From contig JBAWWI010000002.1 of the NCBI GenBank assembly GCA_037146835.1, positions 4,302 to 68,301 of the forward strand: 64,000 nucleotides of DNA, given 5' to 3'. Under the pieces are notes generated by a model. It saw only the letters and a program-made list of their open reading frames with translations, was not told the DNA's origin and ran no database searches. A program made the translations under genes and the position numbers. Of this stretch, positions 1 to 64,000 are shown in pieces. The stretch's first letter is position 1. Every line of letters starts with the position of its first letter. Source of the stretch: Actinomycetes bacterium (GTDB lineage: Bacteria > Actinomycetota > Acidimicrobiia > IMCC26256).

Positions 1-2
1 CT

Positions 3-1457
3 CTCTATTACACCGGGGTTCGTGTTACCCAACGACGCTCGGCAGCGCTACTTGTTGCGGTCACGATGACCCTGAGCCCGCTCTGGGTAGCCATGGCGCC
101 AACCTTCATGTCCGACATTCCGTCGTTTACCCTTCAAATGTTGATGACGGCTGCGGGGGTCAAGGGGCTCCTCACCAAATCCCGGCGCATTCCCTGGCTC
201 GTAGCGACAGTTGCCTTAGGGGTAGCAGGCTGCTCAATCCGCCAATTCGCAATTGTCCCGCTCATTGCCATCTTGCTTGCTTTTGCAGTCATCGCAAAAC
301 GTGACGGCGATCGTGCGTTGATGCGCGCCACAATCGCCTCCGGGATCATCGCGTTTCTAGCAATAGGCGTTCTCATGTATTGGTGGTCAGGTATCCCCGA
401 CCCCCTAAAAGGTGCCCCAATGCACCCAACCCCCGGATCGCTAAGAGAAGCGGTGGCAAGGGGTATCGGATACTTAAGGCTCTGTGGACTACTACTTCTA
501 CCCGTCCTTGCTTATGTAGGGCCGATACGAGTTGTGAAGCGTGCTTGGCGCACTAGTGCGCTAACAACGACAATCGTTGCAACGCTTACAACTGCAGCTC
601 TCATACTTGCCGCGGCCACACTTGGTGAAGACGCTTTTGTCGGCAATTACATCCACCCTCGGGGGGTCCTTGCTGATGATGTGTTGATAGGCACGCGACC
701 ATACCTGATTGCCAGACCTGCCTGGTTAGCTCTAGTCATGCTCGGCTCGCTAGGAGCAGTGGTGATCATGCTCTGCGCAGTACCTGCATTCATGCGCGCC
801 AAGTCAAGAGTCTTCAGCCGCAACGGCGAGATGCGTTCTCATCGAGAAACGCCAGACGTCATTACTATCTTCTTCGGACTAACCCTCTTAGGGATATTTG
901 CTGCATACTTGAGCACCGACGCTCTGCAGATCAACCGGTTTCCAATATTTGATAGATATGTGATCACAGGACTTCCGCTAATAGCGCTGCTAATCCTGCG
1001 CGATATGTCGCTACCCGCGTCGCAAGACGCGCGAGCGGGGGGAATAGCGCCGGGAATCGCGCCGAGTAGAGCGTTAGGGATCATCTCCAGCCTTGTTCTT
1101 CTCGCATCGCTGGGGACCGTTTGGGGAGTCGACTCGGCTCGATATGACTCAACACGTTGGCAGGTCTCTAAGGATGCTGTTGCTAAGGGATTTAACCCAC
1201 TCCACATTGACGGTGGGTTTGAGTGGGTTGCATGGCATCTAGGGCGCGCTGCAGTAATTACCAATACTGAGAGCGAACGCCGCATTGTTAGGGCAAGATC
1301 CCTCGCACCGTTATGTGTCACTGTTGCAGTAAACGCTCCACACCTCTCAACGAAAACTTCCCTAGTCGCGAGCAGAAGTTACGAGACTCTCCTAGGGCAG
1401 CGGATAACGATTATCGCCGTTCGAAATAAACGCGAATGCGGTGGCCGGGCTCCATAG
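3..1457 (+). CDS. GT-C fold (PMT/GT39-like) integral-membrane glycosyltransferase, 5'-truncated by the window edge; paralog of 8821-10563
   Basis: Frame is open from base 3 (LYYTGVRVTQRRSAALLVAVTMTLSPLW), so the ATG at 66 is internal. Multi-TM protein sharing motifs with 8821-10563: FVGNYI, (F/Y)DRY, DSAxxDxxRW, GGFEWV. Confidence 0.7.
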   Translation, partial: LYYTGVRVTQRRSAALLVAVTMTLSPLWVAMAPTFMSDIPSFTLQMLMTAAGVKGLLTKSRRIPWLVATVALGVAGCSIRQFAIVPLIAILLAFAVIAKRDGDRALMRATIASGIIAFLAIGVLMYWWSGIPDPLKGAPMHPTPGSLREAVARGIGYLRLCGLLLLPVLAYVGPIRVVKRAWRTSALTTTIVATLTTAALILAAATLGEDAFVGNYIHPRGVLADDVLIGTRPYLIARPAWLALVMLGSLGAVVIMLCAVPAFMRAKSRVFSRNGEMRSHRETPDVITIFFGLTLLGIFAAYLSTDALQINRFPIFDRYVITGLPLIALLILRDMSLPASQDARAGGIAPGIAPSRALGIISSLVLLASLGTVWGVDSARYDSTRWQVSKDAVAKGFNPLHIDGGFEWVAWHLGRAAVITNTESERRIVRARSLAPLCVTVAVNAPHLSTKTSLVASRSYETLLGQRITIIAVRNKRECGGRAP

Positions 1458-1470
1458 GACTCGCCCCAAC

Positions 1471-1506
1471 AACCAGCACCCTCAGAACCAGCACCCTCAG
1501 AACCAG
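1471..1506 (+). repeat. 15-bp tandem repeat AACCAGCACCCTCAG x2.4 in a convergent intergenic gap
   Basis: Copies at 1471-1485 and 1486-1500, partial AACCAG at 1501-1506. Confidence 0.95.
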
Positions 1507-1513
1507 AGAGTCA

Positions 1514-2620
1514 CTATCCCCGTATGTCGTTACCCTCGATTATCTCAACGCGATCAAGTAGAGCGTCGAGTGCCTCTAGCGAGCTCTCAGCTAGCGGCCA
1601 CCCCTCACTCGGCGGAGCAAATGCGAGCAACGCGCTAAGCGGATCATGCGCTCCGCGCGCGGAGACAGCGTGGACGGGATACCGACCCGCGGCAAGGATC
1701 GATATGTCGGTTCCGAGTCGAGGAAATCCCTCAGCAAGGCTCATTAAAGAAGTCGGGTCAAACGAGACTCCAGGGGCGCCAACAACAACTTCGTGCGTCA
1801 CCGGATCAAGCCAGATCGCAGGCGAGTCGGCGACAATAATTCCGGCCTTCGCTAACCGATGCTCGCGACCATTCAATCTCGCCGCCGCCTGCAGGAGCAT
1901 TACAGGCTCCCCCGGATTGGTGCCCGCCTTAGCAACAACTAGGCCAGGGATTGCAACAACACCCGCTCCAGTTAGGTCTCCATGGAACGCTAGGTAAGGG
2001 GCGAGCGCATTGAGAACGCGCGATGCATTGCGCCCCGAGACCACAACCTCGCCGCCTCTATAGAACAGATGTAGCGGCTTGATTCCGCGGGCCTCGCCGT
2101 CGCTCTTCGCAAGTGAGAGTGAGAATGCCGGTCGGGCATCGTGGGCACCTATTGGTATGTCGCTTGGGGCCACTACGTAACTCGAGAACGCAGCCTCAAC
2201 AGCGGCACATACATCCGGAGTGTCGAATCCGAGGATTACTAGGTGGTCCCCAAACTCCAGAACGGTTCTAAAAGCACGCGGTTGGGCCTCCATGCAACTC
2301 TCGCAGTCGAGGTCATACGCAGTTAGTACACGCGGGAGCGAATGCCCGGCAGCCGATTCGCCTTCATCGGACACAAGCAGCCCGGAAGACTTGAACTCTC
2401 CTATCGCCTTCTCTACATCAGATTGAAGAGTGCCGGGCTCTGCTCCGAAAACCTCTGCTAGATCATCCGCAATCTCATCTGCGCTTGACTCACCATCGCA
2501 GCACTGCCATACAAGGGCAGCGACAGGGTTGAGCAGGTGCAACTCGTCGCCAAGTACGAGTACAGCCTCACCGTCAAAAAATTGGGAGCGCACGAGAGGT
2601 GAAGATCGGGGATTACTCAA
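1514..2620 (-). CDS. PqqD/RRE domain fused to a CxxC linker and a degenerate HprK-like (pseudokinase) domain
   Basis: N-terminal about 85 aa is PqqD-like (GEAVLV...LHLLNPVAALVWQCCDG...EIADDLAEVF...DVEKAIGEFKSSGLL). DCESC motif follows. C-terminal domain parallels the upstream kinase but lacks Walker A. TTG start overlaps the upstream TGA (TTGA); GGAAGG RBS. Confidence 0.75.
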   Translation of the reverse strand: MSNPRSSPLVRSQFFDGEAVLVLGDELHLLNPVAALVWQCCDGESSADEIADDLAEVFGAEPGTLQSDVEKAIGEFKSSGLLVSDEGESAAGHSLPRVLTAYDLDCESCMEAQPRAFRTVLEFGDHLVILGFDTPDVCAAVEAAFSSYVVAPSDIPIGAHDARPAFSLSLAKSDGEARGIKPLHLFYRGGEVVVSGRNASRVLNALAPYLAFHGDLTGAGVVAIPGLVVAKAGTNPGEPVMLLQAAARLNGREHRLAKAGIIVADSPAIWLDPVTHEVVVGAPGVSFDPTSLMSLAEGFPRLGTDISILAAGRYPVHAVSARGAHDPLSALLAFAPPSEGWPLAESSLEALDALLDRVEIIEGNDIRG

Positions 2621-3558
2621 GGTGCCTTCCCGGAAGACTCGTGCGAGAGTAGATCAAGTACAACCTGACACGCTTCGTCCAAATCTCCACTAGTCAATGC
2701 AACGCAGCGCGCACCAGATGTAACTGCAGCGAGCGTATCCATGACAAGTTCCGTATCTCGAGCGAGATGGTAGGAGTGCTGCCCCACGCTATACATCGCA
2801 GCAGCTGGGCTTAGAACCTCTATTTTTGTAGGTGCACTTGGGACATACGTTGGGAGCACAACCACTGAAGTGCGGGCGGCCGCAGAGACTGAGCCTTCTC
2901 TAAGCGAAGACGCTGGAACTAGGACCAACTCTCCAAGCATCGAGACCATCTCCGGATCAGAGATAGGCGATACCTCCGAAAGAATCTCTCCGATGTTCGC
3001 ACCAACGGAGACGTACTTAGCGTAAGGCTGCACCATTAACCCACCGGGAGAGATCGCCACCGCCTCATCCGTGAGATAACCGAGGCCATATCGCGCAACG
3101 AGAGCAACTGCGAGCGTTGATTTCCCGCTCCCTTGAGGGCCAACAATTATTGCAGCGCGTTCTCCACTCGTTACTGCTGCAGAGTGGAGAAGCGTATAGC
3201 CAGGCGTGTTCTCCAGTGCTTGCCGGTTCGCCTCCCATAAAAGGTGAGATACGACGATTGATAATGCCGGAGCAGAGACAACCTGGAGTGCGTCAAGGTG
3301 TAGGTGCCACGTCACGATTCCGTTGAAATCAGGCGGGCTCTGCGTGACGGTAAATACATGCTCAGGCTCCATATCGCTCAGTAGAGGAGCCCATAAAAGC
3401 TCGGCAAGGTCGGCAACTAAAGCCGCCTCAGAGCGAACGTGCGCAGAGAAACCAAGGAGATTGAAGGTTCGAGAGGTGGCGGCAAAATCTGGGGACCTAA
3501 GCCGCGTACGAATGCGCTCACCCACGGCGAAAGCGCCCCCTGCGAGGTTGCGTGTCAT
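2617..3558 (-). CDS. HPr kinase-related ATP-binding kinase (HprK-related / lasso-cluster kinase type)
   Basis: LLHSAAV (His), Walker A GPQGSGKST, YLTDEAV. The ORF extends to 3681 but overlaps the upstream gene; ATG 3558 or GTG 3525 is the likelier start. Confidence 0.8.
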   Translation of the reverse strand: MTRNLAGGAFAVGERIRTRLRSPDFAATSRTFNLLGFSAHVRSEAALVADLAELLWAPLLSDMEPEHVFTVTQSPPDFNGIVTWHLHLDALQVVSAPALSIVVSHLLWEANRQALENTPGYTLLHSAAVTSGERAAIIVGPQGSGKSTLAVALVARYGLGYLTDEAVAISPGGLMVQPYAKYVSVGANIGEILSEVSPISDPEMVSMLGELVLVPASSLREGSVSAAARTSVVVLPTYVPSAPTKIEVLSPAAAMYSVGQHSYHLARDTELVMDTLAAVTSGARCVALTSGDLDEACQVVLDLLSHESSGKAP

Positions 3559-5077
3559 CCTGAAAACGCTCGTATGGGTTGTCGATCGAATGCTGCTCTG
3601 CTTCGTGAGCAGCATAAGGATTTGGAGCGACTTCGTTTGAGTACGGGTTATCTCTTGGAGCGACCAGCGAAGAAGGATCAAGGGCCTTGAACTCCTTGCG
3701 CGGCTCCACCTTGCGCTCAGGCAAACAGAGCAGAACCAAGAAGAACGGCATCACCTGAACGCGCTGCCTCGCGAGAATCCCGAAGTTTGAGAATGCGGAG
3801 AATGCATATATGAATGCGAGAACAATCCCAAATGAGTAAGAGACATAAGGCGAATATCTCATCTGATTCCAGAGATTTCGTAGCCTCCTACGAGATTTCC
3901 AGGTGAGCCACATCAGAAACACCCCCTCGCCCGCGCTCAATAATGACTGAACGTTTCCTACCTCAAACGGGAACGGCCGATAAAGGATCGTCACTGTGGC
4001 GAGCGGGAAATTTGCAGGATTGTTCGTGACGCTTACGGGAGAGAACGTAGATCCAGCCTCCTTTGAGGTGCGGCCCTCCGCATCTTGAAGGGTTTGGTTT
4101 ACCGTCTCCTGGTTGAGTCCTGACACACCAAAAAACTGAGAGGTCTGGCCGATCAGCACGGTGCCTACGACAAAGAGGATGCCAAACACGAAGACCCTCG
4201 CGAAGGGAGTACGCGCTGAGGGGCTTCGTGACTTGCCTAGCCCTGCGGCGAGCACCATCCCAACGAAGGTAATGAGCGCTACGTGAGGGCGAAGCAGCCC
4301 GGCGCTCACGAGGCCCAGTGCAGCAATCGGAAATCCCAGCAACGCTCCTTTGCTCATAACCCTTGCGACACCGTAGGAGATAAGGCCAAGACTAAAGACG
4401 GCCCATGCATCCTTACCTAGAGCCGATGGCCAATAAATCATCGAAGGTAGGAACAGAAGCAAAAACGCGTACCTTCGAGCATCGCCCTCCGGAACGGCCC
4501 GCATAAATGCTCGCCATAGCAAGAGCGCACCAATAAAAGCTGACCAACCGAAGAACATAAATGCCCCAGGTTTTGAGGGCCCAGCAATGGCATAGAGAAC
4601 TCCGGTGACGCTGCGGAGAAACCCTGTACCGCTAAATTTTCCAACATCGTAAGTGAAGTTCAGAGATCGATACATCGGAGCTAAGAACTTGCCCCAGAGG
4701 TCATACTCCGTTGCGTCCGCTATACCTGAGTAGAAAACGCTAGTCATCAACATGCGCAGAAGCGACCCAACGAGCTTCATCGAGAAGCCCGCCATCACCA
4801 AGAGATATGTCTCGTTGCTTCGGTCGTAGTGCGCGAGCCGTCGCGCTATGAGGTGAGTGATGCCTAGCAATACGAGCATGTCTACCGCTGCTAGCGCCCA
4901 CTCGGTGGACGCAGTAGCGACCGCCATCACCAACGCGACACCGATTGCTGTATACCCACTGAACATCGCTACCCGCATCAGCCAGGGGCGTTTAAGCAGA
5001 TCTGCGGATTCGACTGTTCCGAGAGATAGAGACTCTGGGTCTTCTCCAGGGGAAGACGAGGGGGGCAGGTTGGTCAT
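3518..5077 (-). CDS. Multi-pass membrane protein, probable Wzy-like polymerase/ligase, with a cytoplasmic tail carrying 3 NPY repeats
   Basis: About 10-11 hydrophobic segments, an extracytoplasmic loop, and LGKD, RPH and RQR motifs. Lies in the wzc operon; ATG overlaps the upstream stop (ATGA). The Wzy assignment rests on topology and context only. Confidence 0.55.
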   Translation of the reverse strand: MTNLPPSSSPGEDPESLSLGTVESADLLKRPWLMRVAMFSGYTAIGVALVMAVATASTEWALAAVDMLVLLGITHLIARRLAHYDRSNETYLLVMAGFSMKLVGSLLRMLMTSVFYSGIADATEYDLWGKFLAPMYRSLNFTYDVGKFSGTGFLRSVTGVLYAIAGPSKPGAFMFFGWSAFIGALLLWRAFMRAVPEGDARRYAFLLLFLPSMIYWPSALGKDAWAVFSLGLISYGVARVMSKGALLGFPIAALGLVSAGLLRPHVALITFVGMVLAAGLGKSRSPSARTPFARVFVFGILFVVGTVLIGQTSQFFGVSGLNQETVNQTLQDAEGRTSKEAGSTFSPVSVTNNPANFPLATVTILYRPFPFEVGNVQSLLSAGEGVFLMWLTWKSRRRLRNLWNQMRYSPYVSYSFGIVLAFIYAFSAFSNFGILARQRVQVMPFFLVLLCLPERKVEPRKEFKALDPSSLVAPRDNPYSNEVAPNPYAAHEAEQHSIDNPYERFQDDTQPRRGRFRRG

Positions 5078-6201
5078 GGCCCGCTCCGCGACTCGCGCAG
5101 TGCCGCAGAGCCTCGCCTAAATCGTGCCCAATACGACGAGTCTCGACCCGATATGTGTTGACGGCTAGGTAGGAGCAGGGCACGCATGTAGGCAAGTTTG
5201 CCAGTGATCCCAGGCACCGCGGTTACACCCGCTGCAACCTGAGTTGCATAGGAACGGTTCTCTGACGTGTAAGCCCTCAGAGCTCGCTCCTCGTAGCCAC
5301 TCGGTGCGTATGAATTGGCCCAGGTAGATGCATCATGCGGGGGGAGGTCAAGCCTCTGCCAAGCGAGGGCGATTGCCCGCGCGATCACAACCTCAGCCCT
5401 CCACTCTCGCGCAGTCACAATTGCTTGATAGAAGTCAACTTGATTCACCAAGAGCATCTCTGCAATGTCTCGTAGCGCAACTAGCCGAGCCGATACGTCT
5501 CCGAGAGCAGCGTGAAAGCAAGCATGCATAAATCGGTGTTGACGCGAGATAGTACGCAGAATCACGCTTCCAATCTCAAACTCCTCCACATCTTTGAAGA
5601 GCGAATCCAGATTGAGAGTAAGGCCGAACGGCCCCGTGCTTAGAGTTCGATGGAGATCAATCTGCAGTCCATCTTCATAAGAGAAGCAGGCACCTTTCCC
5701 AAAACGACTATCAAATCCTTTGCTCACCTCGGCAAATCGACGTCTTGCTCCGGCTGCAGTAAGGATTTCAGATGCTGCGTCAAATGAATCCGCCGGCACC
5801 AATAGATCCACGTCTCCAAATGCACGCCAAGACGGGTCCGGATAATCGAGGTGAGCGACCGCAGAACCCTTCAGGACCCGCACATCGATGCCTGCAAGAC
5901 TCATCTCGGAGTAGACCTCTAAGAGTCGCCTCTCAAGTACCACTGCAAGACTCATCGAACGCCCGTGGTCTTGAGTGATCTCAGTTCTCTGGAGCTCCGA
6001 GGCAGTTAAAGAACCGCTATCAAGAGCGCACGCGGCGAGCGGAACTAGCCGTTCTAGAAGAAGCCCTCTATGAAACTCCGCCCACTCCGCTTCCGACATC
6101 TGCTCTAAGTCTCTGATCTCTTCTTGAGCGTGCGCGTGGAGTCCTACACCAGCTACAAAACCCAGCATCGAGGTTCGCTCTTCTGATCCCACAGGGTTCA
6201 T
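5074..6201 (-). CDS. Uncharacterised nucleotidyltransferase family protein (NTP_transf_5-like)
   Basis: Signature VRVLKGSAVAHLDYPDPSWRAFGDVDLLVP, later IDLHR; ATGA-coupled to both neighbours. Confidence 0.85.
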   Translation of the reverse strand: MNPVGSEERTSMLGFVAGVGLHAHAQEEIRDLEQMSEAEWAEFHRGLLLERLVPLAACALDSGSLTASELQRTEITQDHGRSMSLAVVLERRLLEVYSEMSLAGIDVRVLKGSAVAHLDYPDPSWRAFGDVDLLVPADSFDAASEILTAAGARRRFAEVSKGFDSRFGKGACFSYEDGLQIDLHRTLSTGPFGLTLNLDSLFKDVEEFEIGSVILRTISRQHRFMHACFHAALGDVSARLVALRDIAEMLLVNQVDFYQAIVTAREWRAEVVIARAIALAWQRLDLPPHDASTWANSYAPSGYEERALRAYTSENRSYATQVAAGVTAVPGITGKLAYMRALLLPSRQHISGRDSSYWARFRRGSAALRESRSGP

Positions 6202-6473
6202 GAGACCACCAACGCTTCTGTAGCGATCAACTCGTCTATAAGCATCTCGACATCTCGTGAAACCACTTCCAAATCTTCGCCGAACAACTCAGCAAGGCTC
6301 TGCGAAATAGCTTCCCTAGAAGACCAATCCAAGAGAAGGTCCCAGACTAAGCATGCTGAGCCCTCGAGGAGTCGCGGTTCAAGGTCTCTCGGCGCAAGAA
6401 TCACTACGCCGAAGGGACCCGAGCGAGAGATCACTTTGGGCGATTGCTTGATGACAGCAGAGGCTTTTGCCAC
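6198..6473 (-). CDS. Stand-alone PqqD-family protein (RiPP recognition element-like)
   Basis: 91 aa with the PqqD pattern GVVIL...LEGSACLVWDLL...EAISQSLAELFG...VSRDVEMLIDELIATEAL; GTG start. Confidence 0.8.
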   Translation of the reverse strand: MAKASAVIKQSPKVISRSGPFGVVILAPRDLEPRLLEGSACLVWDLLLDWSSREAISQSLAELFGEDLEVVSRDVEMLIDELIATEALVVS

Positions 6474-6496
6474 GCCCAGAACCTCGCTAGTTAGAG

Positions 6497-8404
6497 TCAG
6501 GCACTCGGGTCGTCGAACGCATCGATAGAGGCAGAATCCCCTTGAATTGATGCAGCGACGCCAGCGTGCTCTGGGTCAGGTTTCCGGCGAACCGTACCTG
6601 CTCCGTTCGTTGGCTTACGCCATGGGAAGAGGCGTGACATTTTGGGGACTTCTCCAGGGTGAGCGTATCCGTACCCATAACCGTAATAACCGTAGTAACC
6701 GTAATAACCGGCACGAGCTCCATGCTCCGCACCCACAAGCACAATTCCCACAGTTGTTGCTTCAAGACGACGCAGAAGATCCGAGGCCGCCACTACACCA
6801 CCGCGTCGGGTCCAACCAGCGCGGACCATCAATACCGTTGCATCGCAGAAAGTGGAGAGCTCGGCTGCATCGTTGGCTAGGAGAATGGGCGGCGAGTCAA
6901 CGATCACAAGGTCTGCTATTTCACGCCCTAAGCGCGCAGCAACTTTGACCATTTCGATTGCGGTACCCGGATCGGTTCGAGTGGGTGCACTTGCGATGAA
7001 CCGAACATTAGGTATTCCAGTCTCTTGAGCGACTGCCAATACATCAGCGACTGTTCCTTGGTAAGGAATATCTGTGAGGTTGGGGCTAATAGCGCCTGAG
7101 AAATATTTATGCATCTGCGGCCGGCGGAAGTCGCCGTCGATAAGGAGTACTGATATGCCCGTCTCTGCGAAGGCTGCGGCAATATTTACAACCGAGATTG
7201 ATTTGCCCTCCGCAGGGCCGGGGGATGTAACCAAGAGAACACGGAGCGGAGTCGCCTCTGTCTCAGATGTACCCGACAATCCTGGGCGACTATTCGCTGG
7301 GTGCCTCTGCCACATCGCTACTAGTGAAGTGCGGAAGGAGCGATAGGCCTCCGCCATTAGTGACGTCGGATCCACTGCCGTTGTTACTTGGAAGCGCAGA
7401 GCTCGATCAAGGTTCATCACTGGGATCTCGGCAATAACCGGCATTCTTGCCGCACCCTCGGTGCCTGGAACGTCACGGATTCGAGCACTAAGAATCTCGA
7501 GTAGAAGAAGAATTCCAAGCCCTATGATGAAACCAATAGCGGCACCAAATAGGAGTCGTTGAGACTCGCTCGTTGCACCTTTGGCACTGGTAACAAGGAT
7601 CGTCGCTCGCGCCTTTGTCGCAGCCTCGAGTGTTGTAAGTCCACTCGTCTGAGGGCCTGCATCCTGTAGATTCGATATCCCAGAGTCAGCTGTTGCGAGT
7701 TTACGGAGGGCAGCTTCGCGACGGATACCTAGGGAGTCGGAGCCCGATGCGCTCAGCCCGGGGGCAGCCAATTGTGAATCGATTTGGCGTATAAGGGTCT
7801 CGGAGTTGTTACGAGAGAGTGTTAACCCAAAGATCTGCTCCTCATATTGCTTCTTGCCTAGCTCATCAACGTAGCCAACGAGTTTCGCAGCGAAGAGATT
7901 CGCAACTTTTGCAGCGAGTTTTGCATCGCCGACCTGAGCGGTGATTGCTAACGAACCCGTTGCAGGGTCTGGGGTTGCTGAGGCCTTGATAAAGCCATTA
8001 ACTCCAAGCTGAACCTGACCACTACCAGCGCTGACAGCCCTTCCAGACTTCTTACAGTCAGGGGAGGTCGCATCTGCGCCAGTCGCCGTACATTTATTAG
8101 CGTTGGCACTCTGAATCTGCGGCCAACGCACTTCGTCAATCGCCTCGGCTACTCGTTTTGGGACCTCACCGGTAGTCATAAGGAGCGCTAAGCGGTCGTA
8201 GTCGCGTCCATTTACCGAGGTATTCGCAGAACCATTCGAGATAAGTGTTGTGGTCGCGCGGAAACTCACGCCGGGTCGATTCGCACGAATCGTCTCAGAG
8301 CTACTCGGTCGCGTCAGGAGCGCGAAAGTCATCGCAATGACCACCGTGACGAGGAGAACCCACCAACGTCGACGAACGATCCTTAGATAATCGGCTGGTC
8401 GCAT
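6497..8404 (-). CDS. wzc: Wzc-like polysaccharide co-polymerase / BY-kinase (Wzz-type region fused to CpsD/CapB kinase)
   Basis: Two TM segments; Walker A SPGPAEGKS, A' LLIDGDFRRP, B VIVDSPP; Tyr cluster GYYGYYGYYGYGYGY. Start placed at ATG 8404. Confidence 0.9.
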   Translation of the reverse strand: MRPADYLRIVRRRWWVLLVTVVIAMTFALLTRPSSSETIRANRPGVSFRATTTLISNGSANTSVNGRDYDRLALLMTTGEVPKRVAEAIDEVRWPQIQSANANKCTATGADATSPDCKKSGRAVSAGSGQVQLGVNGFIKASATPDPATGSLAITAQVGDAKLAAKVANLFAAKLVGYVDELGKKQYEEQIFGLTLSRNNSETLIRQIDSQLAAPGLSASGSDSLGIRREAALRKLATADSGISNLQDAGPQTSGLTTLEAATKARATILVTSAKGATSESQRLLFGAAIGFIIGLGILLLLEILSARIRDVPGTEGAARMPVIAEIPVMNLDRALRFQVTTAVDPTSLMAEAYRSFRTSLVAMWQRHPANSRPGLSGTSETEATPLRVLLVTSPGPAEGKSISVVNIAAAFAETGISVLLIDGDFRRPQMHKYFSGAISPNLTDIPYQGTVADVLAVAQETGIPNVRFIASAPTRTDPGTAIEMVKVAARLGREIADLVIVDSPPILLANDAAELSTFCDATVLMVRAGWTRRGGVVAASDLLRRLEATTVGIVLVGAEHGARAGYYGYYGYYGYGYGYAHPGEVPKMSRLFPWRKPTNGAGTVRRKPDPEHAGVAASIQGDSASIDAFDDPSA

Positions 8405-8820
8405 GCTATTTCCCGAATCCCCCAACTAAAAACTTTAAGATGCGCCACGCTAAGTCGCGCGTCTTGCCACGCACTGTAGTGGCCTAATTGCCTAGTGGCT
8501 ACCCGTAAAAACTACTCCCCTCTACCCCCAGGAAGTACCGCGGCCCGCCAATTGGGCATTACGCCTCAGTCTGGGTGCGGTCCCTAGAGAATTACCAGAG
8601 ATGCCTTCTACTCAGAACGGCGAATTCAGGCTCTCGAGTTCTCTCCGCTCGCAGAGACGCTATGGCCGAAATTGAGGGGAACGGTCATTACCAGTATTTG
8701 CCCAGAGGTATCGTTTCGGATAATCCCGCTAGCTCTCTCGGGCTGTCACTAAAGATTGGTTCGGTCCAGGTTGGCACCACTTGAGTTCTCGGGTTCTCGA
8801 GCAACCAGCAGGAGAGTTCT

Positions 8821-10563
8821 TTGAGTGCTCAATCAAAGCCGAGCATCCTGCGACGAGGCGCGCCTGGAGCTGCCATCTCGCTTGGGGTCTTGGTCGTCGG
8901 ATTCGTAATCCCGATGTGGATTGCCCGATCTCAGGGCGCCCTTGGGGTGGCGCGAGGTGATGACTGGTCGTACCTAGTAACCCTTTTTCGCTGGGTTGAT
9001 ACCGGGCGAATGGAGTTCAACAACTGGGTCTCAATGTCGCTCCTCGGGCAGCTGTGGATAGCGGCCCCAATCGCCGCTATATGGGGCCACGCCATCACTG
9101 TCGTTCAGACGCAGACGGCCATCCTTGGGTCGATTGGATTGTTATGTGTACTTTGGCTTGGCAGGAGACTCGGGCTCTCGTGGGGTCTCGCTGCTCTAGC
9201 CGCCCTGACCATTGCAGTGAGCCCACTGTGGATGGTGCTCTCCACCACATACATGACTGATGTCCCATCGTTCACCCTCTCTCTCGCCGCGCTTCTCATT
9301 GCAACCATTGCGCTTCAGCGGAGACCTGCGTCGATACCACTACTTCTGTTGGCGATTGCTGTGGCCGTCTACAGCGTGCTCATTCGGCAGTATGCGATCG
9401 TTCCATATATCGCCATCGTGATACCTGGGTTCGTATCAACAACGAACGCAAAGCGAAACCGGGCCACCATCGCTTTAGTTATTGGTTGCGCTATTTCCCT
9501 TGTGGCAATCATCATCTTCTTCATATGGTGGTCTCATGTTCCAGGTCCCAAGTCGATCGCTCCCACTCTCCCCAATGCTAAACATTTCAGAACAACTTTC
9601 ATCAAGGGAGCTGGATTTGTTCGCCTAAGCGGACTCTTGCTTGCACCTGTGTTGATTTACTGCGGCCCAATTCGGATCATCAAGCGCTCATACTCCTCGT
9701 CTAAATCGCTCTCGATAGCGATCGGCGTGGGTGCTGCTCTAGGCGAGGCGATAACCGCGACTCGGTATGTGAGTTCCCAGTTTGTCGGCAACTACATAAT
9801 CAAGGACGGCGCGCTCTCGATTGCGGTACTTCCGGGGAAGCGCCCGGATGTAATACCTGGGCCCTTGTGGAGTCTCTGCGTTCTGGTCTCATCAATCCTT
9901 GCTGTGGTGCTATTGATGGCGATTATTCCGCCGATAGTCGAGATGTGGAGCAAAATTAAGAACCGTCAATTATTTGACGTCGACCCGGTTACGAGCATGC
10001 TTAGTTTGACCATTTTTGGATTCTCCGCTGCATACACAATCGCAATGGTTACTGGAGTACAGGTCTACGACCGTTATGCGCTGCCAGCGATACCGATTAT
10101 TGCCATTCTGCTCCTAAGAGCAAGCGAACAGAGGGCTGGTCGCTCCAGGATTGCTCTCACCTCAGTTGCCCTCATTGCTCTTCTGCTCCTCGGCACCTCG
10201 TTCGCAATTGACTCCGCATCATTCGATGGCGGGAGATGGAGGCTTGCAAACCAGGTTGCAGCAGAGAACGGCTGGAGGCCCATTCTGGTCAATGGTGGAT
10301 TTGAGTGGGTCAATTTTCACCGAGGTAAGCGAGGAACTGTGGAGAGCCGGGCAAGCTTGGTAAAGATCCAAGCAGATGGATCCGTCATCAAAATAGGTAG
10401 ATTCTGTGCCAACCTTCGCGTCATGGATCCACATACAGACCGTGGTGATGCATTCGCTAGCCGAGTTCTAGGAATCAGGTCTTACAAGGGTCTGCTTCGC
10501 CCCGATGTAACGATTGTCGCTCTCCGATCGAATCGGGATTGCCCGCGGACCACGAACCCTTAG
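8821..10563 (+). CDS. GT-C fold (PMT/GT39-like) integral-membrane glycosyltransferase
   Basis: Acidic motif RGDDWSY in the first loop, TYMTDVP, RQY, many TM segments; TTG start with GGAGAG RBS. Confidence 0.7.
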   Translation: MSAQSKPSILRRGAPGAAISLGVLVVGFVIPMWIARSQGALGVARGDDWSYLVTLFRWVDTGRMEFNNWVSMSLLGQLWIAAPIAAIWGHAITVVQTQTAILGSIGLLCVLWLGRRLGLSWGLAALAALTIAVSPLWMVLSTTYMTDVPSFTLSLAALLIATIALQRRPASIPLLLLAIAVAVYSVLIRQYAIVPYIAIVIPGFVSTTNAKRNRATIALVIGCAISLVAIIIFFIWWSHVPGPKSIAPTLPNAKHFRTTFIKGAGFVRLSGLLLAPVLIYCGPIRIIKRSYSSSKSLSIAIGVGAALGEAITATRYVSSQFVGNYIIKDGALSIAVLPGKRPDVIPGPLWSLCVLVSSILAVVLLMAIIPPIVEMWSKIKNRQLFDVDPVTSMLSLTIFGFSAAYTIAMVTGVQVYDRYALPAIPIIAILLLRASEQRAGRSRIALTSVALIALLLLGTSFAIDSASFDGGRWRLANQVAAENGWRPILVNGGFEWVNFHRGKRGTVESRASLVKIQADGSVIKIGRFCANLRVMDPHTDRGDAFASRVLGIRSYKGLLRPDVTIVALRSNRDCPRTTNP

Positions 10564-10687
10564 ACGAATTCCGACCTAGCAACACTCCATATAAATAGTC
10601 ATCGAATCGGTTTCTGGACAATAGGTCCTCTAACAGGTCGTAGCATTGGCCGGCCTTGCAAAGATCAGGGGAGGGGCTGTAACAAAC

Positions 10688-11695
10688 ATGGACACAGAAA
10701 ACCAAACTCCACTGCCTCCTCGGGAAGCGGTCAGCCTCCTTGGAATTCTCGTTGTCTACTTCCTCAAAGACGACGGAGACCTCCCCCTCTTAGCTCTACA
10801 TCTCGACCGCATCGAGATGCATACCAAAGTTCCCTACACCCTGTATGCAGTGGCTAATCGAATCTCGAAGCTCGCGCAAAAAATGATCAGCGAGCGTCCT
10901 AACGTAAAAATTGTTGAGCCTCCACATACTGCATTGCGCGCAAGTCGCGAACATGGGTACTACCTAGACGCGATGCTCCCAATTGCGCTCGCAGATGGCG
11001 TGAGTCATATCTGTACACTCGATGTGGACTCGTTTCCAATAAGCGATACTTGGGTTGACGTATTACTTGAAGCCGCTCCAGAGGAGTCAGGGCTCTCGGG
11101 AGTCCTGCGCTCTGAGAATGGGGACGTCGCCTTACCTCACCCATCGTGCATATTGGCCCGCAGAGACTTTTTTGAGCGGTTTATGCCATCTTTTTCGCCT
11201 GATTCGGACTCGACACCAGGTTTTAGAACCTTCCTGCACAGCACTGGGCAGTCTGCAGATACTGGCATTCGACTTGGGTACATCCTCTGGCAAAACAAAA
11301 TGCCATGGGGTTATTTGATGCGCACAAATACGCGAAATCCACATTATTTGATAGCGGGCATCTACGGAGACGTCGTATTCCATTTAGGGAGCGCAGGGCG
11401 CGGAAACGTATTTCGTCAGGACTTCAATAATTCCATTCTGCACCGAATGAGCACACCTCTTGAGAAGATCCACACAGTTGGCCCGCGCAGCCAGACCCTA
11501 CAGCGAGCATTACTGCGCTTCGCTCGCAGAGATGTGGAGGAGCGAGTCATTACTAGAAATCGCGAAACGTTTCATTTATTACGGGAGCAACTAGTACTAA
11601 ATCCAGATGCCCTAATTGGATACCTACAGGGGACGCAACCGCTCGGAGCGAGCCCCGAATTGGCGAATATCGATAAACGGGAGTCTAAAATATGA
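10688..11695 (+). CDS. Atypical GT-A/GT2-like glycosyltransferase
   Basis: DxD-like TLDVDSF, EHGYYLD, PHPSC; GGAGGGG RBS before ATG 10688; pattern resembles 18946-19734. Confidence 0.5.
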   Translation: MDTENQTPLPPREAVSLLGILVVYFLKDDGDLPLLALHLDRIEMHTKVPYTLYAVANRISKLAQKMISERPNVKIVEPPHTALRASREHGYYLDAMLPIALADGVSHICTLDVDSFPISDTWVDVLLEAAPEESGLSGVLRSENGDVALPHPSCILARRDFFERFMPSFSPDSDSTPGFRTFLHSTGQSADTGIRLGYILWQNKMPWGYLMRTNTRNPHYLIAGIYGDVVFHLGSAGRGNVFRQDFNNSILHRMSTPLEKIHTVGPRSQTLQRALLRFARRDVEERVITRNRETFHLLREQLVLNPDALIGYLQGTQPLGASPELANIDKRESKI

Positions 11696-12429
11696 CACGT
11701 TGGCATGAGAGTCGAGCTCGAAATACGGCTTATCGGGCGATGATAAAGGCACGCGTTGAGGCTGAGAAGAAATTAGGCCCGACGCTCCCAGTCCGGCATC
11801 TGCTCGGAAAATTAAACAGGTCAAACCTCTCATGGCTTGCCGCTGTCTACGGATCAGACAAAGGAGCCGCATCGCACGGGTACGTCGACCATTATGAGCG
11901 TTACCTCAGCGCTCGGCGCTCCAGCGCTCGACGCGTGCTTGAGATCGGCATTTATCGTGGTGCTTCGCTCCAAATGTGGAGAGATTTCTTCCCGCGCGCC
12001 GAGATTTATGGCCTAGACATTGAAGAGATTAAGGTCTCCGGCTCACGGATTCACACTCTCCAAGGCGACCAGAGCGACGGGGAGCTTCTAGCAAGAATCG
12101 CTGCACTCGGTCCGTGGGATTTAATCATCGATGATGGAAGCCACAAGCAGTCGCACGTCCTAGCGACCTTCGCTGGCCTCTACGATTCGGTAGCGCCGGG
12201 CGGGTACTACGTGATTGAAGACATGCACACCTCCTATTGGCCCAACGGATACGAAGGCGGTCCCCCCGGAATGGACGGAACAAGCGTCTCCTTAATTCGT
12301 GGCCTGCTTGACGGCGTTAATCGTCGATACGCCATGCGCGATTATGCGGATATAGCGAATGCCTTAATTCCAATCGACGAAGTTCATCTTTTTGAGAAAA
12401 TCGCGTTTCTCAGAAAACCCAAGGCCTAA
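11692..12429 (+). CDS. Class I SAM methyltransferase, MycE-like sugar O-methyltransferase
   Basis: YGSDKG...HGY, VLEIGIYRGASL, GLDI, GDQSD, IIDDGSH, YVIED. Confidence 0.8.
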   Translation: MTRWHESRARNTAYRAMIKARVEAEKKLGPTLPVRHLLGKLNRSNLSWLAAVYGSDKGAASHGYVDHYERYLSARRSSARRVLEIGIYRGASLQMWRDFFPRAEIYGLDIEEIKVSGSRIHTLQGDQSDGELLARIAALGPWDLIIDDGSHKQSHVLATFAGLYDSVAPGGYYVIEDMHTSYWPNGYEGGPPGMDGTSVSLIRGLLDGVNRRYAMRDYADIANALIPIDEVHLFEKIAFLRKPKA

Positions 12430-12433
12430 CTCC

Positions 12434-13291
12434 GTGACCTCAGCGATTCCACAGATTCCAGACTCTCCGCCACCTGAGTGGCGCTATCGACGAGCACTCC
12501 GCGTTGGCGCTGCACTGCGCGAACTCGGGAGGTCGCGCCACATCATTAGCGGCTTGGTCGTACGCCAAGTACGGTCGCAATACAGCCAGCAGGTGTTAGG
12601 GCTCGCGTGGGCTGTACTAACCCCATTAGCGCAGATGCTGGTGTTCACGTTTCTCCTAAATCGAGTAGGTAACTCCACTTTTGGTACTGGCGGAGTACCG
12701 CGGCCTCTATTCCTATATGTCGGACTTACCGCATGGTCTTTCTTCTCGAGTTCAGTATCAAGTGCTGGGTCTAGCCTCGTCGGTAACCCGCTACTCAATA
12801 AGGTTTATGCCCCTCGAGAAGTGTTCCCACTCTCGATGGTCTGTTCGTCAGGGGTCGACGCGGTCGCGTCAACCGCCCTCCTCCCTCTTCTATTCCTTGC
12901 TGCGGGAAGGTGGCCGTCGAGCACGTTCTACTGGTTGCCACTGCTTGTGATTATTCTCGTTACAGCAACGGTTGCATTTGGCCTCGCCGTATCTGCAGTT
13001 ACCGTCTACGTCCGCGATCTGCGAAGTGGACTGCCTTTGATACTGCAGCTGGGGCTCTTTCTCACGCCGATTCTCTACCCAATTTCTCAAATTCCTGCAC
13101 AGTTTCGAGCATTGACAATGGCGATCAACCCAATTGCAGGTGTCGTTGACGGGATGCGCGCATGCCTCTTTTACAACCAAGCACCCAATGCAACCTACAC
13201 ACTCCTTGCCGCAGGATCATCGCTTCTTTACCTAGTTGGTGGTTTCCTATTGTTTAAGCGCCTAGAGACAGGATTCGCAGATGTCTCCTGA
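12434..13291 (+). CDS. wzm: ABC-2 polysaccharide exporter permease
   Basis: YSQQVLGLAWAVLTPL, VRDL, FLTPILYP, NP...VDGMR; about 6 TM; GTG start at 12434. Confidence 0.9.
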   Translation: MTSAIPQIPDSPPPEWRYRRALRVGAALRELGRSRHIISGLVVRQVRSQYSQQVLGLAWAVLTPLAQMLVFTFLLNRVGNSTFGTGGVPRPLFLYVGLTAWSFFSSSVSSAGSSLVGNPLLNKVYAPREVFPLSMVCSSGVDAVASTALLPLLFLAAGRWPSSTFYWLPLLVIILVTATVAFGLAVSAVTVYVRDLRSGLPLILQLGLFLTPILYPISQIPAQFRALTMAINPIAGVVDGMRACLFYNQAPNATYTLLAAGSSLLYLVGGFLLFKRLETGFADVS

Positions 13292-14474
13292 GGGCACCGT
13301 AACCATCGATCACGTTTGGAAACGTTTCCATAGCGACAAAGGTCGGCGGCTTCTGCGCGACCACGTTTCACGCCTTGGCCGCCGCGTTTCAGGTCGAGAG
13401 GGTGCAGATCAGTGGCGCTGGGTACTACGGGAGATTGATTTTAAGATCGAGCCTGGAGAGTCTGTCGGGTTTGTTGGCTCGAATGGAGCAGGTAAATCAA
13501 CTCTCCTAAAAATTATTTCAGGAGTCATGTTTCCTCACACAGGCAGGGTAGCTGTTGAGGGGCGCATTGGCGCTTTGATCGAGGTTGCAAGCGGCATACA
13601 CCCAGAACTAACCGGAAAGGAAAACATAAGCGTATTCGGGACGCTTCTGGGCCTAGGCAAGTCAGACTTGGCGCGTAAATATGACGAGATTGTTGCTTTC
13701 GCGGAACTCGAGGATGCCATTAACCGGCAGGTTAAGTTTTACTCGAGCGGAATGAAGACGCGACTTGGTTTTGCGATTGCGGCTTTTCTTGAGCCGAGTG
13801 TTCTTATTGTCGATGAGGTTCTCGCTGTAGGCGACCAGATGTTCCAGCAGAAATGTCTTGATCGAATGCGCACTGTTTTGCAGTCAGGCACAACGTTATT
13901 GCTCGTCTCTCACGACCTAGCGGCAGTTGGGGCTACTGCCAGCCGAGCAATCTGGCTGGCCGACGGCACCATGAAAGCGGACGGTCCTGTTGACGAAGTA
14001 CTTACCGGCTACCGAACTGCGATTGAGAAGGAAGCGGCATCGAAGATTGAGTTAGAGGGAGAAATTCGCATCTCGAACCTTGTTACCTCCGGAGGGGTCG
14101 GCGGAACCGTTACTACCGCTGGGGCATGTTCTGTGGGCTTCGACGTGACTGCGAAAAACCCTCAGCATGCGAACTTTTTTCTTGGCATAAGCCAAGGAGC
14201 CGCTACCCCGATTATTGCGGTGCGTAGAGATGGGATCCGCGTCTCCGAGGGAGAGACCCACGTTGCAGTCGACTTCGAAAATATTCCTCTCCCGTCGGGC
14301 GGATATTTCTTGTGGTTTGCAGCCTTTGAGGTGCAGACGGGTAGAGAGATAACACCGTGGCAACCCATTGGTCCTCTACTCGTAGAAGGCGGAAGGTTGC
14401 TAGACCCAACCCCGAAAGCCATTGTTCGACTCTCACCAGTTTTCGTTGAGGCCCAATGGACAGTCAGTGACTGA
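13281..14474 (+). CDS. wzt: ABC polysaccharide exporter ATPase with C-terminal carbohydrate-binding (Wzt_C-like) domain
   Basis: Walker A GSNGAGKST, Wzt signature YSSGM, IVDEVLAVGD; about 150-aa beta-rich C-terminal extension. Confidence 0.92.
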   Translation: MSPEGTVTIDHVWKRFHSDKGRRLLRDHVSRLGRRVSGREGADQWRWVLREIDFKIEPGESVGFVGSNGAGKSTLLKIISGVMFPHTGRVAVEGRIGALIEVASGIHPELTGKENISVFGTLLGLGKSDLARKYDEIVAFAELEDAINRQVKFYSSGMKTRLGFAIAAFLEPSVLIVDEVLAVGDQMFQQKCLDRMRTVLQSGTTLLLVSHDLAAVGATASRAIWLADGTMKADGPVDEVLTGYRTAIEKEAASKIELEGEIRISNLVTSGGVGGTVTTAGACSVGFDVTAKNPQHANFFLGISQGAATPIIAVRRDGIRVSEGETHVAVDFENIPLPSGGYFLWFAAFEVQTGREITPWQPIGPLLVEGGRLLDPTPKAIVRLSPVFVEAQWTVSD

Positions 14475-15432
14475 GGTCCCCAAATTGGCCCAGGCTGAAA
14501 ACCAAGCGCCGAACAACCCTCTCGTCTCGATCATTGTCCCTGCTTTTAACGCGCAGGAGTACTTAGCAGAGACCATTGAGTCGGCCCTTGCACAGACTTA
14601 TCGCCCCTTGGAGATAATTGTTATTGATGATGGGTCAACTGATGAAACTGTCAAAATCGCTCGCTGTTACGGGGACCCAGTTACCGTCATTGAGCAAGAA
14701 AACTGCGGGCCAGCAGGGGCACGCAATACAGGTTTCGCAGCTGCACGCGGTGCAATCATCGCCCTTCTTGATGCGGACGATCAGTGGATGCCGAGTCGAT
14801 TAGAGCGATGCGTTAAAGCACTGCAGTCTGATCCCCAGATTGGATTTGTGACTACCGATGCGTTCCTTATCGAGGCAGATCAGCGGACGAGCAAGCGTTA
14901 CTACGGCGGCTACCAGCGCTACCCATTCCCTGATCGCTCAAACCAGCTTCAGGAGATCGCGAAAAGAAACTTCGTCTTTGTCTCAGCAGTATTCGATCGC
15001 AGGCTATTGGACCTTGTTGGCGGGCGACTCAACGAACAACTCTTGGGGACGGAGGACTACGACCTTTGGACGCGTTTTGTACTCGCGGGCGCAGCAGCGG
15101 AGTTAATTCCGGAGCCACTTGCCTGGTACCGAATCCGCTCCGACAGCGTCAGCCGGGCACGCCAGCGCCAATGGAAGGCCCACCTAACTGTTCTAGAGCA
15201 ACACCTACCTACCCTCTGGTTGCTTGGAGCACACGGCCGCCCACAGGATGCCTACGATATTGGTATCTCGTTATCTCGCAGCGGCGAGCGGAGAATGGCG
15301 ACTTGGTTCCTCTTCCACGCTTTAACGGACCCCGGGGCAAACATTTTTCAACGAGCACGGTTTCTCCTACGCGGAGGCGCCGCATTGGTAGCGGGCCAAA
15401 GCAGGTGGGTAGAGACAAGGGACCCAGCATGA
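14467..15432 (+). CDS. GT2 glycosyltransferase
   Basis: VSIIVPAFNA, IDDGSTD, GPAGARN, LDADD, EDYDLW; GTG 14467 overlaps the wzt stop. Confidence 0.9.
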   Translation: MTEVPKLAQAENQAPNNPLVSIIVPAFNAQEYLAETIESALAQTYRPLEIIVIDDGSTDETVKIARCYGDPVTVIEQENCGPAGARNTGFAAARGAIIALLDADDQWMPSRLERCVKALQSDPQIGFVTTDAFLIEADQRTSKRYYGGYQRYPFPDRSNQLQEIAKRNFVFVSAVFDRRLLDLVGGRLNEQLLGTEDYDLWTRFVLAGAAAELIPEPLAWYRIRSDSVSRARQRQWKAHLTVLEQHLPTLWLLGAHGRPQDAYDIGISLSRSGERRMATWFLFHALTDPGANIFQRARFLLRGGAALVAGQSRWVETRDPA

Positions 15433-15442
15433 GTGCACCGAC

Positions 15443-16432
15443 GTGAGCGCATCTAAAGGTCTCGTGCTACTCGTCGGTGCGCCGCGCTCAGGTACCACTT
15501 GGCTGCAGCAATTACTCGGCGCTCACCCGTTGATTGCGACCCCGCAGGAGACCGATGTCTTCAGCAGATTTCTGCAGCCTTTATACGACTCATGGATCCG
15601 AGAGACCCGTGGCGGCGAGGAAGCGATTGTGAAACGCCGCTTTAAAGGTCTACATAGCGTGCTCACCGAGAGCGAATTCACCGCAATCGGTAGGGGCATT
15701 ATTAATGAAGTAGTTGCCAATGCTGCGGGGCTCAAGCCGGGTTCCGAGATTGTTGTTGAGAAAACTCCAGCCCACAGCCGCTGCTCGAGTTCGATCTCCC
15801 TCTTCGCCCCCGACGCGAAGATCGTTCATCTAATTCGCGACGGGCGCGATGTTGCTAGTTCGCTGGTTGCCGCTGGCAATAGTTGGGGCGGATGGTGGGC
15901 GCCAAAGACCATCACGCGCGCGAGCGAAGTATGGAGTGAGCACATAGAAGGTGCGCGCGACTTCGCAGGTATGGATGGCTACCTTGAGGTGCGGTACGAA
16001 GATCTTCGAACAGACGGCGCATCGACGCTCGAGCGGGTATTCGCCCACATCGGAGTAGCGGCCACGATCGAGGAATGCGAGTTACTAATCCAAGCGTTTG
16101 CCTTAGACAAAATGGCCCTAGGCGAGTCCTCCATAGTCATCGGGGGCGAATTCGCCTCAGCCGCTAGTGAGCGCAGAGAGCCAGAGGGATTTTTCGGCAA
16201 AGGTGGTAGCGGGTCTTGGCGCACCCAATGGGGCACCAGGGAACTCCTAGCCTTTGAGAACTCCGCGGGGAACCTCCTTATAGATCTCGGATATGAAGTC
16301 TCGAGTGGCTGGGCTGGAACTTCCTCTCAGTTACAGCGCTTTAAGCGAGAACGCCTCAGGAGCGAGCGCTCACGAATGCGCCTAGATCGCTTTGTGGCTG
16401 GATTGAATCGCCTTAGGCGAAAACAGCCTTAG
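15443..16432 (+). CDS. Sulfotransferase (PAPS-dependent)
   Basis: 5'-PSB loop GAPRSGTTW, EKTP, 3'-PB motif IRDGRDVASS, VRYEDL. Confidence 0.88.
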   Translation: MSASKGLVLLVGAPRSGTTWLQQLLGAHPLIATPQETDVFSRFLQPLYDSWIRETRGGEEAIVKRRFKGLHSVLTESEFTAIGRGIINEVVANAAGLKPGSEIVVEKTPAHSRCSSSISLFAPDAKIVHLIRDGRDVASSLVAAGNSWGGWWAPKTITRASEVWSEHIEGARDFAGMDGYLEVRYEDLRTDGASTLERVFAHIGVAATIEECELLIQAFALDKMALGESSIVIGGEFASAASERREPEGFFGKGGSGSWRTQWGTRELLAFENSAGNLLIDLGYEVSSGWAGTSSQLQRFKRERLRSERSRMRLDRFVAGLNRLRRKQP

Positions 16433-16521
16433 TAAAAATTAGCCTCAAACGGTACTGCTACTCCCTGATATCGGCGATGATCTAGCCCTTACATAAGAGA
16501 AACTGGCTTGGAGGAATACAG

Positions 16522-17244
16522 ATGAATCGGTGGCAATTCTACGGGAGTCGAATCCGCGGGTCTATAGCAAGAACCTTGAACTCCGCATCTGATGCGATCG
16601 CGCCCTCGCGGTCAAGGACTGAATTGCGCCGGAAAGTTGGAGGCCTCTGGGATGAGATGGGGATGCTTCAAATTAATTTTCTCATCGAGCAGGGACTGAC
16701 CCCCGAGTCCTACTTTCTCGATGTCGGCTGTGGGGTCCTACGAGCTGGGCACCATCTCGTCCGTCACCTAGACAAGGGTCATTACTGCGGCGTCGACATT
16801 GATGAAGACATGATCGCCGGCGGTATCGACCAACTAAAAGAGGACGGCCTTGATAACAAGGGTGCACGCCTTAGGGTGACGACTACTTTTGATGTTGATT
16901 TTGGTGAGAAATTTGACGCTGGTATAGCGCAATCGGTGTTTACTCACCTCCCGATCAATTCCATTTGGCACTGCTTATCAAGCGTGAGCGAAGTGCTAGC
17001 TCCTGGTGGCGTGTTCTATGCAACATTCTTCCGTGGACCAGAGGGACCCGAGAGATTCACTCCGATCCAGCAACCATGCCTTGAGGGGCGCGTCTCAGTT
17101 CGAACTTTTGCAGATGAGAATCCGTACCATTACTCGCCTAAAGACTTCGCACGCATGTGCGAGAACCTTCCATTAGCGATAGAGGACATCGGAGACTGGG
17201 GGCACCCTCGTGGGCAGCAAATGATGGCGTTTAAACGGATCTGA
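16522..17244 (+). CDS. Class I SAM methyltransferase
   Basis: FLDVGCG, GVDID, AQSVFTHL, LAPGGVFYATF; GGAGG RBS. Confidence 0.85.
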   Translation: MNRWQFYGSRIRGSIARTLNSASDAIAPSRSRTELRRKVGGLWDEMGMLQINFLIEQGLTPESYFLDVGCGVLRAGHHLVRHLDKGHYCGVDIDEDMIAGGIDQLKEDGLDNKGARLRVTTTFDVDFGEKFDAGIAQSVFTHLPINSIWHCLSSVSEVLAPGGVFYATFFRGPEGPERFTPIQQPCLEGRVSVRTFADENPYHYSPKDFARMCENLPLAIEDIGDWGHPRGQQMMAFKRI

Positions 17245-17246
17245 AG

Positions 17247-18212
17247 ATGACGTCAATCGTAATTCTCGGGATGCATCGAAGTGGCACCTCCGCGATTACG
17301 CGCGCACTTAACTTGCTCGGCGCAGAGCTCGGCCCCACAGAAGATGTTGGTCAATATTGGGAACGAGCGGCAATGCGTCTGCAATGCGACGCTCTGCTTG
17401 CGAAGTTTGGCGGAGCATGGGATTGCCCAGGCCTCATGCCCGATTCCTGGGAAACCGATGAAAGCGTTGCTGAGGTTGAGCCTGGCGCTGCATCTGCCAT
17501 TGCAGAGTATGGATCCCCCGAGGTGCTGCTCTGGAAAGATCCGCGCGCATCTTTGACTCTTCCGTTTTGGCGCAAGTATCTAGGCGATGATCCGATCGCA
17601 ATAATCATCTACCGGCACCCTGAAGAGGTCTGGGCGTCTTTAGATACTCGCAATGGATTTGGCCCTGGGCTCTCATTCGCGCTCTGGGAGCGTTATAACT
17701 CTGATGCGCTGCGCTACGCCAGCGGTTTACGAACAGTTGTATTCGCATACTCCGATTTAATACAGAAGCAGTCAGAGATCATGACTGAACTGGCAGCCAC
17801 TCTAGGGAGATGGGGAGTCTCGCTCAAAGATCCAGCGACCACCGATATGGAGTTGCGCGCAGATCAGCAGCACCACCACGCGACCAAGCATTTTTCACAT
17901 TTAAGTGCCACAACATCGCAGCGAGAACTCTTCGATATTCTTGAAGCATCTCGAGGGGTGCATGCTTCATTCTCGCCTCCGAGAGCGATGGATCCATCGC
18001 CTTTAAGCCTCGAAATCATCGCGATGCGAAAACAGTTTCGCGAGAGTCGCCGAGAACTCTGGAGGGCGCAGAGCAACTATCGCAGCCTCTCTGGATCGCG
18101 CCGAAAACTGCTCTCGCTTCTCATTAGGCCCTACCGCTCGGCAAAAGAGCCTCTAACCCCAAGCAAAGACGATGCCGTTAGCCCTGTGCGACGAGAAGCA
18201 TCATCGGCATGA
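17247..18212 (+). CDS. Sulfotransferase-family protein with a short charged C-terminal helix
   Basis: LGMHRSGTS, WKDPR, YRHPEEVWASL, LWERYN. Confidence 0.82.
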   Translation: MTSIVILGMHRSGTSAITRALNLLGAELGPTEDVGQYWERAAMRLQCDALLAKFGGAWDCPGLMPDSWETDESVAEVEPGAASAIAEYGSPEVLLWKDPRASLTLPFWRKYLGDDPIAIIIYRHPEEVWASLDTRNGFGPGLSFALWERYNSDALRYASGLRTVVFAYSDLIQKQSEIMTELAATLGRWGVSLKDPATTDMELRADQQHHHATKHFSHLSATTSQRELFDILEASRGVHASFSPPRAMDPSPLSLEIIAMRKQFRESRRELWRAQSNYRSLSGSRRKLLSLLIRPYRSAKEPLTPSKDDAVSPVRREASSA

Positions 18213-18949
18213 CCACTAGCAGCAATTCCAGAGAACCGAAGATAGTAATCACGGGTACCGGGCGTTCTGGCACCACACTGCTAGTTCAAATTCTTACCGA
18301 TCTAGGGCTTGATACCGGCTTCAGCTCAGATGCCCCCATTGACAAGACCACACACGCAGGGTTAGAGACGGGACTTGATTCTCCAAGTGCTCCTCGCATT
18401 GTAAAGAGCCCCAATTTAAGCCGTCGTCTCGATGCGATACTCGCAGATGGGAACGTCGCTGTCGAGCATGTGATTATTCCAATGCGAGACCTTGCAGTTG
18501 CCTCAGCGAGTCGCGTCCGTGCAACAAAGTACGGCTCCAATCTCCATGCAATGGGTGGGCTCTTTGGCACCACCAACGCAGTAAAGCAGCAAGAAAGCCT
18601 TGCCCTCCTTAATTACAAGTTGATGTTTACACTCGCCAAGTACGACATCCCTCACACTCTCCTATTGTTCCCGAGATTCGCGAGCGACTGGAACTACCTC
18701 TACTCGCACCTCTCGTTCCTTGACCCATCCATTCCACCGGAGGCTTGGCAAGCCGCTGTAGCCGCTCGAGTTCGCCCCGAGTTAATTCACGAGACGCCAC
18801 TTACCCGCACAGAGCAGTTCGCTACACGCCTTGGTTCGTCATACAACAAAATGATTGGGCGGCCGATGAGAGGGGTTCGGAAAGCCCTTACTGGACAGCT
18901 AAGGCAGAGCCGCAAATCACCAGATTCATTACACCCGAAACCTGAGTGA
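18209..18949 (+). CDS. Sulfotransferase-like P-loop protein
   Basis: TGTGRSGTT, IVKSP, IPMRDLAVASAS; ATGA-coupled. Confidence 0.65.
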   Translation: MTTSSNSREPKIVITGTGRSGTTLLVQILTDLGLDTGFSSDAPIDKTTHAGLETGLDSPSAPRIVKSPNLSRRLDAILADGNVAVEHVIIPMRDLAVASASRVRATKYGSNLHAMGGLFGTTNAVKQQESLALLNYKLMFTLAKYDIPHTLLLFPRFASDWNYLYSHLSFLDPSIPPEAWQAAVAARVRPELIHETPLTRTEQFATRLGSSYNKMIGRPMRGVRKALTGQLRQSRKSPDSLHPKPE

Positions 18950-19734
18950 TGCCAGCAGTGTCGAACGAATCGGTGACTGTGTGCGTAGCAAGCCTCGATA
19001 CCTCTGAGGTTACCGAGTTGTGTATTAGATCTCTTCGCAAATTTGCGGGTGCACCGATGAGCCTCCAGATTGGCGACTGCGGGTCAACAGATGGCTCGCT
19101 AGAAATGCTCAGAGGGTTCGAGACCGAGGGATGGCTAACACTTGAGGTTGCCGAGGGCGGTAGGCAACATGCCGAGTGGCTAGACCAATGGCTTGCGAGT
19201 TGCACTACTAGGTTCTTGGTTTTCTCTGACTCAGATGTTGAGTACCGAGCGCCAAATTGGCTTAAGGACATGCTTGGGCAAGCGAGCATTACGGGGGCTG
19301 CACTTGTGTGCGGGCGGATGCAATACCCCCCAGCAACTTTCGTGCACCCCAAGACAGGCGCGCGCAGGAGACTGGCACAGCGCCCAACGACATGGTTATT
19401 AATGCTTGACCTAGAGCAACTACGCGGCGCAGTCAACGAGTCGTTCGCATATAAAGACGAACAAGACCCTGACGCCTTCGGTGGGAAGGTTGCGTACGAC
19501 GTAGGTGCGAAATATTTTGCGGCGGTAGTTAATAGTGGACTTCACTGGGCAGAGATGCCGCCCGAGTGGCAATCCCATTACCGACATTTTGGCGGGTTGA
19601 CCTGGCTTGGGGCTCGCGGTGATGGGGTAAGCATCAAGAAACGTGCGAAGCAGGCTGTGAAATTACTAACAGTAAAACGGCATCTAAAAGTTGCGCGCAA
19701 GAATCACTGGGGCGCGCCAGAGACCTCTTCATAA
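18946..19734 (+). CDS. GT2-like glycosyltransferase
   Basis: DCGSTDGS, QHAEWLD, FSDSD. Confidence 0.7.
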   Translation: MMPAVSNESVTVCVASLDTSEVTELCIRSLRKFAGAPMSLQIGDCGSTDGSLEMLRGFETEGWLTLEVAEGGRQHAEWLDQWLASCTTRFLVFSDSDVEYRAPNWLKDMLGQASITGAALVCGRMQYPPATFVHPKTGARRRLAQRPTTWLLMLDLEQLRGAVNESFAYKDEQDPDAFGGKVAYDVGAKYFAAVVNSGLHWAEMPPEWQSHYRHFGGLTWLGARGDGVSIKKRAKQAVKLLTVKRHLKVARKNHWGAPETSS

Positions 19735-20834
19735 AGGGTGCGCAGGGAAGCACCCACTAACGCTGGTGTGCGCTCCGCTCTAACCTTGGCCATATTCACA
19801 CCCGCCTTCGTTGCTGCATCCGTATCACGTAAACATTCGAGAATCGCCTCTGCTAAAGCATTCACATCACTTGGCGGCACTACCCAGCCTGTGCCCTCTG
19901 ATCTAACCGTCGATCCAAGCGCACCTACATCCGAGACAATCAGCGGTACCAAGTTGGCATAGGCATCTTGAAGCACTGCGCTTTGAGACTCAAACGAGGT
20001 ATAGGGCAGAACATTGACAGCGCAACGCGCATACAGAGCTGCCTTACGCTCAGCAGTTGCGTACCCAATCTCGGCAACGATTCTTTGGTCGCGAGAGGCT
20101 GCTGAGCGGATCTCGTCCTCTATTTCGCCAAACCCTTTTCCAGAGATCACCAAGCGAAACTCCTGCTCTGGCGGCAAGAGTTTGATCGCCTCTAATAATA
20201 CGTCCACACCCTTATTGCGCCTAAGGGTGCCAAAAAAGAGAATCTCGGGTACTCCATCATCAACGCCAATGTCATCAATAACTACGGGAGGCGCCAGAAT
20301 CGGCAACGGGATATAGCGGATGCGCGCTGGATCAACATCAAACTCGGCACTCAAGCGCTCCCCAACCCAATCGTGATGGACAACAAGAGTCCCCGCATTT
20401 GCATACTCGCGTGCCAGCACTGAGCGCTCGAGTTTCATCGGCATACGGCGCTGGTGAGGGATCACGTCATGAACCGTTGAGACAAGAGGTACGCGCCGCG
20501 CCAGAGTGCGCAGTGCAGCCCAATCCACAAAGGGATTCAGATAAATAATATGTGCGACGTCGAAGGACTCCCCCTTAATCGCTCGGCTACGCGCACGAGC
20601 GCGCCCTATGTAAGTAGATGCACGCGAGACTCCCCATGAAATGCTGCCTTCGCTGCTGCGCTCATCAACTCCTGGTAACGGGGTAAGAATTTCACACCCC
20701 TGAAGTGAACTTGAGATTGGGTCAAGCGGGCGCTCGGTGCAGTGAACTGCGAGGTGATCTCCATGGCGCAGCACTCCACCAGCGAGCGCCAGCTCCTCTC
20801 GCCTTAGGTAAGGCCAATACCAGTAGATATCCAT
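19704..20834 (-). CDS. GT4 (GT-B) glycosyltransferase
   Basis: TVHDVIPH, FFGTLRRNKG, VLPYTSFESQSAVLQDA, SDVGAL. 3' end overlaps the convergent GT2 gene by 31 bp. Confidence 0.88.
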   Translation of the reverse strand: MDIYWYWPYLRREELALAGGVLRHGDHLAVHCTERPLDPISSSLQGCEILTPLPGVDERSSEGSISWGVSRASTYIGRARARSRAIKGESFDVAHIIYLNPFVDWAALRTLARRVPLVSTVHDVIPHQRRMPMKLERSVLAREYANAGTLVVHHDWVGERLSAEFDVDPARIRYIPLPILAPPVVIDDIGVDDGVPEILFFGTLRRNKGVDVLLEAIKLLPPEQEFRLVISGKGFGEIEDEIRSAASRDQRIVAEIGYATAERKAALYARCAVNVLPYTSFESQSAVLQDAYANLVPLIVSDVGALGSTVRSEGTGWVVPPSDVNALAEAILECLRDTDAATKAGVNMAKVRAERTPALVGASLRTLYEEVSGAPQ

Positions 20835-20849
20835 CTCGTCCTAATTTGA

Positions 20850-21710
20850 TTAGAGAAATAGAGTTCGGTCGCGGATACTTCCCTGCAGATGCCCTAGGCG
20901 CACTCCAGCCACCCAGCACCATTGAGCACGCCCCGAGGCACCTCGCAGACGAGGAAGCATGGTTATTAGGCGAACCCATGAACGCCATCCACTAAATCTC
21001 CCGGGCGGCCGAAGCCCGCTGCGCTGAACCTCTCGTCGCAGTTTGGGCCGATTGCGGCCGTATGTCAGACCCTGTCGCCACAGCGTCTTTGGCTCACCGC
21101 GCATCCGGTAGAGAAGACGAGCATTTGGCTCAAAAATAAGTGGAATCTTGGCAACAAAAAGTCGCAGCGAAAACTCGTGGTCCTCGGCTCCAACGAAATC
21201 ATCTTTGAACCCACCGACTCTCTCAAAAGTCTCTCTGCGCACTCCAAAATTTCCACCCGAGGCGATCGGAAATATCCCATGCCATTCAAGTGGGCGGTCT
21301 GGTGGATATATGCCGCGCGAATTTGCAAGCCATTCGGGATTCAATACAGAGACATCGCAGGGTCCAGTCGCAACCTCGCCTTTCTCTAGAGCAGAGGCCA
21401 TGGCAGCTAGCCAACCCGGAACCACGACATCATCGCCATCGCAGATCAAAACCATTGGCGCGTTCGTCGAATCAAATCCAGTCTGACGCGCATAAGCGAG
21501 GCCGTCACGCTCTGAGGCCTGCACGACACGAACGCGATCATTTAGCCCTGCATACTCCTCGGAGATCTTAAGCGTGGAGTCGGTTGACCGATTATTGACT
21601 AAAACCACTTCCCACTCGCCACTCCACTCCTGCGCTAGTAGAGCGTCGAGTGCCTCGGGAAGAGTGGACTCAACATTTCGAATCGGCATCACAATACTGA
21701 TCTGCATCAC
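20850..21710 (-). CDS. GT2 glycosyltransferase
   Basis: ISIVMP, NNRSTD, YARQTG, CDGDD, GGNFGVRR, AEDHEF. Confidence 0.9.
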   Translation of the reverse strand: MMQISIVMPIRNVESTLPEALDALLAQEWSGEWEVVLVNNRSTDSTLKISEEYAGLNDRVRVVQASERDGLAYARQTGFDSTNAPMVLICDGDDVVVPGWLAAMASALEKGEVATGPCDVSVLNPEWLANSRGIYPPDRPLEWHGIFPIASGGNFGVRRETFERVGGFKDDFVGAEDHEFSLRLFVAKIPLIFEPNARLLYRMRGEPKTLWRQGLTYGRNRPKLRREVQRSGLRPPGRFSGWRSWVRLITMLPRLRGASGRAQWCWVAGVRLGHLQGSIRDRTLFL

Positions 21711-22600
21711 GAGCCATCTCGATTTGTAATCTCACCGATAATGCCCGCAGTGTTGAATACCCAATTAGCGCGACCACTACTGCTCACGAGCGAGGGCAGT
21801 CGCTTGATAATTCCAATTCCAGCGCGAGCAGTGTTGCCTGCCGGGATAGAGAGGCCATCGGCATTGAATCGTCTCCGCAAGATCGGCCTGATGCGCCCAT
21901 ACGCAAGACCTTGATTCCAGAGGCTTCGCAAGGATGTGCGGTACCGATAATGGATTATCGCAGACTCCGCATACGTGAGATTTATGCCACTGCGCCAGCA
22001 ACGATAGGAGAACTCGATATCCTCGCCCGCGGATAGCGACTCGTCGAATCCTCCTACAGTCTCGATCACGTGCCGTTGAATACCAAGATTGCAAGAGTGA
22101 GCAAACTGAAAAATTCCTGAGTAAGACCCAGGGCCAAGTGTCAGACGCGAGCCTCGCGTCTCAATTACTCGCGCTGGATTTAGCCGCTTAATCTCTAATG
22201 CGCCGGCAACAAACGGAGATTCATTTAGCGCAGCCGCCATAGCGGAGAGCCACCCCTGAGCCACGACATCATCTGCATCCACTGTCACGATGGAGGGAGC
22301 AGTTGAGGCCGCAATACCAAGGTTACGAGCCGCAGAGACACCCAAGCCACGCCCTAATACGATTCGGATATTGGGCCACTCTGCGCAATACGCATCGACT
22401 ATTGATCTAGTTCCATCGGTAGATTCGTCATCGACAACGACAACCTCCCATGCGAGCGCTGTCTCCTGTGCACAGATTGCATCTAATTGCTCAGAGATAG
22501 TCGCAGCCGCATTTCTTGCTGCGATCACGATACTGATCGCCGGACTAATTGCTGGAGTGTTTCCTGAAGTATTTCCCGAGGAGTTTGCTGGAGTCTTCAA
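21707..22600 (-). CDS. GT2 glycosyltransferase, paralog of 20850-21710
   Basis: ISIVIAARN, DDESTD, AARNLG, DADD, SCNLGI, GEDIEF. Confidence 0.9.
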   Translation of the reverse strand: MKTPANSSGNTSGNTPAISPAISIVIAARNAAATISEQLDAICAQETALAWEVVVVDDESTDGTRSIVDAYCAEWPNIRIVLGRGLGVSAARNLGIAASTAPSIVTVDADDVVAQGWLSAMAAALNESPFVAGALEIKRLNPARVIETRGSRLTLGPGSYSGIFQFAHSCNLGIQRHVIETVGGFDESLSAGEDIEFSYRCWRSGINLTYAESAIIHYRYRTSLRSLWNQGLAYGRIRPILRRRFNADGLSIPAGNTARAGIGIIKRLPSLVSSSGRANWVFNTAGIIGEITNRDGS

Positions 22601-23709
22601 TTATTGCCCTCGCGTGTTGAGACCAATTCCACGAGGAGCTTCTCAAACTCTCCAACGATCACCTCAGGATTTACCTCAGAGCGTTCAGAGTAAGTGCGCG
22701 CCGTTACTACGAAGCCATCGTAAACGGCCGCCCCAAGTAGATAGCGCAGCGCGGTAACCCAATCGGCAACAGGTGCATCGGCATCTACGCATAAGCCACC
22801 TGGGCCGATTGCCTCTACTAGCGCTTCAACACTTGAACCAAGCACGGGTATTCCATTGGCCTCTGCCTCTAGAACAACGCGAGGGCGACCGTTGGTTAGG
22901 TAGGGAGCAAGCAGCACAGCGGCATCGCCATAAAGGCTCTTTGGGTCGTCGGTACGCGGGCGCAACTCGACATTGGCTAGTCCTTCGCAAGCATCCTCAA
23001 GCCACTTACGCTCCTCCTGCTCGAGAGGCCACGACTCTACGAATGCGAAACGAATCTCCGGGCATTCACGAGCTAGCGCCACAGCGACCTCCCTCCCCGA
23101 GATCTCCACAGGATTTATGAAAAGCACAACCTCTCTAGTTGTCTCAACCCGAATACGGTCTAGCGATACCACTGACGGGAGAAAGTGTGCGTCGAAGCCA
23201 AGCGCATTGGCACGTTCTTTCAGAGTCGCAGCATTAGCAAGCAGCAGATCCGGCGGCGCATTTGAGATATCGAGGTGTCCAATCGCTGATTCCTCTCTGA
23301 GGTAGAGCACGGACGCAATGCCAGCGGCCCGCAGGTCCTCCCTAATGCTTCGCCATGCCATGCGACCGATGCTTGCCACTACAACGACGTCCCATGTTTG
23401 ACTCCGTAAAAATTTTTGCATCGAATTCTCGGGGAGAATCGTGGACCACACGCGGACCGCTCCATCCTCGACTAAACGTCGCCCTCGACCGATCAGGCCC
23501 GCTACACGCCAGACGGGTTGGGCAAAAACTTTAGGGAGCCTCACCGCTTTGTTCACAAGGCGATGCTGGAGCATCCACCTTCTCGGCGCAGTCTCTACTC
23601 GCAGCAGTACCTCAACCTCATGGCCTCGCGCACCCATACCCGCTGCCAACTCACGTGTACTCATTGCGGAACCACCCACGGCAGTCCCCGATAAGAAGAG
23701 GATGCGCAT
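22597..23709 (-). CDS. GT4 (GT-B) glycosyltransferase
   Basis: SGTAVGGSAMS N-terminus; GRPRVVLEAEANGIPV. Confidence 0.8.
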   Translation of the reverse strand: MRILFLSGTAVGGSAMSTRELAAGMGARGHEVEVLLRVETAPRRWMLQHRLVNKAVRLPKVFAQPVWRVAGLIGRGRRLVEDGAVRVWSTILPENSMQKFLRSQTWDVVVVASIGRMAWRSIREDLRAAGIASVLYLREESAIGHLDISNAPPDLLLANAATLKERANALGFDAHFLPSVVSLDRIRVETTREVVLFINPVEISGREVAVALARECPEIRFAFVESWPLEQEERKWLEDACEGLANVELRPRTDDPKSLYGDAAVLLAPYLTNGRPRVVLEAEANGIPVLGSSVEALVEAIGPGGLCVDADAPVADWVTALRYLLGAAVYDGFVVTARTYSERSEVNPEVIVGEFEKLLVELVSTREGNN

Positions 23710-23856
23710 GGACTACCTCGATGGTGGGCGTTTGCTCTGAATCCGAGCAGGCTTGAAACATTACTTCGAATCCCCGAACACTTTGACGCTTACTGAGGCT
23801 CCTTCGCCCCAATTTGGCGGCACTCGCCCTCCTCTAATCGCTGTATTCTCCCAAGC

Positions 23857-24792
23857 ATGTCACGTGTTCTGTTATTAGGGGTACCGCGCTCGGGTACTAC
23901 ATGGGTAGGGCGCGCACTTGGTGCTACCGATGGAGCTGCTTATGTAAACGAACCGGACGGCTTTGGCGAGCCACTGGCACTAGGAATCATGTTGAAATAC
24001 GGCGAGCACCCTCATATCGCTCCTGGCGACAAAGCAGCCGATTATGAGCGGCTCTGGAGCTCTGCCTTCGGAGGCGGTCTCCCCTCAAGAACCCTTCGCG
24101 ACAAAGCAGCGCGCTTCATTTATGACAGAACCCCCCTCGATGATCGGCGAGCCGCTCGCGCTACAGGAAACATTCCGATGCGCCTGCGAATAGTCAGTTC
24201 CCTCGCACAGCCATTTGCAGCGGCACCTGATGCAAGGCATGTAGTTGTTAAGACAGTTCAGGGTTGCCTATCTACCGACTGGATCCTTGAGCATTTCGAA
24301 GCACGCGTGATCCTCATCGAGCGAAACCCATTCAATGTTCTCTCCTCATGGCGAGATCTTGGATTTGTTAGGGAGGGTCGCGAGTTTGACCGTATTGCTT
24401 TACTAGCGCGCGAACGCTGGGGCGTAGAGCGCCCCACGATTGGTGCACCTCACCTAGCGCTTCAGAGTTTTTTCTACGGAGTCCTCTCGGCGAGCCTCAG
24501 GGAATCGGCGATGCGCCACCCGGAGTGGATTCAGACCACTCATGAATATCTATGTGTTGAGTCCCTAGAGCGGTTTAAGTCCCTCGCTGACCAAGTTGGG
24601 CTCGAGTGGGGTGAGAGAGCGAATGCATTCATTACTGACTCTGATAAAGATGGAACCCCGTTTCGCACGATGCGACGAAGTGCTGATCAACCAGAGCGCT
24701 GGCGCGAGCGACTCTCATCTGAGGAGACCCAAACAATTCGGTCAGTACTTGAGAGTTTCCCTAAGGGTTTGCTCGCAGATATTCCTCAGTAA
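23857..24792 (+). CDS. Sulfotransferase
   Basis: GVPRSGTTW, NEP, VVKTV, IERNPFNVLSS. Confidence 0.85.
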   Translation: MSRVLLLGVPRSGTTWVGRALGATDGAAYVNEPDGFGEPLALGIMLKYGEHPHIAPGDKAADYERLWSSAFGGGLPSRTLRDKAARFIYDRTPLDDRRAARATGNIPMRLRIVSSLAQPFAAAPDARHVVVKTVQGCLSTDWILEHFEARVILIERNPFNVLSSWRDLGFVREGREFDRIALLARERWGVERPTIGAPHLALQSFFYGVLSASLRESAMRHPEWIQTTHEYLCVESLERFKSLADQVGLEWGERANAFITDSDKDGTPFRTMRRSADQPERWRERLSSEETQTIRSVLESFPKGLLADIPQ

Positions 24793-24830
24793 TTTCTGAA
24801 ACATTTCGAGGCAAACGAAGAACCTCGCGA

Positions 24831-25430
24831 TTAACGACTCGCCTTCGGAGGTAGCAATCGAGCCGGTACACCAACAGCGGTGTAGCCGGCGGGAACATCT
24901 TCAAGCACTACTGCGTTGGAGCCGACGACGCTGCCATCACCAAGATGGACCGCACCAAGCACCTTTGCTCCGGCGTACACGAATACTCCATCGCCTATGA
25001 CTGGTCGGTCCTCTGGATTAATGAACCCAATAGTTACCTGCTGATTAATCCAGCAGTTAGCGCCAACTCGTGAGGCCGCCACGATGGTTGCAAAGCCGTG
25101 CTGGATAAATAGCCCTGGCCCAATCTCAGAACAAGCAAGGTGGAGCGTCCGCTCACCTGGGTAAATCACGGCGAGAACAGCTGCGATCGCTGCATTGAAC
25201 GCACCTGCCCGACGTATCCGATAGAAAAGAAGTGAACGAAATTCTGGGCGCTCAGCGATGAGCGCCAACCGAGAAAATCGCCTAGAAACTGGGGGCTTTA
25301 AAATTTTGACCCATCGTTCTACATCTGCCTCAGAGGCATCTCGCGAAGAACCGCGCGGGGCGAGCATCAGTGGCGCATACCATCCCATGCGTATGAGTAA
25401 TCGAATGTCACGTACTCCCTTCGCAGCCAC
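24831..25430 (-). CDS. Hexapeptide-repeat (CysE/WcaB-like) O-acetyltransferase
   Basis: IGPGLFIQHG, INQQVTIG, PVIGDGV, AGAKVLG, SNAVVLEDVP; start uncertain. Confidence 0.85.
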   Translation of the reverse strand: MAAKGVRDIRLLIRMGWYAPLMLAPRGSSRDASEADVERWVKILKPPVSRRFSRLALIAERPEFRSLLFYRIRRAGAFNAAIAAVLAVIYPGERTLHLACSEIGPGLFIQHGFATIVAASRVGANCWINQQVTIGFINPEDRPVIGDGVFVYAGAKVLGAVHLGDGSVVGSNAVVLEDVPAGYTAVGVPARLLPPKASR

Positions 25431-25462
25431 CCCCGAATCCTACGGCCAGTGAGGACCGACTC

Positions 25463-26611
25463 ATGACCGAGCGCGACCAAACCCTCCGCGACCAAACCCT
25501 CACCCCTATTCGAGTCCTTTATCTGGTGAAGGGACTGGGCCCAGGTGGAGCTGAGCGCTTAATAGTGGCTGCCGCCAGCGCCCATAATCGCTCTGCATTC
25601 GCTCTAAGGCTGGCGTACCTTCTCCCTTGGAAAGACGCATTAGTGCCGGAGCTCGAGAATCTCAAGGTTCCAACAACTTGCTTAAATGTGAGCAGAGAAT
25701 GGGATCTTCGCTGGGGGATGCGACTCAGGCGTGAGCTAATCGAGAATCCAGCAGACATCCTCCATGCTCACTCGCCGTATCCAGCAGGGATAGCTCGCCT
25801 CGTAGTCCGCACCCTCCCACGCCGCCTTCGCCCTCGCATCGTCTACACGCTGCACAACACTTGGGGATCGTTCTCCACGCTGACACGTTTACTAAACGGT
25901 CTGACCTATGGCCTCGACTCGGCAGATATAGCAGTGTCGCGAATAGTAAATGAGACGCTCACCCCGAGGCGCCGAGCGCGCACCGAGGTCTTGGTCCACG
26001 GAATCCAACTCGACGAGGCACGCTCGCAAATGGGAAAGAGAGCCTCTATTCGAAGTGAACTCGGAGTCGCTCCAGACGAGTTCGTAGTGGGCACAATTGC
26101 AAACTTCAGGGCACAGAAGGACTACCCAAATCTTCTCAATGCCGCGCGTCTCCTGAAAGAGGGTGGTGTGCAGATCCGCATCCTTGCCGTTGGCCAAGGT
26201 CCTTTAGAGGAGGAGATGAGAGCGCTCCACGATTCAATGGCACTAGGCGATCGCGTACTCCTACTCGGGCAGCGTGACGATGCAGTAGCAGTGCTTGGTG
26301 CCTGTGATGCTTTCGTGATGGCCTCGAAGAATGAAGGACTTCCAGTCGCAATTATGGAGGCACTTGCCCTCGGCCTCCCGATATGCGCCACCTCAGTTGG
26401 AGGAATCCCCGAGGCAGTCACTGATGGAGTTGAGGGGCAACTTGTTCCACCAAGCGACCCTGAGGCTCTAGCCTCCGCTCTGACAAGGCTCGCAACCGAC
26501 CCAGCCTTGAGGGACCATCTTTCAGCCGGAGCACGCGCAGCGGGGCAGCGGTACGACATTCGAACAGCCGTCACCCGTATTGAGGAGATCTATAGGGGGG
26601 TTCTGCAGTGA
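25463..26611 (+). CDS. GT4 glycosyltransferase
   Basis: GLGPGGAER, ANFRAQKDY, SKNEGLPVAIMEA; contains an in-frame 15-bp duplication near the start. Confidence 0.92.
   Translation: MTERDQTLRDQTLTPIRVLYLVKGLGPGGAERLIVAAASAHNRSAFALRLAYLLPWKDALVPELENLKVPTTCLNVSREWDLRWGMRLRRELIENPADILHAHSPYPAGIARLVVRTLPRRLRPRIVYTLHNTWGSFSTLTRLLNGLTYGLDSADIAVSRIVNETLTPRRRARTEVLVHGIQLDEARSQMGKRASIRSELGVAPDEFVVGTIANFRAQKDYPNLLNAARLLKEGGVQIRILAVGQGPLEEEMRALHDSMALGDRVLLLGQRDDAVAVLGACDAFVMASKNEGLPVAIMEALALGLPICATSVGGIPEAVTDGVEGQLVPPSDPEALASALTRLATDPALRDHLSAGARAAGQRYDIRTAVTRIEEIYRGVLQ
25472..25501 (+). repeat. Perfect 15-bp tandem duplication CGCGACCAAACCCTC x2 (RDQTL-RDQTL)
   Basis: Read directly at 25472-25486 and 25487-25501. 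Confidence 0.95.
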
Positions 26612-27582
26612 GCTCAGATGGCTTGACTATTAGGAGAGCGCTACCAGCCGACCGCCCCCAGATAATCAAACTCCTTGCAGCATCGCTAGGGCGAGAATCC
26701 GATCCTCGTTTTGAGGAGCTCTACTCGTGGAAGCACGAAGAGAACGCATTTGGAGTATCTGCGAGGTGGGTCGCGTGCGACGGAGAGACCATCGCAGGTT
26801 TTCGAGCTTTGATGCGGTGGGAGTTCACTCGCGGAGACGAATTAGTGCGATCCGTCCGTGCAGTAGATACTGCGACCCACCCCGATTATCAGGGCCAAGG
26901 TATTTTCACACGCCTAACTCTCCATGGGATAGACGAACTGCGCGAAGAAGGGTGCTCATTCGTATTTAACACTCCGAATGAGCAGAGTCGCCCTGGTTAC
27001 CTAAAGATGGAGTGGCGCGTTGTTGGCCAACCACATGTGTTCTTTAGGCCGCGATCGGCAACCGCGGCACTCAAAATGATTCGGTCCCGAACGCCAGCAG
27101 AACGCTGGTCATCACCTAGCAATCTCGGCGCACCTGCGGCCGAGATTCTGAGTGACGCTCGCTCCCTACAATCGCTGCTCGATTCGCTCCCGAGAGTTTC
27201 CTCACTCCGGACAAGGCATACAGCGAAGAGCCTGGAGTGGCGATACGGGTCCGATCTCCTTAGCTACAGGATCGTTACAGGGGCTGCCGGCATCGAGGAC
27301 GGGATTGCAGTAGTCAGGGTGAGGCAGCGAGGAGACGCTCGAGAAGCTGCATTGTGTGAGGTAATTGCCCCGAACGATGACGCGAGAGCAAGAAAGGCTT
27401 TGGTTAAAGCAGTTACCAAAAAGGTAGATGCGGATTATGTGCTCAAGCTTGGGGCTAGTCGCGATGGCCTGCTTCCGCTCCCGAAACAAGGACCAATACT
27501 TACTTGGCGTGGAGTCACAGAGACCGATATGCCTGCTCTTGATAAATGGCTGCTGACACTTGGCGACATCGAGCTTTTTTAA
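26608..27582 (+). CDS. GNAT-family N-acyltransferase, two-domain length
   Basis: RAVDTATHPDYQGQGIF (acyl-CoA motif A), FNTPNEQS...GYLK. Confidence 0.82.
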   Translation: MSSDGLTIRRALPADRPQIIKLLAASLGRESDPRFEELYSWKHEENAFGVSARWVACDGETIAGFRALMRWEFTRGDELVRSVRAVDTATHPDYQGQGIFTRLTLHGIDELREEGCSFVFNTPNEQSRPGYLKMEWRVVGQPHVFFRPRSATAALKMIRSRTPAERWSSPSNLGAPAAEILSDARSLQSLLDSLPRVSSLRTRHTAKSLEWRYGSDLLSYRIVTGAAGIEDGIAVVRVRQRGDAREAALCEVIAPNDDARARKALVKAVTKKVDADYVLKLGASRDGLLPLPKQGPILTWRGVTETDMPALDKWLLTLGDIELF

Positions 27583-27605
27583 CTCGCTCCGATAGAAGCC
27601 CGTCG

Positions 27606-28322
27606 CTACCCTGCGTCGTCGAACATCGCCTCGTAGGGAGTGCCTAGGTAGAGCCCTCTGAGTTCGTCAAAGTTTGCGATCACTTCTCGTAGGTCATCGC
27701 TGGTGTTCTTAAGTGTCGCCCCAACAACTGGCAGGCTCCGCACTCCGAGGTATTTGAATACCTTGTCAAACGTTGCGGGAGGGTCAGCACATAGATCTTC
27801 ATAATCGATGTGCAGGTATGGCCTATCTAGGCCATCTACGAAACTGCGAATGACCCCTTTCTCCTCTTCTACCGCCTCTAAGCGCGACGCAAAGTCTGCT
27901 GCGTCTATCTCAAGCAGGCCAAGCTCCTCGGAGCCTTCGTAACGGTTCCATCTCCCGGTTCGGTCTCGGAGCACACGTGCGGTAATCCTGCTCACGGCAT
28001 GCTTTACGTCATTTCTCCGATCCAGAACAATGATCTGAGCGTCGTATCGCTTGACGGCTTCGGTGAAGGCTTCTTGGTCAAGCACATCTCGAAGTTTTGT
28101 CTTGAAGCCAACCGCCTTGGAGCGGCCAACTACTGGGCCGCGCAGATAACGCTCAACCCATGCCCGCTGCGCATCTACGCCTTTTGGACGTAGCCCATCT
28201 AAGACCTCACCCTTTGCCTCTACATCGGGGTGGGAATCAAGAGCGCTGACTAGGAAGGTGCTTCCGGTGCGCCCCGGGAAGAGGATCACGAAGCGAATTA
28301 GTTGTGGGCGAGCTACCAACAT
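27606..28322 (-). CDS. Stf0-like sulfotransferase
   Basis: FPGRTGSTFL, VGFK, LDRRNDVKHAVS, IDYEDL; AGGAG RBS before ATG 28322. Confidence 0.8.
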   Translation of the reverse strand: MLVARPQLIRFVILFPGRTGSTFLVSALDSHPDVEAKGEVLDGLRPKGVDAQRAWVERYLRGPVVGRSKAVGFKTKLRDVLDQEAFTEAVKRYDAQIIVLDRRNDVKHAVSRITARVLRDRTGRWNRYEGSEELGLLEIDAADFASRLEAVEEEKGVIRSFVDGLDRPYLHIDYEDLCADPPATFDKVFKYLGVRSLPVVGATLKNTSDDLREVIANFDELRGLYLGTPYEAMFDDAG

Positions 28323-28418
28323 GGATTTCCTCTCCTGCAAGAGTCCGTAGACTACACAGCGCAACATCGTTCGAGAACCTCCACCAATAGTCCGAGGCGC
28401 GGGGAGTCTGAGGGTCCG

Positions 28419-29294
28419 GTGCCTACAACATCTTCACGCAGAATCGCCACAACTATGGCCTCTGGGCTTTCAGAGGGCATCAAACTCGGCATCGGCACCG
28501 GAATCAAGGCCGCTGCGGCAACCGCTGATTACGCACGCCCTCCTCGGAGCGGAGTCACCGTGCTCATCTACCACCGCGTTGGTCGAAGAGCGAGAGTCGA
28601 GATGGATCTCGATGCCCATATCTTCGAGCGCCAGATCTCCGAACTCGCCGAGGGTGGACGGGTTGTAGATATTGATCGAGGCCTCGCTTATCTCGATGGA
28701 TCACTCCCCCAGCCTTCCTATAACCCTGTCGTCATCACCTTCGACGACGGAACCTCCGACTTCGCTGAGATCGCTCTTCCAATACTTGTTAAATACGGAG
28801 TCCCAGCCTTGCTATATGTCTCCACTGAGTTTCTGGATTCAGGGAGAGAGTTCCCGTATGCCGGCACCCCGCTGAGTTGGGATGCCGCTAGAGACACAAC
28901 CACAACGGGACTCATCACACTTGGCTCGCATACCCATACGCATGCTCTTTTGGACCGCGTCGACGCGGCAACTGCGCGAGACGAGCTCGACCGCTCTATC
29001 GAGAGGCTGAGCGAGGAGACAGGCCTTGCGCCGAAACACTTCGCATACCCGAAGGCCCTCCTTGGCACCCCGGCTGCAGCGGAACTCGTAAGGGAACGGT
29101 TTGTCTCAGCATCTATCTCAGGTACTAAGCGCAATGTATTTCTTGAGTCAGATCCCTACCAACTTGCGCGGTCCCCCATTCAGGCAAGAGATGGAATGCG
29201 CTGGTTTCGTCGCAAGGTAGATGGAGGACTTCGGCTCGAGGACGACCTGCGCGGGCGTATCAATCGACTCCGATACAGAGGGGCAAGCGAGTGA
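28419..29294 (+). CDS. Polysaccharide deacetylase (CE4/NodB family)
   Basis: LIYHRV, ITFDDG, GSHTHTH, FAYP; GTG 28419 (or ATG 28455). Confidence 0.9.
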   Translation: MPTTSSRRIATTMASGLSEGIKLGIGTGIKAAAATADYARPPRSGVTVLIYHRVGRRARVEMDLDAHIFERQISELAEGGRVVDIDRGLAYLDGSLPQPSYNPVVITFDDGTSDFAEIALPILVKYGVPALLYVSTEFLDSGREFPYAGTPLSWDAARDTTTTGLITLGSHTHTHALLDRVDAATARDELDRSIERLSEETGLAPKHFAYPKALLGTPAAAELVRERFVSASISGTKRNVFLESDPYQLARSPIQARDGMRWFRRKVDGGLRLEDDLRGRINRLRYRGASE

Positions 29295-30508
29295 GCCGAC
29301 CGCGCCTCATACACGTAACCACTGCGGATATAAGCCTCTCTCTCCTTCTAGGGCCTCAACTGCGCGCTTTCTCCGAAGCTGGTTATGAAGTAATCGGCGC
29401 ATCGGCTCCAGGCCCATTTACCGAGGAGCTTGAGTCTTGGGGCATTGAGCACCGACCACTCAAACACGCGACCCGCTCAATGGCACCCCATAAGGATGCC
29501 GCTGCAATGGGCGAGCTCTACAAACTCTTCAGGGAACTTCGCCCTGAGATCGTCCACACACATAATCCAAAACCAGGTCTCTACGGACGTATCGCCGCGC
29601 GAGCCGCGAGGGTCCCCGTAGTGGTCAATACGGTGCATGGCCTATATGCGCTACCTGAGGACAAGCTCGCAAAACGATCGGTTGTCTACTCGCTAGAGCG
29701 CCTCGCATCTATGTGCTCGGATGCTGAGCTAATTCAGAACCCCGAAGACATAGCAACCCTGCTAAAGATTGGGGTGCCTAGTAAGAAGATTCGTCTCCTC
29801 GGCAACGGTGTAGACCTAACGCGCTTCAAGCCGATCAACGACGGCGATCGAGAGTCATTCGAAGGAACAGCGGATACCCAGCCTGAAACACGGAGTCAAA
29901 GCCTGCGCGACAAATTGCGAGGCGAATTAGGGGTCGGAGCATCGACGGTGCTCTGTGGCGTCGTTGGTCGCCTGGTCTGGGAGAAGGGGTACCAAGAAGT
30001 ATTTGAAGCTGCAGAGGCGATCAAGCGTCTCGGGATTGATGCTGTATTTGTAGTAGTTGGGCCGAGAGACCCCGAGAAATCAGATGGCGTAGGCGAGAGG
30101 GCAATCGCAGCAGCGGAGGCCAACGGCATTCGATTCCTAGGCATGCGCTCAGATGTCGAAGACCTGTACAGCGCTATGGATCTCTACGTGCTCGCGTCTT
30201 ATCGCGAGGGATTTCCGAGGTCCGCTATGGAGGCGGCAGCATCTGGCTTGCCTGTAATTGCAACTGACATCCGCGGCTGTCGCCAAGTAGTTGATCCAGG
30301 TCTAACCGGCTTGCTCGTGCCTCCCCGAGACTCTCAAGCACTCACATCGGCAATCTTGGAGATCGTTCAAGACCCGATCAAACGCCTTGAGATGGGTAGG
30401 CGCGCTCTATCAAAAGCCAGAGCAGAGTTTGACCATCGACGCGTAATCGATATCACCCTAGAAACCTACGACCGACTTCTAGCCGATAAAGGTGTTCGTC
30501 CTCGATGA
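29291..30508 (+). CDS. GT4 glycosyltransferase
   Basis: HTHNPKPG, GRLVWEKG, SYREGFPRSAMEA, TDIRGC. Confidence 0.92.
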   Translation: MSRPRLIHVTTADISLSLLLGPQLRAFSEAGYEVIGASAPGPFTEELESWGIEHRPLKHATRSMAPHKDAAAMGELYKLFRELRPEIVHTHNPKPGLYGRIAARAARVPVVVNTVHGLYALPEDKLAKRSVVYSLERLASMCSDAELIQNPEDIATLLKIGVPSKKIRLLGNGVDLTRFKPINDGDRESFEGTADTQPETRSQSLRDKLRGELGVGASTVLCGVVGRLVWEKGYQEVFEAAEAIKRLGIDAVFVVVGPRDPEKSDGVGERAIAAAEANGIRFLGMRSDVEDLYSAMDLYVLASYREGFPRSAMEAAASGLPVIATDIRGCRQVVDPGLTGLLVPPRDSQALTSAILEIVQDPIKRLEMGRRALSKARAEFDHRRVIDITLETYDRLLADKGVRPR

Positions 30509-31131
30509 GCGAGAAGCCTATGTCCTCTGATTATTTGATTCGCTTAGGCACGCAGAGAGATGCGACTGCTTCGTCGGTCCTGCATTCGTCGCGCATCACT
30601 GAAGGGTTTCTTCCGACACTTGGTCCTCGATTCCTTGGGAGGCTATATCGGCGCATTGCGCTTGACCGAGACTCTTTCTTAATGGTCGCCGAGAAGGACG
30701 GGGAGATTCTCGCAATGGCCTCGTGTACTAATGACCTTGGTCATCTCTATAGAGCCTTTATTCTGCGCGACGGGTTAATCGCTACAGCAAGTGCCCTTTT
30801 TCCGATTATTCGATCCCTACCGCGTGTTTTCGAGACCCTTAAGTACCCATCACAGGGTGGCCCAGAACTCGCTAAGACTCCCCTGCCCGCGGCGGAGATT
30901 CTTGCGGTTGCAGTTAGAGAAGGATCATCAGGGATCGGAATCGGTCGCCAAATTATGGTTGCTGTGATTGCAGAGTTCACGCGCAGAGGCGTCGAGAGTT
31001 TCAAAGTTATTACTAGCTCTGATAATGCAGCCGCTCTGGCTCTCTACCGGTCTGTAGGTTTTCGCGACACCGCGGCACTAGAGGTGCACGAAGGAACAGA
31101 ATCACTGGCGCTTGTTTGGAGCAGCGAGTGA
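30505..31131 (+). CDS. GNAT-family acetyltransferase, possibly acting on an amino sugar
   Basis: AVAVREGSSGIGIG, DNAAALALYRSVGF. Confidence 0.8.
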   Translation: MSEKPMSSDYLIRLGTQRDATASSVLHSSRITEGFLPTLGPRFLGRLYRRIALDRDSFLMVAEKDGEILAMASCTNDLGHLYRAFILRDGLIATASALFPIIRSLPRVFETLKYPSQGGPELAKTPLPAAEILAVAVREGSSGIGIGRQIMVAVIAEFTRRGVESFKVITSSDNAAALALYRSVGFRDTAALEVHEGTESLALVWSSE

Positions 31132-32102
31132 GCCCATTACTTGGTCTGGTCACTGCGTTCTTGGTCACTTCCGCGGTGACACCCATCGCTATTCGTGTGG
31201 CGCATCGCACTGGCATGGTTGATAGGCCAGGAGCTTTAAAGTTTCAGAGCACCCCGGTTGCTTACCTCGGTGGGGTTGCGGTCTTTGCTGGAGTAGCTGG
31301 TGCGCTCGCGGCGACAACTCCACGGGTGCTCATACCTCTTGCTCTTGCGTTATTACTTGGACTCTTCGATGACCGCCTAGATATTTCCCCTCGCATTCGT
31401 GTTCTCTGCGAGGCTGTAATTGCTCTAATCGGCGGAGCATTAATACCGGCCACAGGCGGCGCTTTGGGAGTTGCAATTACCGCACTCCTCATTCTCGGGC
31501 TACTGAACGCCGTGAACCTCCTAGATGGTCTAGACGGTCTTGCCGCTGGCGTCTGCTCTGCCTCCGCTATTGGCTTTGCATTCCTATCTGAGAACCCTCG
31601 ATTGGCGGACCCCCGTTTGCTGGCGTTATCGCTGCTTGGGGCACTAATTGGATTCATAATATTCAATCGCCCACCTGCACGGATCTATTTAGGCGACGCC
31701 GGCGCATATCTCATAGGTGTAGCGCTTGCGATACTCGCGGCCCTAAGCCTTAATGGGGCGGGTAACACCTCGGCGAGCGTTGCTATCTGGGCGGCACTTC
31801 CTCTAATCGTTGCAGTGCCGATTCTCGACACCCTGGTTGCGATTCTGCGCAGACTCAGGGCGGGAGACCCAATATTCTCTGGGGATCGAAGCCACATCTA
31901 CGACCAATTATGCGATCGCGGCATCCCTGCTCAGCGAGTTCTGATGATTATGGTCTCGGCCCAATGCATTTTGGTGCTCCTTGGAATTCTCGCCTCACGC
32001 CTGAGCAGTTATGCAAGTGTGTCCGTGATGCTCCTGAGCGCCGGTATCCTCATTGCGATCACGGTAAGGGCTGGGTTCCTAACCACAGACGGAGGACCAT
32101 AA
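31128..32102 (+). CDS. WecA/MraY-family polyprenyl-phosphate HexNAc-1-phosphate transferase (initiating enzyme)
   Basis: GLFDD, NAVNLLDGLDGLA, IYLGDAG, DRSHIY; GTG overlaps the upstream TGA. Confidence 0.88.
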   Translation: MSPLLGLVTAFLVTSAVTPIAIRVAHRTGMVDRPGALKFQSTPVAYLGGVAVFAGVAGALAATTPRVLIPLALALLLGLFDDRLDISPRIRVLCEAVIALIGGALIPATGGALGVAITALLILGLLNAVNLLDGLDGLAAGVCSASAIGFAFLSENPRLADPRLLALSLLGALIGFIIFNRPPARIYLGDAGAYLIGVALAILAALSLNGAGNTSASVAIWAALPLIVAVPILDTLVAILRRLRAGDPIFSGDRSHIYDQLCDRGIPAQRVLMIMVSAQCILVLLGILASRLSSYASVSVMLLSAGILIAITVRAGFLTTDGGP

Positions 32103-33269
32103 GTGAAGAAGCTTGCAGTGCTCGGCGGCCAAAAGTCATTCCCTGATGGCGTCGCGTTTGTGCGCCCTCCAGCTCCACCGTTGGATGAGGTAGTAGCACG
32201 CCTTGCCCCTTCATACTCCCAAGGCTCCCTAACTAATGGACCTCTAGTACGAGAGTTAGAGGACTCAGTCGCCGAGCGACTCGGTGTCCGTCATGTTGTC
32301 GCAGTCTCATCATGCACGACAGGCTTGATGCTCTCCGTTGCAGGGCTTGCTCAATTTGGAGAGATCAACGGTCCGGTCATCATGCCGTCGTTTACATTCT
32401 CTGCCGGCCCTCATGCAGTCGCGTGGAGCAACCTCGGCGTGCGCTTCGTCGAGTGCGATCCCTTAAGTTTTCAAATTGACCTTGCTCACACCTCGATGCA
32501 TCTTGAGGGCGCAGGCGCAATTATGGCCACGCATGTTTTCGGTGCACCGTGTAGACCTGAGCAGGTAGAGGCAATGGGCAAGAGCGCTGGCATTCCAGTT
32601 CTCTTTGATGCCGCTCATGGTTTTGGAGCTCTTCGCAATGGACGCCCGCTCGGAGGATTCGGTGAGGTTGAGGTATTCAGCATGACCCCGACAAAACCTC
32701 TAGTCGCAGGTGAGGGCGGTCTTGTCTGCACCGATAGAGACGATCTTGCTGAGTATCTGCGCCTCGCACGTGAGTACGGAAACCCTGGAAACTACAACAC
32801 TCGTTTTATTGGCTTAAACGGTCGTCTATCTGAGATGCATGCAGCCATTGCCCTGGCCTCAATTTCACATATTGATGAGCACCTCGAGACGCGCAGGCGC
32901 CTTGCCGGGAGATATGCAGATGGAATCCTCGCAATCCCAGGGGTCAGGACTCAAGCAGTAGATAGTGAAGACCTATCTACCTATAAAGACTTCACGATCG
33001 CAATAGACGCCGGAGATTTCGGTGTTAGCAGAGACCAACTTGTTACAGCCTTAAGCGCAGAAGGGATCGATACGCGTAATTATTTTGATCCCCCCGTGCA
33101 CCGACAAGATTCCCATGCCTCGCGTTCTCCATCTGAGCTTCCGGTAACAGATGCTGTCTCAAAGACAGTTGTGAGTCTCCCGCTCTACCCCGCGCTAACC
33201 GACGACGTGGTCGATCAAATTGTCGAGATCATCTCGAGTGTGGGGCAGAGCGCAGAGAGCCTCAACTAA
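32103..33269 (+). CDS. DegT/DnrJ/EryC1/StrS PLP-dependent sugar aminotransferase
   Basis: VSSCT, FDAAH, FSMTPTKPL (Schiff-base Lys), GEGG, SLPLYP. Confidence 0.92.
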   Translation: MKKLAVLGGQKSFPDGVAFVRPPAPPLDEVVARLAPSYSQGSLTNGPLVRELEDSVAERLGVRHVVAVSSCTTGLMLSVAGLAQFGEINGPVIMPSFTFSAGPHAVAWSNLGVRFVECDPLSFQIDLAHTSMHLEGAGAIMATHVFGAPCRPEQVEAMGKSAGIPVLFDAAHGFGALRNGRPLGGFGEVEVFSMTPTKPLVAGEGGLVCTDRDDLAEYLRLAREYGNPGNYNTRFIGLNGRLSEMHAAIALASISHIDEHLETRRRLAGRYADGILAIPGVRTQAVDSEDLSTYKDFTIAIDAGDFGVSRDQLVTALSAEGIDTRNYFDPPVHRQDSHASRSPSELPVTDAVSKTVVSLPLYPALTDDVVDQIVEIISSVGQSAESLN

Positions 33270-34311
33270 CTAAATTTTCCGCAGCCTGCCTGCGAGAAGA
33301 TCGCGAGATGCGGCGCCTGCCGAGCGGAAGTGCCACCCCAACGAATACCCCCGCGGCGAGCGCTGGCACTAAACGGACAATCGCCTCTCCGGCACCAAAC
33401 GCCATTCCCGCTACTCGTGATGCCCACATGGCAAGAATCAACTGCGCCCCAAGAATTGCGAGAGCTCTACGTGTTCGGTTCCAGCCGAGTTCAAATCGAA
33501 ACCAAACTCGCAGGCGGTGACCAATAGGGATAGTTGCAAATAGCGCAAGCGCCCCGACTGATCCCACAATGGAACCAGGCCTCGCCCAACCTTCGTGCAC
33601 TACCACCCAGAGCATTAGACCAATAGCGGCAGCGGAGCCACCCTCCCCTAGGCGAGCGAGTCGGAAAGGGAGCCCAAGAAGCGCAAGGGGAATGGCGACG
33701 CCAAGCAGGACAAGCAGCAATTCAGTATCTGGAACCGTTGAGTAGACCGCTCCAATTGTGAAGAGCCACATGACCGGACCCAGCCCGAGTCGACCTAGGT
33801 CCCGGTCGGTCTCAGCAGCTAGCGGCCCAAGTATCGCGGTTCCGAGAATAATGAGCCACGGAACCCAGCTCGGCCCGAAGAAGGTCTGCCCGGCTACGAG
33901 TCGCCAAGCACCTGGTAGGGCGAGAATCATTCCTGCCGGTAGCGGAGCCGGGGTCAGCCCAGCGATTGCTACCCCTAGCCAAACAAGGGCTAGCCCAAGC
34001 AATACCCCGCTCGGCACAGCGGGGATATTTCCCCCAGCCTTCACCATCGGCGGCAACGACCTCTGCAGAGCATCTAGGGCCATTATCGAGGCAACCACGA
34101 ATGCTGGACCGACTAGCCCAGGGAGTCTGCTCGGGGAGGCTCGAATACGGAGCCGCCTAAGCCATCTTCGACCAACGGCAGAGCGGAGCCAGACGGCAAA
34201 TAGGGCCAAAACTCCAGCCCCGGCAGCGGCTACTAGGCCCCTAAGCGCTCCAATATGGAGTTCCGGGGCCTCGAGTGCAGTTCTAATTGGATCAAACATT
34301 GGCCCCACCAA
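33262..34311 (-). CDS. Hypothetical multi-pass membrane protein
   Basis: 349 aa, very hydrophobic, VPDTE motif; family not recognised; start uncertain. Confidence 0.55.
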   Translation of the reverse strand: MVGPMFDPIRTALEAPELHIGALRGLVAAAGAGVLALFAVWLRSAVGRRWLRRLRIRASPSRLPGLVGPAFVVASIMALDALQRSLPPMVKAGGNIPAVPSGVLLGLALVWLGVAIAGLTPAPLPAGMILALPGAWRLVAGQTFFGPSWVPWLIILGTAILGPLAAETDRDLGRLGLGPVMWLFTIGAVYSTVPDTELLLVLLGVAIPLALLGLPFRLARLGEGGSAAAIGLMLWVVVHEGWARPGSIVGSVGALALFATIPIGHRLRVWFRFELGWNRTRRALAILGAQLILAMWASRVAGMAFGAGEAIVRLVPALAAGVFVGVALPLGRRRISRSSRRQAAENLVS

Positions 34312-34512
34312 CCTCAGGCTTAACTCATTATTTGACGCTTCGTAGCATCGTATTCACTCGCGGTGAAATTAGGTCTTGCGCTCACGGTTTCTTGCGGTGA
34401 GAATAGACGCAGTTTCTAGGGGGACCGGGCAGTCTGCTTTGAATTGGTTTCGTTATTGATTCCAATTTAATTCGGATCCCCCTCCGGGAAGTGCTATCGG
34501 GGGGAGTTGAGT

Positions 34513-36408
34513 ATGGCATTGGTCTCATCATCAATTGTGCCCGCGCGGCTGCGGTCAAAGAGAAGCCTGAGAATCATCACTGATAGCGCGGCATGGGTTT
34601 TCGCTATTTATGCAGCGGTATTGCTTCGCCTTGATTTTGATATGACCCGAGTCGAGGCATTTCGCATAGCTGCGGTTATCCCTCTCGCATGGGCTCTTCA
34701 GTTCCTTTTCGGATGGCTATTCGGGCTCTACCGAGGCTTCTGGATCAATGGATCCTTCGACGAAGTTGCGGCCCTTGCCCGAACAATTGGTGCCGTAACC
34801 GGGGCTCTATTCATCTATGACCTTGTAATCCCCGGCGGTCGCCCAGCACCTGCTAGCGCAATTATCGCTGCAGGATTCCTAGCCCTCGTTGGCGCAGGCG
34901 GGGTGCGTTACCTCGCTCGACATGCAATTGATCGACGACGCCGCTCGCGAGATGAAGGCCTCCCTCGCGCAATTATCTTTGGAACCGGTGAGTGTGGAGT
35001 TCGAATGATCAACTCCTTGCTCTTTGAGGACTCCAGCCCTTGCATCCCTGTTGCACTTCTCGACGATGACCGTGAAAAGCAGAACCTCACCGTTAAGGGC
35101 CTTCGCGTCATTGGCGGACGTGCATCGATGTTTGATGCCGCTAGGCGCTTCAACGCGAGTGTGTTGGTAATCGCAATACCGACCGCCGAGGGTTCAACAA
35201 TTCGCGAGCTCACAGCTCTGGCCGATCTCGCCGAGCTCGAGGTGCTAGTAGTTCCGCCAGTCACTGAGCTATTCGGTGGTCAGGTACGCGCCACCGACCT
35301 GCGCGAGCCAACCGAGGCCGACCTTCTCGGTCGACGCATCATTGAGACCGACCTTGAGCAAGCGGCCTCCTACTTGCAAGATCGTGTTGTTCTTGTAACA
35401 GGGGCTGGAGGGTCAATCGGCTCAGAGCTATGCAGGCAGATATCGCGATTTGGGCCACGCCGACTCGTGATGCTTGACAGAGACGAGTCCGGCCTACACC
35501 AGGTGCAACTTTCACTAGAGGGCCGGGCGCTTCTTGACTCTCCCGACCTAATACTCCTCGACATTCGAGACCGCGATCGCGTTGCAGAATTATTCGGCGA
35601 GATTCGCCCCGACGTGGTCTTCCACGCTGCAGCCCTCAAGCACCTACCGCTTCTGCAGGCCCATCCAGTAGAGGCACTTAAATCCAACGTATGGGGATCT
35701 CTCTCAGTACTTGATGCCGCAGCCGCTGCTGGCGTAACACGCTTTGTAAACATCTCAACCGATAAAGCCGCCAACGCATGCAGCATCCTTGGGTACTCCA
35801 AACGCATAGCCGAGGGCCTCACCTCATACTTTGGGCTGCGTCACCCTGGTACTTACCTAAGTGTTCGCTTCGGGAATGTTCTAGGCAGCAGAGGCTCAGT
35901 TCTTACCGCTTTCAGAGCTCAGATTGAGGCTGGAGGACCGGTCACGGTCACTCATCCAGATGTAACCCGCTACTTCATGACCATTGAGGAAGCAGTCCAA
36001 TTAGTAATCCAAGCCGGCGCTATCGGTCACGATGGCGAGGCGCTCGTACTTGACATGGGCGAGCCCGTAAAGATCTCGGATGTAGCACGCAGGCTCTGCG
36101 CCAATCATGTACCAGAGATTCCGATTGTCTTCACCGGACTGCGCCCGGGCGAGAAGATGCATGAGGAGCTCTTCGCAGATGGAGAGGCATCCCACCAATC
36201 TGATCACGAATTAATTCGCTACGTCAGGGTCCCCGATCTAGACCCAACATTTGTGCGTGATGTCGATGCGAAGGTAAGCGGAAAAGACATGGCCTCGCTC
36301 CTTGAGTTCCTTGCTCGCACAATGACCGTTGCACTCGGTGATGAGCCGGTGCCGAGCGATGTCTTTGAGGCTCCAAGGGTCGATCGAGTAGCGGACGGCG
36401 CACTGTAA
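34513..36408 (+). CDS. PglF/WbpM/CapD-like membrane-anchored UDP-HexNAc 4,6-dehydratase
   Basis: 4 N-terminal TM segments, [52 protein letters not shown]. Confidence 0.92.
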   Translation: MALVSSSIVPARLRSKRSLRIITDSAAWVFAIYAAVLLRLDFDMTRVEAFRIAAVIPLAWALQFLFGWLFGLYRGFWINGSFDEVAALARTIGAVTGALFIYDLVIPGGRPAPASAIIAAGFLALVGAGGVRYLARHAIDRRRRSRDEGLPRAIIFGTGECGVRMINSLLFEDSSPCIPVALLDDDREKQNLTVKGLRVIGGRASMFDAARRFNASVLVIAIPTAEGSTIRELTALADLAELEVLVVPPVTELFGGQVRATDLREPTEADLLGRRIIETDLEQAASYLQDRVVLVTGAGGSIGSELCRQISRFGPRRLVMLDRDESGLHQVQLSLEGRALLDSPDLILLDIRDRDRVAELFGEIRPDVVFHAAALKHLPLLQAHPVEALKSNVWGSLSVLDAAAAAGVTRFVNISTDKAANACSILGYSKRIAEGLTSYFGLRHPGTYLSVRFGNVLGSRGSVLTAFRAQIEAGGPVTVTHPDVTRYFMTIEEAVQLVIQAGAIGHDGEALVLDMGEPVKISDVARRLCANHVPEIPIVFTGLRPGEKMHEELFADGEASHQSDHELIRYVRVPDLDPTFVRDVDAKVSGKDMASLLEFLARTMTVALGDEPVPSDVFEAPRVDRVADGAL

Positions 36409-36441
36409 AGGTATTTAGGCCTCCAATTACCGCCTAATCTC

Positions 36442-37374
36442 ATGCCTGTGAAAATTCTTATCACCGGCGGAGCCGGATTCATTGGCTCGAACCTCGCAGA
36501 TGCATTACTCGCACGCGGGGACTCAGTGCGCATACTCGATGATCTATCGACAGGGTTCAAAGAGAACGTCCCAGACGGAGCCGAATTAATCATTGGCTCC
36601 GTCGCAGATGAGGAGTGCGTCGCCGCAGCGATGGATGGCATTGAAGCGGTATTCCATGAGGGAGCGCGTGGATCGGTTGCACGCTCTGTTGCGTTGCCAC
36701 TTGAGACAGATACAGCAAACACTCACGGAACTCTCACTGTGCTGCACCGAGCGCAGCAAGCAGGCGTGCGCAGAGTTATATATGCATCCTCGAGCAGCGT
36801 GTACGGAGGGGCAACCGCTCCCCCAACTGCTGAGACTGCCCCACTCGTTCCACGCTCTCCATACGCAGCAACAAAACTCGCAGGAGAGGTTTACTGCCGA
36901 GTCTTCGCGGAGCTACACGGCCTAGAGACTGTTTCATTGCGATACTTCAATGTCTTCGGACCACGACAGAGACCTGACTCTCAATACGCAGCAGTGATTC
37001 CGCTATTTATTGAGGCGTTATCGGCCGGGAAGCCAGTCGAGGTCCACGGTGACGGACTGCAGAGCAGAGACTTCACGTATGTCTCTGATGTCGTAGCCGG
37101 CAATATTGCAGCTTTAGATGCGCCTGCTGAGAAGTGCTCTGGGAAGGTCTTCAATCTCGCTCCAGGCACCACCCAATCGCTACTCGACCTCTTAGATTCT
37201 CTCGGCCGAATTCTCGGCGTCACACCTGAACGGATTCACACAGAGTCGCGCGCGGGGGATGTAAAACTCTCCCAAGCGGATTCTTCACTAATTGCAAGCG
37301 CACTCGGCTTCTCCTGCAGCGTTGCTTTCCACGAAGGACTAGAGCGCACTGTTGAGTGGTTCTCAAAGCGCTAA
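36442..37374 (+). CDS. NAD-dependent epimerase/dehydratase (WbpP-like UDP-GlcNAc C4 epimerase)
   Basis: TGGAGFIGS, SSSSVYG, PYAATK, LRYFNVFGPRQ, YAAVIP. Confidence 0.9.
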   Translation: MPVKILITGGAGFIGSNLADALLARGDSVRILDDLSTGFKENVPDGAELIIGSVADEECVAAAMDGIEAVFHEGARGSVARSVALPLETDTANTHGTLTVLHRAQQAGVRRVIYASSSSVYGGATAPPTAETAPLVPRSPYAATKLAGEVYCRVFAELHGLETVSLRYFNVFGPRQRPDSQYAAVIPLFIEALSAGKPVEVHGDGLQSRDFTYVSDVVAGNIAALDAPAEKCSGKVFNLAPGTTQSLLDLLDSLGRILGVTPERIHTESRAGDVKLSQADSSLIASALGFSCSVAFHEGLERTVEWFSKR

Positions 37375-37394
37375 TTAACTAAGACTAGAGAACC

Positions 37395-38144
37395 TTAGAT
37401 AACTGTTAATACCTCAGGACCATTCTCAGTTAGCGCAATAGTGTGCTCAAAGTGAGCCGACCTGCCACCGTCGACAGTAACGACTGTCCAGCCGTCTTCT
37501 AATACTTGTGTCTCTTCGGATCCAGTATTGACCATTGGCTCGATGGCCAAAACAATCCCAGGCTTTAACTTCAATTTATGCCCAGAGCCGTTCCGAAAAT
37601 TTGGGACCTCAGGGTCTTCGTGCATTGCCCTGCCGATCCCGTGGCCTACATACTCACGCACAACAGCGAAGCCTGCAGCCTCGACCAAATCCTCTACGGC
37701 TCCGCCAATTCTCCCGAGGCTCGCACCCACTTTCATCGCAGCGATGGCAGCCTCGAGCGAGGACCTGGTCACATCGATTAGGCGCTGAGACTCTTCATCG
37801 ATCTCGCCAATCGGGATCGTGATCGCAGCGTCGGCATGCCAACCCTCGATGATCGCTCCGCAATCAATGGAGAGGATGTCGCCCTCATTGAGGACGCGAC
37901 CATCTGGGATTCCGTGCACGATTACTTCGTTCGGGGATGCGCATATCACTGCTGGGAAGCCGTGATACCCAAGAAAATTAGAGAGGGCATTGCGGCGCTC
38001 TAATACTCCTCTAGCAACAGCATCAATCTCGAGGGTCGTCACGCCTGGGCGTGCGGCCATTGAGCATGCTTCATGCATCTCGGCGACAACTTTGCCAGCC
38101 CGACGCATGATCGCTATCTGCGTGGAAGTCTTACGTGTATACAA
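37395..38144 (-). CDS. map: Methionine aminopeptidase type I
   Basis: SIDCG, HADAA, GHGIG, HEDP, AIEPM, AHFEHT. Confidence 0.96.
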   Translation of the reverse strand: MYTRKTSTQIAIMRRAGKVVAEMHEACSMAARPGVTTLEIDAVARGVLERRNALSNFLGYHGFPAVICASPNEVIVHGIPDGRVLNEGDILSIDCGAIIEGWHADAAITIPIGEIDEESQRLIDVTRSSLEAAIAAMKVGASLGRIGGAVEDLVEAAGFAVVREYVGHGIGRAMHEDPEVPNFRNGSGHKLKLKPGIVLAIEPMVNTGSEETQVLEDGWTVVTVDGGRSAHFEHTIALTENGPEVLTVI

Positions 38145-38145
38145 C

Positions 38146-38820
38146 TCAGTTAGCTGTTTTAAGGCGAGCGTCGATTGCGCTCACGATACGTGCGAATACT
38201 TCGTCACCCGTTCCGAGCCCATCAATCTCATCAAGGCGATCTAGATCCCGATAAAAATCAAGAATAGGCATCGTCGCGGTTTCGTAAAGCTCAAGGCGAC
38301 GCATTACAGCGACCTCGGTATCGTCGTCTCGCTGGCTAACTGTGCCGCCGCATACATCGCAGACGCCGTTTATCTTTGGCGGCATAGTGAGATGGTAAGT
38401 AGTGCCGCAGTCGTCGCAGACTCGACGCCCAGCAATACGATCAAGAACAATCTCCGTCGGGACCTCTAGGTCTATCGCTACATCTAGCGGTCGACCAGAG
38501 GCAGCGAGCTCCTCCTCAAGAGCGGATGCCTGCACGAGCGTGCGCGGAAATCCATCGAGAACGAACCCGCTATCCATTAGGCCCCCGTCGAGCATCTGCT
38601 CTCGGACAACACGCAGTACAAGATCATCCGGTACGAGCTCGCCGCGGTCCATGTAAGCAATTGCCTCTAGGCCTGCCGGTGCTCCGCCTCTTGCAGCGGC
38701 ACGAAAAAGGTCACCAGTAGAGAGGTGCGCGACGCTGTAATGCTGGGCAATACGCACCGCTTGGGTGCCCTTGCCGGCACCCTGCTTCCCGAGCAGGATG
38801 AGACGTATTCCGCTTGTCAT
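38146..38820 (-). CDS. adk: Adenylate kinase with 4-Cys zinc lid
   Basis: GKQGAGKGT, STGDLFR, LDGFPR, lid CDDC...CDVC. Confidence 0.97.
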   Translation of the reverse strand: MTSGIRLILLGKQGAGKGTQAVRIAQHYSVAHLSTGDLFRAAARGGAPAGLEAIAYMDRGELVPDDLVLRVVREQMLDGGLMDSGFVLDGFPRTLVQASALEEELAASGRPLDVAIDLEVPTEIVLDRIAGRRVCDDCGTTYHLTMPPKINGVCDVCGGTVSQRDDDTEVAVMRRLELYETATMPILDFYRDLDRLDEIDGLGTGDEVFARIVSAIDARLKTAN

Positions 38821-38831
38821 GTTGATGCTCC

Positions 38832-40130
38832 TCAGGCGAGGAAGCCCTCGTAGTTTCTCATCATCAACTGACTATCGATTTGTTTCATCGTCTCAAGCGC
38901 TACACCCACGGTGATTAGAAGTGAGGTTCCTCCAAATGGAAACTGCGTAATGCTCCACGCAGCAAAAACGATGAGCGGTGTGAGCGCTATGGCAGCTAGG
39001 AAAAGCGATCCAGGGAGCGTGATGCGGTTAAGCACCTTTGCGAGGTATCGCTCCGTGGGGGGCCCTGGGCGAATACCTGGGATAAATCCACCCTGCTTGC
39101 GGATGATGTCGGCCTGCTGGGCTGGGTTGAATGCAATGGCCGTATAGAAGTAAGCGAAGAAGACAATAAGCAGGGTGTAGAAGCCCATGTAGAAGAGGCT
39201 GCTCTGCCTAACTAGGTACTTGCTCGTGAAAGTTTGGAGAGCCTGCCAGTTAGTAGCCGTTGCAATTAGGGCTGGGAAGGAGAGGATGGATGAGGCGAAG
39301 ATCACCGGGATAACACCGGACTGGTTGACCTTTAGAGGTATGTAGGTGCTCTGCCCGCCGAACATGCGTCGCCCGACTACACGCTTTGCGAATTGAACAG
39401 GGATTCTCCTCTGCCCCGACTCCACGTAGACAATCGCTGCAACCATGCCAATCAGGATGATGAAGATAACTACGCCCTTGTACCATCCGCCCTCTGCGAA
39501 GATGAGTCCAAAGCCGCTTGGGAGCCTCGAGACAACTGAGGCGAAGATCAAGATCGACATTCCGTTGCCGATTCCGCGCTGAGTAATCGACTCTGCGAGC
39601 CACATCACTAGGGCAGTTCCAGCAGTCCACACAAGCACGATCATCGCTGCTCGCCATGCGTTGAAGTCGGGGATGAAGTTGACGCCCTTGGGGAGGTTCC
39701 CGAAGAGAGCGGTGTTGCCCTGCTTCAATGCGAAAACAAAACCAGTTGACTGGATGATTGCAAGCCCCATGGTGACATACCGGGTCCACTGCGTAATTTT
39801 CTTCTGGCCAGACTGGCCCTCGTTCTGCCATTCCTCAAGCTTGGGGATTACGACACCAAGCAGCTGCATAATGATCGATGCAGTGATGTATGGCATAACT
39901 CCAAGGAAGAAGACCGAGACACTCGTGATGGCTCCACCGGAGAAAAGGTTAAGGAAACCCACGACTCCGTTATCCGCTGAGCTCTTCTGCAGAGACTGAA
40001 TCGCAGAGAAATCTACAAACGGAACAGGTATATGCGAACCGATGCGATATGCCGCAATAACTAAGAGAGTGAAGAGAACCTTGTTCCGTAGGTCAGGGAC
40101 CCGGAACATATTCCGCAAGCGGCTGATCAT
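38832..40130 (-). CDS. secY: Preprotein translocase SecY
   Basis: LGVMPYITASII, GIGNGMS, YIPLKVN, GGFIPGIRPG, FGGTSLLI. Confidence 0.98.
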   Translation of the reverse strand: MISRLRNMFRVPDLRNKVLFTLLVIAAYRIGSHIPVPFVDFSAIQSLQKSSADNGVVGFLNLFSGGAITSVSVFFLGVMPYITASIIMQLLGVVIPKLEEWQNEGQSGQKKITQWTRYVTMGLAIIQSTGFVFALKQGNTALFGNLPKGVNFIPDFNAWRAAMIVLVWTAGTALVMWLAESITQRGIGNGMSILIFASVVSRLPSGFGLIFAEGGWYKGVVIFIILIGMVAAIVYVESGQRRIPVQFAKRVVGRRMFGGQSTYIPLKVNQSGVIPVIFASSILSFPALIATATNWQALQTFTSKYLVRQSSLFYMGFYTLLIVFFAYFYTAIAFNPAQQADIIRKQGGFIPGIRPGPPTERYLAKVLNRITLPGSLFLAAIALTPLIVFAAWSITQFPFGGTSLLITVGVALETMKQIDSQLMMRNYEGFLA

Positions 40131-40179
40131 TGGGTGGTTGTCCTCCTGGGGTTGATCCCGTCAAGCGAGATCGCGAAGC

Positions 40180-40671
40180 CTACCGGTTAGTGAGGGCGTT
40201 GCCCTTGGCGGGTGGACGACGATCTCCCCATGGAAGCGCAATGAGTTCAGTGGTTCCACCAGCGGCCTCAATTGCGGCTTTGGCGGAGTCTGAGAAACGG
40301 TGTGCTTTGACAGTTAGGGAGTTAGAGATTTCGCCGCGACCAAGTACCTTGACTAGGCCTCGCTTGGCGACAAGTCCGCGCTCACGCAATGCCTCTGGGT
40401 CAACAACTGTCCCTGATGCAAAATCCTCAAGAGCATCAAGGTTGACGACGTTGTACTCGACTCGGAATGGGTTCTTGAAGCCCTTGGACTTAGGCGTCCG
40501 GCGATGCAGAGGCGTCTGGCCACCCTCGAATCCAGGCTTGACCGTATTGCGAGCGTGCTGGCCCTTAGTACCGCGGCCTGCAGTCTTTCCACCTTTACCG
40601 GCGATACCACGACCCATGCGCTTTGCAGCGCGCTTGGACCCCTCTGCTGGCTTGAGTTCATGCAGTTTCAT
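40180..40671 (-). CDS. rplO: 50S ribosomal protein L15
   Basis: [26 protein letters not shown]. Confidence 0.97.
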
Positions 40672-40853
40672 TAGGAGATCTCCTCTACCTTTACGAGGTG
40701 AGTGACACGCGCAATCATTCCGCGAATCTCTGGTCGGTCATCAAATTCGTTTGTGCGCCCAATGCCGCGAAGCCCAAGGGCACGCATTGTTCCGCGAGTC
40801 TTTGGCTTTGTGCCGATAGTTGAACGTAACTGGGTAACTCGGATGCGCCCCAT
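40671..40853 (-). CDS. rpmD: 50S ribosomal protein L30
   Basis: [16 protein letters not shown]; synteny. Confidence 0.96.
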
Positions 40854-41401
40854 TATGCAACCTCAACCGGTGCGGCCTTGAGAGCATTTCGCTCGCGGTA
40901 TGCACGAAGCACACCAGCGGGGGTTACTTCCTCCATGCTCTTGCCACGCATCTTGGCGACATCCTCTGGACGACGCAGAGCGCGTAGGCCAGCAATTGTT
41001 GCTCTAGAAACGTTGATTGCGTTAGCCGAGCCGAGAGACTTGGCTAGAACATCGTGTACACCGGCTGCCTCGAGGATTGCTCGCGCCGCACCACCGGCGA
41101 TTACGCCGGTACCGGGGGCTGCTGGCTTGAGAAGGACGCGCGCTGCGTCATGCTCTCCAACGAGTTCATGGGTGATTGTGGATCCCGCAAGCGGCACCTT
41201 GAAGAGGTTCTTCTTGGCCTCTTCCATGCCCTTTTGGATAGCAGCAGGAACCTCTTTGGCCTTGCCGTAGCCAAGACCAACGCTTCCTTCGCCATCGCCA
41301 ACCACCACTAGGGCAGTAAAGGAGAACCTTCGTCCACCTTTAACTACCTTGGCAACGCGGTTGATTGCGATTACCCGCTCTTCGTACTGGCCTTCGGCCA
41401 T
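40853..41401 (-). CDS. rpsE: 30S ribosomal protein S5
   Basis: [25 protein letters not shown]. Confidence 0.98.
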
Positions 41402-41420
41402 GGGTTACTCCCTTGTCTTT

Positions 41421-41777
41421 CTAGAACTCGAGGCCGCTAGCGCGCGCCGCATCGGCGATTGCTGCAACTCGTCCGTGGTATCGGTATCCACCGCGGTCAA
41501 ACACGACGCTTTTGATACCTGCTTCTTTTGCTCTCTCGCCAATGCGCTGGCCAACAGCTGTGGCTGCTGCCACATTGCCGGTTGCACCCTTGCGAGCTGC
41601 TGCCTCCATTGTTGATGCGGAGACAATTGTTCGTCCAGTTACATCGTCGATCACCTGCGCATAGATGTGCGAGGCAGAACGAAAAACCGCAAGACGCGGT
41701 CGCTCGGCTGTGCCGTGCACTTTCTTGCGAACGCGTACGTGGCGACGCTTCCTAGATTCTGGTTTGGTAAGGCTCAT
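41421..41777 (-). CDS. rplR: 50S ribosomal protein L18
   Basis: [21 protein letters not shown]. Confidence 0.97.
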
Positions 41778-41796
41778 CGTGTCCCTCTCTTATCCG

Positions 41797-42336
41797 CTAC
41801 TTGGCTGACTTGCCGGCCTTGCGCAGGACGCGCTCGTCGGCATAGCGAATGCCCTTGCCTTTGTAAGGCTCGGGCTTACGGATCTTGCGAATGTCTGCAG
41901 CGACCTGGCCAACTACCTGCTTGTCTATCCCGATCACTGTGATGCGGGTAGCTGCGGGGACATCGAAGGTCACTCCATCTGGGGCCTCCACGAAGACTGG
42001 GTGCGAGAAACCTACCTGCACCTCAATCTTGGTCGGGCTCTGAGGAATTGCACGATAACCAACGCCTACGATCTCGAGCTCCCTGGTGAAGCCCACAGAT
42101 ACACCAATCACCATGTTGGAGACTAGAGAACGTGTGAGTCCGTGGAGAGCGCGGTTCTGGCGTTCGTCATCGGGTCGGGTTACAACGAGGTCATCGCCAT
42201 CGCGTGCGACCGTGATGGTCGGCGGAGCGTCGATCTCGAGAGTTCCCTTGGGTCCCTTTACGGTGATGTGAGAACCAGTGATGGTTACCTCAACGCCTGC
42301 GGGGAGAGTTATGGGCTGCTTACCAATACGAGACAT
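41797..42336 (-). CDS. rplF: 50S ribosomal protein L6
   Basis: MSRIGK start at ATG 42336; [11 protein letters not shown]. Confidence 0.97.
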
Positions 42337-42340
42337 GTGA

Positions 42341-42745
42341 TTACCAGACGTGGCAGAGCACTTCGCCACCGATGCGACGCTTGCGCGCCTCACGGTCGGT
42401 GACGAGACCCTTGTTGGTAGAGAGCACGGCAATTCCGAATCCGCCGAGTACGCGAGCGACCGAGTCGGCCTTCGAATACACACGCAGACCTGGCTTCGAT
42501 ACTCGCTTGATGCCAGAGATCGTTCGCTTACGCTCGGGGGTGTACTTCATGTAAACAGTGAGGCGCTGTCCAGGGCGAATGGGGTCGTCCTCGACCTCGT
42601 AGCCCTCGATGTAGCCCTCGCTCAGCAGAACTTTCGCGAGTGCTTCCTTGACTTTCGAGGAAGGCATCGACGTTGTGTCATGCATAGCGATGTTTGCGTT
42701 GCGGATGCGTGTAAGCATGTCCGCGATGGGGTCGGTCATTGTCAT
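42341..42745 (-). CDS. rpsH: 30S ribosomal protein S8
   Basis: [28 protein letters not shown]. Confidence 0.98.
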
Positions 42746-42758
42746 TGGATCGCCTTCC

Positions 42759-42944
42759 TCACCACGACGCCTTGGTCACGCCAGGCACTTCGCCTGCGTG
42801 AATGAGCTCGCGTAGGCAGATTCGGCATAGGCCGAACTTGCGGTACACCGCTCGCGCTCGACCGCATTTACGGCACCGCGAGTAACCGCGGACCTTAAAC
42901 TTTGGCTCACGCTGCTGCTTATTAACTAATGCTTTTTTAGCCAT
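42759..42944 (-). CDS. rpsN: 30S ribosomal protein S14, zinc-binding (type Z, C+) form
   Basis: MAKKAL; CRKC...CRIC; 61 aa from ATG 42944. Confidence 0.97.
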
Positions 42945-42948
42945 GTGC

Positions 42949-43506
42949 CTAACCCACGTTCTCGGTGCGTCTGAACGGAAATCCGAGTGCTCGCAAGAGC
43001 GCTCGTCCCTCGTCGTCGGTACGTGCGGAGGAGACGATGGTGATGTCCATTCCACGCGTTGTGTCGATTTTGTCGTACTCAATCTCAGGGAAGATCAATT
43101 GCTCGGTCACACCAAACGTGTAGTTGCCGTGTCCGTCGAATGATTTGGGGCTAAGCCCGCGGAAGTCACGAATGCGAGGAATCGCCAGAGTTACAAGGCG
43201 GTCATAGAACTCCCACATACGAGCTCCTCGGAGAGTCACCTTTGCTCCGATTGCATTTCCCTCGCGCAGTTTGAATCCAGCGATTGAGGTCTTTGCCTTC
43301 GTGATCAGGGGCTTCTGTCCGGAGATTGTCGTGAGGTCTGCAACTGCACCATCAAGCAAGGAGGCCTGCTGGGTTGCCCCACCTACACCCATGTTGATGA
43401 CGATCTTCTGGAGTCGCGGAACCTGCATCACATTGATGAGCCCAAGCTCAGTGCGCAGAGCTTCACGAAGCTCAGACTCGTATCGTTCTTTAAGACGCGG
43501 AGCCAT
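42949..43506 (-). CDS. rplE: 50S ribosomal protein L5
   Basis: [28 protein letters not shown]; ATG 43506. Confidence 0.98.
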
Positions 43507-43811
43507 TAGAGGTCCCCTCCACACTTGCGGCAGGTACGCCGTTTCTTCTCGCCCTCGAACTTCATTCCGATGCGAGTGGGTCCGCACTTCGAGCAGACGA
43601 TGGCGACGTTAGAGACATGGATCGGCATCTCTTTATCGATGATTCCGCCCTGGGTCGTCGCCGAAGTAGCACGCTGGTGGCGCTTGGCCATGTTGATTCC
43701 ACCATCGACGATGACCTTGTCGGTAGCGATAATTACACGGATCACTTCGCCCTCTTTGCCGAGGTCCTTGCCAGCTATGACTCTGACTTTGTCTCCCTTA
43801 CGGATACGCAT
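43506..43811 (-). CDS. rplX: 50S ribosomal protein L24
   Basis: [20 protein letters not shown]. Confidence 0.97.
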
Positions 43812-44179
43812 CAGATCACCTCCGGTGCGAGCGAGACGATACGCATGAACTTTTTGTCACGCAGTTCGCGACCAACTGGTCCGAAGATGCGAGTACCACG
43901 AGGCTGCATCGCGTCATTGATAAGAACTGCTGCGTTCTCATCAAATCGAATGTATGAGCCATCTGCGCGGCGCTTCTCTTTCTTGACACGAACAACTACG
44001 CACTTAACAACATCGCCCTTCTTTACAGCGGCACCAGGCTGGGCAGCCTTGACCGATGCAACGAAGACATCTCCGATGCTGGCATAGCGACGACGGGTTC
44101 CGCCGAGGACCTTTATGCAAAGGACCTCTTTGGCACCGGAGTTGTCGGCAACCTTGAGTCTGCTCTCTTGCTGAATCAT
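43811..44179 (-). CDS. rplN: 50S ribosomal protein L14
   Basis: [23 protein letters not shown]. Confidence 0.99.
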
Positions 44180-44188
44180 TTTCTCTCC

Positions 44189-44527
44189 CTACCTTGCCCG
44201 CTCGAGAATCTCGACGACTCGCCAGCGCTTAAGGCGTGACATCGGGCGAGTCTCAGTGATGCGCACACGGTCGCCTTCACGTACCTCGTTGTTCTCATCG
44301 TGAGCGTAAAGCTTTGTTGTGCGCTGGACTGTCTTGCGGTAGCGACGGTGACGTACCCGATCGATTACTGCAACAACAACCGTCTTGTCCTGCTTGACTG
44401 AGACTGCAACTCCTTCACGCACTTTGCGTGCGTTACGGGTTGCAGTTGTCTCGGCCTGCTCGGCCTCAGTCACTTCAGGCACAAGCGCTTCAGTATCAAT
44501 AGTTTCGGTCTGTTCGGTCTCGCTCAT
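44189..44527 (-). CDS. rpsQ: 30S ribosomal protein S17 with acidic N-terminal extension
   Basis: KQDKT, AHDE, GDRVRI, ETRPMS. Confidence 0.96.
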
Positions 44528-44760
44528 GCGTTCTCCTCGGCAGCCTCTGCCGCTGCGATCTCGCGCTCACGCACGATGGTCTTGATACGTGCGATATAAC
44601 GACGCACATGGGTAATACGCGAAGAGTTCTCAACCTGACCGGTGGCTAGTTGAAAGCGCAGGTTGAACTGCTCTTCCTTTGCCTCGGAGAGTTTGGCGAG
44701 AAGATCTGCATCGTTGAGTTCAACGAGCGTGTTCGGTCTGAATTCTTTGATTCCAGCCAT
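44524..44760 (-). CDS. rpmC: 50S ribosomal protein L29
   Basis: [17 protein letters not shown]. Confidence 0.96.
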
Positions 44761-45176
44761 CAGGCCTCCTCACGTCTAACTACGAAGCGCGTCTTGATCG
44801 GAAGTTTGTGCATAGCGAGGCGCATAGCTTCGCGTGCAACTTCTTCGGTAACTCCGGAGAGCTCGAACATGATGCGACCTGGCTTAACAACTGCAACCCA
44901 GTGCTCGGGGTTTCCCTTGCCAGAACCCATACGGGTCTCAGCAGGCTTCTGAGTAACTGGTTTGTCAGGGAAGATCGTGATCCATACCTTGCCACCACGC
45001 TTGATGTGGCGAGTCATGGCAATACGGGAAGCCTCAATCTGGCGGTTGGTGATCCAACCAGGCTCAAGTGCTTGGATCCCGAAGTCTCCATATGTAACGC
45101 GCGATCCGCCCTTAGCGATGCCGCTCATGCGACCACGCTGGACCTTGCGATGACGAACTCTCTTAGGCATCAACAT
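44760..45176 (-). CDS. rplP: 50S ribosomal protein L16
   Basis: [23 protein letters not shown]. Confidence 0.98.
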
Positions 45177-45184
45177 GACAGTCC

Positions 45185-46111
45185 TCAGTCCTCGTCGCCG
45201 TGGAACTTAGGAGCCTCGTGGTGCGCTCGCGTGCGACGCTCGATCTCTTCTTCCTCTGCTAAGAGGCGCTCGAGCTCGGGGTCAGCTTCCTTAATAACTG
45301 GAGTTGCTTCAAGGTTGATGTCATCAGAGACATTGGTTGAGTCGACAGAGACTGACTCATCTGCAGGTCGACGACGCCCTCCACCAGCGGTTACTACACG
45401 GCGAACTCCAGGGGCACTAGGAGCCTCACCAGCAGCGAGTGCTGCCTCTTGGGAGATCTTCTCGTCAGAGACCTGCTTGTAGGGAAGGATGTCACCTTTG
45501 TAGATCCAAACCTTGACACCGATGCGGCCGAATGTTGTCTTGGCCTCAGATGCTCCGTAGTCAATATCGGCACGCAACGTGTGCAGAGGAACGCGGCCCT
45601 CGCGGTACCACTCCTTGCGGCTCATCTCTGCGCCGCCGAGGCGACCACTTACCTGAACACGAATACCGAGGGCTCCGGCCTTCATTGCGGTCTGTACAGC
45701 ACGCTTCATCGCACGCCTAAACGAAACGCGTCCTGCGAGCTGGTCACCAACACCCTGAGCGATCAGCGCGGCATCTAGCTCGGGCTGCTTAATCTCTTGG
45801 ATGTTGAAGTGAATCTTGTTGTTGCCTGTGATCTTGAAGAGTCCGGTACGAAGGCGGTCTGCCTCTGCACCACGACGACCAATGACGATTCCTGGACGAG
45901 CTGTGAATACATCGATTCTCAGCTTGTCGCCAGAACGCTCGATCTCAATACGGCTCACCATTGCACGCTCAAGCTGTGTGCGCAGGTAGTCGCGGATCTT
46001 CCAGTCCTCAATTAGAAACTCTGTATACGCCTTATTATCGGCGAACCATCGTGACTTCCAGTCGGTAGTAATACCGAGGCGGAAGCCATACGGATTGACT
46101 TTCTGTCCCAT
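45185..46111 (-). CDS. rpsC: 30S ribosomal protein S3 with long C-terminal extension
   Basis: [27 protein letters not shown]. Confidence 0.98.
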
Positions 46112-46713
46112 TACTCGGACGCCTCCGTGGTCTCCTCGACCTCAGACTCAGCCGACTCAGCCACTGGGGCTTCCTCCGGCTCGCTGTGGTCGTTGTGATT
46201 GTCATGGTCATGGTCATGATCATGGTCATGATCGTGATCGTGGTTGTGCTCGGCCTGTGCCTCTGCTGCACGTGATGCAGCTCGACGGCGTGCACGGTTG
46301 GCTTGAGTAGCTCCGCCTCCACCACGTCGCTCGGAGCGCGCACGGTGAAGCTCAAGAGCCTCGTCGGGCATGCGGTCTACGACAATTGTGATGTGGCTGG
46401 TGCGCTTGCGAATCTTTGTTGCGCGACCACGAGCACGTGGCCTCCACCGCTTCGCAGTAGGTCCTTCATCGGCCCAGCAGGCGCTAACAAAAAGCTCCTC
46501 AGGGTCGAGATGATCGTTGTGCTCGGCATTGGCGATTGCTGAGTTCAGCAACTTGCCAATCTCCTCTGCTGCACCGCGCTCACAGAACTGAAGAACATCG
46601 CGAGCCTCATCAATGCTGAGTCCGCGAATGAGCCCAAGAACTGCACGCACCTTGTTGGGTGCGATACCGCAGTGGCTAAGTGTTGCTTGAGTACCTTGAA
46701 CGTCAGACCTCAT
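46111..46713 (-). CDS. rplV: 50S ribosomal protein L22 with His/Asp-rich and acidic C-terminal extension
   Basis: [29 protein letters not shown] core, then about 85 extra aa. Confidence 0.97.
46186..46248 (-). repeat. 6-bp microsatellite-like repeat encoding [21 protein letters not shown] in L22
   Basis: Plus strand (GTCATG/ATCATG/ATCGTG)n; 10 His in 21 codons. Confidence 0.95.
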
Positions 46714-46988
46714 CGACGCACGACCTTCTCCTGGCCGGCGTGGTACCGGAAGGTGCGGGTAGGCGCGAACTCGCCGAGCTTGTGACCAACCATCGGCTCG
46801 GAGAGGAACACGGGGACGTGCTTACGCCCATCGTGGACCGCGATCGTGTGGCCGACCATGTCGGGGGTGATCGTTGAACGGCGGGACCAGGTCTTGATCA
46901 CCTTGTGCTCGCCGGCCGCGTTTTGACGCTCGACCTTCAAGAGAAGGTGCTCATCAACAAATGGGCCTTTTTTTAGACTGCGTGGCAT
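46710..46988 (-). CDS. rpsS: 30S ribosomal protein S19
   Basis: [24 protein letters not shown]. Confidence 0.99.
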
Positions 46989-46995
46989 GTTTTAC

Positions 46996-47832
46996 CTACC
47001 TCCGTGAACCGCGTGTGCGGCGGCGGCGAATGATCATCTTGTCGGAGGCCTTGCCTCGCTTGCGTGTTCGTCCTTCAGGCTTACCCCAAGGTGAAACAGG
47101 GTGACGCCCACCAGAAGACTTACCTTCTCCACCACCAAGTGGGTGGTCAACAGGGTTCATAGCTACACCGCGGGTCTGCGGGCGCTTGCCCTTCCAGCGG
47201 TTACGACCGGCCTTACCAATTGAGATAAGTGATGCCTCGGCGTTGCCGACAGAACCGATCGTTGCACGACAGTCAATCGGAACACGACGCATCTCGGTCG
47301 ATGGGAGACGAATAGTTGCGTATAGGCCTTCTTTAGCGACGAGTTGAATCGAAGCGCCAGCGCCGCGACCTAACTTCGCCCCTGCTCCAGGCTTCATCTC
47401 AACATTGTGAACAACAGTACCGACTGGGATGTAGCGCAGAGGTAGCGCGTTTCCTGGGCGAATATCTGCGCCTTGACCACTCTGGAGCATGTCTCCAACC
47501 TGGATACCGGCCGGCGCAATGATGTAGCGCTTCTCGCCATCGCGGTAGTGCAGAAGTGCAATACGTGCGTTGCGGTTCGGGTCGTACTCAATCGCTGCAA
47601 CCTTTGCGGGGATGCTGTCTTTCTCGCGCTTGAAGTCGATGATGCGGTACTGGCGCTTGTGGCCTCCACCGCGGTGACGCGATGTTGTACGACCGTAGGA
47701 GTTACGTCCACCGGTACGCGGCTTAGGCGCGAGTAGTGACTTCTCGGGGCGATCCTTGGTGATCTCGGCGAAATCCGAGACAGTCTGGAACCTGCGCCCT
47801 GGGCTTGTGGGTTTACGTTTACGAATGGCCAT
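46996..47832 (-). CDS. rplB: 50S ribosomal protein L2
   Basis: [23 protein letters not shown]. Confidence 0.99.
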
Positions 47833-47834
47833 AA

Positions 47835-48128
47835 TTAGCTCCCGAAGATCTCAATCCGGTCGCCCTCGGCAAGCGATACCAGTGCGCGCTTTGTCTTTGA
47901 CCGCTGGCCCCAAGTGCCGGTCTTGCGGTTGCGCTTGCGCTTGCCAGCGCGGTTGACCGTGTTGACGTTTGTTACTTTGACCCCGAAGATGGCCTCAACA
48001 GCCTGACGGATCTCAATCTTGTTTGCGCCAGGTGCAACCTCAAACGTGTATACGTTTGCGTCGAGAGCCGCGTACGACTTCTCCGAAACAACTGGGCGAA
48101 TAATTACATCGCGATGGTCGGCACTCAT
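47835..48128 (-). CDS. rplW: 50S ribosomal protein L23
   Basis: [18 protein letters not shown]. Confidence 0.97.
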
Positions 48129-48853
48129 GATGCGTCCTCATCTGTATCTGCATCAGCACTATCTGAGGCGGTGACGCTCAACTTTGTGCGAGGCATTGCT
48201 GGAGTTGCTGCGCTAAGACGCTCAACTGTGATCGCAAGAGTCGACTCGCTGAAGACAATCGTGTCGCAGAGGAGCACGTCGTAGGTGTTGATCTCCTCTG
48301 GGAGAATCACACGAACTCGGTCACCTAAGTTGCGGAACGATAGCCATGACTCACGCTCTGAGCGGTCTAGGCAGATAGCGAGACGCACTTGGCGCTCGCC
48401 ATTCACACGGAGCCCAAGGGCCTCGAGTGCGCCAATTGCACGCTTGGTTGATGGTGGGCTGAAGCCCCATGCATCAATTACCTGAACCTTGCCCTCTTGA
48501 GCACGATCCGATAGAGCTGAGAGAACCGCAAGTCGCACCATCTTCTTAGGTGTGCGCTGCGTGTAGTCACGAGGCTTCGGTCCATGGGCAACTCCACCAC
48601 CGCGCCAGTGAGGCGCACGTGAGGAACCCTGACGAGCACGGCCGGTGCCCTTCTGGGCCCATGGCTTAGCGCCTCCGCCTCGGACCTGAGCACGAGTCTT
48701 GGTGCTAGAGGTACCGGAGCGCTTATGCGCCAACTGGGCAGTTACAACTTGATGCATTACCGAGGCATTTGGCTCAATACCAAAGATGTCATCAGGCAAC
48801 TCAGCAGTGCCTACTACCTTGCCCTCAATATTGCGAACGTCAACGGTACTCAT
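48125..48853 (-). CDS. rplD: 50S ribosomal protein L4
   Basis: [28 protein letters not shown]. Confidence 0.97.
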
Positions 48854-49494
48854 CGGGCACCTGCTTTTACTGCGTTACGTAGGAATACAAGCCCGCCCTT
48901 GGGGCCGGGGATTGCGCCACGAACAAGGATGATTCCTCGCTCAGCGTCGCCCTCTACGACCATAAGGTTGAGGGTGGTGGTCTTGGCATGCCCCATCTGT
49001 CCAGCCATCTTCATACCCTTGAAGACGCGAGATGGTGTGGCGCATGCGCCGATTGATCCGGGAGCACGGTGAGCCTTGTGGTTACCGTGGCTAGCACCTT
49101 GACCCTTGAAGTTGTGTCGCTTCATAACTCCAGCGAAACCCTTACCCTTTGAGATGCCAGTGACGTCAATAAGCTCGCCGGCCTCAAATAGTTCGGCTGT
49201 GATTACCTGGCCGACGGCATATGCACTGAGGTCATCAACACGCATCTCTGCGAGGTGATTAGTGGCCTCGGCATTAGCTGCCTTCAGGTGACCAAGCTCG
49301 GGCTTAGATAGTCGACGGGGCTTTGCATCGCCGAAGGCGATCTGCACAGCCGAGTATCCATCACGCTCTGGTGTCTTGAGTTGGACGACGCGACAAGGAC
49401 CAGCCTGGATCACCGTAACCGGTACTACCCGGTTCTCGGAGTCCCAGACTTGGGTCATGCCGAGCTTTCGCCCTAAAATCCCCTTGGATGCCAT
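48850..49494 (-). CDS. rplC: 50S ribosomal protein L3
   Basis: [29 protein letters not shown]; ATG 49494 with GAGGA RBS. Confidence 0.98.
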
Positions 49495-49525
49495 GTGGCT
49501 TCCTCGCCTACTCTTCTCATGCGAA

Positions 49526-49719
49526 CGCTCCGCAGGGCGGGTGCCCGGCGGAGCGATCAGTTCGGTTGTGCTCTGCGGGTTCCCCAAAGGATCTTGGGGC
49601 TACCGGAGACGTCGGTTTAGCCAGAGTGATTAACTCACTAGGGCTGAGTCGGAGGACCCTAGCCGACACCAGTGGTAGGTGTCGAATGGAGACTCCATAT
49701 CGAGGGAAAACTCCTCGAT
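49526..49719 (-). promoter_or_regulatory. Highly structured rpsJ-rplC intergenic element (candidate cis-regulatory RNA)
   Basis: Seven consecutive inverted repeats of 5-8 bp found by eye; coordinates are given in the findings. Confidence 0.55.
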
Positions 49720-49748
49720 TTATTCTTATAGGTGCTTTTCAGGCTTAG

Positions 49749-50075
49749 TTAGACGCCCTGAAGCTTGATCTCGATATCGACCCCAGCAGGGAGATCGAGG
49801 CGCTGAAGCGACTCAATCGTCTTTGCGGCAGGGTCAACGATGTCGATTAGACGCTTGTGGATACGCATCTCAAAGTGCTCGCGAGAGTCCTTGTTGACGT
49901 GTGGTGAGCGAATAACGGTATAGCGGTGCTTCTCCGTGGGGAGAGGGATCGGTCCGCGGATCTTGGCTCCAGTACGAACAACGGTCTCGACGATCTTCTT
50001 CGTCGACTGATCGATGATCTCGTGGTCATAGGCCTTGAGCCGGATTCGGATTTTTTGCCCCTTGGCGTCAGCCAT
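49749..50075 (-). CDS. rpsJ: 30S ribosomal protein S10
   Basis: [25 protein letters not shown]. Confidence 0.99.
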
Positions 50076-50107
50076 GGTGTGCCTCTCGTTTTCTTTTAGT
50101 TAAAGAC

Positions 50108-51295
50108 TTACTTGATGATGCTGACCACGCGACCAGCACCCACTGTACGACCACCCTCACGAATAGCGAAACGGAGACCTTCCTCCATCGCGATCGGGTT
50201 AATCAACTCCACATTCATCTCAGTGTTGTCACCCGGCATAACCATCTCCACACCATCAGGCAAAGCAATCATGCCCGTAATGTCAGTAGTACGGAAATAG
50301 AACTGCGGACGATAGTTACCAAAGAAAGGAGTATGGCGACCACCCTCCTCCTTCGTCAACACATACACCTGAGCAAGAAACTCAGTGTGAGGAAGAATCG
50401 AACCCGGCTTAGCCAAAACCTGACCACGCTCAACATCTTCTTTCTTCGTTCCACGAAGAAGAGCACCAATGTTGTCCCCAGCACGCCCCTCATCAAGAAG
50501 CTTGCGGAACATCTCAACACCAGTACAAGTCGTCTTCGTCGTAGGACGAATACCAACAATCTCAATCTCGTCGTTGACGTTCACAATTCCACGCTCAACA
50601 CGACCAGTAACAACAGTTCCACGACCAGTGATCGTGAACACATCCTCAATAGGCATCAAGAAAGGCTTATCAATCTCACGCACAGGCTCAACAATGAAGT
50701 CATCAACAGCAGCCATCAAATCGAGAATTGCTTGACCCCACGTCTCGTCGCCCTCAAGAGCTTTAAGCGCAGAAACACGCACAATTGGAGTGTCATCACC
50801 AGGAAAGTCGTACTCGTTAAGAAGCTCACGAACCTCGAGCTCTACAAGCTCAAGAAGCTCCTCATCATCAACCATGTCGGACTTATTCAAAGCCACAACA
50901 ATTGAAGGCACACCAACCTGGCGAGCAAGCAACACATGCTCACGCGTCTGAGGCATAGGACCATCAGTAGCAGCAACAACAAGAATCGCGCCATCCATCT
51001 GCGCAGCACCCGTGATCATGTTCTTGATGTAGTCAGCGTGACCAGGGCAGTCAACATGCGCATAGTGACGATTATCAGTCTCATACTCAACATGAGAAAT
51101 AGAGATCGTTATTCCACGAGCCTTCTCCTCAGGAGCCTTATCGATCTGATCAAACGCAGTCGCAGTCACATTCGGATTGTGATCAGCCAACACCCGCGTA
51201 ATCGCAGCAGTCAACGTGGTCTTCCCATGGTCAATATGACCAATCGTTCCGATATTCAAATGCGGCTTATTACGCTCAAACTTTGCCTTACCCAT
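50108..51295 (-). CDS. tuf: Elongation factor Tu
   Basis: [26 protein letters not shown]. Confidence 0.99.
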
Positions 51296-51369
51296 TTTGG
51301 GTCTCGCTCCTTCTCGCGTCGAACGCGTAGTTGCTCATTATTTCTTGGCTTCTATTACTGATGACCTTT

Positions 51370-51417
51370 ACTGAAGTACTGAAGTACTGGAGTACTGAAG
51401 TGCTGGAGTGCTGAAGT
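51370..51417 (+). repeat. 8-bp tandem repeat RCTGRAGT x6 in the fusA-tuf spacer
   Basis: actgaagt actgaagt actggagt actgaagt gctggagt gctgaagt, then a degenerate gcgcagt. Confidence 0.93.
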
Positions 51418-51433
51418 GCGCAGTGCTCGCCCG

Positions 51434-53521
<2,088 letters not shown>

Positions 53522-53643
53522 TTGTTTTCGTCTGCTCTCGTGAGTGAGTCGTTTTATGCGTCTGAGTAATGTTTTTTGTCAATTTTGTTCTTAACCAATT
53601 TGGATCTTTATTGCTTATTCGTAATAGCGGTGCTGTCGCGGCT

Positions 53644-53701
53644 GCGGCGTCGGAGTCGTAGCCGGCGGTCGGTAAGACCGTAGACACGACACCGACGCCG
53701 C
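53644..53701 (-). promoter_or_regulatory. Long GC-rich stem-loop in the rpsG-fusA spacer
   Basis: Perfect 10-bp arms GCGGCGTCGG (53644-53653) and CCGACGCCGC (53692-53701), with further inner pairing. Confidence 0.6.
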
Positions 53702-53732
53702 CCCCGCTTGCGTCGTTTTGGCTATGCACCTA

Positions 53733-54203
53733 CTACCAGCGGTAGTGGGCGAACGCCTTGTTAGATTCGGCCATTTTCTGAAGGTCATCTTTGCGCTTGA
53801 TAGCTGCACCGAGACCATTGCTGGCATCCATAATCTCAGATGCAAGACGCTCCGCCATCGTGCGCTCGCGGCGCTGGCGTGAGTAACCAACTACCCAGCG
53901 AATGGCAAGGGTAGTTGCACGGCGTGGTCGCACCTCAACGGGAACCTGGTAAGTAGCTCCACCAACTCGGCGGCTACGAACCTCAAGTGCTGGGCGAACA
54001 TTCTCGACTGCACGCTTGAGAGTAGGCACCGGGTCGGAGCCTGTCTTACGCTCAATCTCAGAGAGTGCGTCATAGACGATCTTCTCTGCAGTAGAGCGCT
54101 TGCCTTGAACAAGAATCTTGTTTACTAGCTGAGTAACTACAACCGAACGGTAAACCGGGTCGGGGAGAAGTTCTCTGCGTGCTGCTGGTCCTTTACGTGG
54201 CAT
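53733..54203 (-). CDS. rpsG: 30S ribosomal protein S7
   Basis: [26 protein letters not shown]. Confidence 0.99.
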
Positions 54204-54205
54204 CT

Positions 54206-54574
54206 CTAGCCCTTCTTCGCGCCGTAGCGGCTACGGGCCTGCTTGCGGTTGGCGACGCCACTTGCATCGAGCGCACCGCGCACGATTTTGTAGCGGACAC
54301 CAGGGAGGTCTTTCACGCGGCCACCACGCACAAGCACAATGGAGTGCTCCTGCAGGTTGTGGCCGACGCCTGGGATGTAAGCCGTAATCTCAACACCGGT
54401 GCTGAGACGCACACGAGCAACTTTGCGGAGTGCAGAGTTTGGCTTCTTAGGAGTAGTCGTAAAGACGCGCGTGCATACGCCGCGTCGCTGCGGTGATCCC
54501 TTGAGTGCTGGGGTCTTTGACTTATCTACTTTGGACTCTCGGCCCTTACGGACCAATTGAGCGATGGTGGGCAC
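54206..54574 (-). CDS. rpsL: 30S ribosomal protein S12
   Basis: GTG start, [26 protein letters not shown]. Confidence 0.99.
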
Positions 54575-54658
54575 AGGTCTCCTGTGATGTTAAAAACTTC
54601 TCGGATAACGACGATCTCGGTTAGCTGCGCCAGAAGGCGGGTGCGCACCGGGTCGCCA

Positions 54659-54688
54659 AGGATACGGTCAGGGCGCCTCGCCGGGCAA
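54659..54688 (-). promoter_or_regulatory. Putative housekeeping-sigma promoter of the str operon
   Basis: Minus strand TTGCCC-N18-TATCCT, about 85 nt upstream of rpsL. Confidence 0.55.
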
Positions 54689-54721
54689 ACCCCAGCGATA
54701 ATTGCCCCTTCCGGGATTGAA

Positions 54722-57700
54722 TCAAGCTCCGGCTGCGCTCTCCCCCGGCTCGTCTGTCTCGTCACTCTCGAGAATCTCAAGGGTCTCAAGAACCTCTAGA
54801 ACCTCGGCGACCTCCTCGATCGCTGCTAGCTCTTCGAGGGCCTCGATAGCCACCTCAGCGGCGACAATCTCCTCGAAAATCTCTACCGCTGCGATTGCTT
54901 CGATCTCAGCGATCTCCTCTGGAGTTGCCCCAACCTCAGCGATTGCGACGGCCTCCATGATGTCCGAGATCGCAGCTACGGCGTCCTCTGCAACCTTGTC
55001 CTCGATTGCCTCGAATACCTCTTCGACCGCCTCGACGACTTCCTCGATCGCAGTCTCAATTACCTCTGCGGCTACCGCTTGATCCTTCGCACTTGAGGCA
55101 TGGGTCCAGGAGAGATCCGGGGCCGCCTGCTCCTCATGCGCAGTGGTCAAGTACTCGAGAAGACCCTCTGTGTCTGATGAGTAATAAGGCATTGGCTCAT
55201 AGAAGGGAGCCTCGGTAGCAATCTCGCGGTAGACGGGCATTCCCGTACCAGCCGGGATGAGCTTGCCGATGATGACATTCTCCTTGAGGCCCTCGAGTCC
55301 GTCTTCACGACCCTCGATAGCTGCCTCGGTAAGCACTCGGGTTGTCTCCTGGAAGGAGGCAGCCGATAGCCATGAGTCCGTGGCGAGAGATGCCTTCGTG
55401 ATTCCCATCAACTCTGGGCGACCCTCAGCGGGGCGCTTTCCATCATCAACGAGTGCCTTGTTGGTCTCCGCATACTTGCGAGAGTCGACCTTGGAGCCCG
55501 GAAGGAACTCCGTGTCTCCAGGCTCAAGCACGGTTACACGACGAAGCATCTGACGAACGATTACCTCAACGTGCTTGTCGTGGATTGACACACCCTGCTC
55601 GCGGTACACGTTCTGTACCTGGTCAACGAGGTACTGCTGAGTAGCGCGAATTCCAAGAATGTCGAGAATACGCTTTGGATCACGTGGTGTTGAGGCCTCG
55701 CCGACGAGTGCATCTCCGGCTGTTACCTCTGAACCGTTAGCAACCTGAAGGCGAGCACGACGTGATACTGGGTACTCGTCCTCTGTTCCATCATCTGCGA
55801 TAACAGTGATGACCAACTCGCCCTTCTCGTTCTCTCCGAGACGAACAACACCTGTCGTTGCGGTCAAGACTGCAGCACCCTTAGGTGTACGTGCCTCGAA
55901 CAACTCAACGACGCGTGGAAGACCGTGAGTGATGTCCTCTCCAGCTACACCACCAGTGTGGAAGGTACGCATGGTGAGCTGTGTTCCAGGCTCACCAATT
56001 GACTGAGCAGCGATGATGCCTACTGCCTCGCCAAGCTCAACCATCTTCCCAGTGGCGAGCATCGTTCCGTAGCAGGTGCTGCAGATTCCACGAGTTGAGT
56101 CACAGGTAAGTGCAGAGCGAACACGAATACGCTTCACAGCGGAGTCGTCGCGCAGCACATCGGTTAGTTCCTCAGTGATCTCAGTGTTGCGCGGAAGCAC
56201 AGTTCCATCGGCCAACTTAAGGTCCTCGGCGAGGCAACGGCTGCGAATAGTGGTACGCAGTGTGCGCTGGGACTCTGGCCCAACATCCTCAATCCAGATT
56301 CCACGAGTTGAACCACAGTCAATGTCACGCACGATTAGTTCCTGCGAAACGTCAACGAGTCGACGTGTCAGGTAACCAGAGTCAGCGGTACGAAGTGCAG
56401 TATCGGCGAGACCCTTGCGTGCACCGTGAGTTGAGATGAAGTACTCAAGGACCGAGAGGCCCTCACGGAAGTTGCTCTTGATGGGTCGAGGAATGATCTC
56501 GCCACGTGGGTTCGCGACTAGACCACGCATACCTGCGATCTGACGGACCTGCATGACGTTTCCGCGAGCGCCGGATCCAATCATCATCTCGATTGGGTTG
56601 AAGATGTCACCCTGCTGAAGCTCGCGCATCACCTTGGTTACATCCTCGGTCGCGCTTGTCCAGATCTCGATCTCACGCTGACGACGCTCTTCGTCGGTCA
56701 GGATGCCCTGCTCATACTGCTGCTCAACCTTTGCGGCCTTGACCTCATTCTCGTTAAGCAGTTTTGCCTTCTCAGGCGGGGTACGAACATCGGCGATCGA
56801 GATGGTGAGCCCAGCACGAGTTGCGTAGTCGAATCCAAGGTCTTTCAGGTTGTCGAGTGAACGAGCAACCTCAGCCTTATCAAACTGCGCAACCAAGTTG
56901 CTGACAACATCGGATACATCGCCCTTACGGAACGCTGTGTCGTTGTTCCCAAATGGGAAAGCCATCGCTGCTGGGAGTGCCTCAGCAAAGCGAAGGCGTC
57001 CAAGAGATGTCTCAACAAGCACTCGGTCATCAGAGGCGCGACGTACTACGGGGTTATCTGCAGCGGCAGGATCAGTGATCCACTCGCCCTTAGCTTCATC
57101 CCAGTTCTCGCGTGCCTTGAACTGCTCGGCAGGGAACCTATCGCCAGAGACGCGAATGCGTAACGGGCGGTGAAGGTTTACCCCTGGAGCACCGTTAGCT
57201 GCACGCGTGTCATATGCCATAGTCGCTTCGTTAAGAGATGCGAATACTTCGCGCTCCTCATCGGCGAGGTCTGAGAACTTACGGATTACACCGTTGTCAT
57301 CGGTCTCTAGAACCGTTAGGTAGTAGGCGCCGATAATCATGTCCTGGCTAGGAACCGCGATCGGGCTTCCATGTGCAGGTGAGAGCACGTTGTGTGCGCT
57401 CAGCATGAGGATACGGGCCTCGGCCTGAGCCTCGGCACTTAGGGGAAGGTGGACAGCCATCTGGTCACCATCGAAGTCGGCGTTGAACGCCGAGCAGACG
57501 AGTGGGTGGATCTGAATGGCCTTGCCCTCGATGAGAACAGGCTCGAAGGCCTGGATACCAAGACGGTGAAGAGTTGGGGCGCGGTTTAGGAACACTGGGT
57601 GCTCCATGATCACGTCTTCGAGCACATCCCACACCTGCGGGCGTGCACGCTCAACCATGCGCTTTGCAGACTTGATGTTCTGCGCGTACTCAAGATCTAC

Positions 57701-59098
57701 AAGCTTCTTCATAACGAAAGGCTTGAAGAGCTCTAGTGCCATCTGCTTTGGAAGTCCGCACTGGCGGAGTTTGAGCTGAGGTCCGGCAACAATTACGGAA
57801 CGGCCTGAGTAGTCAACGCGCTTGCCGAGAAGGTTCTGACGGAATCTTCCCTGCTTGCCCTTCAACATGTCAGAGAGCGACTTCAGGGGACGGTTACCTG
57901 GGCCCGTTACCGGGCGTCCACGGCGGCCGTTGTCGAATAGTGCGTCGACAGCCTCCTGAAGCATGCGCTTCTCGTTGTTGATGATGATCTCTGGCGCACC
58001 GAGATCAAGTAGTCGCTTAAGACGGTTATTACGGTTAATAACACGTCGGTATAGGTCGTTTAGGTCGGAGGTCGCGAAGCGTCCACCATCGAGCTGCACC
58101 ATTGGTCGCAGGTCCGGCGGGATAACTGGGACGCAGTCAAGAACCATGCCGAGCGGGGAGTTAACAACCTTGCCGTTCTCATCACGACGGTTGAACGCGG
58201 AGACAACTTTAAGGCGCTTGATGGAGCGAGCCTTCTTCTGTCCCTTTGCACTCTGGCTAAGTTCTTTGAGCTCAATCTCCTCAGACTCGAGGTCGAGACG
58301 GCTGATGAGATCCTTAACGGCCTCTGCACCCATGCCGCCAGCGAAGTACTCGCCGACTCGATACCTGATCTCGCGCCATACGCGCTCGTCGTCGATGAGT
58401 TGCTTGACCTTCAGAGACTTAATCGTGTCGAAGACAGTCTTCTCGAAGTCGAGGTCAAACTGAGCACGCTCGCGGATCTCCTCAACCTCGCGCTCGGCGA
58501 GTTTGCGGATCTTGTCGGTATCGGCCTTCTTGGCTCCACCGGCCTCTGCGGTAGCAAGCTCTGTCTCAAGTGCCTGAAAACGTGCCTCAATCTCGAGGTC
58601 GCGCTTCTTCTCCATGTCGCCGATCTCGGCCTTGGACTCTGCCTCGATGGTTGGGCGATCGGTGTGGAGACGCTCGGTATCGACCCATGTAACAAGGTTC
58701 GATGCGAAGTAGATGACCTTCTCGAGCTGCTTTGGTGCAATGTCGAGCAGGTAGCCAAGACGGCTTGGAACACCCTTGAAGTACCAGATGTGAGTAACAG
58801 GCGCGGCCAGCTCAATGTGGCCCATACGCTCGCGACGAATCTTCGAGCGAGTGACCTCTACGCCACAGCGCTCGCAGATGATGCCTTTAAAGCGGACGCG
58901 CTTGTACTTGCCGCAGTAGCACTCCCAGTCCTTCGTCGGGCCGAAGATCTTCTCGCAGAAGAGTCCGTCCTTCTCAGGCTTGAGGGTTCGGTAGTTGATC
59001 GTCTCTGGCTTCTTTACCTCACCGTCTGACCACGCGCGGATCTGGTCCGCTGTGGCGAGAGAGATAGAGAGCTTGTCTGAGGCGTTGACGTCGAGCAC
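54722..59098 (-). CDS. rpoC: RNA polymerase beta' subunit with actinobacterial insertion and long acidic C-terminal tail
   Basis: NADFDGD catalytic motif, zinc finger [18 protein letters not shown] trigger loop; GTG start. Confidence 0.99.
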
Positions 59099-59162
59099 TG
59101 GTGAATCTCCGTCGTTGCAGTTAGTCGGGTGGGTTGACAGTTGTTACTTGGTAAAAAAGGTG

Positions 59163-62100
59163 TTACTTGTTTGCTTCACGCTCTCTGCGGCGTGCCTCAT
59201 CCTCTTCATCTGATCCGCGCTCATTACGAGAGAGATCGATTCCGAGAGACTCGGTTGTTCTAAAGGCGTCCTCATCAAGTTCCTTGATCTGGACCTCTCC
59301 ACCATCTGCGTCAAGAACACGCACATTGAGGCAGAGTGCCTGCATTTCTTTAATAAGTACCTTGAAGGACTCGGGGATCCCGGGCTCCGGGATGTTCTCG
59401 CCCTTCACGATTGCCTCGTAGACCTTTACTCGGCCCAAGACATCGTCGGATTTGATAGTGAGAATCTCTTGGAGCGCGTATGCGGCGCCGTAGGCCTCAA
59501 GTGCCCAGACCTCCATCTCACCAAATCGCTGACCACCGAACTGTGCCTTACCACCGAGCGGCTGCTGGGTGATCATGGAGTACGGGCCTGTCGAGCGAGC
59601 ATGGATCTTGTCGTCGACAAGATGTGAAAGCTTCAGGATGTACATGTAGCCAACGGTGATGTCCTGGTCAAACGGCTCGCCTGTGCGGCCGTCGAACAAC
59701 TGAGCCTTACCGTTTGTGTTGGCTAGACGCGAGTCGTCTGCAGACTCGATGTTTGAGTTGTCAGAGTGCATCTTGCCAAACAACTGCTGAATCGTGTCGT
59801 GCGGTCCGGCCTGATCCTCTTCGTCCCAGTGGGCGCCATCGAATACAGGGGTCTGAATCCACATTGCCGGCTCTGTGACAGGCCGTGTCTTGCGCGGCTC
59901 AGCTGGCTTCTTTGACTCGCCTGCCCAGCCGTGACGCGCTACATAACCAAGGTGAGCTTCTAGAGCCTGACCAACGTTCATGCGGCTCGGAATACCAAGC
60001 GGGTTCAGAACAATGTCGACAGGGGTTCCATCGGCGAGGTAGGGCATGTCCTCGGGGGGGAGAATCTTGGAGATAACTCCCTTGTTTCCGTGGCGCCCGG
60101 CGAGCTTATCGCCCTCGCTAATTTTACGCTTCTGTGCAACATAGACACGCACAAGTGCATTTACACCAGGTGCAAGTTCGTCTCCGTTGTCACGTGAGAA
60201 GACGCGAACATCGATGACCTTTCCGGTCTCACCGTGTGGAACCTTGAGGGAAGTATCGCGAACCTCGCGAGCCTTCTCTCCGAAGATTGCACGAAGGAGG
60301 CGCTCTTCTGGGGTTAGCTCGGTCTCACCCTTAGGTGTGACCTTTCCAACTAGAACATCTCCAGGGCCAACCTCAGCACCAACGCGCACGATTCCACGCT
60401 CATCAAGATCTTTAAGGATCTCCTCTGAGAGGTTAGGAATATCGCGAGTGATCTCCTCGGCACCAAGCTTGGTGTCGCGAGCATCAATCTCGTGCTCCTC
60501 AATGTGGATCGAGGTGAGAACGTCATCGCGAACGAGACGCTCATTGAGGATGATTGCATCCTCGAAGTTGTGACCCTTCCACGGAATCAGCGCTACGAGC
60601 AGGTTCTTGCCTAGGGCAAGTTCTCCACCGTGCGTAGAAGGTCCGTCGGCAAGAATCGCGCCGGCGGTAACTACATCGCCCTCTGTAACCAAGATCTTCT
60701 GGTTGATGCAGGTTCCCTGGTTAGAGCGGTTGAACTTACGAAGCTCGAAGACTTCCTTAGTTCCAGAGTTGTAGGTCATGGTGATCGTGTCGCCATTTAC
60801 CTCAGAGACTGTTCCGTCCTCTTTGGCAACGCAGAGTTCGCCTGCATCGTGTGCAGCGCGAGCCTCAACGCCTGTACCCACGTAAGGGGCCTCCGGGCGA
60901 ACAGTCGGGACTGCCTGACGCTGCATGTTGGCACCCATAAGTGCGCGGTTTGCATCGTCGTGCTCAAGGAATGGAATCAAAGCCGTAGCAACAGAGACAA
61001 TCTGCTTAGGCGAGACGTCCATGTAGTCAAGGTCTGCTGGGCTAACGAATGCAACCTCACCGCGACCCTTACGAGCTAGAACACGCTCATCAAGGAAACG
61101 GTTGTTGTCAGCAAGCTTCGCGTTTGCCTGAGCAATAACGTGCTTGTCTTCGTCGTCGGCCGCAAGGTAAACGACGTCGTCAGAGACGATGCCCTTAACA
61201 ACTGGTCGGTAAGGAGTCTCGATGAATCCGAAACGGTTGATACGTGCAAAGGATGCGAGGTACCCGATAAGACCGATGTTTGGTCCTTCTGGGGTCTCGA
61301 TCGGGCACATACGTCCGTAGTGAGAGGGGTGCACGTCTCGAACCTCGAAACCAGCACGCTCACGGCTAAGACCACCGGGTCCAAGGGCCGAGAGACGGCG
61401 CTTGTGGGTGAGCCCTGCAAGTGGGTTCGTCTGGTCCATGAACTGGCTGAGCTGCGAAGATCCGAAGAACTCCTTCATTGATGCAACTACCGGTCGGATG
61501 TTGATCAATGTCTGAGGAGTAATCGCCTCTTGGTCCTGAGTCGTCATGCGCTCACGCACAACGCGCTCCATGCGAGAGAGACCAACGCGGTACTGGTTTT
61601 GAATTAGCTCGCCGACAGAACGAACACGACGGTTACCGAAGTGGTCGATGTCGTCGGGGAAGTAATCATCTGGCTGGTCGTTAGCGTGAAGCTTCACGAG
61701 ATAAGAGACTGCGGCGATGATGTCGGCCTTGGAGAGTGTGAACTCTGCCTCGCCGCGCTCAGGGTTAGACGGAGGAACCGTAAGCCCAAGGCGATCCATA
61801 ACTGCCTTGACCTTGGGGTACTCGTCGCCAAGCTTCTTCGAGACTTTGTGGCGGCCAACCTTCGCGAGGTCGTAGCGCTTCGGGTTGAAGAAGAGAGTGT
61901 CGATGAGTTTTGTTGCTGCATCAACAGTTGGCGGCTCGCCTGGTCGCAACTTCTTGTAAAGCTCTACAAAAGCCTGATCAACAGTCTCAGTTGTGTCCTT
62001 CTCGAGCGTGTTGCGCATCGAGTCGTAAGGGTTTCCCTGTGGGTCAAGGATCAGGTTTAGAAGCTCTTCTTCAGTCTCTCCAAAGCCAAGCGCCTTCAAG

Positions 62101-62675
62101 AAGATCGTGATGGGCTGCTTACGCTTGCGGTCTACACGTACGTAGACAACATCTTTTTTATCTACTTCAAACTCAAGCCATGCACCGCGGCCAGGGATCA
62201 TCTTGGATCCAACCGTGTACTTCTCTGGCTGCAATTTGTCGGGCTCTACGCTGAAGTAAACACCAGGCGAACGTACAAGCTGCGATACAACAATGCGCTC
62301 GGTGCCGTTGATGATGAAGGTTCCGCGAGACGTCATCATGGGGAAGTCGCCCATGAATACTGTCTGCTCCTTGATCTCACCGGTAAGAGCATTCATGAAG
62401 CGCGCTGTAACGAAGAGGGGGCGCGAGTAGGTCATGTCGCGCTCGCGGCACTCGTCCTCGGTGTGTTTCGGCGGCTCGAAGAAGTGGTCTGTCAACTCAA
62501 GTCGGAGCTGCTCGGTGAAGTCGGTTACTGGCGAGATGTCGCGAAGTACCTCGGCTACACCTTCGTTGATGAACCACGCAAAGGATTCCTTCTGCACTGC
62601 CACGAGATCGGGCAGGGGAAGTACTTCTTTGTGTTGACCGAATGAATAACGGACACGGGACGCGAGGGGGGCCAA
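59163..62675 (-). CDS. rpoB: RNA polymerase beta subunit
   Basis: [42 protein letters not shown]; TTG 62675 after AAGGAG RBS. Confidence 0.99.
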
Positions 62676-62830
62676 CGTCACTCCTTGCAAGAAAGCGGGC
62701 GCGAAGCGACCACGGGATTGTGGTCAAGAGCAGGACAACAGGGCACGACTAGGTAAAGGCTAGCCGTCCGCAGCGAGGGTCGCAAGGCGCACGAAAGTGG
62801 GCGCCACCAAAGTGGCGTCAACTGACGGGC

Positions 62831-62859
62831 AGAGTACGACGGCATCGGCCTCAGGTCAA
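62831..62859 (-). promoter_or_regulatory. Putative rpoB promoter embedded in the post-rplL hairpin
   Basis: Minus strand TTGACC-N17-TACTCT (-35 at 62854-62859, -10 at 62831-62836). Confidence 0.65.
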
Positions 62860-62877
62860 GGACCTTTGCCGATGCCG
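62840..62877 (-). terminator. Stem-loop after rplL (terminator-like, no clear U-tract)
   Basis: 10-bp perfect arms CGGCATCGGC/GCCGATGCCG plus inner AGGTC/GACCT, 22 nt after the rplL stop. Confidence 0.55.
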
Positions 62878-62899
62878 GTACGACCCTCTTAGCGGTTTG

Positions 62900-63283
62900 T
62901 TACTTGACCTCTACAGAAGCGCCGGCTGCCTCGAGCTGGTCCTTTGCCTTCTGGGCATCTTCCTTGGAGACCTTCTCAACGACGGCCTTGGGGGCGGAGT
63001 CAACGAGGTCCTTGGCCTCCTTGAGACCGAGGCTCGTGAGGGCACGCACCTCCTTGATGACCTGAACCTTCTTGTCGCCAGCGGCGATAAGGATCACGTC
63101 AAACTCGTCCTGCTCTGCTGCTGCTCCACCGGCATCTCCACCAGCGGCTGGCGCTGCGGCGACTGCTGCGGGGGCAGCGGCTGTGACGCCGAACTCTTCC
63201 TCAAATGACTTAAGAAAGTCATTGAGCTCGAGGACGGTCATGCTCTTAAATACATCGAGTAGTTCACTGGTGCTCATAGCCAT
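62900..63283 (-). CDS. rplL: 50S ribosomal protein L7/L12
   Basis: [31 protein letters not shown]. Confidence 0.98.
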
Positions 63284-63345
63284 GGTGTTTTCTCCTTGCG
63301 GTGTGTCCGCTTCATCTATCTGCGGTTGGATGGGTTCTTCGTATT

Positions 63346-63361
63346 TCTAGATATATCTAGA
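63346..63361. repeat. 16-bp perfect palindrome TCTAGATATATCTAGA in the rplJ-rplL spacer
   Basis: Self-reverse-complementary, read directly. Confidence 0.9.
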
Positions 63362-63397
63362 TTTGTAGGTTATTTCTCTTGTTGCTTATGAAAATCT

Positions 63398-64000
63398 TTA
63401 CTCAGCAGCGGGAGCGCTCTCTTCTGGCGTCTCTTCTGGAGCCGCTTCTGGTGTCGCCTCTGGTTCTGCCGCTGAGGGCTCCTCGGCTACTGCCTCTGCT
63501 GATTCTGGGGCTGCTGTTTCTGTAGTTTCTGGGGCAGCCTCGACCTCGACAGCCTCTGGGCTGGTTTCTTCTGGGGCCGAAGCCTCCGCTGGCGCCTCCT
63601 CGGGGAGTGCCTCTCCGTTCGCGACACGCTGCTCGATGAGGGCCTTGACTCCATAAGCAAGGTTTCGTGGAATCGCCTGGAATAGACCAGCTGCCTTGAC
63701 AAGCGGGCCTTGGAAGGCGCCTGCGATACGGGCAAGGAGCTCCTCGCGAGGAGCGACCTCAGCGAGTTCTGATACCTCTGCGGCCGAGATGAATCTGGAG
63801 CCGAGCATTCCGCCCTTGACTACAAATGCCTCTGCGGTCTTAGCAAAGTCACGAAGCGCCTTGGCGGCGAGAACCGCATCACCCTTGATGAAGGCTATTG
63901 CTGTTGGGCCCTGGAGCATGGGGACTAGGTCCTCGACGCCTGCCTCACTTGCGGCACGGCGAGCAAGGGTGTTCTTGTAAATCTTGAGGTCTGTACCCGC
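63398..64000 (-). CDS. rplJ: 50S ribosomal protein L10, 5' end outside the window, with Pro/Glu/Ala-rich tail
   Basis: KIYKNTLARRA, GPTAIAF, VKGG; frame open to the window edge. Confidence 0.96.
   Translation of the reverse strand, partial: AGTDLKIYKNTLARRAASEAGVEDLVPMLQGPTAIAFIKGDAVLAAKALRDFAKTAEAFVVKGGMLGSRFISAAEVSELAEVAPREELLARIAGAFQGPLVKAAGLFQAIPRNLAYGVKALIEQRVANGEALPEEAPAEASAPEETSPEAVEVEAAPETTETAAPESAEAVAEEPSAAEPEATPEAAPEETPEESAPAAE

Follow-up and report, generated by a model that had tools for sequence, protein, structure and literature searches.

The window, a 64,000-nucleotide stretch of DNA from a freshwater actinobacterium, contains an operon of six tightly coupled minus-strand genes at positions 1514-8404. 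In operon order these encode a Wzc-type tyrosine autokinase, a PqqD-like RRE protein (RRE1), a PF14907 nucleotidyltransferase, a membrane protein (MEMB), an HprK-like Ser kinase, and a second RRE fused to a domain referred to here as X (RRE2-X). A first-pass annotation had proposed such an operon, and all six ORFs are present on that strand; direct reading of the sequence also bears out the junctions it listed, namely a 23-bp gap, ATGA, ATGA, a short overlap (of 41 nt), and TTGA. The RRE1 and nucleotidyltransferase genes are thus translationally coupled through ATGA, and the kinase and RRE2 genes through TTGA. The tailoring genes do not form a separate unit, but are interleaved and translationally coupled with those for Wzc and MEMB. 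The rest of the glycan island (8821-37374) encodes a PMT_2-like membrane protein, methyltransferases, a Wzm/Wzt ABC-2 exporter, GT2 and GT4 transferases, four to five sulfotransferases, acetyltransferases, a deacetylase, a WecA-type priming transferase, a DegT aminotransferase, a CapD/PglF dehydratase, and an epimerase.

Wzc (6497-8404, minus strand; 635 aa from an ATG at 8404 that was chosen by ortholog alignment) is a BY-kinase matching TIGR01007 (8e-30) as well as Wzc/EpsG models. It has a cytoplasmic P-loop domain and two membrane segments, with Walker A (SPGPAEGKS), A′ (VLLIDGDFRRP) and B (LVIVDSPP) motifs. A tyrosine cluster, GYYGYYGYYGYGYGY (6665-6709, minus strand), is unchanged in 16 of the 17 Wzc proteins of full cassettes that were checked; its coding DNA is also detected as a 9-bp tandem repeat.

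The nucleotidyltransferase-fold enzyme (5074-6201, minus strand; 375 aa) belongs to PF14907 (NTP_transf_5; 1.1e-32) and is a homolog of PsmN and LppN. Its catalytic motif KGS...GDVDLL is intact (5797-5817), and the DxD, which aligns to that of Bacillus-type homologs of lasso clusters, is kept; D134 and D136 are essential in PsmN (PMC6993621). The Ser kinase (2617-3558, minus strand; 313 aa from an ATG at 3558) matches HprK_rel_A (TIGR04352) at 3.5e-24, although its 85 bits lie under the family cut-off of 200, and it matches HPr kinase structures weakly. It has a Walker A motif (GPQGSGKST, 3115-3141), the conserved His (LLHSAAV) and YLTDE, and H125, GKST and DE are invariant across the kinase family. 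In pseudomycoidin biosynthesis PsmK phosphorylates a C-terminal Ser and addition of a hexose to that phosphate requires PsmN (PMC6993621), in keeping with the roles given in the first-pass annotation, and the characterized kinases of the HprK-like family all phosphorylate peptide Ser and refuse Thr and Tyr (PMC13381572). By homology, a similar phosphorylate-then-cap chemistry may operate here.

RRE1 (6198-6473, minus strand) is a stand-alone PqqD-like peptide-binding protein of 91 aa (PF05402, 1.3e-7). It matches the NCBIfam lasso PqqD chaperone model at 2.8e-5, under that model's cut-off, and no other NCBIfam family at E≤0.1; TfuB1 is the nearest solved structure, with a weak match. RRE2-X (1514-2620, minus strand; 368 aa) has an N-terminal PqqD domain at residues ~16-87 (PF05402, 4.6e-13). 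The PF05402, PF14907 and HprK-related families suggested from first inspection all find matches, the kinase below cut-off. Domain X (~96-368) is a kinase-fold homolog lacking the P-loop, His and TDE; aligned by hhalign to the kinases, each taken alone, it scores a probability of 94.8% (E 5e-8), and QAAAR--LNGRE stands where the kinases have GPQGSGKST. The initial description of this protein as an RRE-pseudokinase stands. It has an invariant CxxC at 2294-2305, and its family has 184 representatives. X is a gene of its own at three loci (L008, L012 and L017), and natural PqqD-kinase fusions also occur (P0045 and P0052). The retention of two separate RRE domains across deep divergence suggests that peptide binding is under selection.

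MEMB (3518-5077, minus strand) is a polytopic membrane protein of 519 aa with three [DN]PY repeats in its C-terminal tail; no other protein of the operon is as well conserved. Its family is large and unnamed, with over 300 homologs, every one labelled 'hypothetical'. It was at first called Wzy-like, a label that finds no support: it matches no Pfam or NCBIfam model, and its AF2 model (pLDDT 80) has no Wzy or WaaL structural match. The top Foldseek matches are ALG9, STT3, ArnT, ALG12, PMT and AftB (E 0.07-0.7, TM 0.3-0.44), and the predicted structure points weakly to a GT-C-like protein rather than demonstrably to a Wzy. In the polysaccharide loci of actinobacteria, Wzc is usually accompanied by MEMB. 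In dozens of loci without the tailoring module MEMB lies directly after Wzc or beside glycosyltransferases, and the module is therefore an insertion around an older Wzc-MEMB pair.

The six-gene order recurs in about 20 independent Acidimicrobiia loci whose kinases are down to 33-39% identical to the one here, which argues that the arrangement is more than chance. As first proposed, the module is built into a polysaccharide operon: the Acidimicrobiia homologs travel with Wzc, MEMB, sulfotransferases and glycosyltransferases, and not with lasso B2 and C genes. The most distant kinase homologs (E above ~1e-8) belong to genuine lasso clusters that have a cyclase, B2 and B1 and in many cases a sulfotransferase and the nucleotidyltransferase as well, and the noted homology of the trio to a lasso tailoring set is thus upheld. 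Clusters of the paeninodin/pseudomycoidin type (PadeK, PsmK, PsmN) share the homologous kinase and nucleotidyltransferase, which phosphorylate Ser and then place a hexose on the phosphate (PMC6993621), and often have sulfotransferases as neighbors; they differ from this locus, where no precursor, cyclase or B2 was found and the kinase is only distantly related. The trio had also been said to be catalogued as an uncharacterized neighborhood, and a JGI homolog is indeed named 'PqqD family protein of HPr-rel-A system'. In that system a TIGR04352 kinase A, a PqqD protein and a PF14907 neighbor are likewise adjacent, although the window kinase scores well below the kinase A cut-off. Trio-only loci of this type were recovered in Phycisphaerae, Proteobacteria and Chloroflexi; unlike the locus here they are without Wzc, MEMB and the pseudokinase fusion, and some have candidate substrates of their own.

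The absence of a lasso cyclase, B2 and precursor from the window, also proposed at the outset, was borne out. HMMs built from 21 cyclases and nine B2 proteins gave no match at E≤1 in the 64 kb, and the nine cassette loci with long flanks have no lasso C, B2 or B1-type gene within ≤10 kb on either side. Comparison of up to 14 cassette loci revealed no conserved small ORF, whether or not it had a [YW]xxP leader. A Pfam scan found no SipW-type peptidase or MsbA-type exporter among window ORFs of at least 150 aa, nor is there one in the tightly packed cassette; Wzm/Wzt is the sole ABC system found among the scanned ORFs. Because no peptide precursor, cyclase, protease or peptide exporter was found, the probable target of the set is a protein belonging to the export machinery.

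The first-pass annotation knew of no characterized system of this kind, but Popov et al. (2026) have described cyclase-less clusters of RRE, HprK-like kinase and nucleotidyltransferase for linear polyphosphorylated peptides (LPPs) inside Bacilli capsule loci (PMC13381572), so that the concept has a precedent. Genomic neighborhoods in Bacilli show the module next to a BY-kinase and capsule genes, an arrangement also reported for LPPs (PMC13381572), which like the present locus lie within or alongside capsule loci containing a tyrosine autokinase. However, LPP clusters, reported to be restricted to Bacillota (PMC13381572), encode a precursor whose leader reads YxxPxVLxHQxIxFETxxS, together with a SipW-like leader peptidase and an MsbA-like exporter; none of these three was found here. 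This locus also differs in having two RREs, one of them fused to a pseudokinase, in the interleaving of its genes with those for Wzc and a GT-C-like membrane protein, and in its actinobacterial host.

The best candidate for a docking site of the RRE proteins, or for the substrate, is the Wzc tail, although the evidence is correlative. The tail extends ~55 aa beyond the tyrosine cluster, and nine residues after the cluster lies SRLFPWRKP (6611-6637, minus strand), the local form of a motif hxPW[RK] that follows the cluster in Wzc proteins of this clade, and here also a WxxP; a variable S/T-rich stretch and an acidic C-terminus, AFDDPSA (6500-6520), follow. Of 23 Wzc proteins followed by the nucleotidyltransferase gene, 18 carry the motif and five lack it, whereas among 22 not so followed one has it. 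L086, nested in the cassette clade, has lost both cassette and motif, and the distant L123 has Wzc, RRE and nucleotidyltransferase with a tail reading RLEPWN. As counter-cases, L154 (the second locus of a MAG with a cassette elsewhere) and L157 (with an IS element beside MEMB) belong to the same clade and keep a PW motif with no adjacent cassette. The association is confounded by phylogeny, since in an unsupported NJ tree the cassette loci fall into a single MEMB clade. Moreover, WxxP occurs in only ~60% of the tails, hxPW[RK] differs from the canonical leader motif [Y/W]xxPx[LVIFA], and the aligned tails have no Ser position common to all. The Wzc/CapAB BY-kinases share with this protein the P-loop tyrosine autokinase domain, C-terminal tyrosine cluster and location in a polysaccharide locus, but here the tail is extended with the conserved hxPW[RK], and dedicated Ser-kinase, RRE and nucleotidyltransferase genes are inserted beside Wzc. 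Literature searches found no such second modification system for BY-kinases.

A possible, if rather unlikely, alternative is that the product of the module is a free linear peptide, phosphorylated and perhaps also glycosylated, which would be the actinobacterial equivalent of an LPP, with a precursor located elsewhere or too divergent for recognition, and with its placement in a polysaccharide operon reflecting mere co-regulation, for example with a biofilm matrix. The shared cyclase-less core in Bacilli capsule loci (PMC13381572) is consistent with this, as are trio-only loci of Phycisphaerae, whose adjacent small ORF has a YxxPxV leader and Cys-rich core, so that in other phyla the trio does serve free peptides. 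The lack of a conserved small ORF, SipW-type peptidase and MsbA-type exporter in the sets searched argues against it, as does the coupling of the module genes with Wzc and MEMB. It is very improbable that the genes encode tailoring enzymes working in trans for a lasso cluster elsewhere in the genome: the homologies to lasso enzymes and the sulfotransferases common to both settings would fit, but no C, B2 or B1-type gene lies in the window or the long flanks, the lasso-associated kinases are the most distant relatives, and stable integration with Wzc and MEMB over a long evolutionary distance would be hard to explain.

We consider it improbable, too, that the substrate of the enzymes is not a peptide but a component of the polysaccharide pathway (such as a sugar, the lipid carrier or the chain terminus), with the RRE domains as mere protein-protein scaffolds. 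ABC-transporter polysaccharide pathways use a phosphate-containing chain terminator, which such a role would resemble, and the island has a Wzm/Wzt exporter and many methyl- and sulfotransferases. PF14907 enzymes are also found beside phosphonate genes (PMC8942020); against this, two separate RRE domains have been kept, and the characterized family kinases act on peptide Ser (PMC13381572).

We tentatively favor, at somewhat less than an even chance, a RiPP-type module inserted around the older Wzc-MEMB pair and acting on a protein of that machinery, with no free lasso or linear peptide as product. The insertion would have taken place in an Acidimicrobiia lineage, and the module, which combines two RRE domains with an HprK-like Ser kinase and a PsmN/LppN-type nucleotidyltransferase-fold enzyme, would dock, phosphorylate and cap. 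There may be one adaptor per enzyme, with RRE1 serving the nucleotidyltransferase and the RRE2-pseudokinase pairing with the active kinase and handing over the substrate. The docking site would be the extended cytoplasmic tail of Wzc, through hxPW[RK], often a WxxP like that of lasso/paeninodin leaders; the kinase could (poly)phosphorylate a Ser in the 'core-like' S/T-rich stretch that follows, and the nucleotidyltransferase could add a capping sugar or nucleotide to the phosphate, drawing on the NDP-sugar pool of the locus itself. No signal peptide or membrane segment is predicted for the kinase, the nucleotidyltransferase or the Wzc tail, which are thus presumably cytoplasmic; this makes the glycan-phosphodiester-protein anchor envisaged in the first-pass annotation topologically awkward. 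Modification by the inserted module would add a second layer of regulation to the tyrosine-autokinase cycle, which governs polymer assembly and export.

Six ORFs occupy positions 1514-8425 on the minus strand of the window, and the ORF reading, family scans and sequence of the junctions bear out the six-gene operon described in the first-pass annotation. In order, the genes encode a BY-kinase (Wzc; 6497-8404, with its ATG start at 8404; TIGR01007, 8e-30, and also the Wzc and EpsG models), a stand-alone PqqD protein (RRE1; 6198-6473; PF05402, 1.3e-7), an NTP_transf_5 nucleotidyltransferase (NTase; 5074-6201; PF14907, 1.1e-32), a membrane protein without a family match (MEMB; 3518-5077), an HprK-related kinase A (2617-3558; TIGR04352, 3.5e-24), and a protein with an N-terminal PqqD domain (4.6e-13) followed by approximately 280 residues without a family match, referred to here as domain X (RRE2-X; 1514-2620). 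The junctions read, in the same order, as a 23-bp gap, ATGA, ATGA, a 41-nt overlap, and TTGA, agreeing with the annotated list. Scans for promoters and terminators gave counts no higher than in shuffled sequence, and essentially zero reads mapped from three small metatranscriptomes of a related study. The 56-bp spacer that separates the last gene of the operon from a convergent gene for a 463-aa membrane protein contains a perfect tandem repeat of 15 bp (AACCAGCACCCTCAG, 2.4 copies; 1471-1506).

The kinase retains GPQGSGKST, the conserved His and YLTDE, and by its score against TIGR04352 (85.4 bits, relative to a curated cut-off of 200) it is related but no equivalog; among the families proposed for searching in the annotation, PF05402 and PF14907 are matched, and TIGR04352 is matched below that cut-off. 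The NTase retains KGS...GDVDLL; in the alignment this corresponds to the DxD motif that homologs in lasso clusters of the Bacillus type carry, a motif that is essential in PsmN (PMC6993621). In Wzc, the Walker A, A' and B motifs and the C-terminal Tyr cluster could all be located; it scores 103.9 bits against TIGR01007, just under the cut-off of 108, has no Pfam Wzz match, and contains two hydrophobic segments around a loop of ~270 residues. Both RREs give weak PqqD and TfuB1 matches among PDB sequences, too weak for pocket residues to be read. With the PqqD parts cut away on either side of the comparison, hhalign aligns domain X with the kinase family (94.8%, E 5e-8). At the position of the kinase P-loop, domain X reads QAAAR--LNGRE, and neither the His nor TDE is present. 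The label 'RRE-pseudokinase' is therefore a fair one, the call coming from hhalign alone, as the AF2 model of RRE2-X is poor (pLDDT 45). Domain X is also present in proteins of 540-590 aa with the order PqqD, thioredoxin-like (NWSPGCGYC), X (P0202, P0205, P0218, P0234, P0241, and others), and Walker A is absent from all 27 X-domain sequences inspected; this architecture points to a broader family of redox or adaptor proteins linked to RREs.

The operon is the start of a glycan island of ~37 kb. This contains genes for a Wzm/Wzt ABC-2 exporter, a PMT_2-like membrane protein, GT2 and GT4 transferases, methyltransferases, acetyltransferases, a deacetylase and four or five sulfotransferases, together with a WecA-type priming transferase, a CapD/PglF dehydratase, a DegT aminotransferase, and an epimerase. 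The dehydratase, aminotransferase, a GNAT acetyltransferase and the priming transferase lie together at 30505-36408, the combination expected where the reducing-end sugar is a 2,4-diacetamido-trideoxyhexose (bacillosamine-like); such a sugar is also typical of protein-glycosylation pathways. From 37.4 kb onwards the genes are map, adk, secY, ribosomal protein genes, tuf and fusA. The island adjoins map-adk-secY and the ribosomal spc/S10 genes (66-49600), and in a homologous locus (L001:19817-20945) infA-rpmJ-rpsM-rpsK follow the cassette; the island thus appears to have been inserted between map and infA, inside the ribosomal super-operon. Among named relatives, Actinobacteria bacterium IMCC26256 is the closest, and the DNA of the window is found again in lake-water metagenomes. 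One metagenome-assembled genome (MAG; L154, GCA_046075855.1; P0034/P0064 locus) appears to carry two paralogous sulfated-glycan loci sharing a left arm of sulfotransferase, GT2, Wzt, Wzm, methyltransferase and PMT_2-like protein genes, one continuing with the six-gene cassette and the other with Wzc-MEMB alone, then a 1466-aa AftD-like GT-C protein.

The absence of lasso cyclase, B2 and precursor genes that had been reported for the window is confirmed by HMMs and by comparison of small ORFs. An HMM built from 21 cyclases (asparagine-synthetase-like macrolactam enzymes; L035-L073) matched no ORF in any of the six frames of the window at E<=1, nor was a cyclase present in the cassette loci, and an HMM from nine B2 proteins (transglutaminase-like leader peptidases) likewise gave no match at E<=1 in the window. 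The cassette has zero free coding space, and comparison of the cassette loci with one another revealed no conserved small ORF, whether or not a [Y/W]xxP leader was required; the leader YxxPxVLxHQxIxFETxxS, typical of the linear polyphosphorylated peptide (LPP) clusters of Bacilli, is absent among the small ORFs of the cassette loci. Cross-lineage small-ORF matches were obtained with two search strategies, and all proved to be pieces of a larger conserved gene, probably that of the ABC-2 permease, next to the gene for the ABC ATPase. No SipW-like archaeal-type signal peptidase I was found among 47 window ORFs scanned with Pfam (most, not all, of those of at least 150 aa, and shorter ones within the cassette only), and there is no MsbA-like exporter, the sole ABC system being a split ABC-2 permease and ATPase of the Wzm/Wzt type.

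A census of loci places the relatives of the kinase in three genomic contexts. In the first, the same six genes are present in the same order in Acidimicrobiia and other Actinomycetota (L001, L002/L003, L010, L011, L074-L079, L081, L082, L085, L087, L088, L098, L155, L156), with kinase identities to that of the window descending to 33-39%; forms that adjoin a BY-kinase without MEMB are also found (L008/L009, L052, L025). The second consists of 'HPr-rel-A system' loci with only the trio of PqqD, kinase and NTase, in Phycisphaerae, Proteobacteria and Chloroflexi, and these have no lasso genes except for L039, where a cyclase gene is adjacent. The third comprises true lasso clusters with cyclase, B2 and B1, which hold the most distant kinase matches, often with a sulfotransferase beside the kinase and with NTase present or absent; the Bacillus-type clusters L059 and L072 abut CapA/CapB-like kinases and priming transferases. 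The outcome is therefore favourable, for this lineage, both to the homology argument made from the sequence and to the expectation that homologs travel with polysaccharide genes and not with B2 and cyclase genes. In two long-read MAG contigs (L004:4000-10700, L155:2666-4732) cassette genes match HMMs in two frames or the Wzc tail is out of frame, reflecting either pseudogenisation or assembly indel errors.

The trio-only neighbourhoods are heterogeneous, as seen with crude ORF picking in high-GC DNA. Three in Phycisphaerae (L015:7580-9650, L016:509-3542, L024:7712-9277) have two extra genes beside NTase and the PqqD-kinase pair, located between NTase and this pair in L015 and L024. The first is an ORF of 84-89 aa (L015, L016) with an RR-type signal-like N-terminus, a YxxPxV leader (VYIAPMV or MYVTPAV), and a Cys-rich C-terminus with weak knottin/conotoxin matches, and the second encodes a VKOR-DsbA fusion; by their sequences these loci look like an undescribed RiPP class in which a disulfide-rich peptide would be phosphorylated or capped. 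Two proteobacterial loci (L025:8731-9423, L026:8642-9388) encode, directly upstream of PqqD-kinase-NTase, a protein of 230-248 aa in which a conserved CS[IV]SGM[LQ]SGNLS comes immediately after a Tat-like signal. This protein is a candidate for a full-length substrate of the HPr-rel-A system.

MEMB is a 519-aa protein with more than 300 homologs, all unnamed and none with a Pfam domain; it has no match in Pfam or NCBIfam, and the best PDB sequence match (E 3.3) is an unrelated channel. It had been called 'Wzy-like', but no likeness to Wzy, Wzy_C or WaaL is evident by sequence or fold. The AF2 model (pLDDT 80) has only GT-C glycosyltransferases as top hits in a Foldseek search of the PDB (ALG9, STT3, ArnT, ALG12, PIG-M, PMT and AftB; weak, at E 0.07-0.7 and TM 0.3-0.44), Wzy and WaaL being absent among these neighbours, and D121, in the loop after the third helix of this weakly GT-C-like model, is invariant. 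A role as a polymerase is possible. A metagenome scan seeded with MEMB shows it to be a core protein of actinobacterial polysaccharide loci, most often straight after Wzc or beside GT4 genes and without RRE, NTase or kinase, and in an NJ tree the full cassette is restricted to the MEMB clade nearest to the window. Wzc-MEMB is therefore the older pair, with RRE1 and NTase inserted between the two and the kinase and RRE2-X behind both. Intermediate arrangements include Wzc-RRE-NTase-GT4-MEMB without a kinase (L123), L144, and Wzc-NTase pairs (L108, L118, L135).

Where the modifying enzymes would act is best addressed through the Wzc tail. The Wzc proteins encoded in cassette loci have in common an invariant GYYGYYGYYGYGYGY, followed 8-14 residues later by [RQ][LM]xPW[RK] (SRLFPWRKP in the window); WxxP is present in ~60% of these tails, and beyond the motif lies a basic, variable stretch rich in S, T and P, usually with an acidic D[DE]PWV end. 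When the last 130 residues of Wzc were searched with the regular expression [LMIVFW].PW[RKNH], the motif was present in 18 and missing in five of the proteins whose gene is followed by NTase, and present in one and missing in 21 of those with no NTase gene next. L086, which is nested in the cassette clade and has no cassette, carries RKRFLGGRRKR at the motif position, and the distant L123, with RRE and NTase, has a RLEPWN tail. A strict local correlation is weakened by two counter-cases: VIPWKAP is kept in the cassette-less polysaccharide locus of the MAG with a cassette elsewhere (L154), and MVPWQ is present in L157, where MEMB is flanked by an IS element and the cassette is missing. This association is a correlation that shared ancestry accounts for in part, and the tail is, from these sequence comparisons, the best candidate for a docking site or substrate. 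MEMB itself offers another candidate, with three [DN]PY repeats after its last predicted membrane helix (3563-3652; DNPYSNE, PNPYAAHE and DNPYERF) that are clade-specific and may be tyrosine-phosphorylation sites for Wzc. As substrate these correlate worse than the Wzc motif, as they are kept in the cassette-less L086 and absent both in the cassette-bearing L088 and in L123.

Our proposal, which we hold tentatively and regard as somewhat unlikely, is that the RREs would bind a leader-like motif in the C-terminal tail of full-length Wzc, where the kinase and NTase would install a capped phospho-Ser. Because of the gene pairing, there may be one adaptor per enzyme, RRE1 serving NTase and the RRE2-pseudokinase serving the active kinase; natural PqqD-kinase fusions (P0045, P0052) lend support to hand-off from RRE to kinase. 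By homology, the kinase would (poly)phosphorylate a Ser, as do LppK and PsmK, which reject Thr or Tyr (PMC13381572), and the PF14907 enzyme would then cap the phosphate, PsmN being needed for the hexose on the phosphate (PMC6993621). Since the modifying proteins, like the Wzc tail, presumably reside in the cytoplasm, regulation of the autokinase cycle is a more plausible effect than anchoring of an exported polymer. We infer every chemical step of this scheme, as is also the case for the chemistry in the first-pass annotation, whose account of the paeninodin and pseudomycoidin enzymes agrees with the literature (PMC6993621) and whose homology to the lasso tailoring set and association with polysaccharide genes stand.

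Its statement that no system of this kind had been characterised does not hold, as a closer precedent exists in the LPP clusters, which have an RRE, HprK kinase, NTP transferase, SipW-like peptidase and MsbA exporter but no cyclase (PMC13381572), and which in Bacilli lie within capsule loci (Popov et al. 2026, PMC13381572); their nucleotidyltransferase is inactive away from its native context (PMC13381572). [quoted passage not shown] With paeninodin-type lasso clusters it shares the tailoring set of RRE (B1/PqqD), HprK-like kinase and PF14907 enzyme, but not a cyclase, B2 or [Y/W]xxP precursor, none of which was found. We found no literature linking PqqD/RRE to Wzc or exopolysaccharide.

Two sizeable unnamed families are defined here: the P-loop-less X domain, and MEMB, the GT-C-like protein that partners Wzc in actinobacteria. 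RRE domains are seen as a hallmark of the pathways to peptide natural products. If the proposal is correct, this conserved set of two RREs, a Ser kinase and a PsmN-type enzyme, built into the Wzc core of a polysaccharide locus that has no precursor, protease or exporter, would show such machinery to be able to target proteins, and the recognition and tailoring machinery of RiPPs would have been repurposed to regulate a polysaccharide-export protein. This could also explain the presence of LPP and paeninodin clusters beside BY-kinase and capsule genes in Bacilli, and the Wzc tail motif provides a testable handle on the question, raised in 2026, of why phosphorylating RiPP clusters co-localise with capsule loci. 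For these actinobacteria, it would add an extra layer of control to capsule assembly driven by a tyrosine autokinase.
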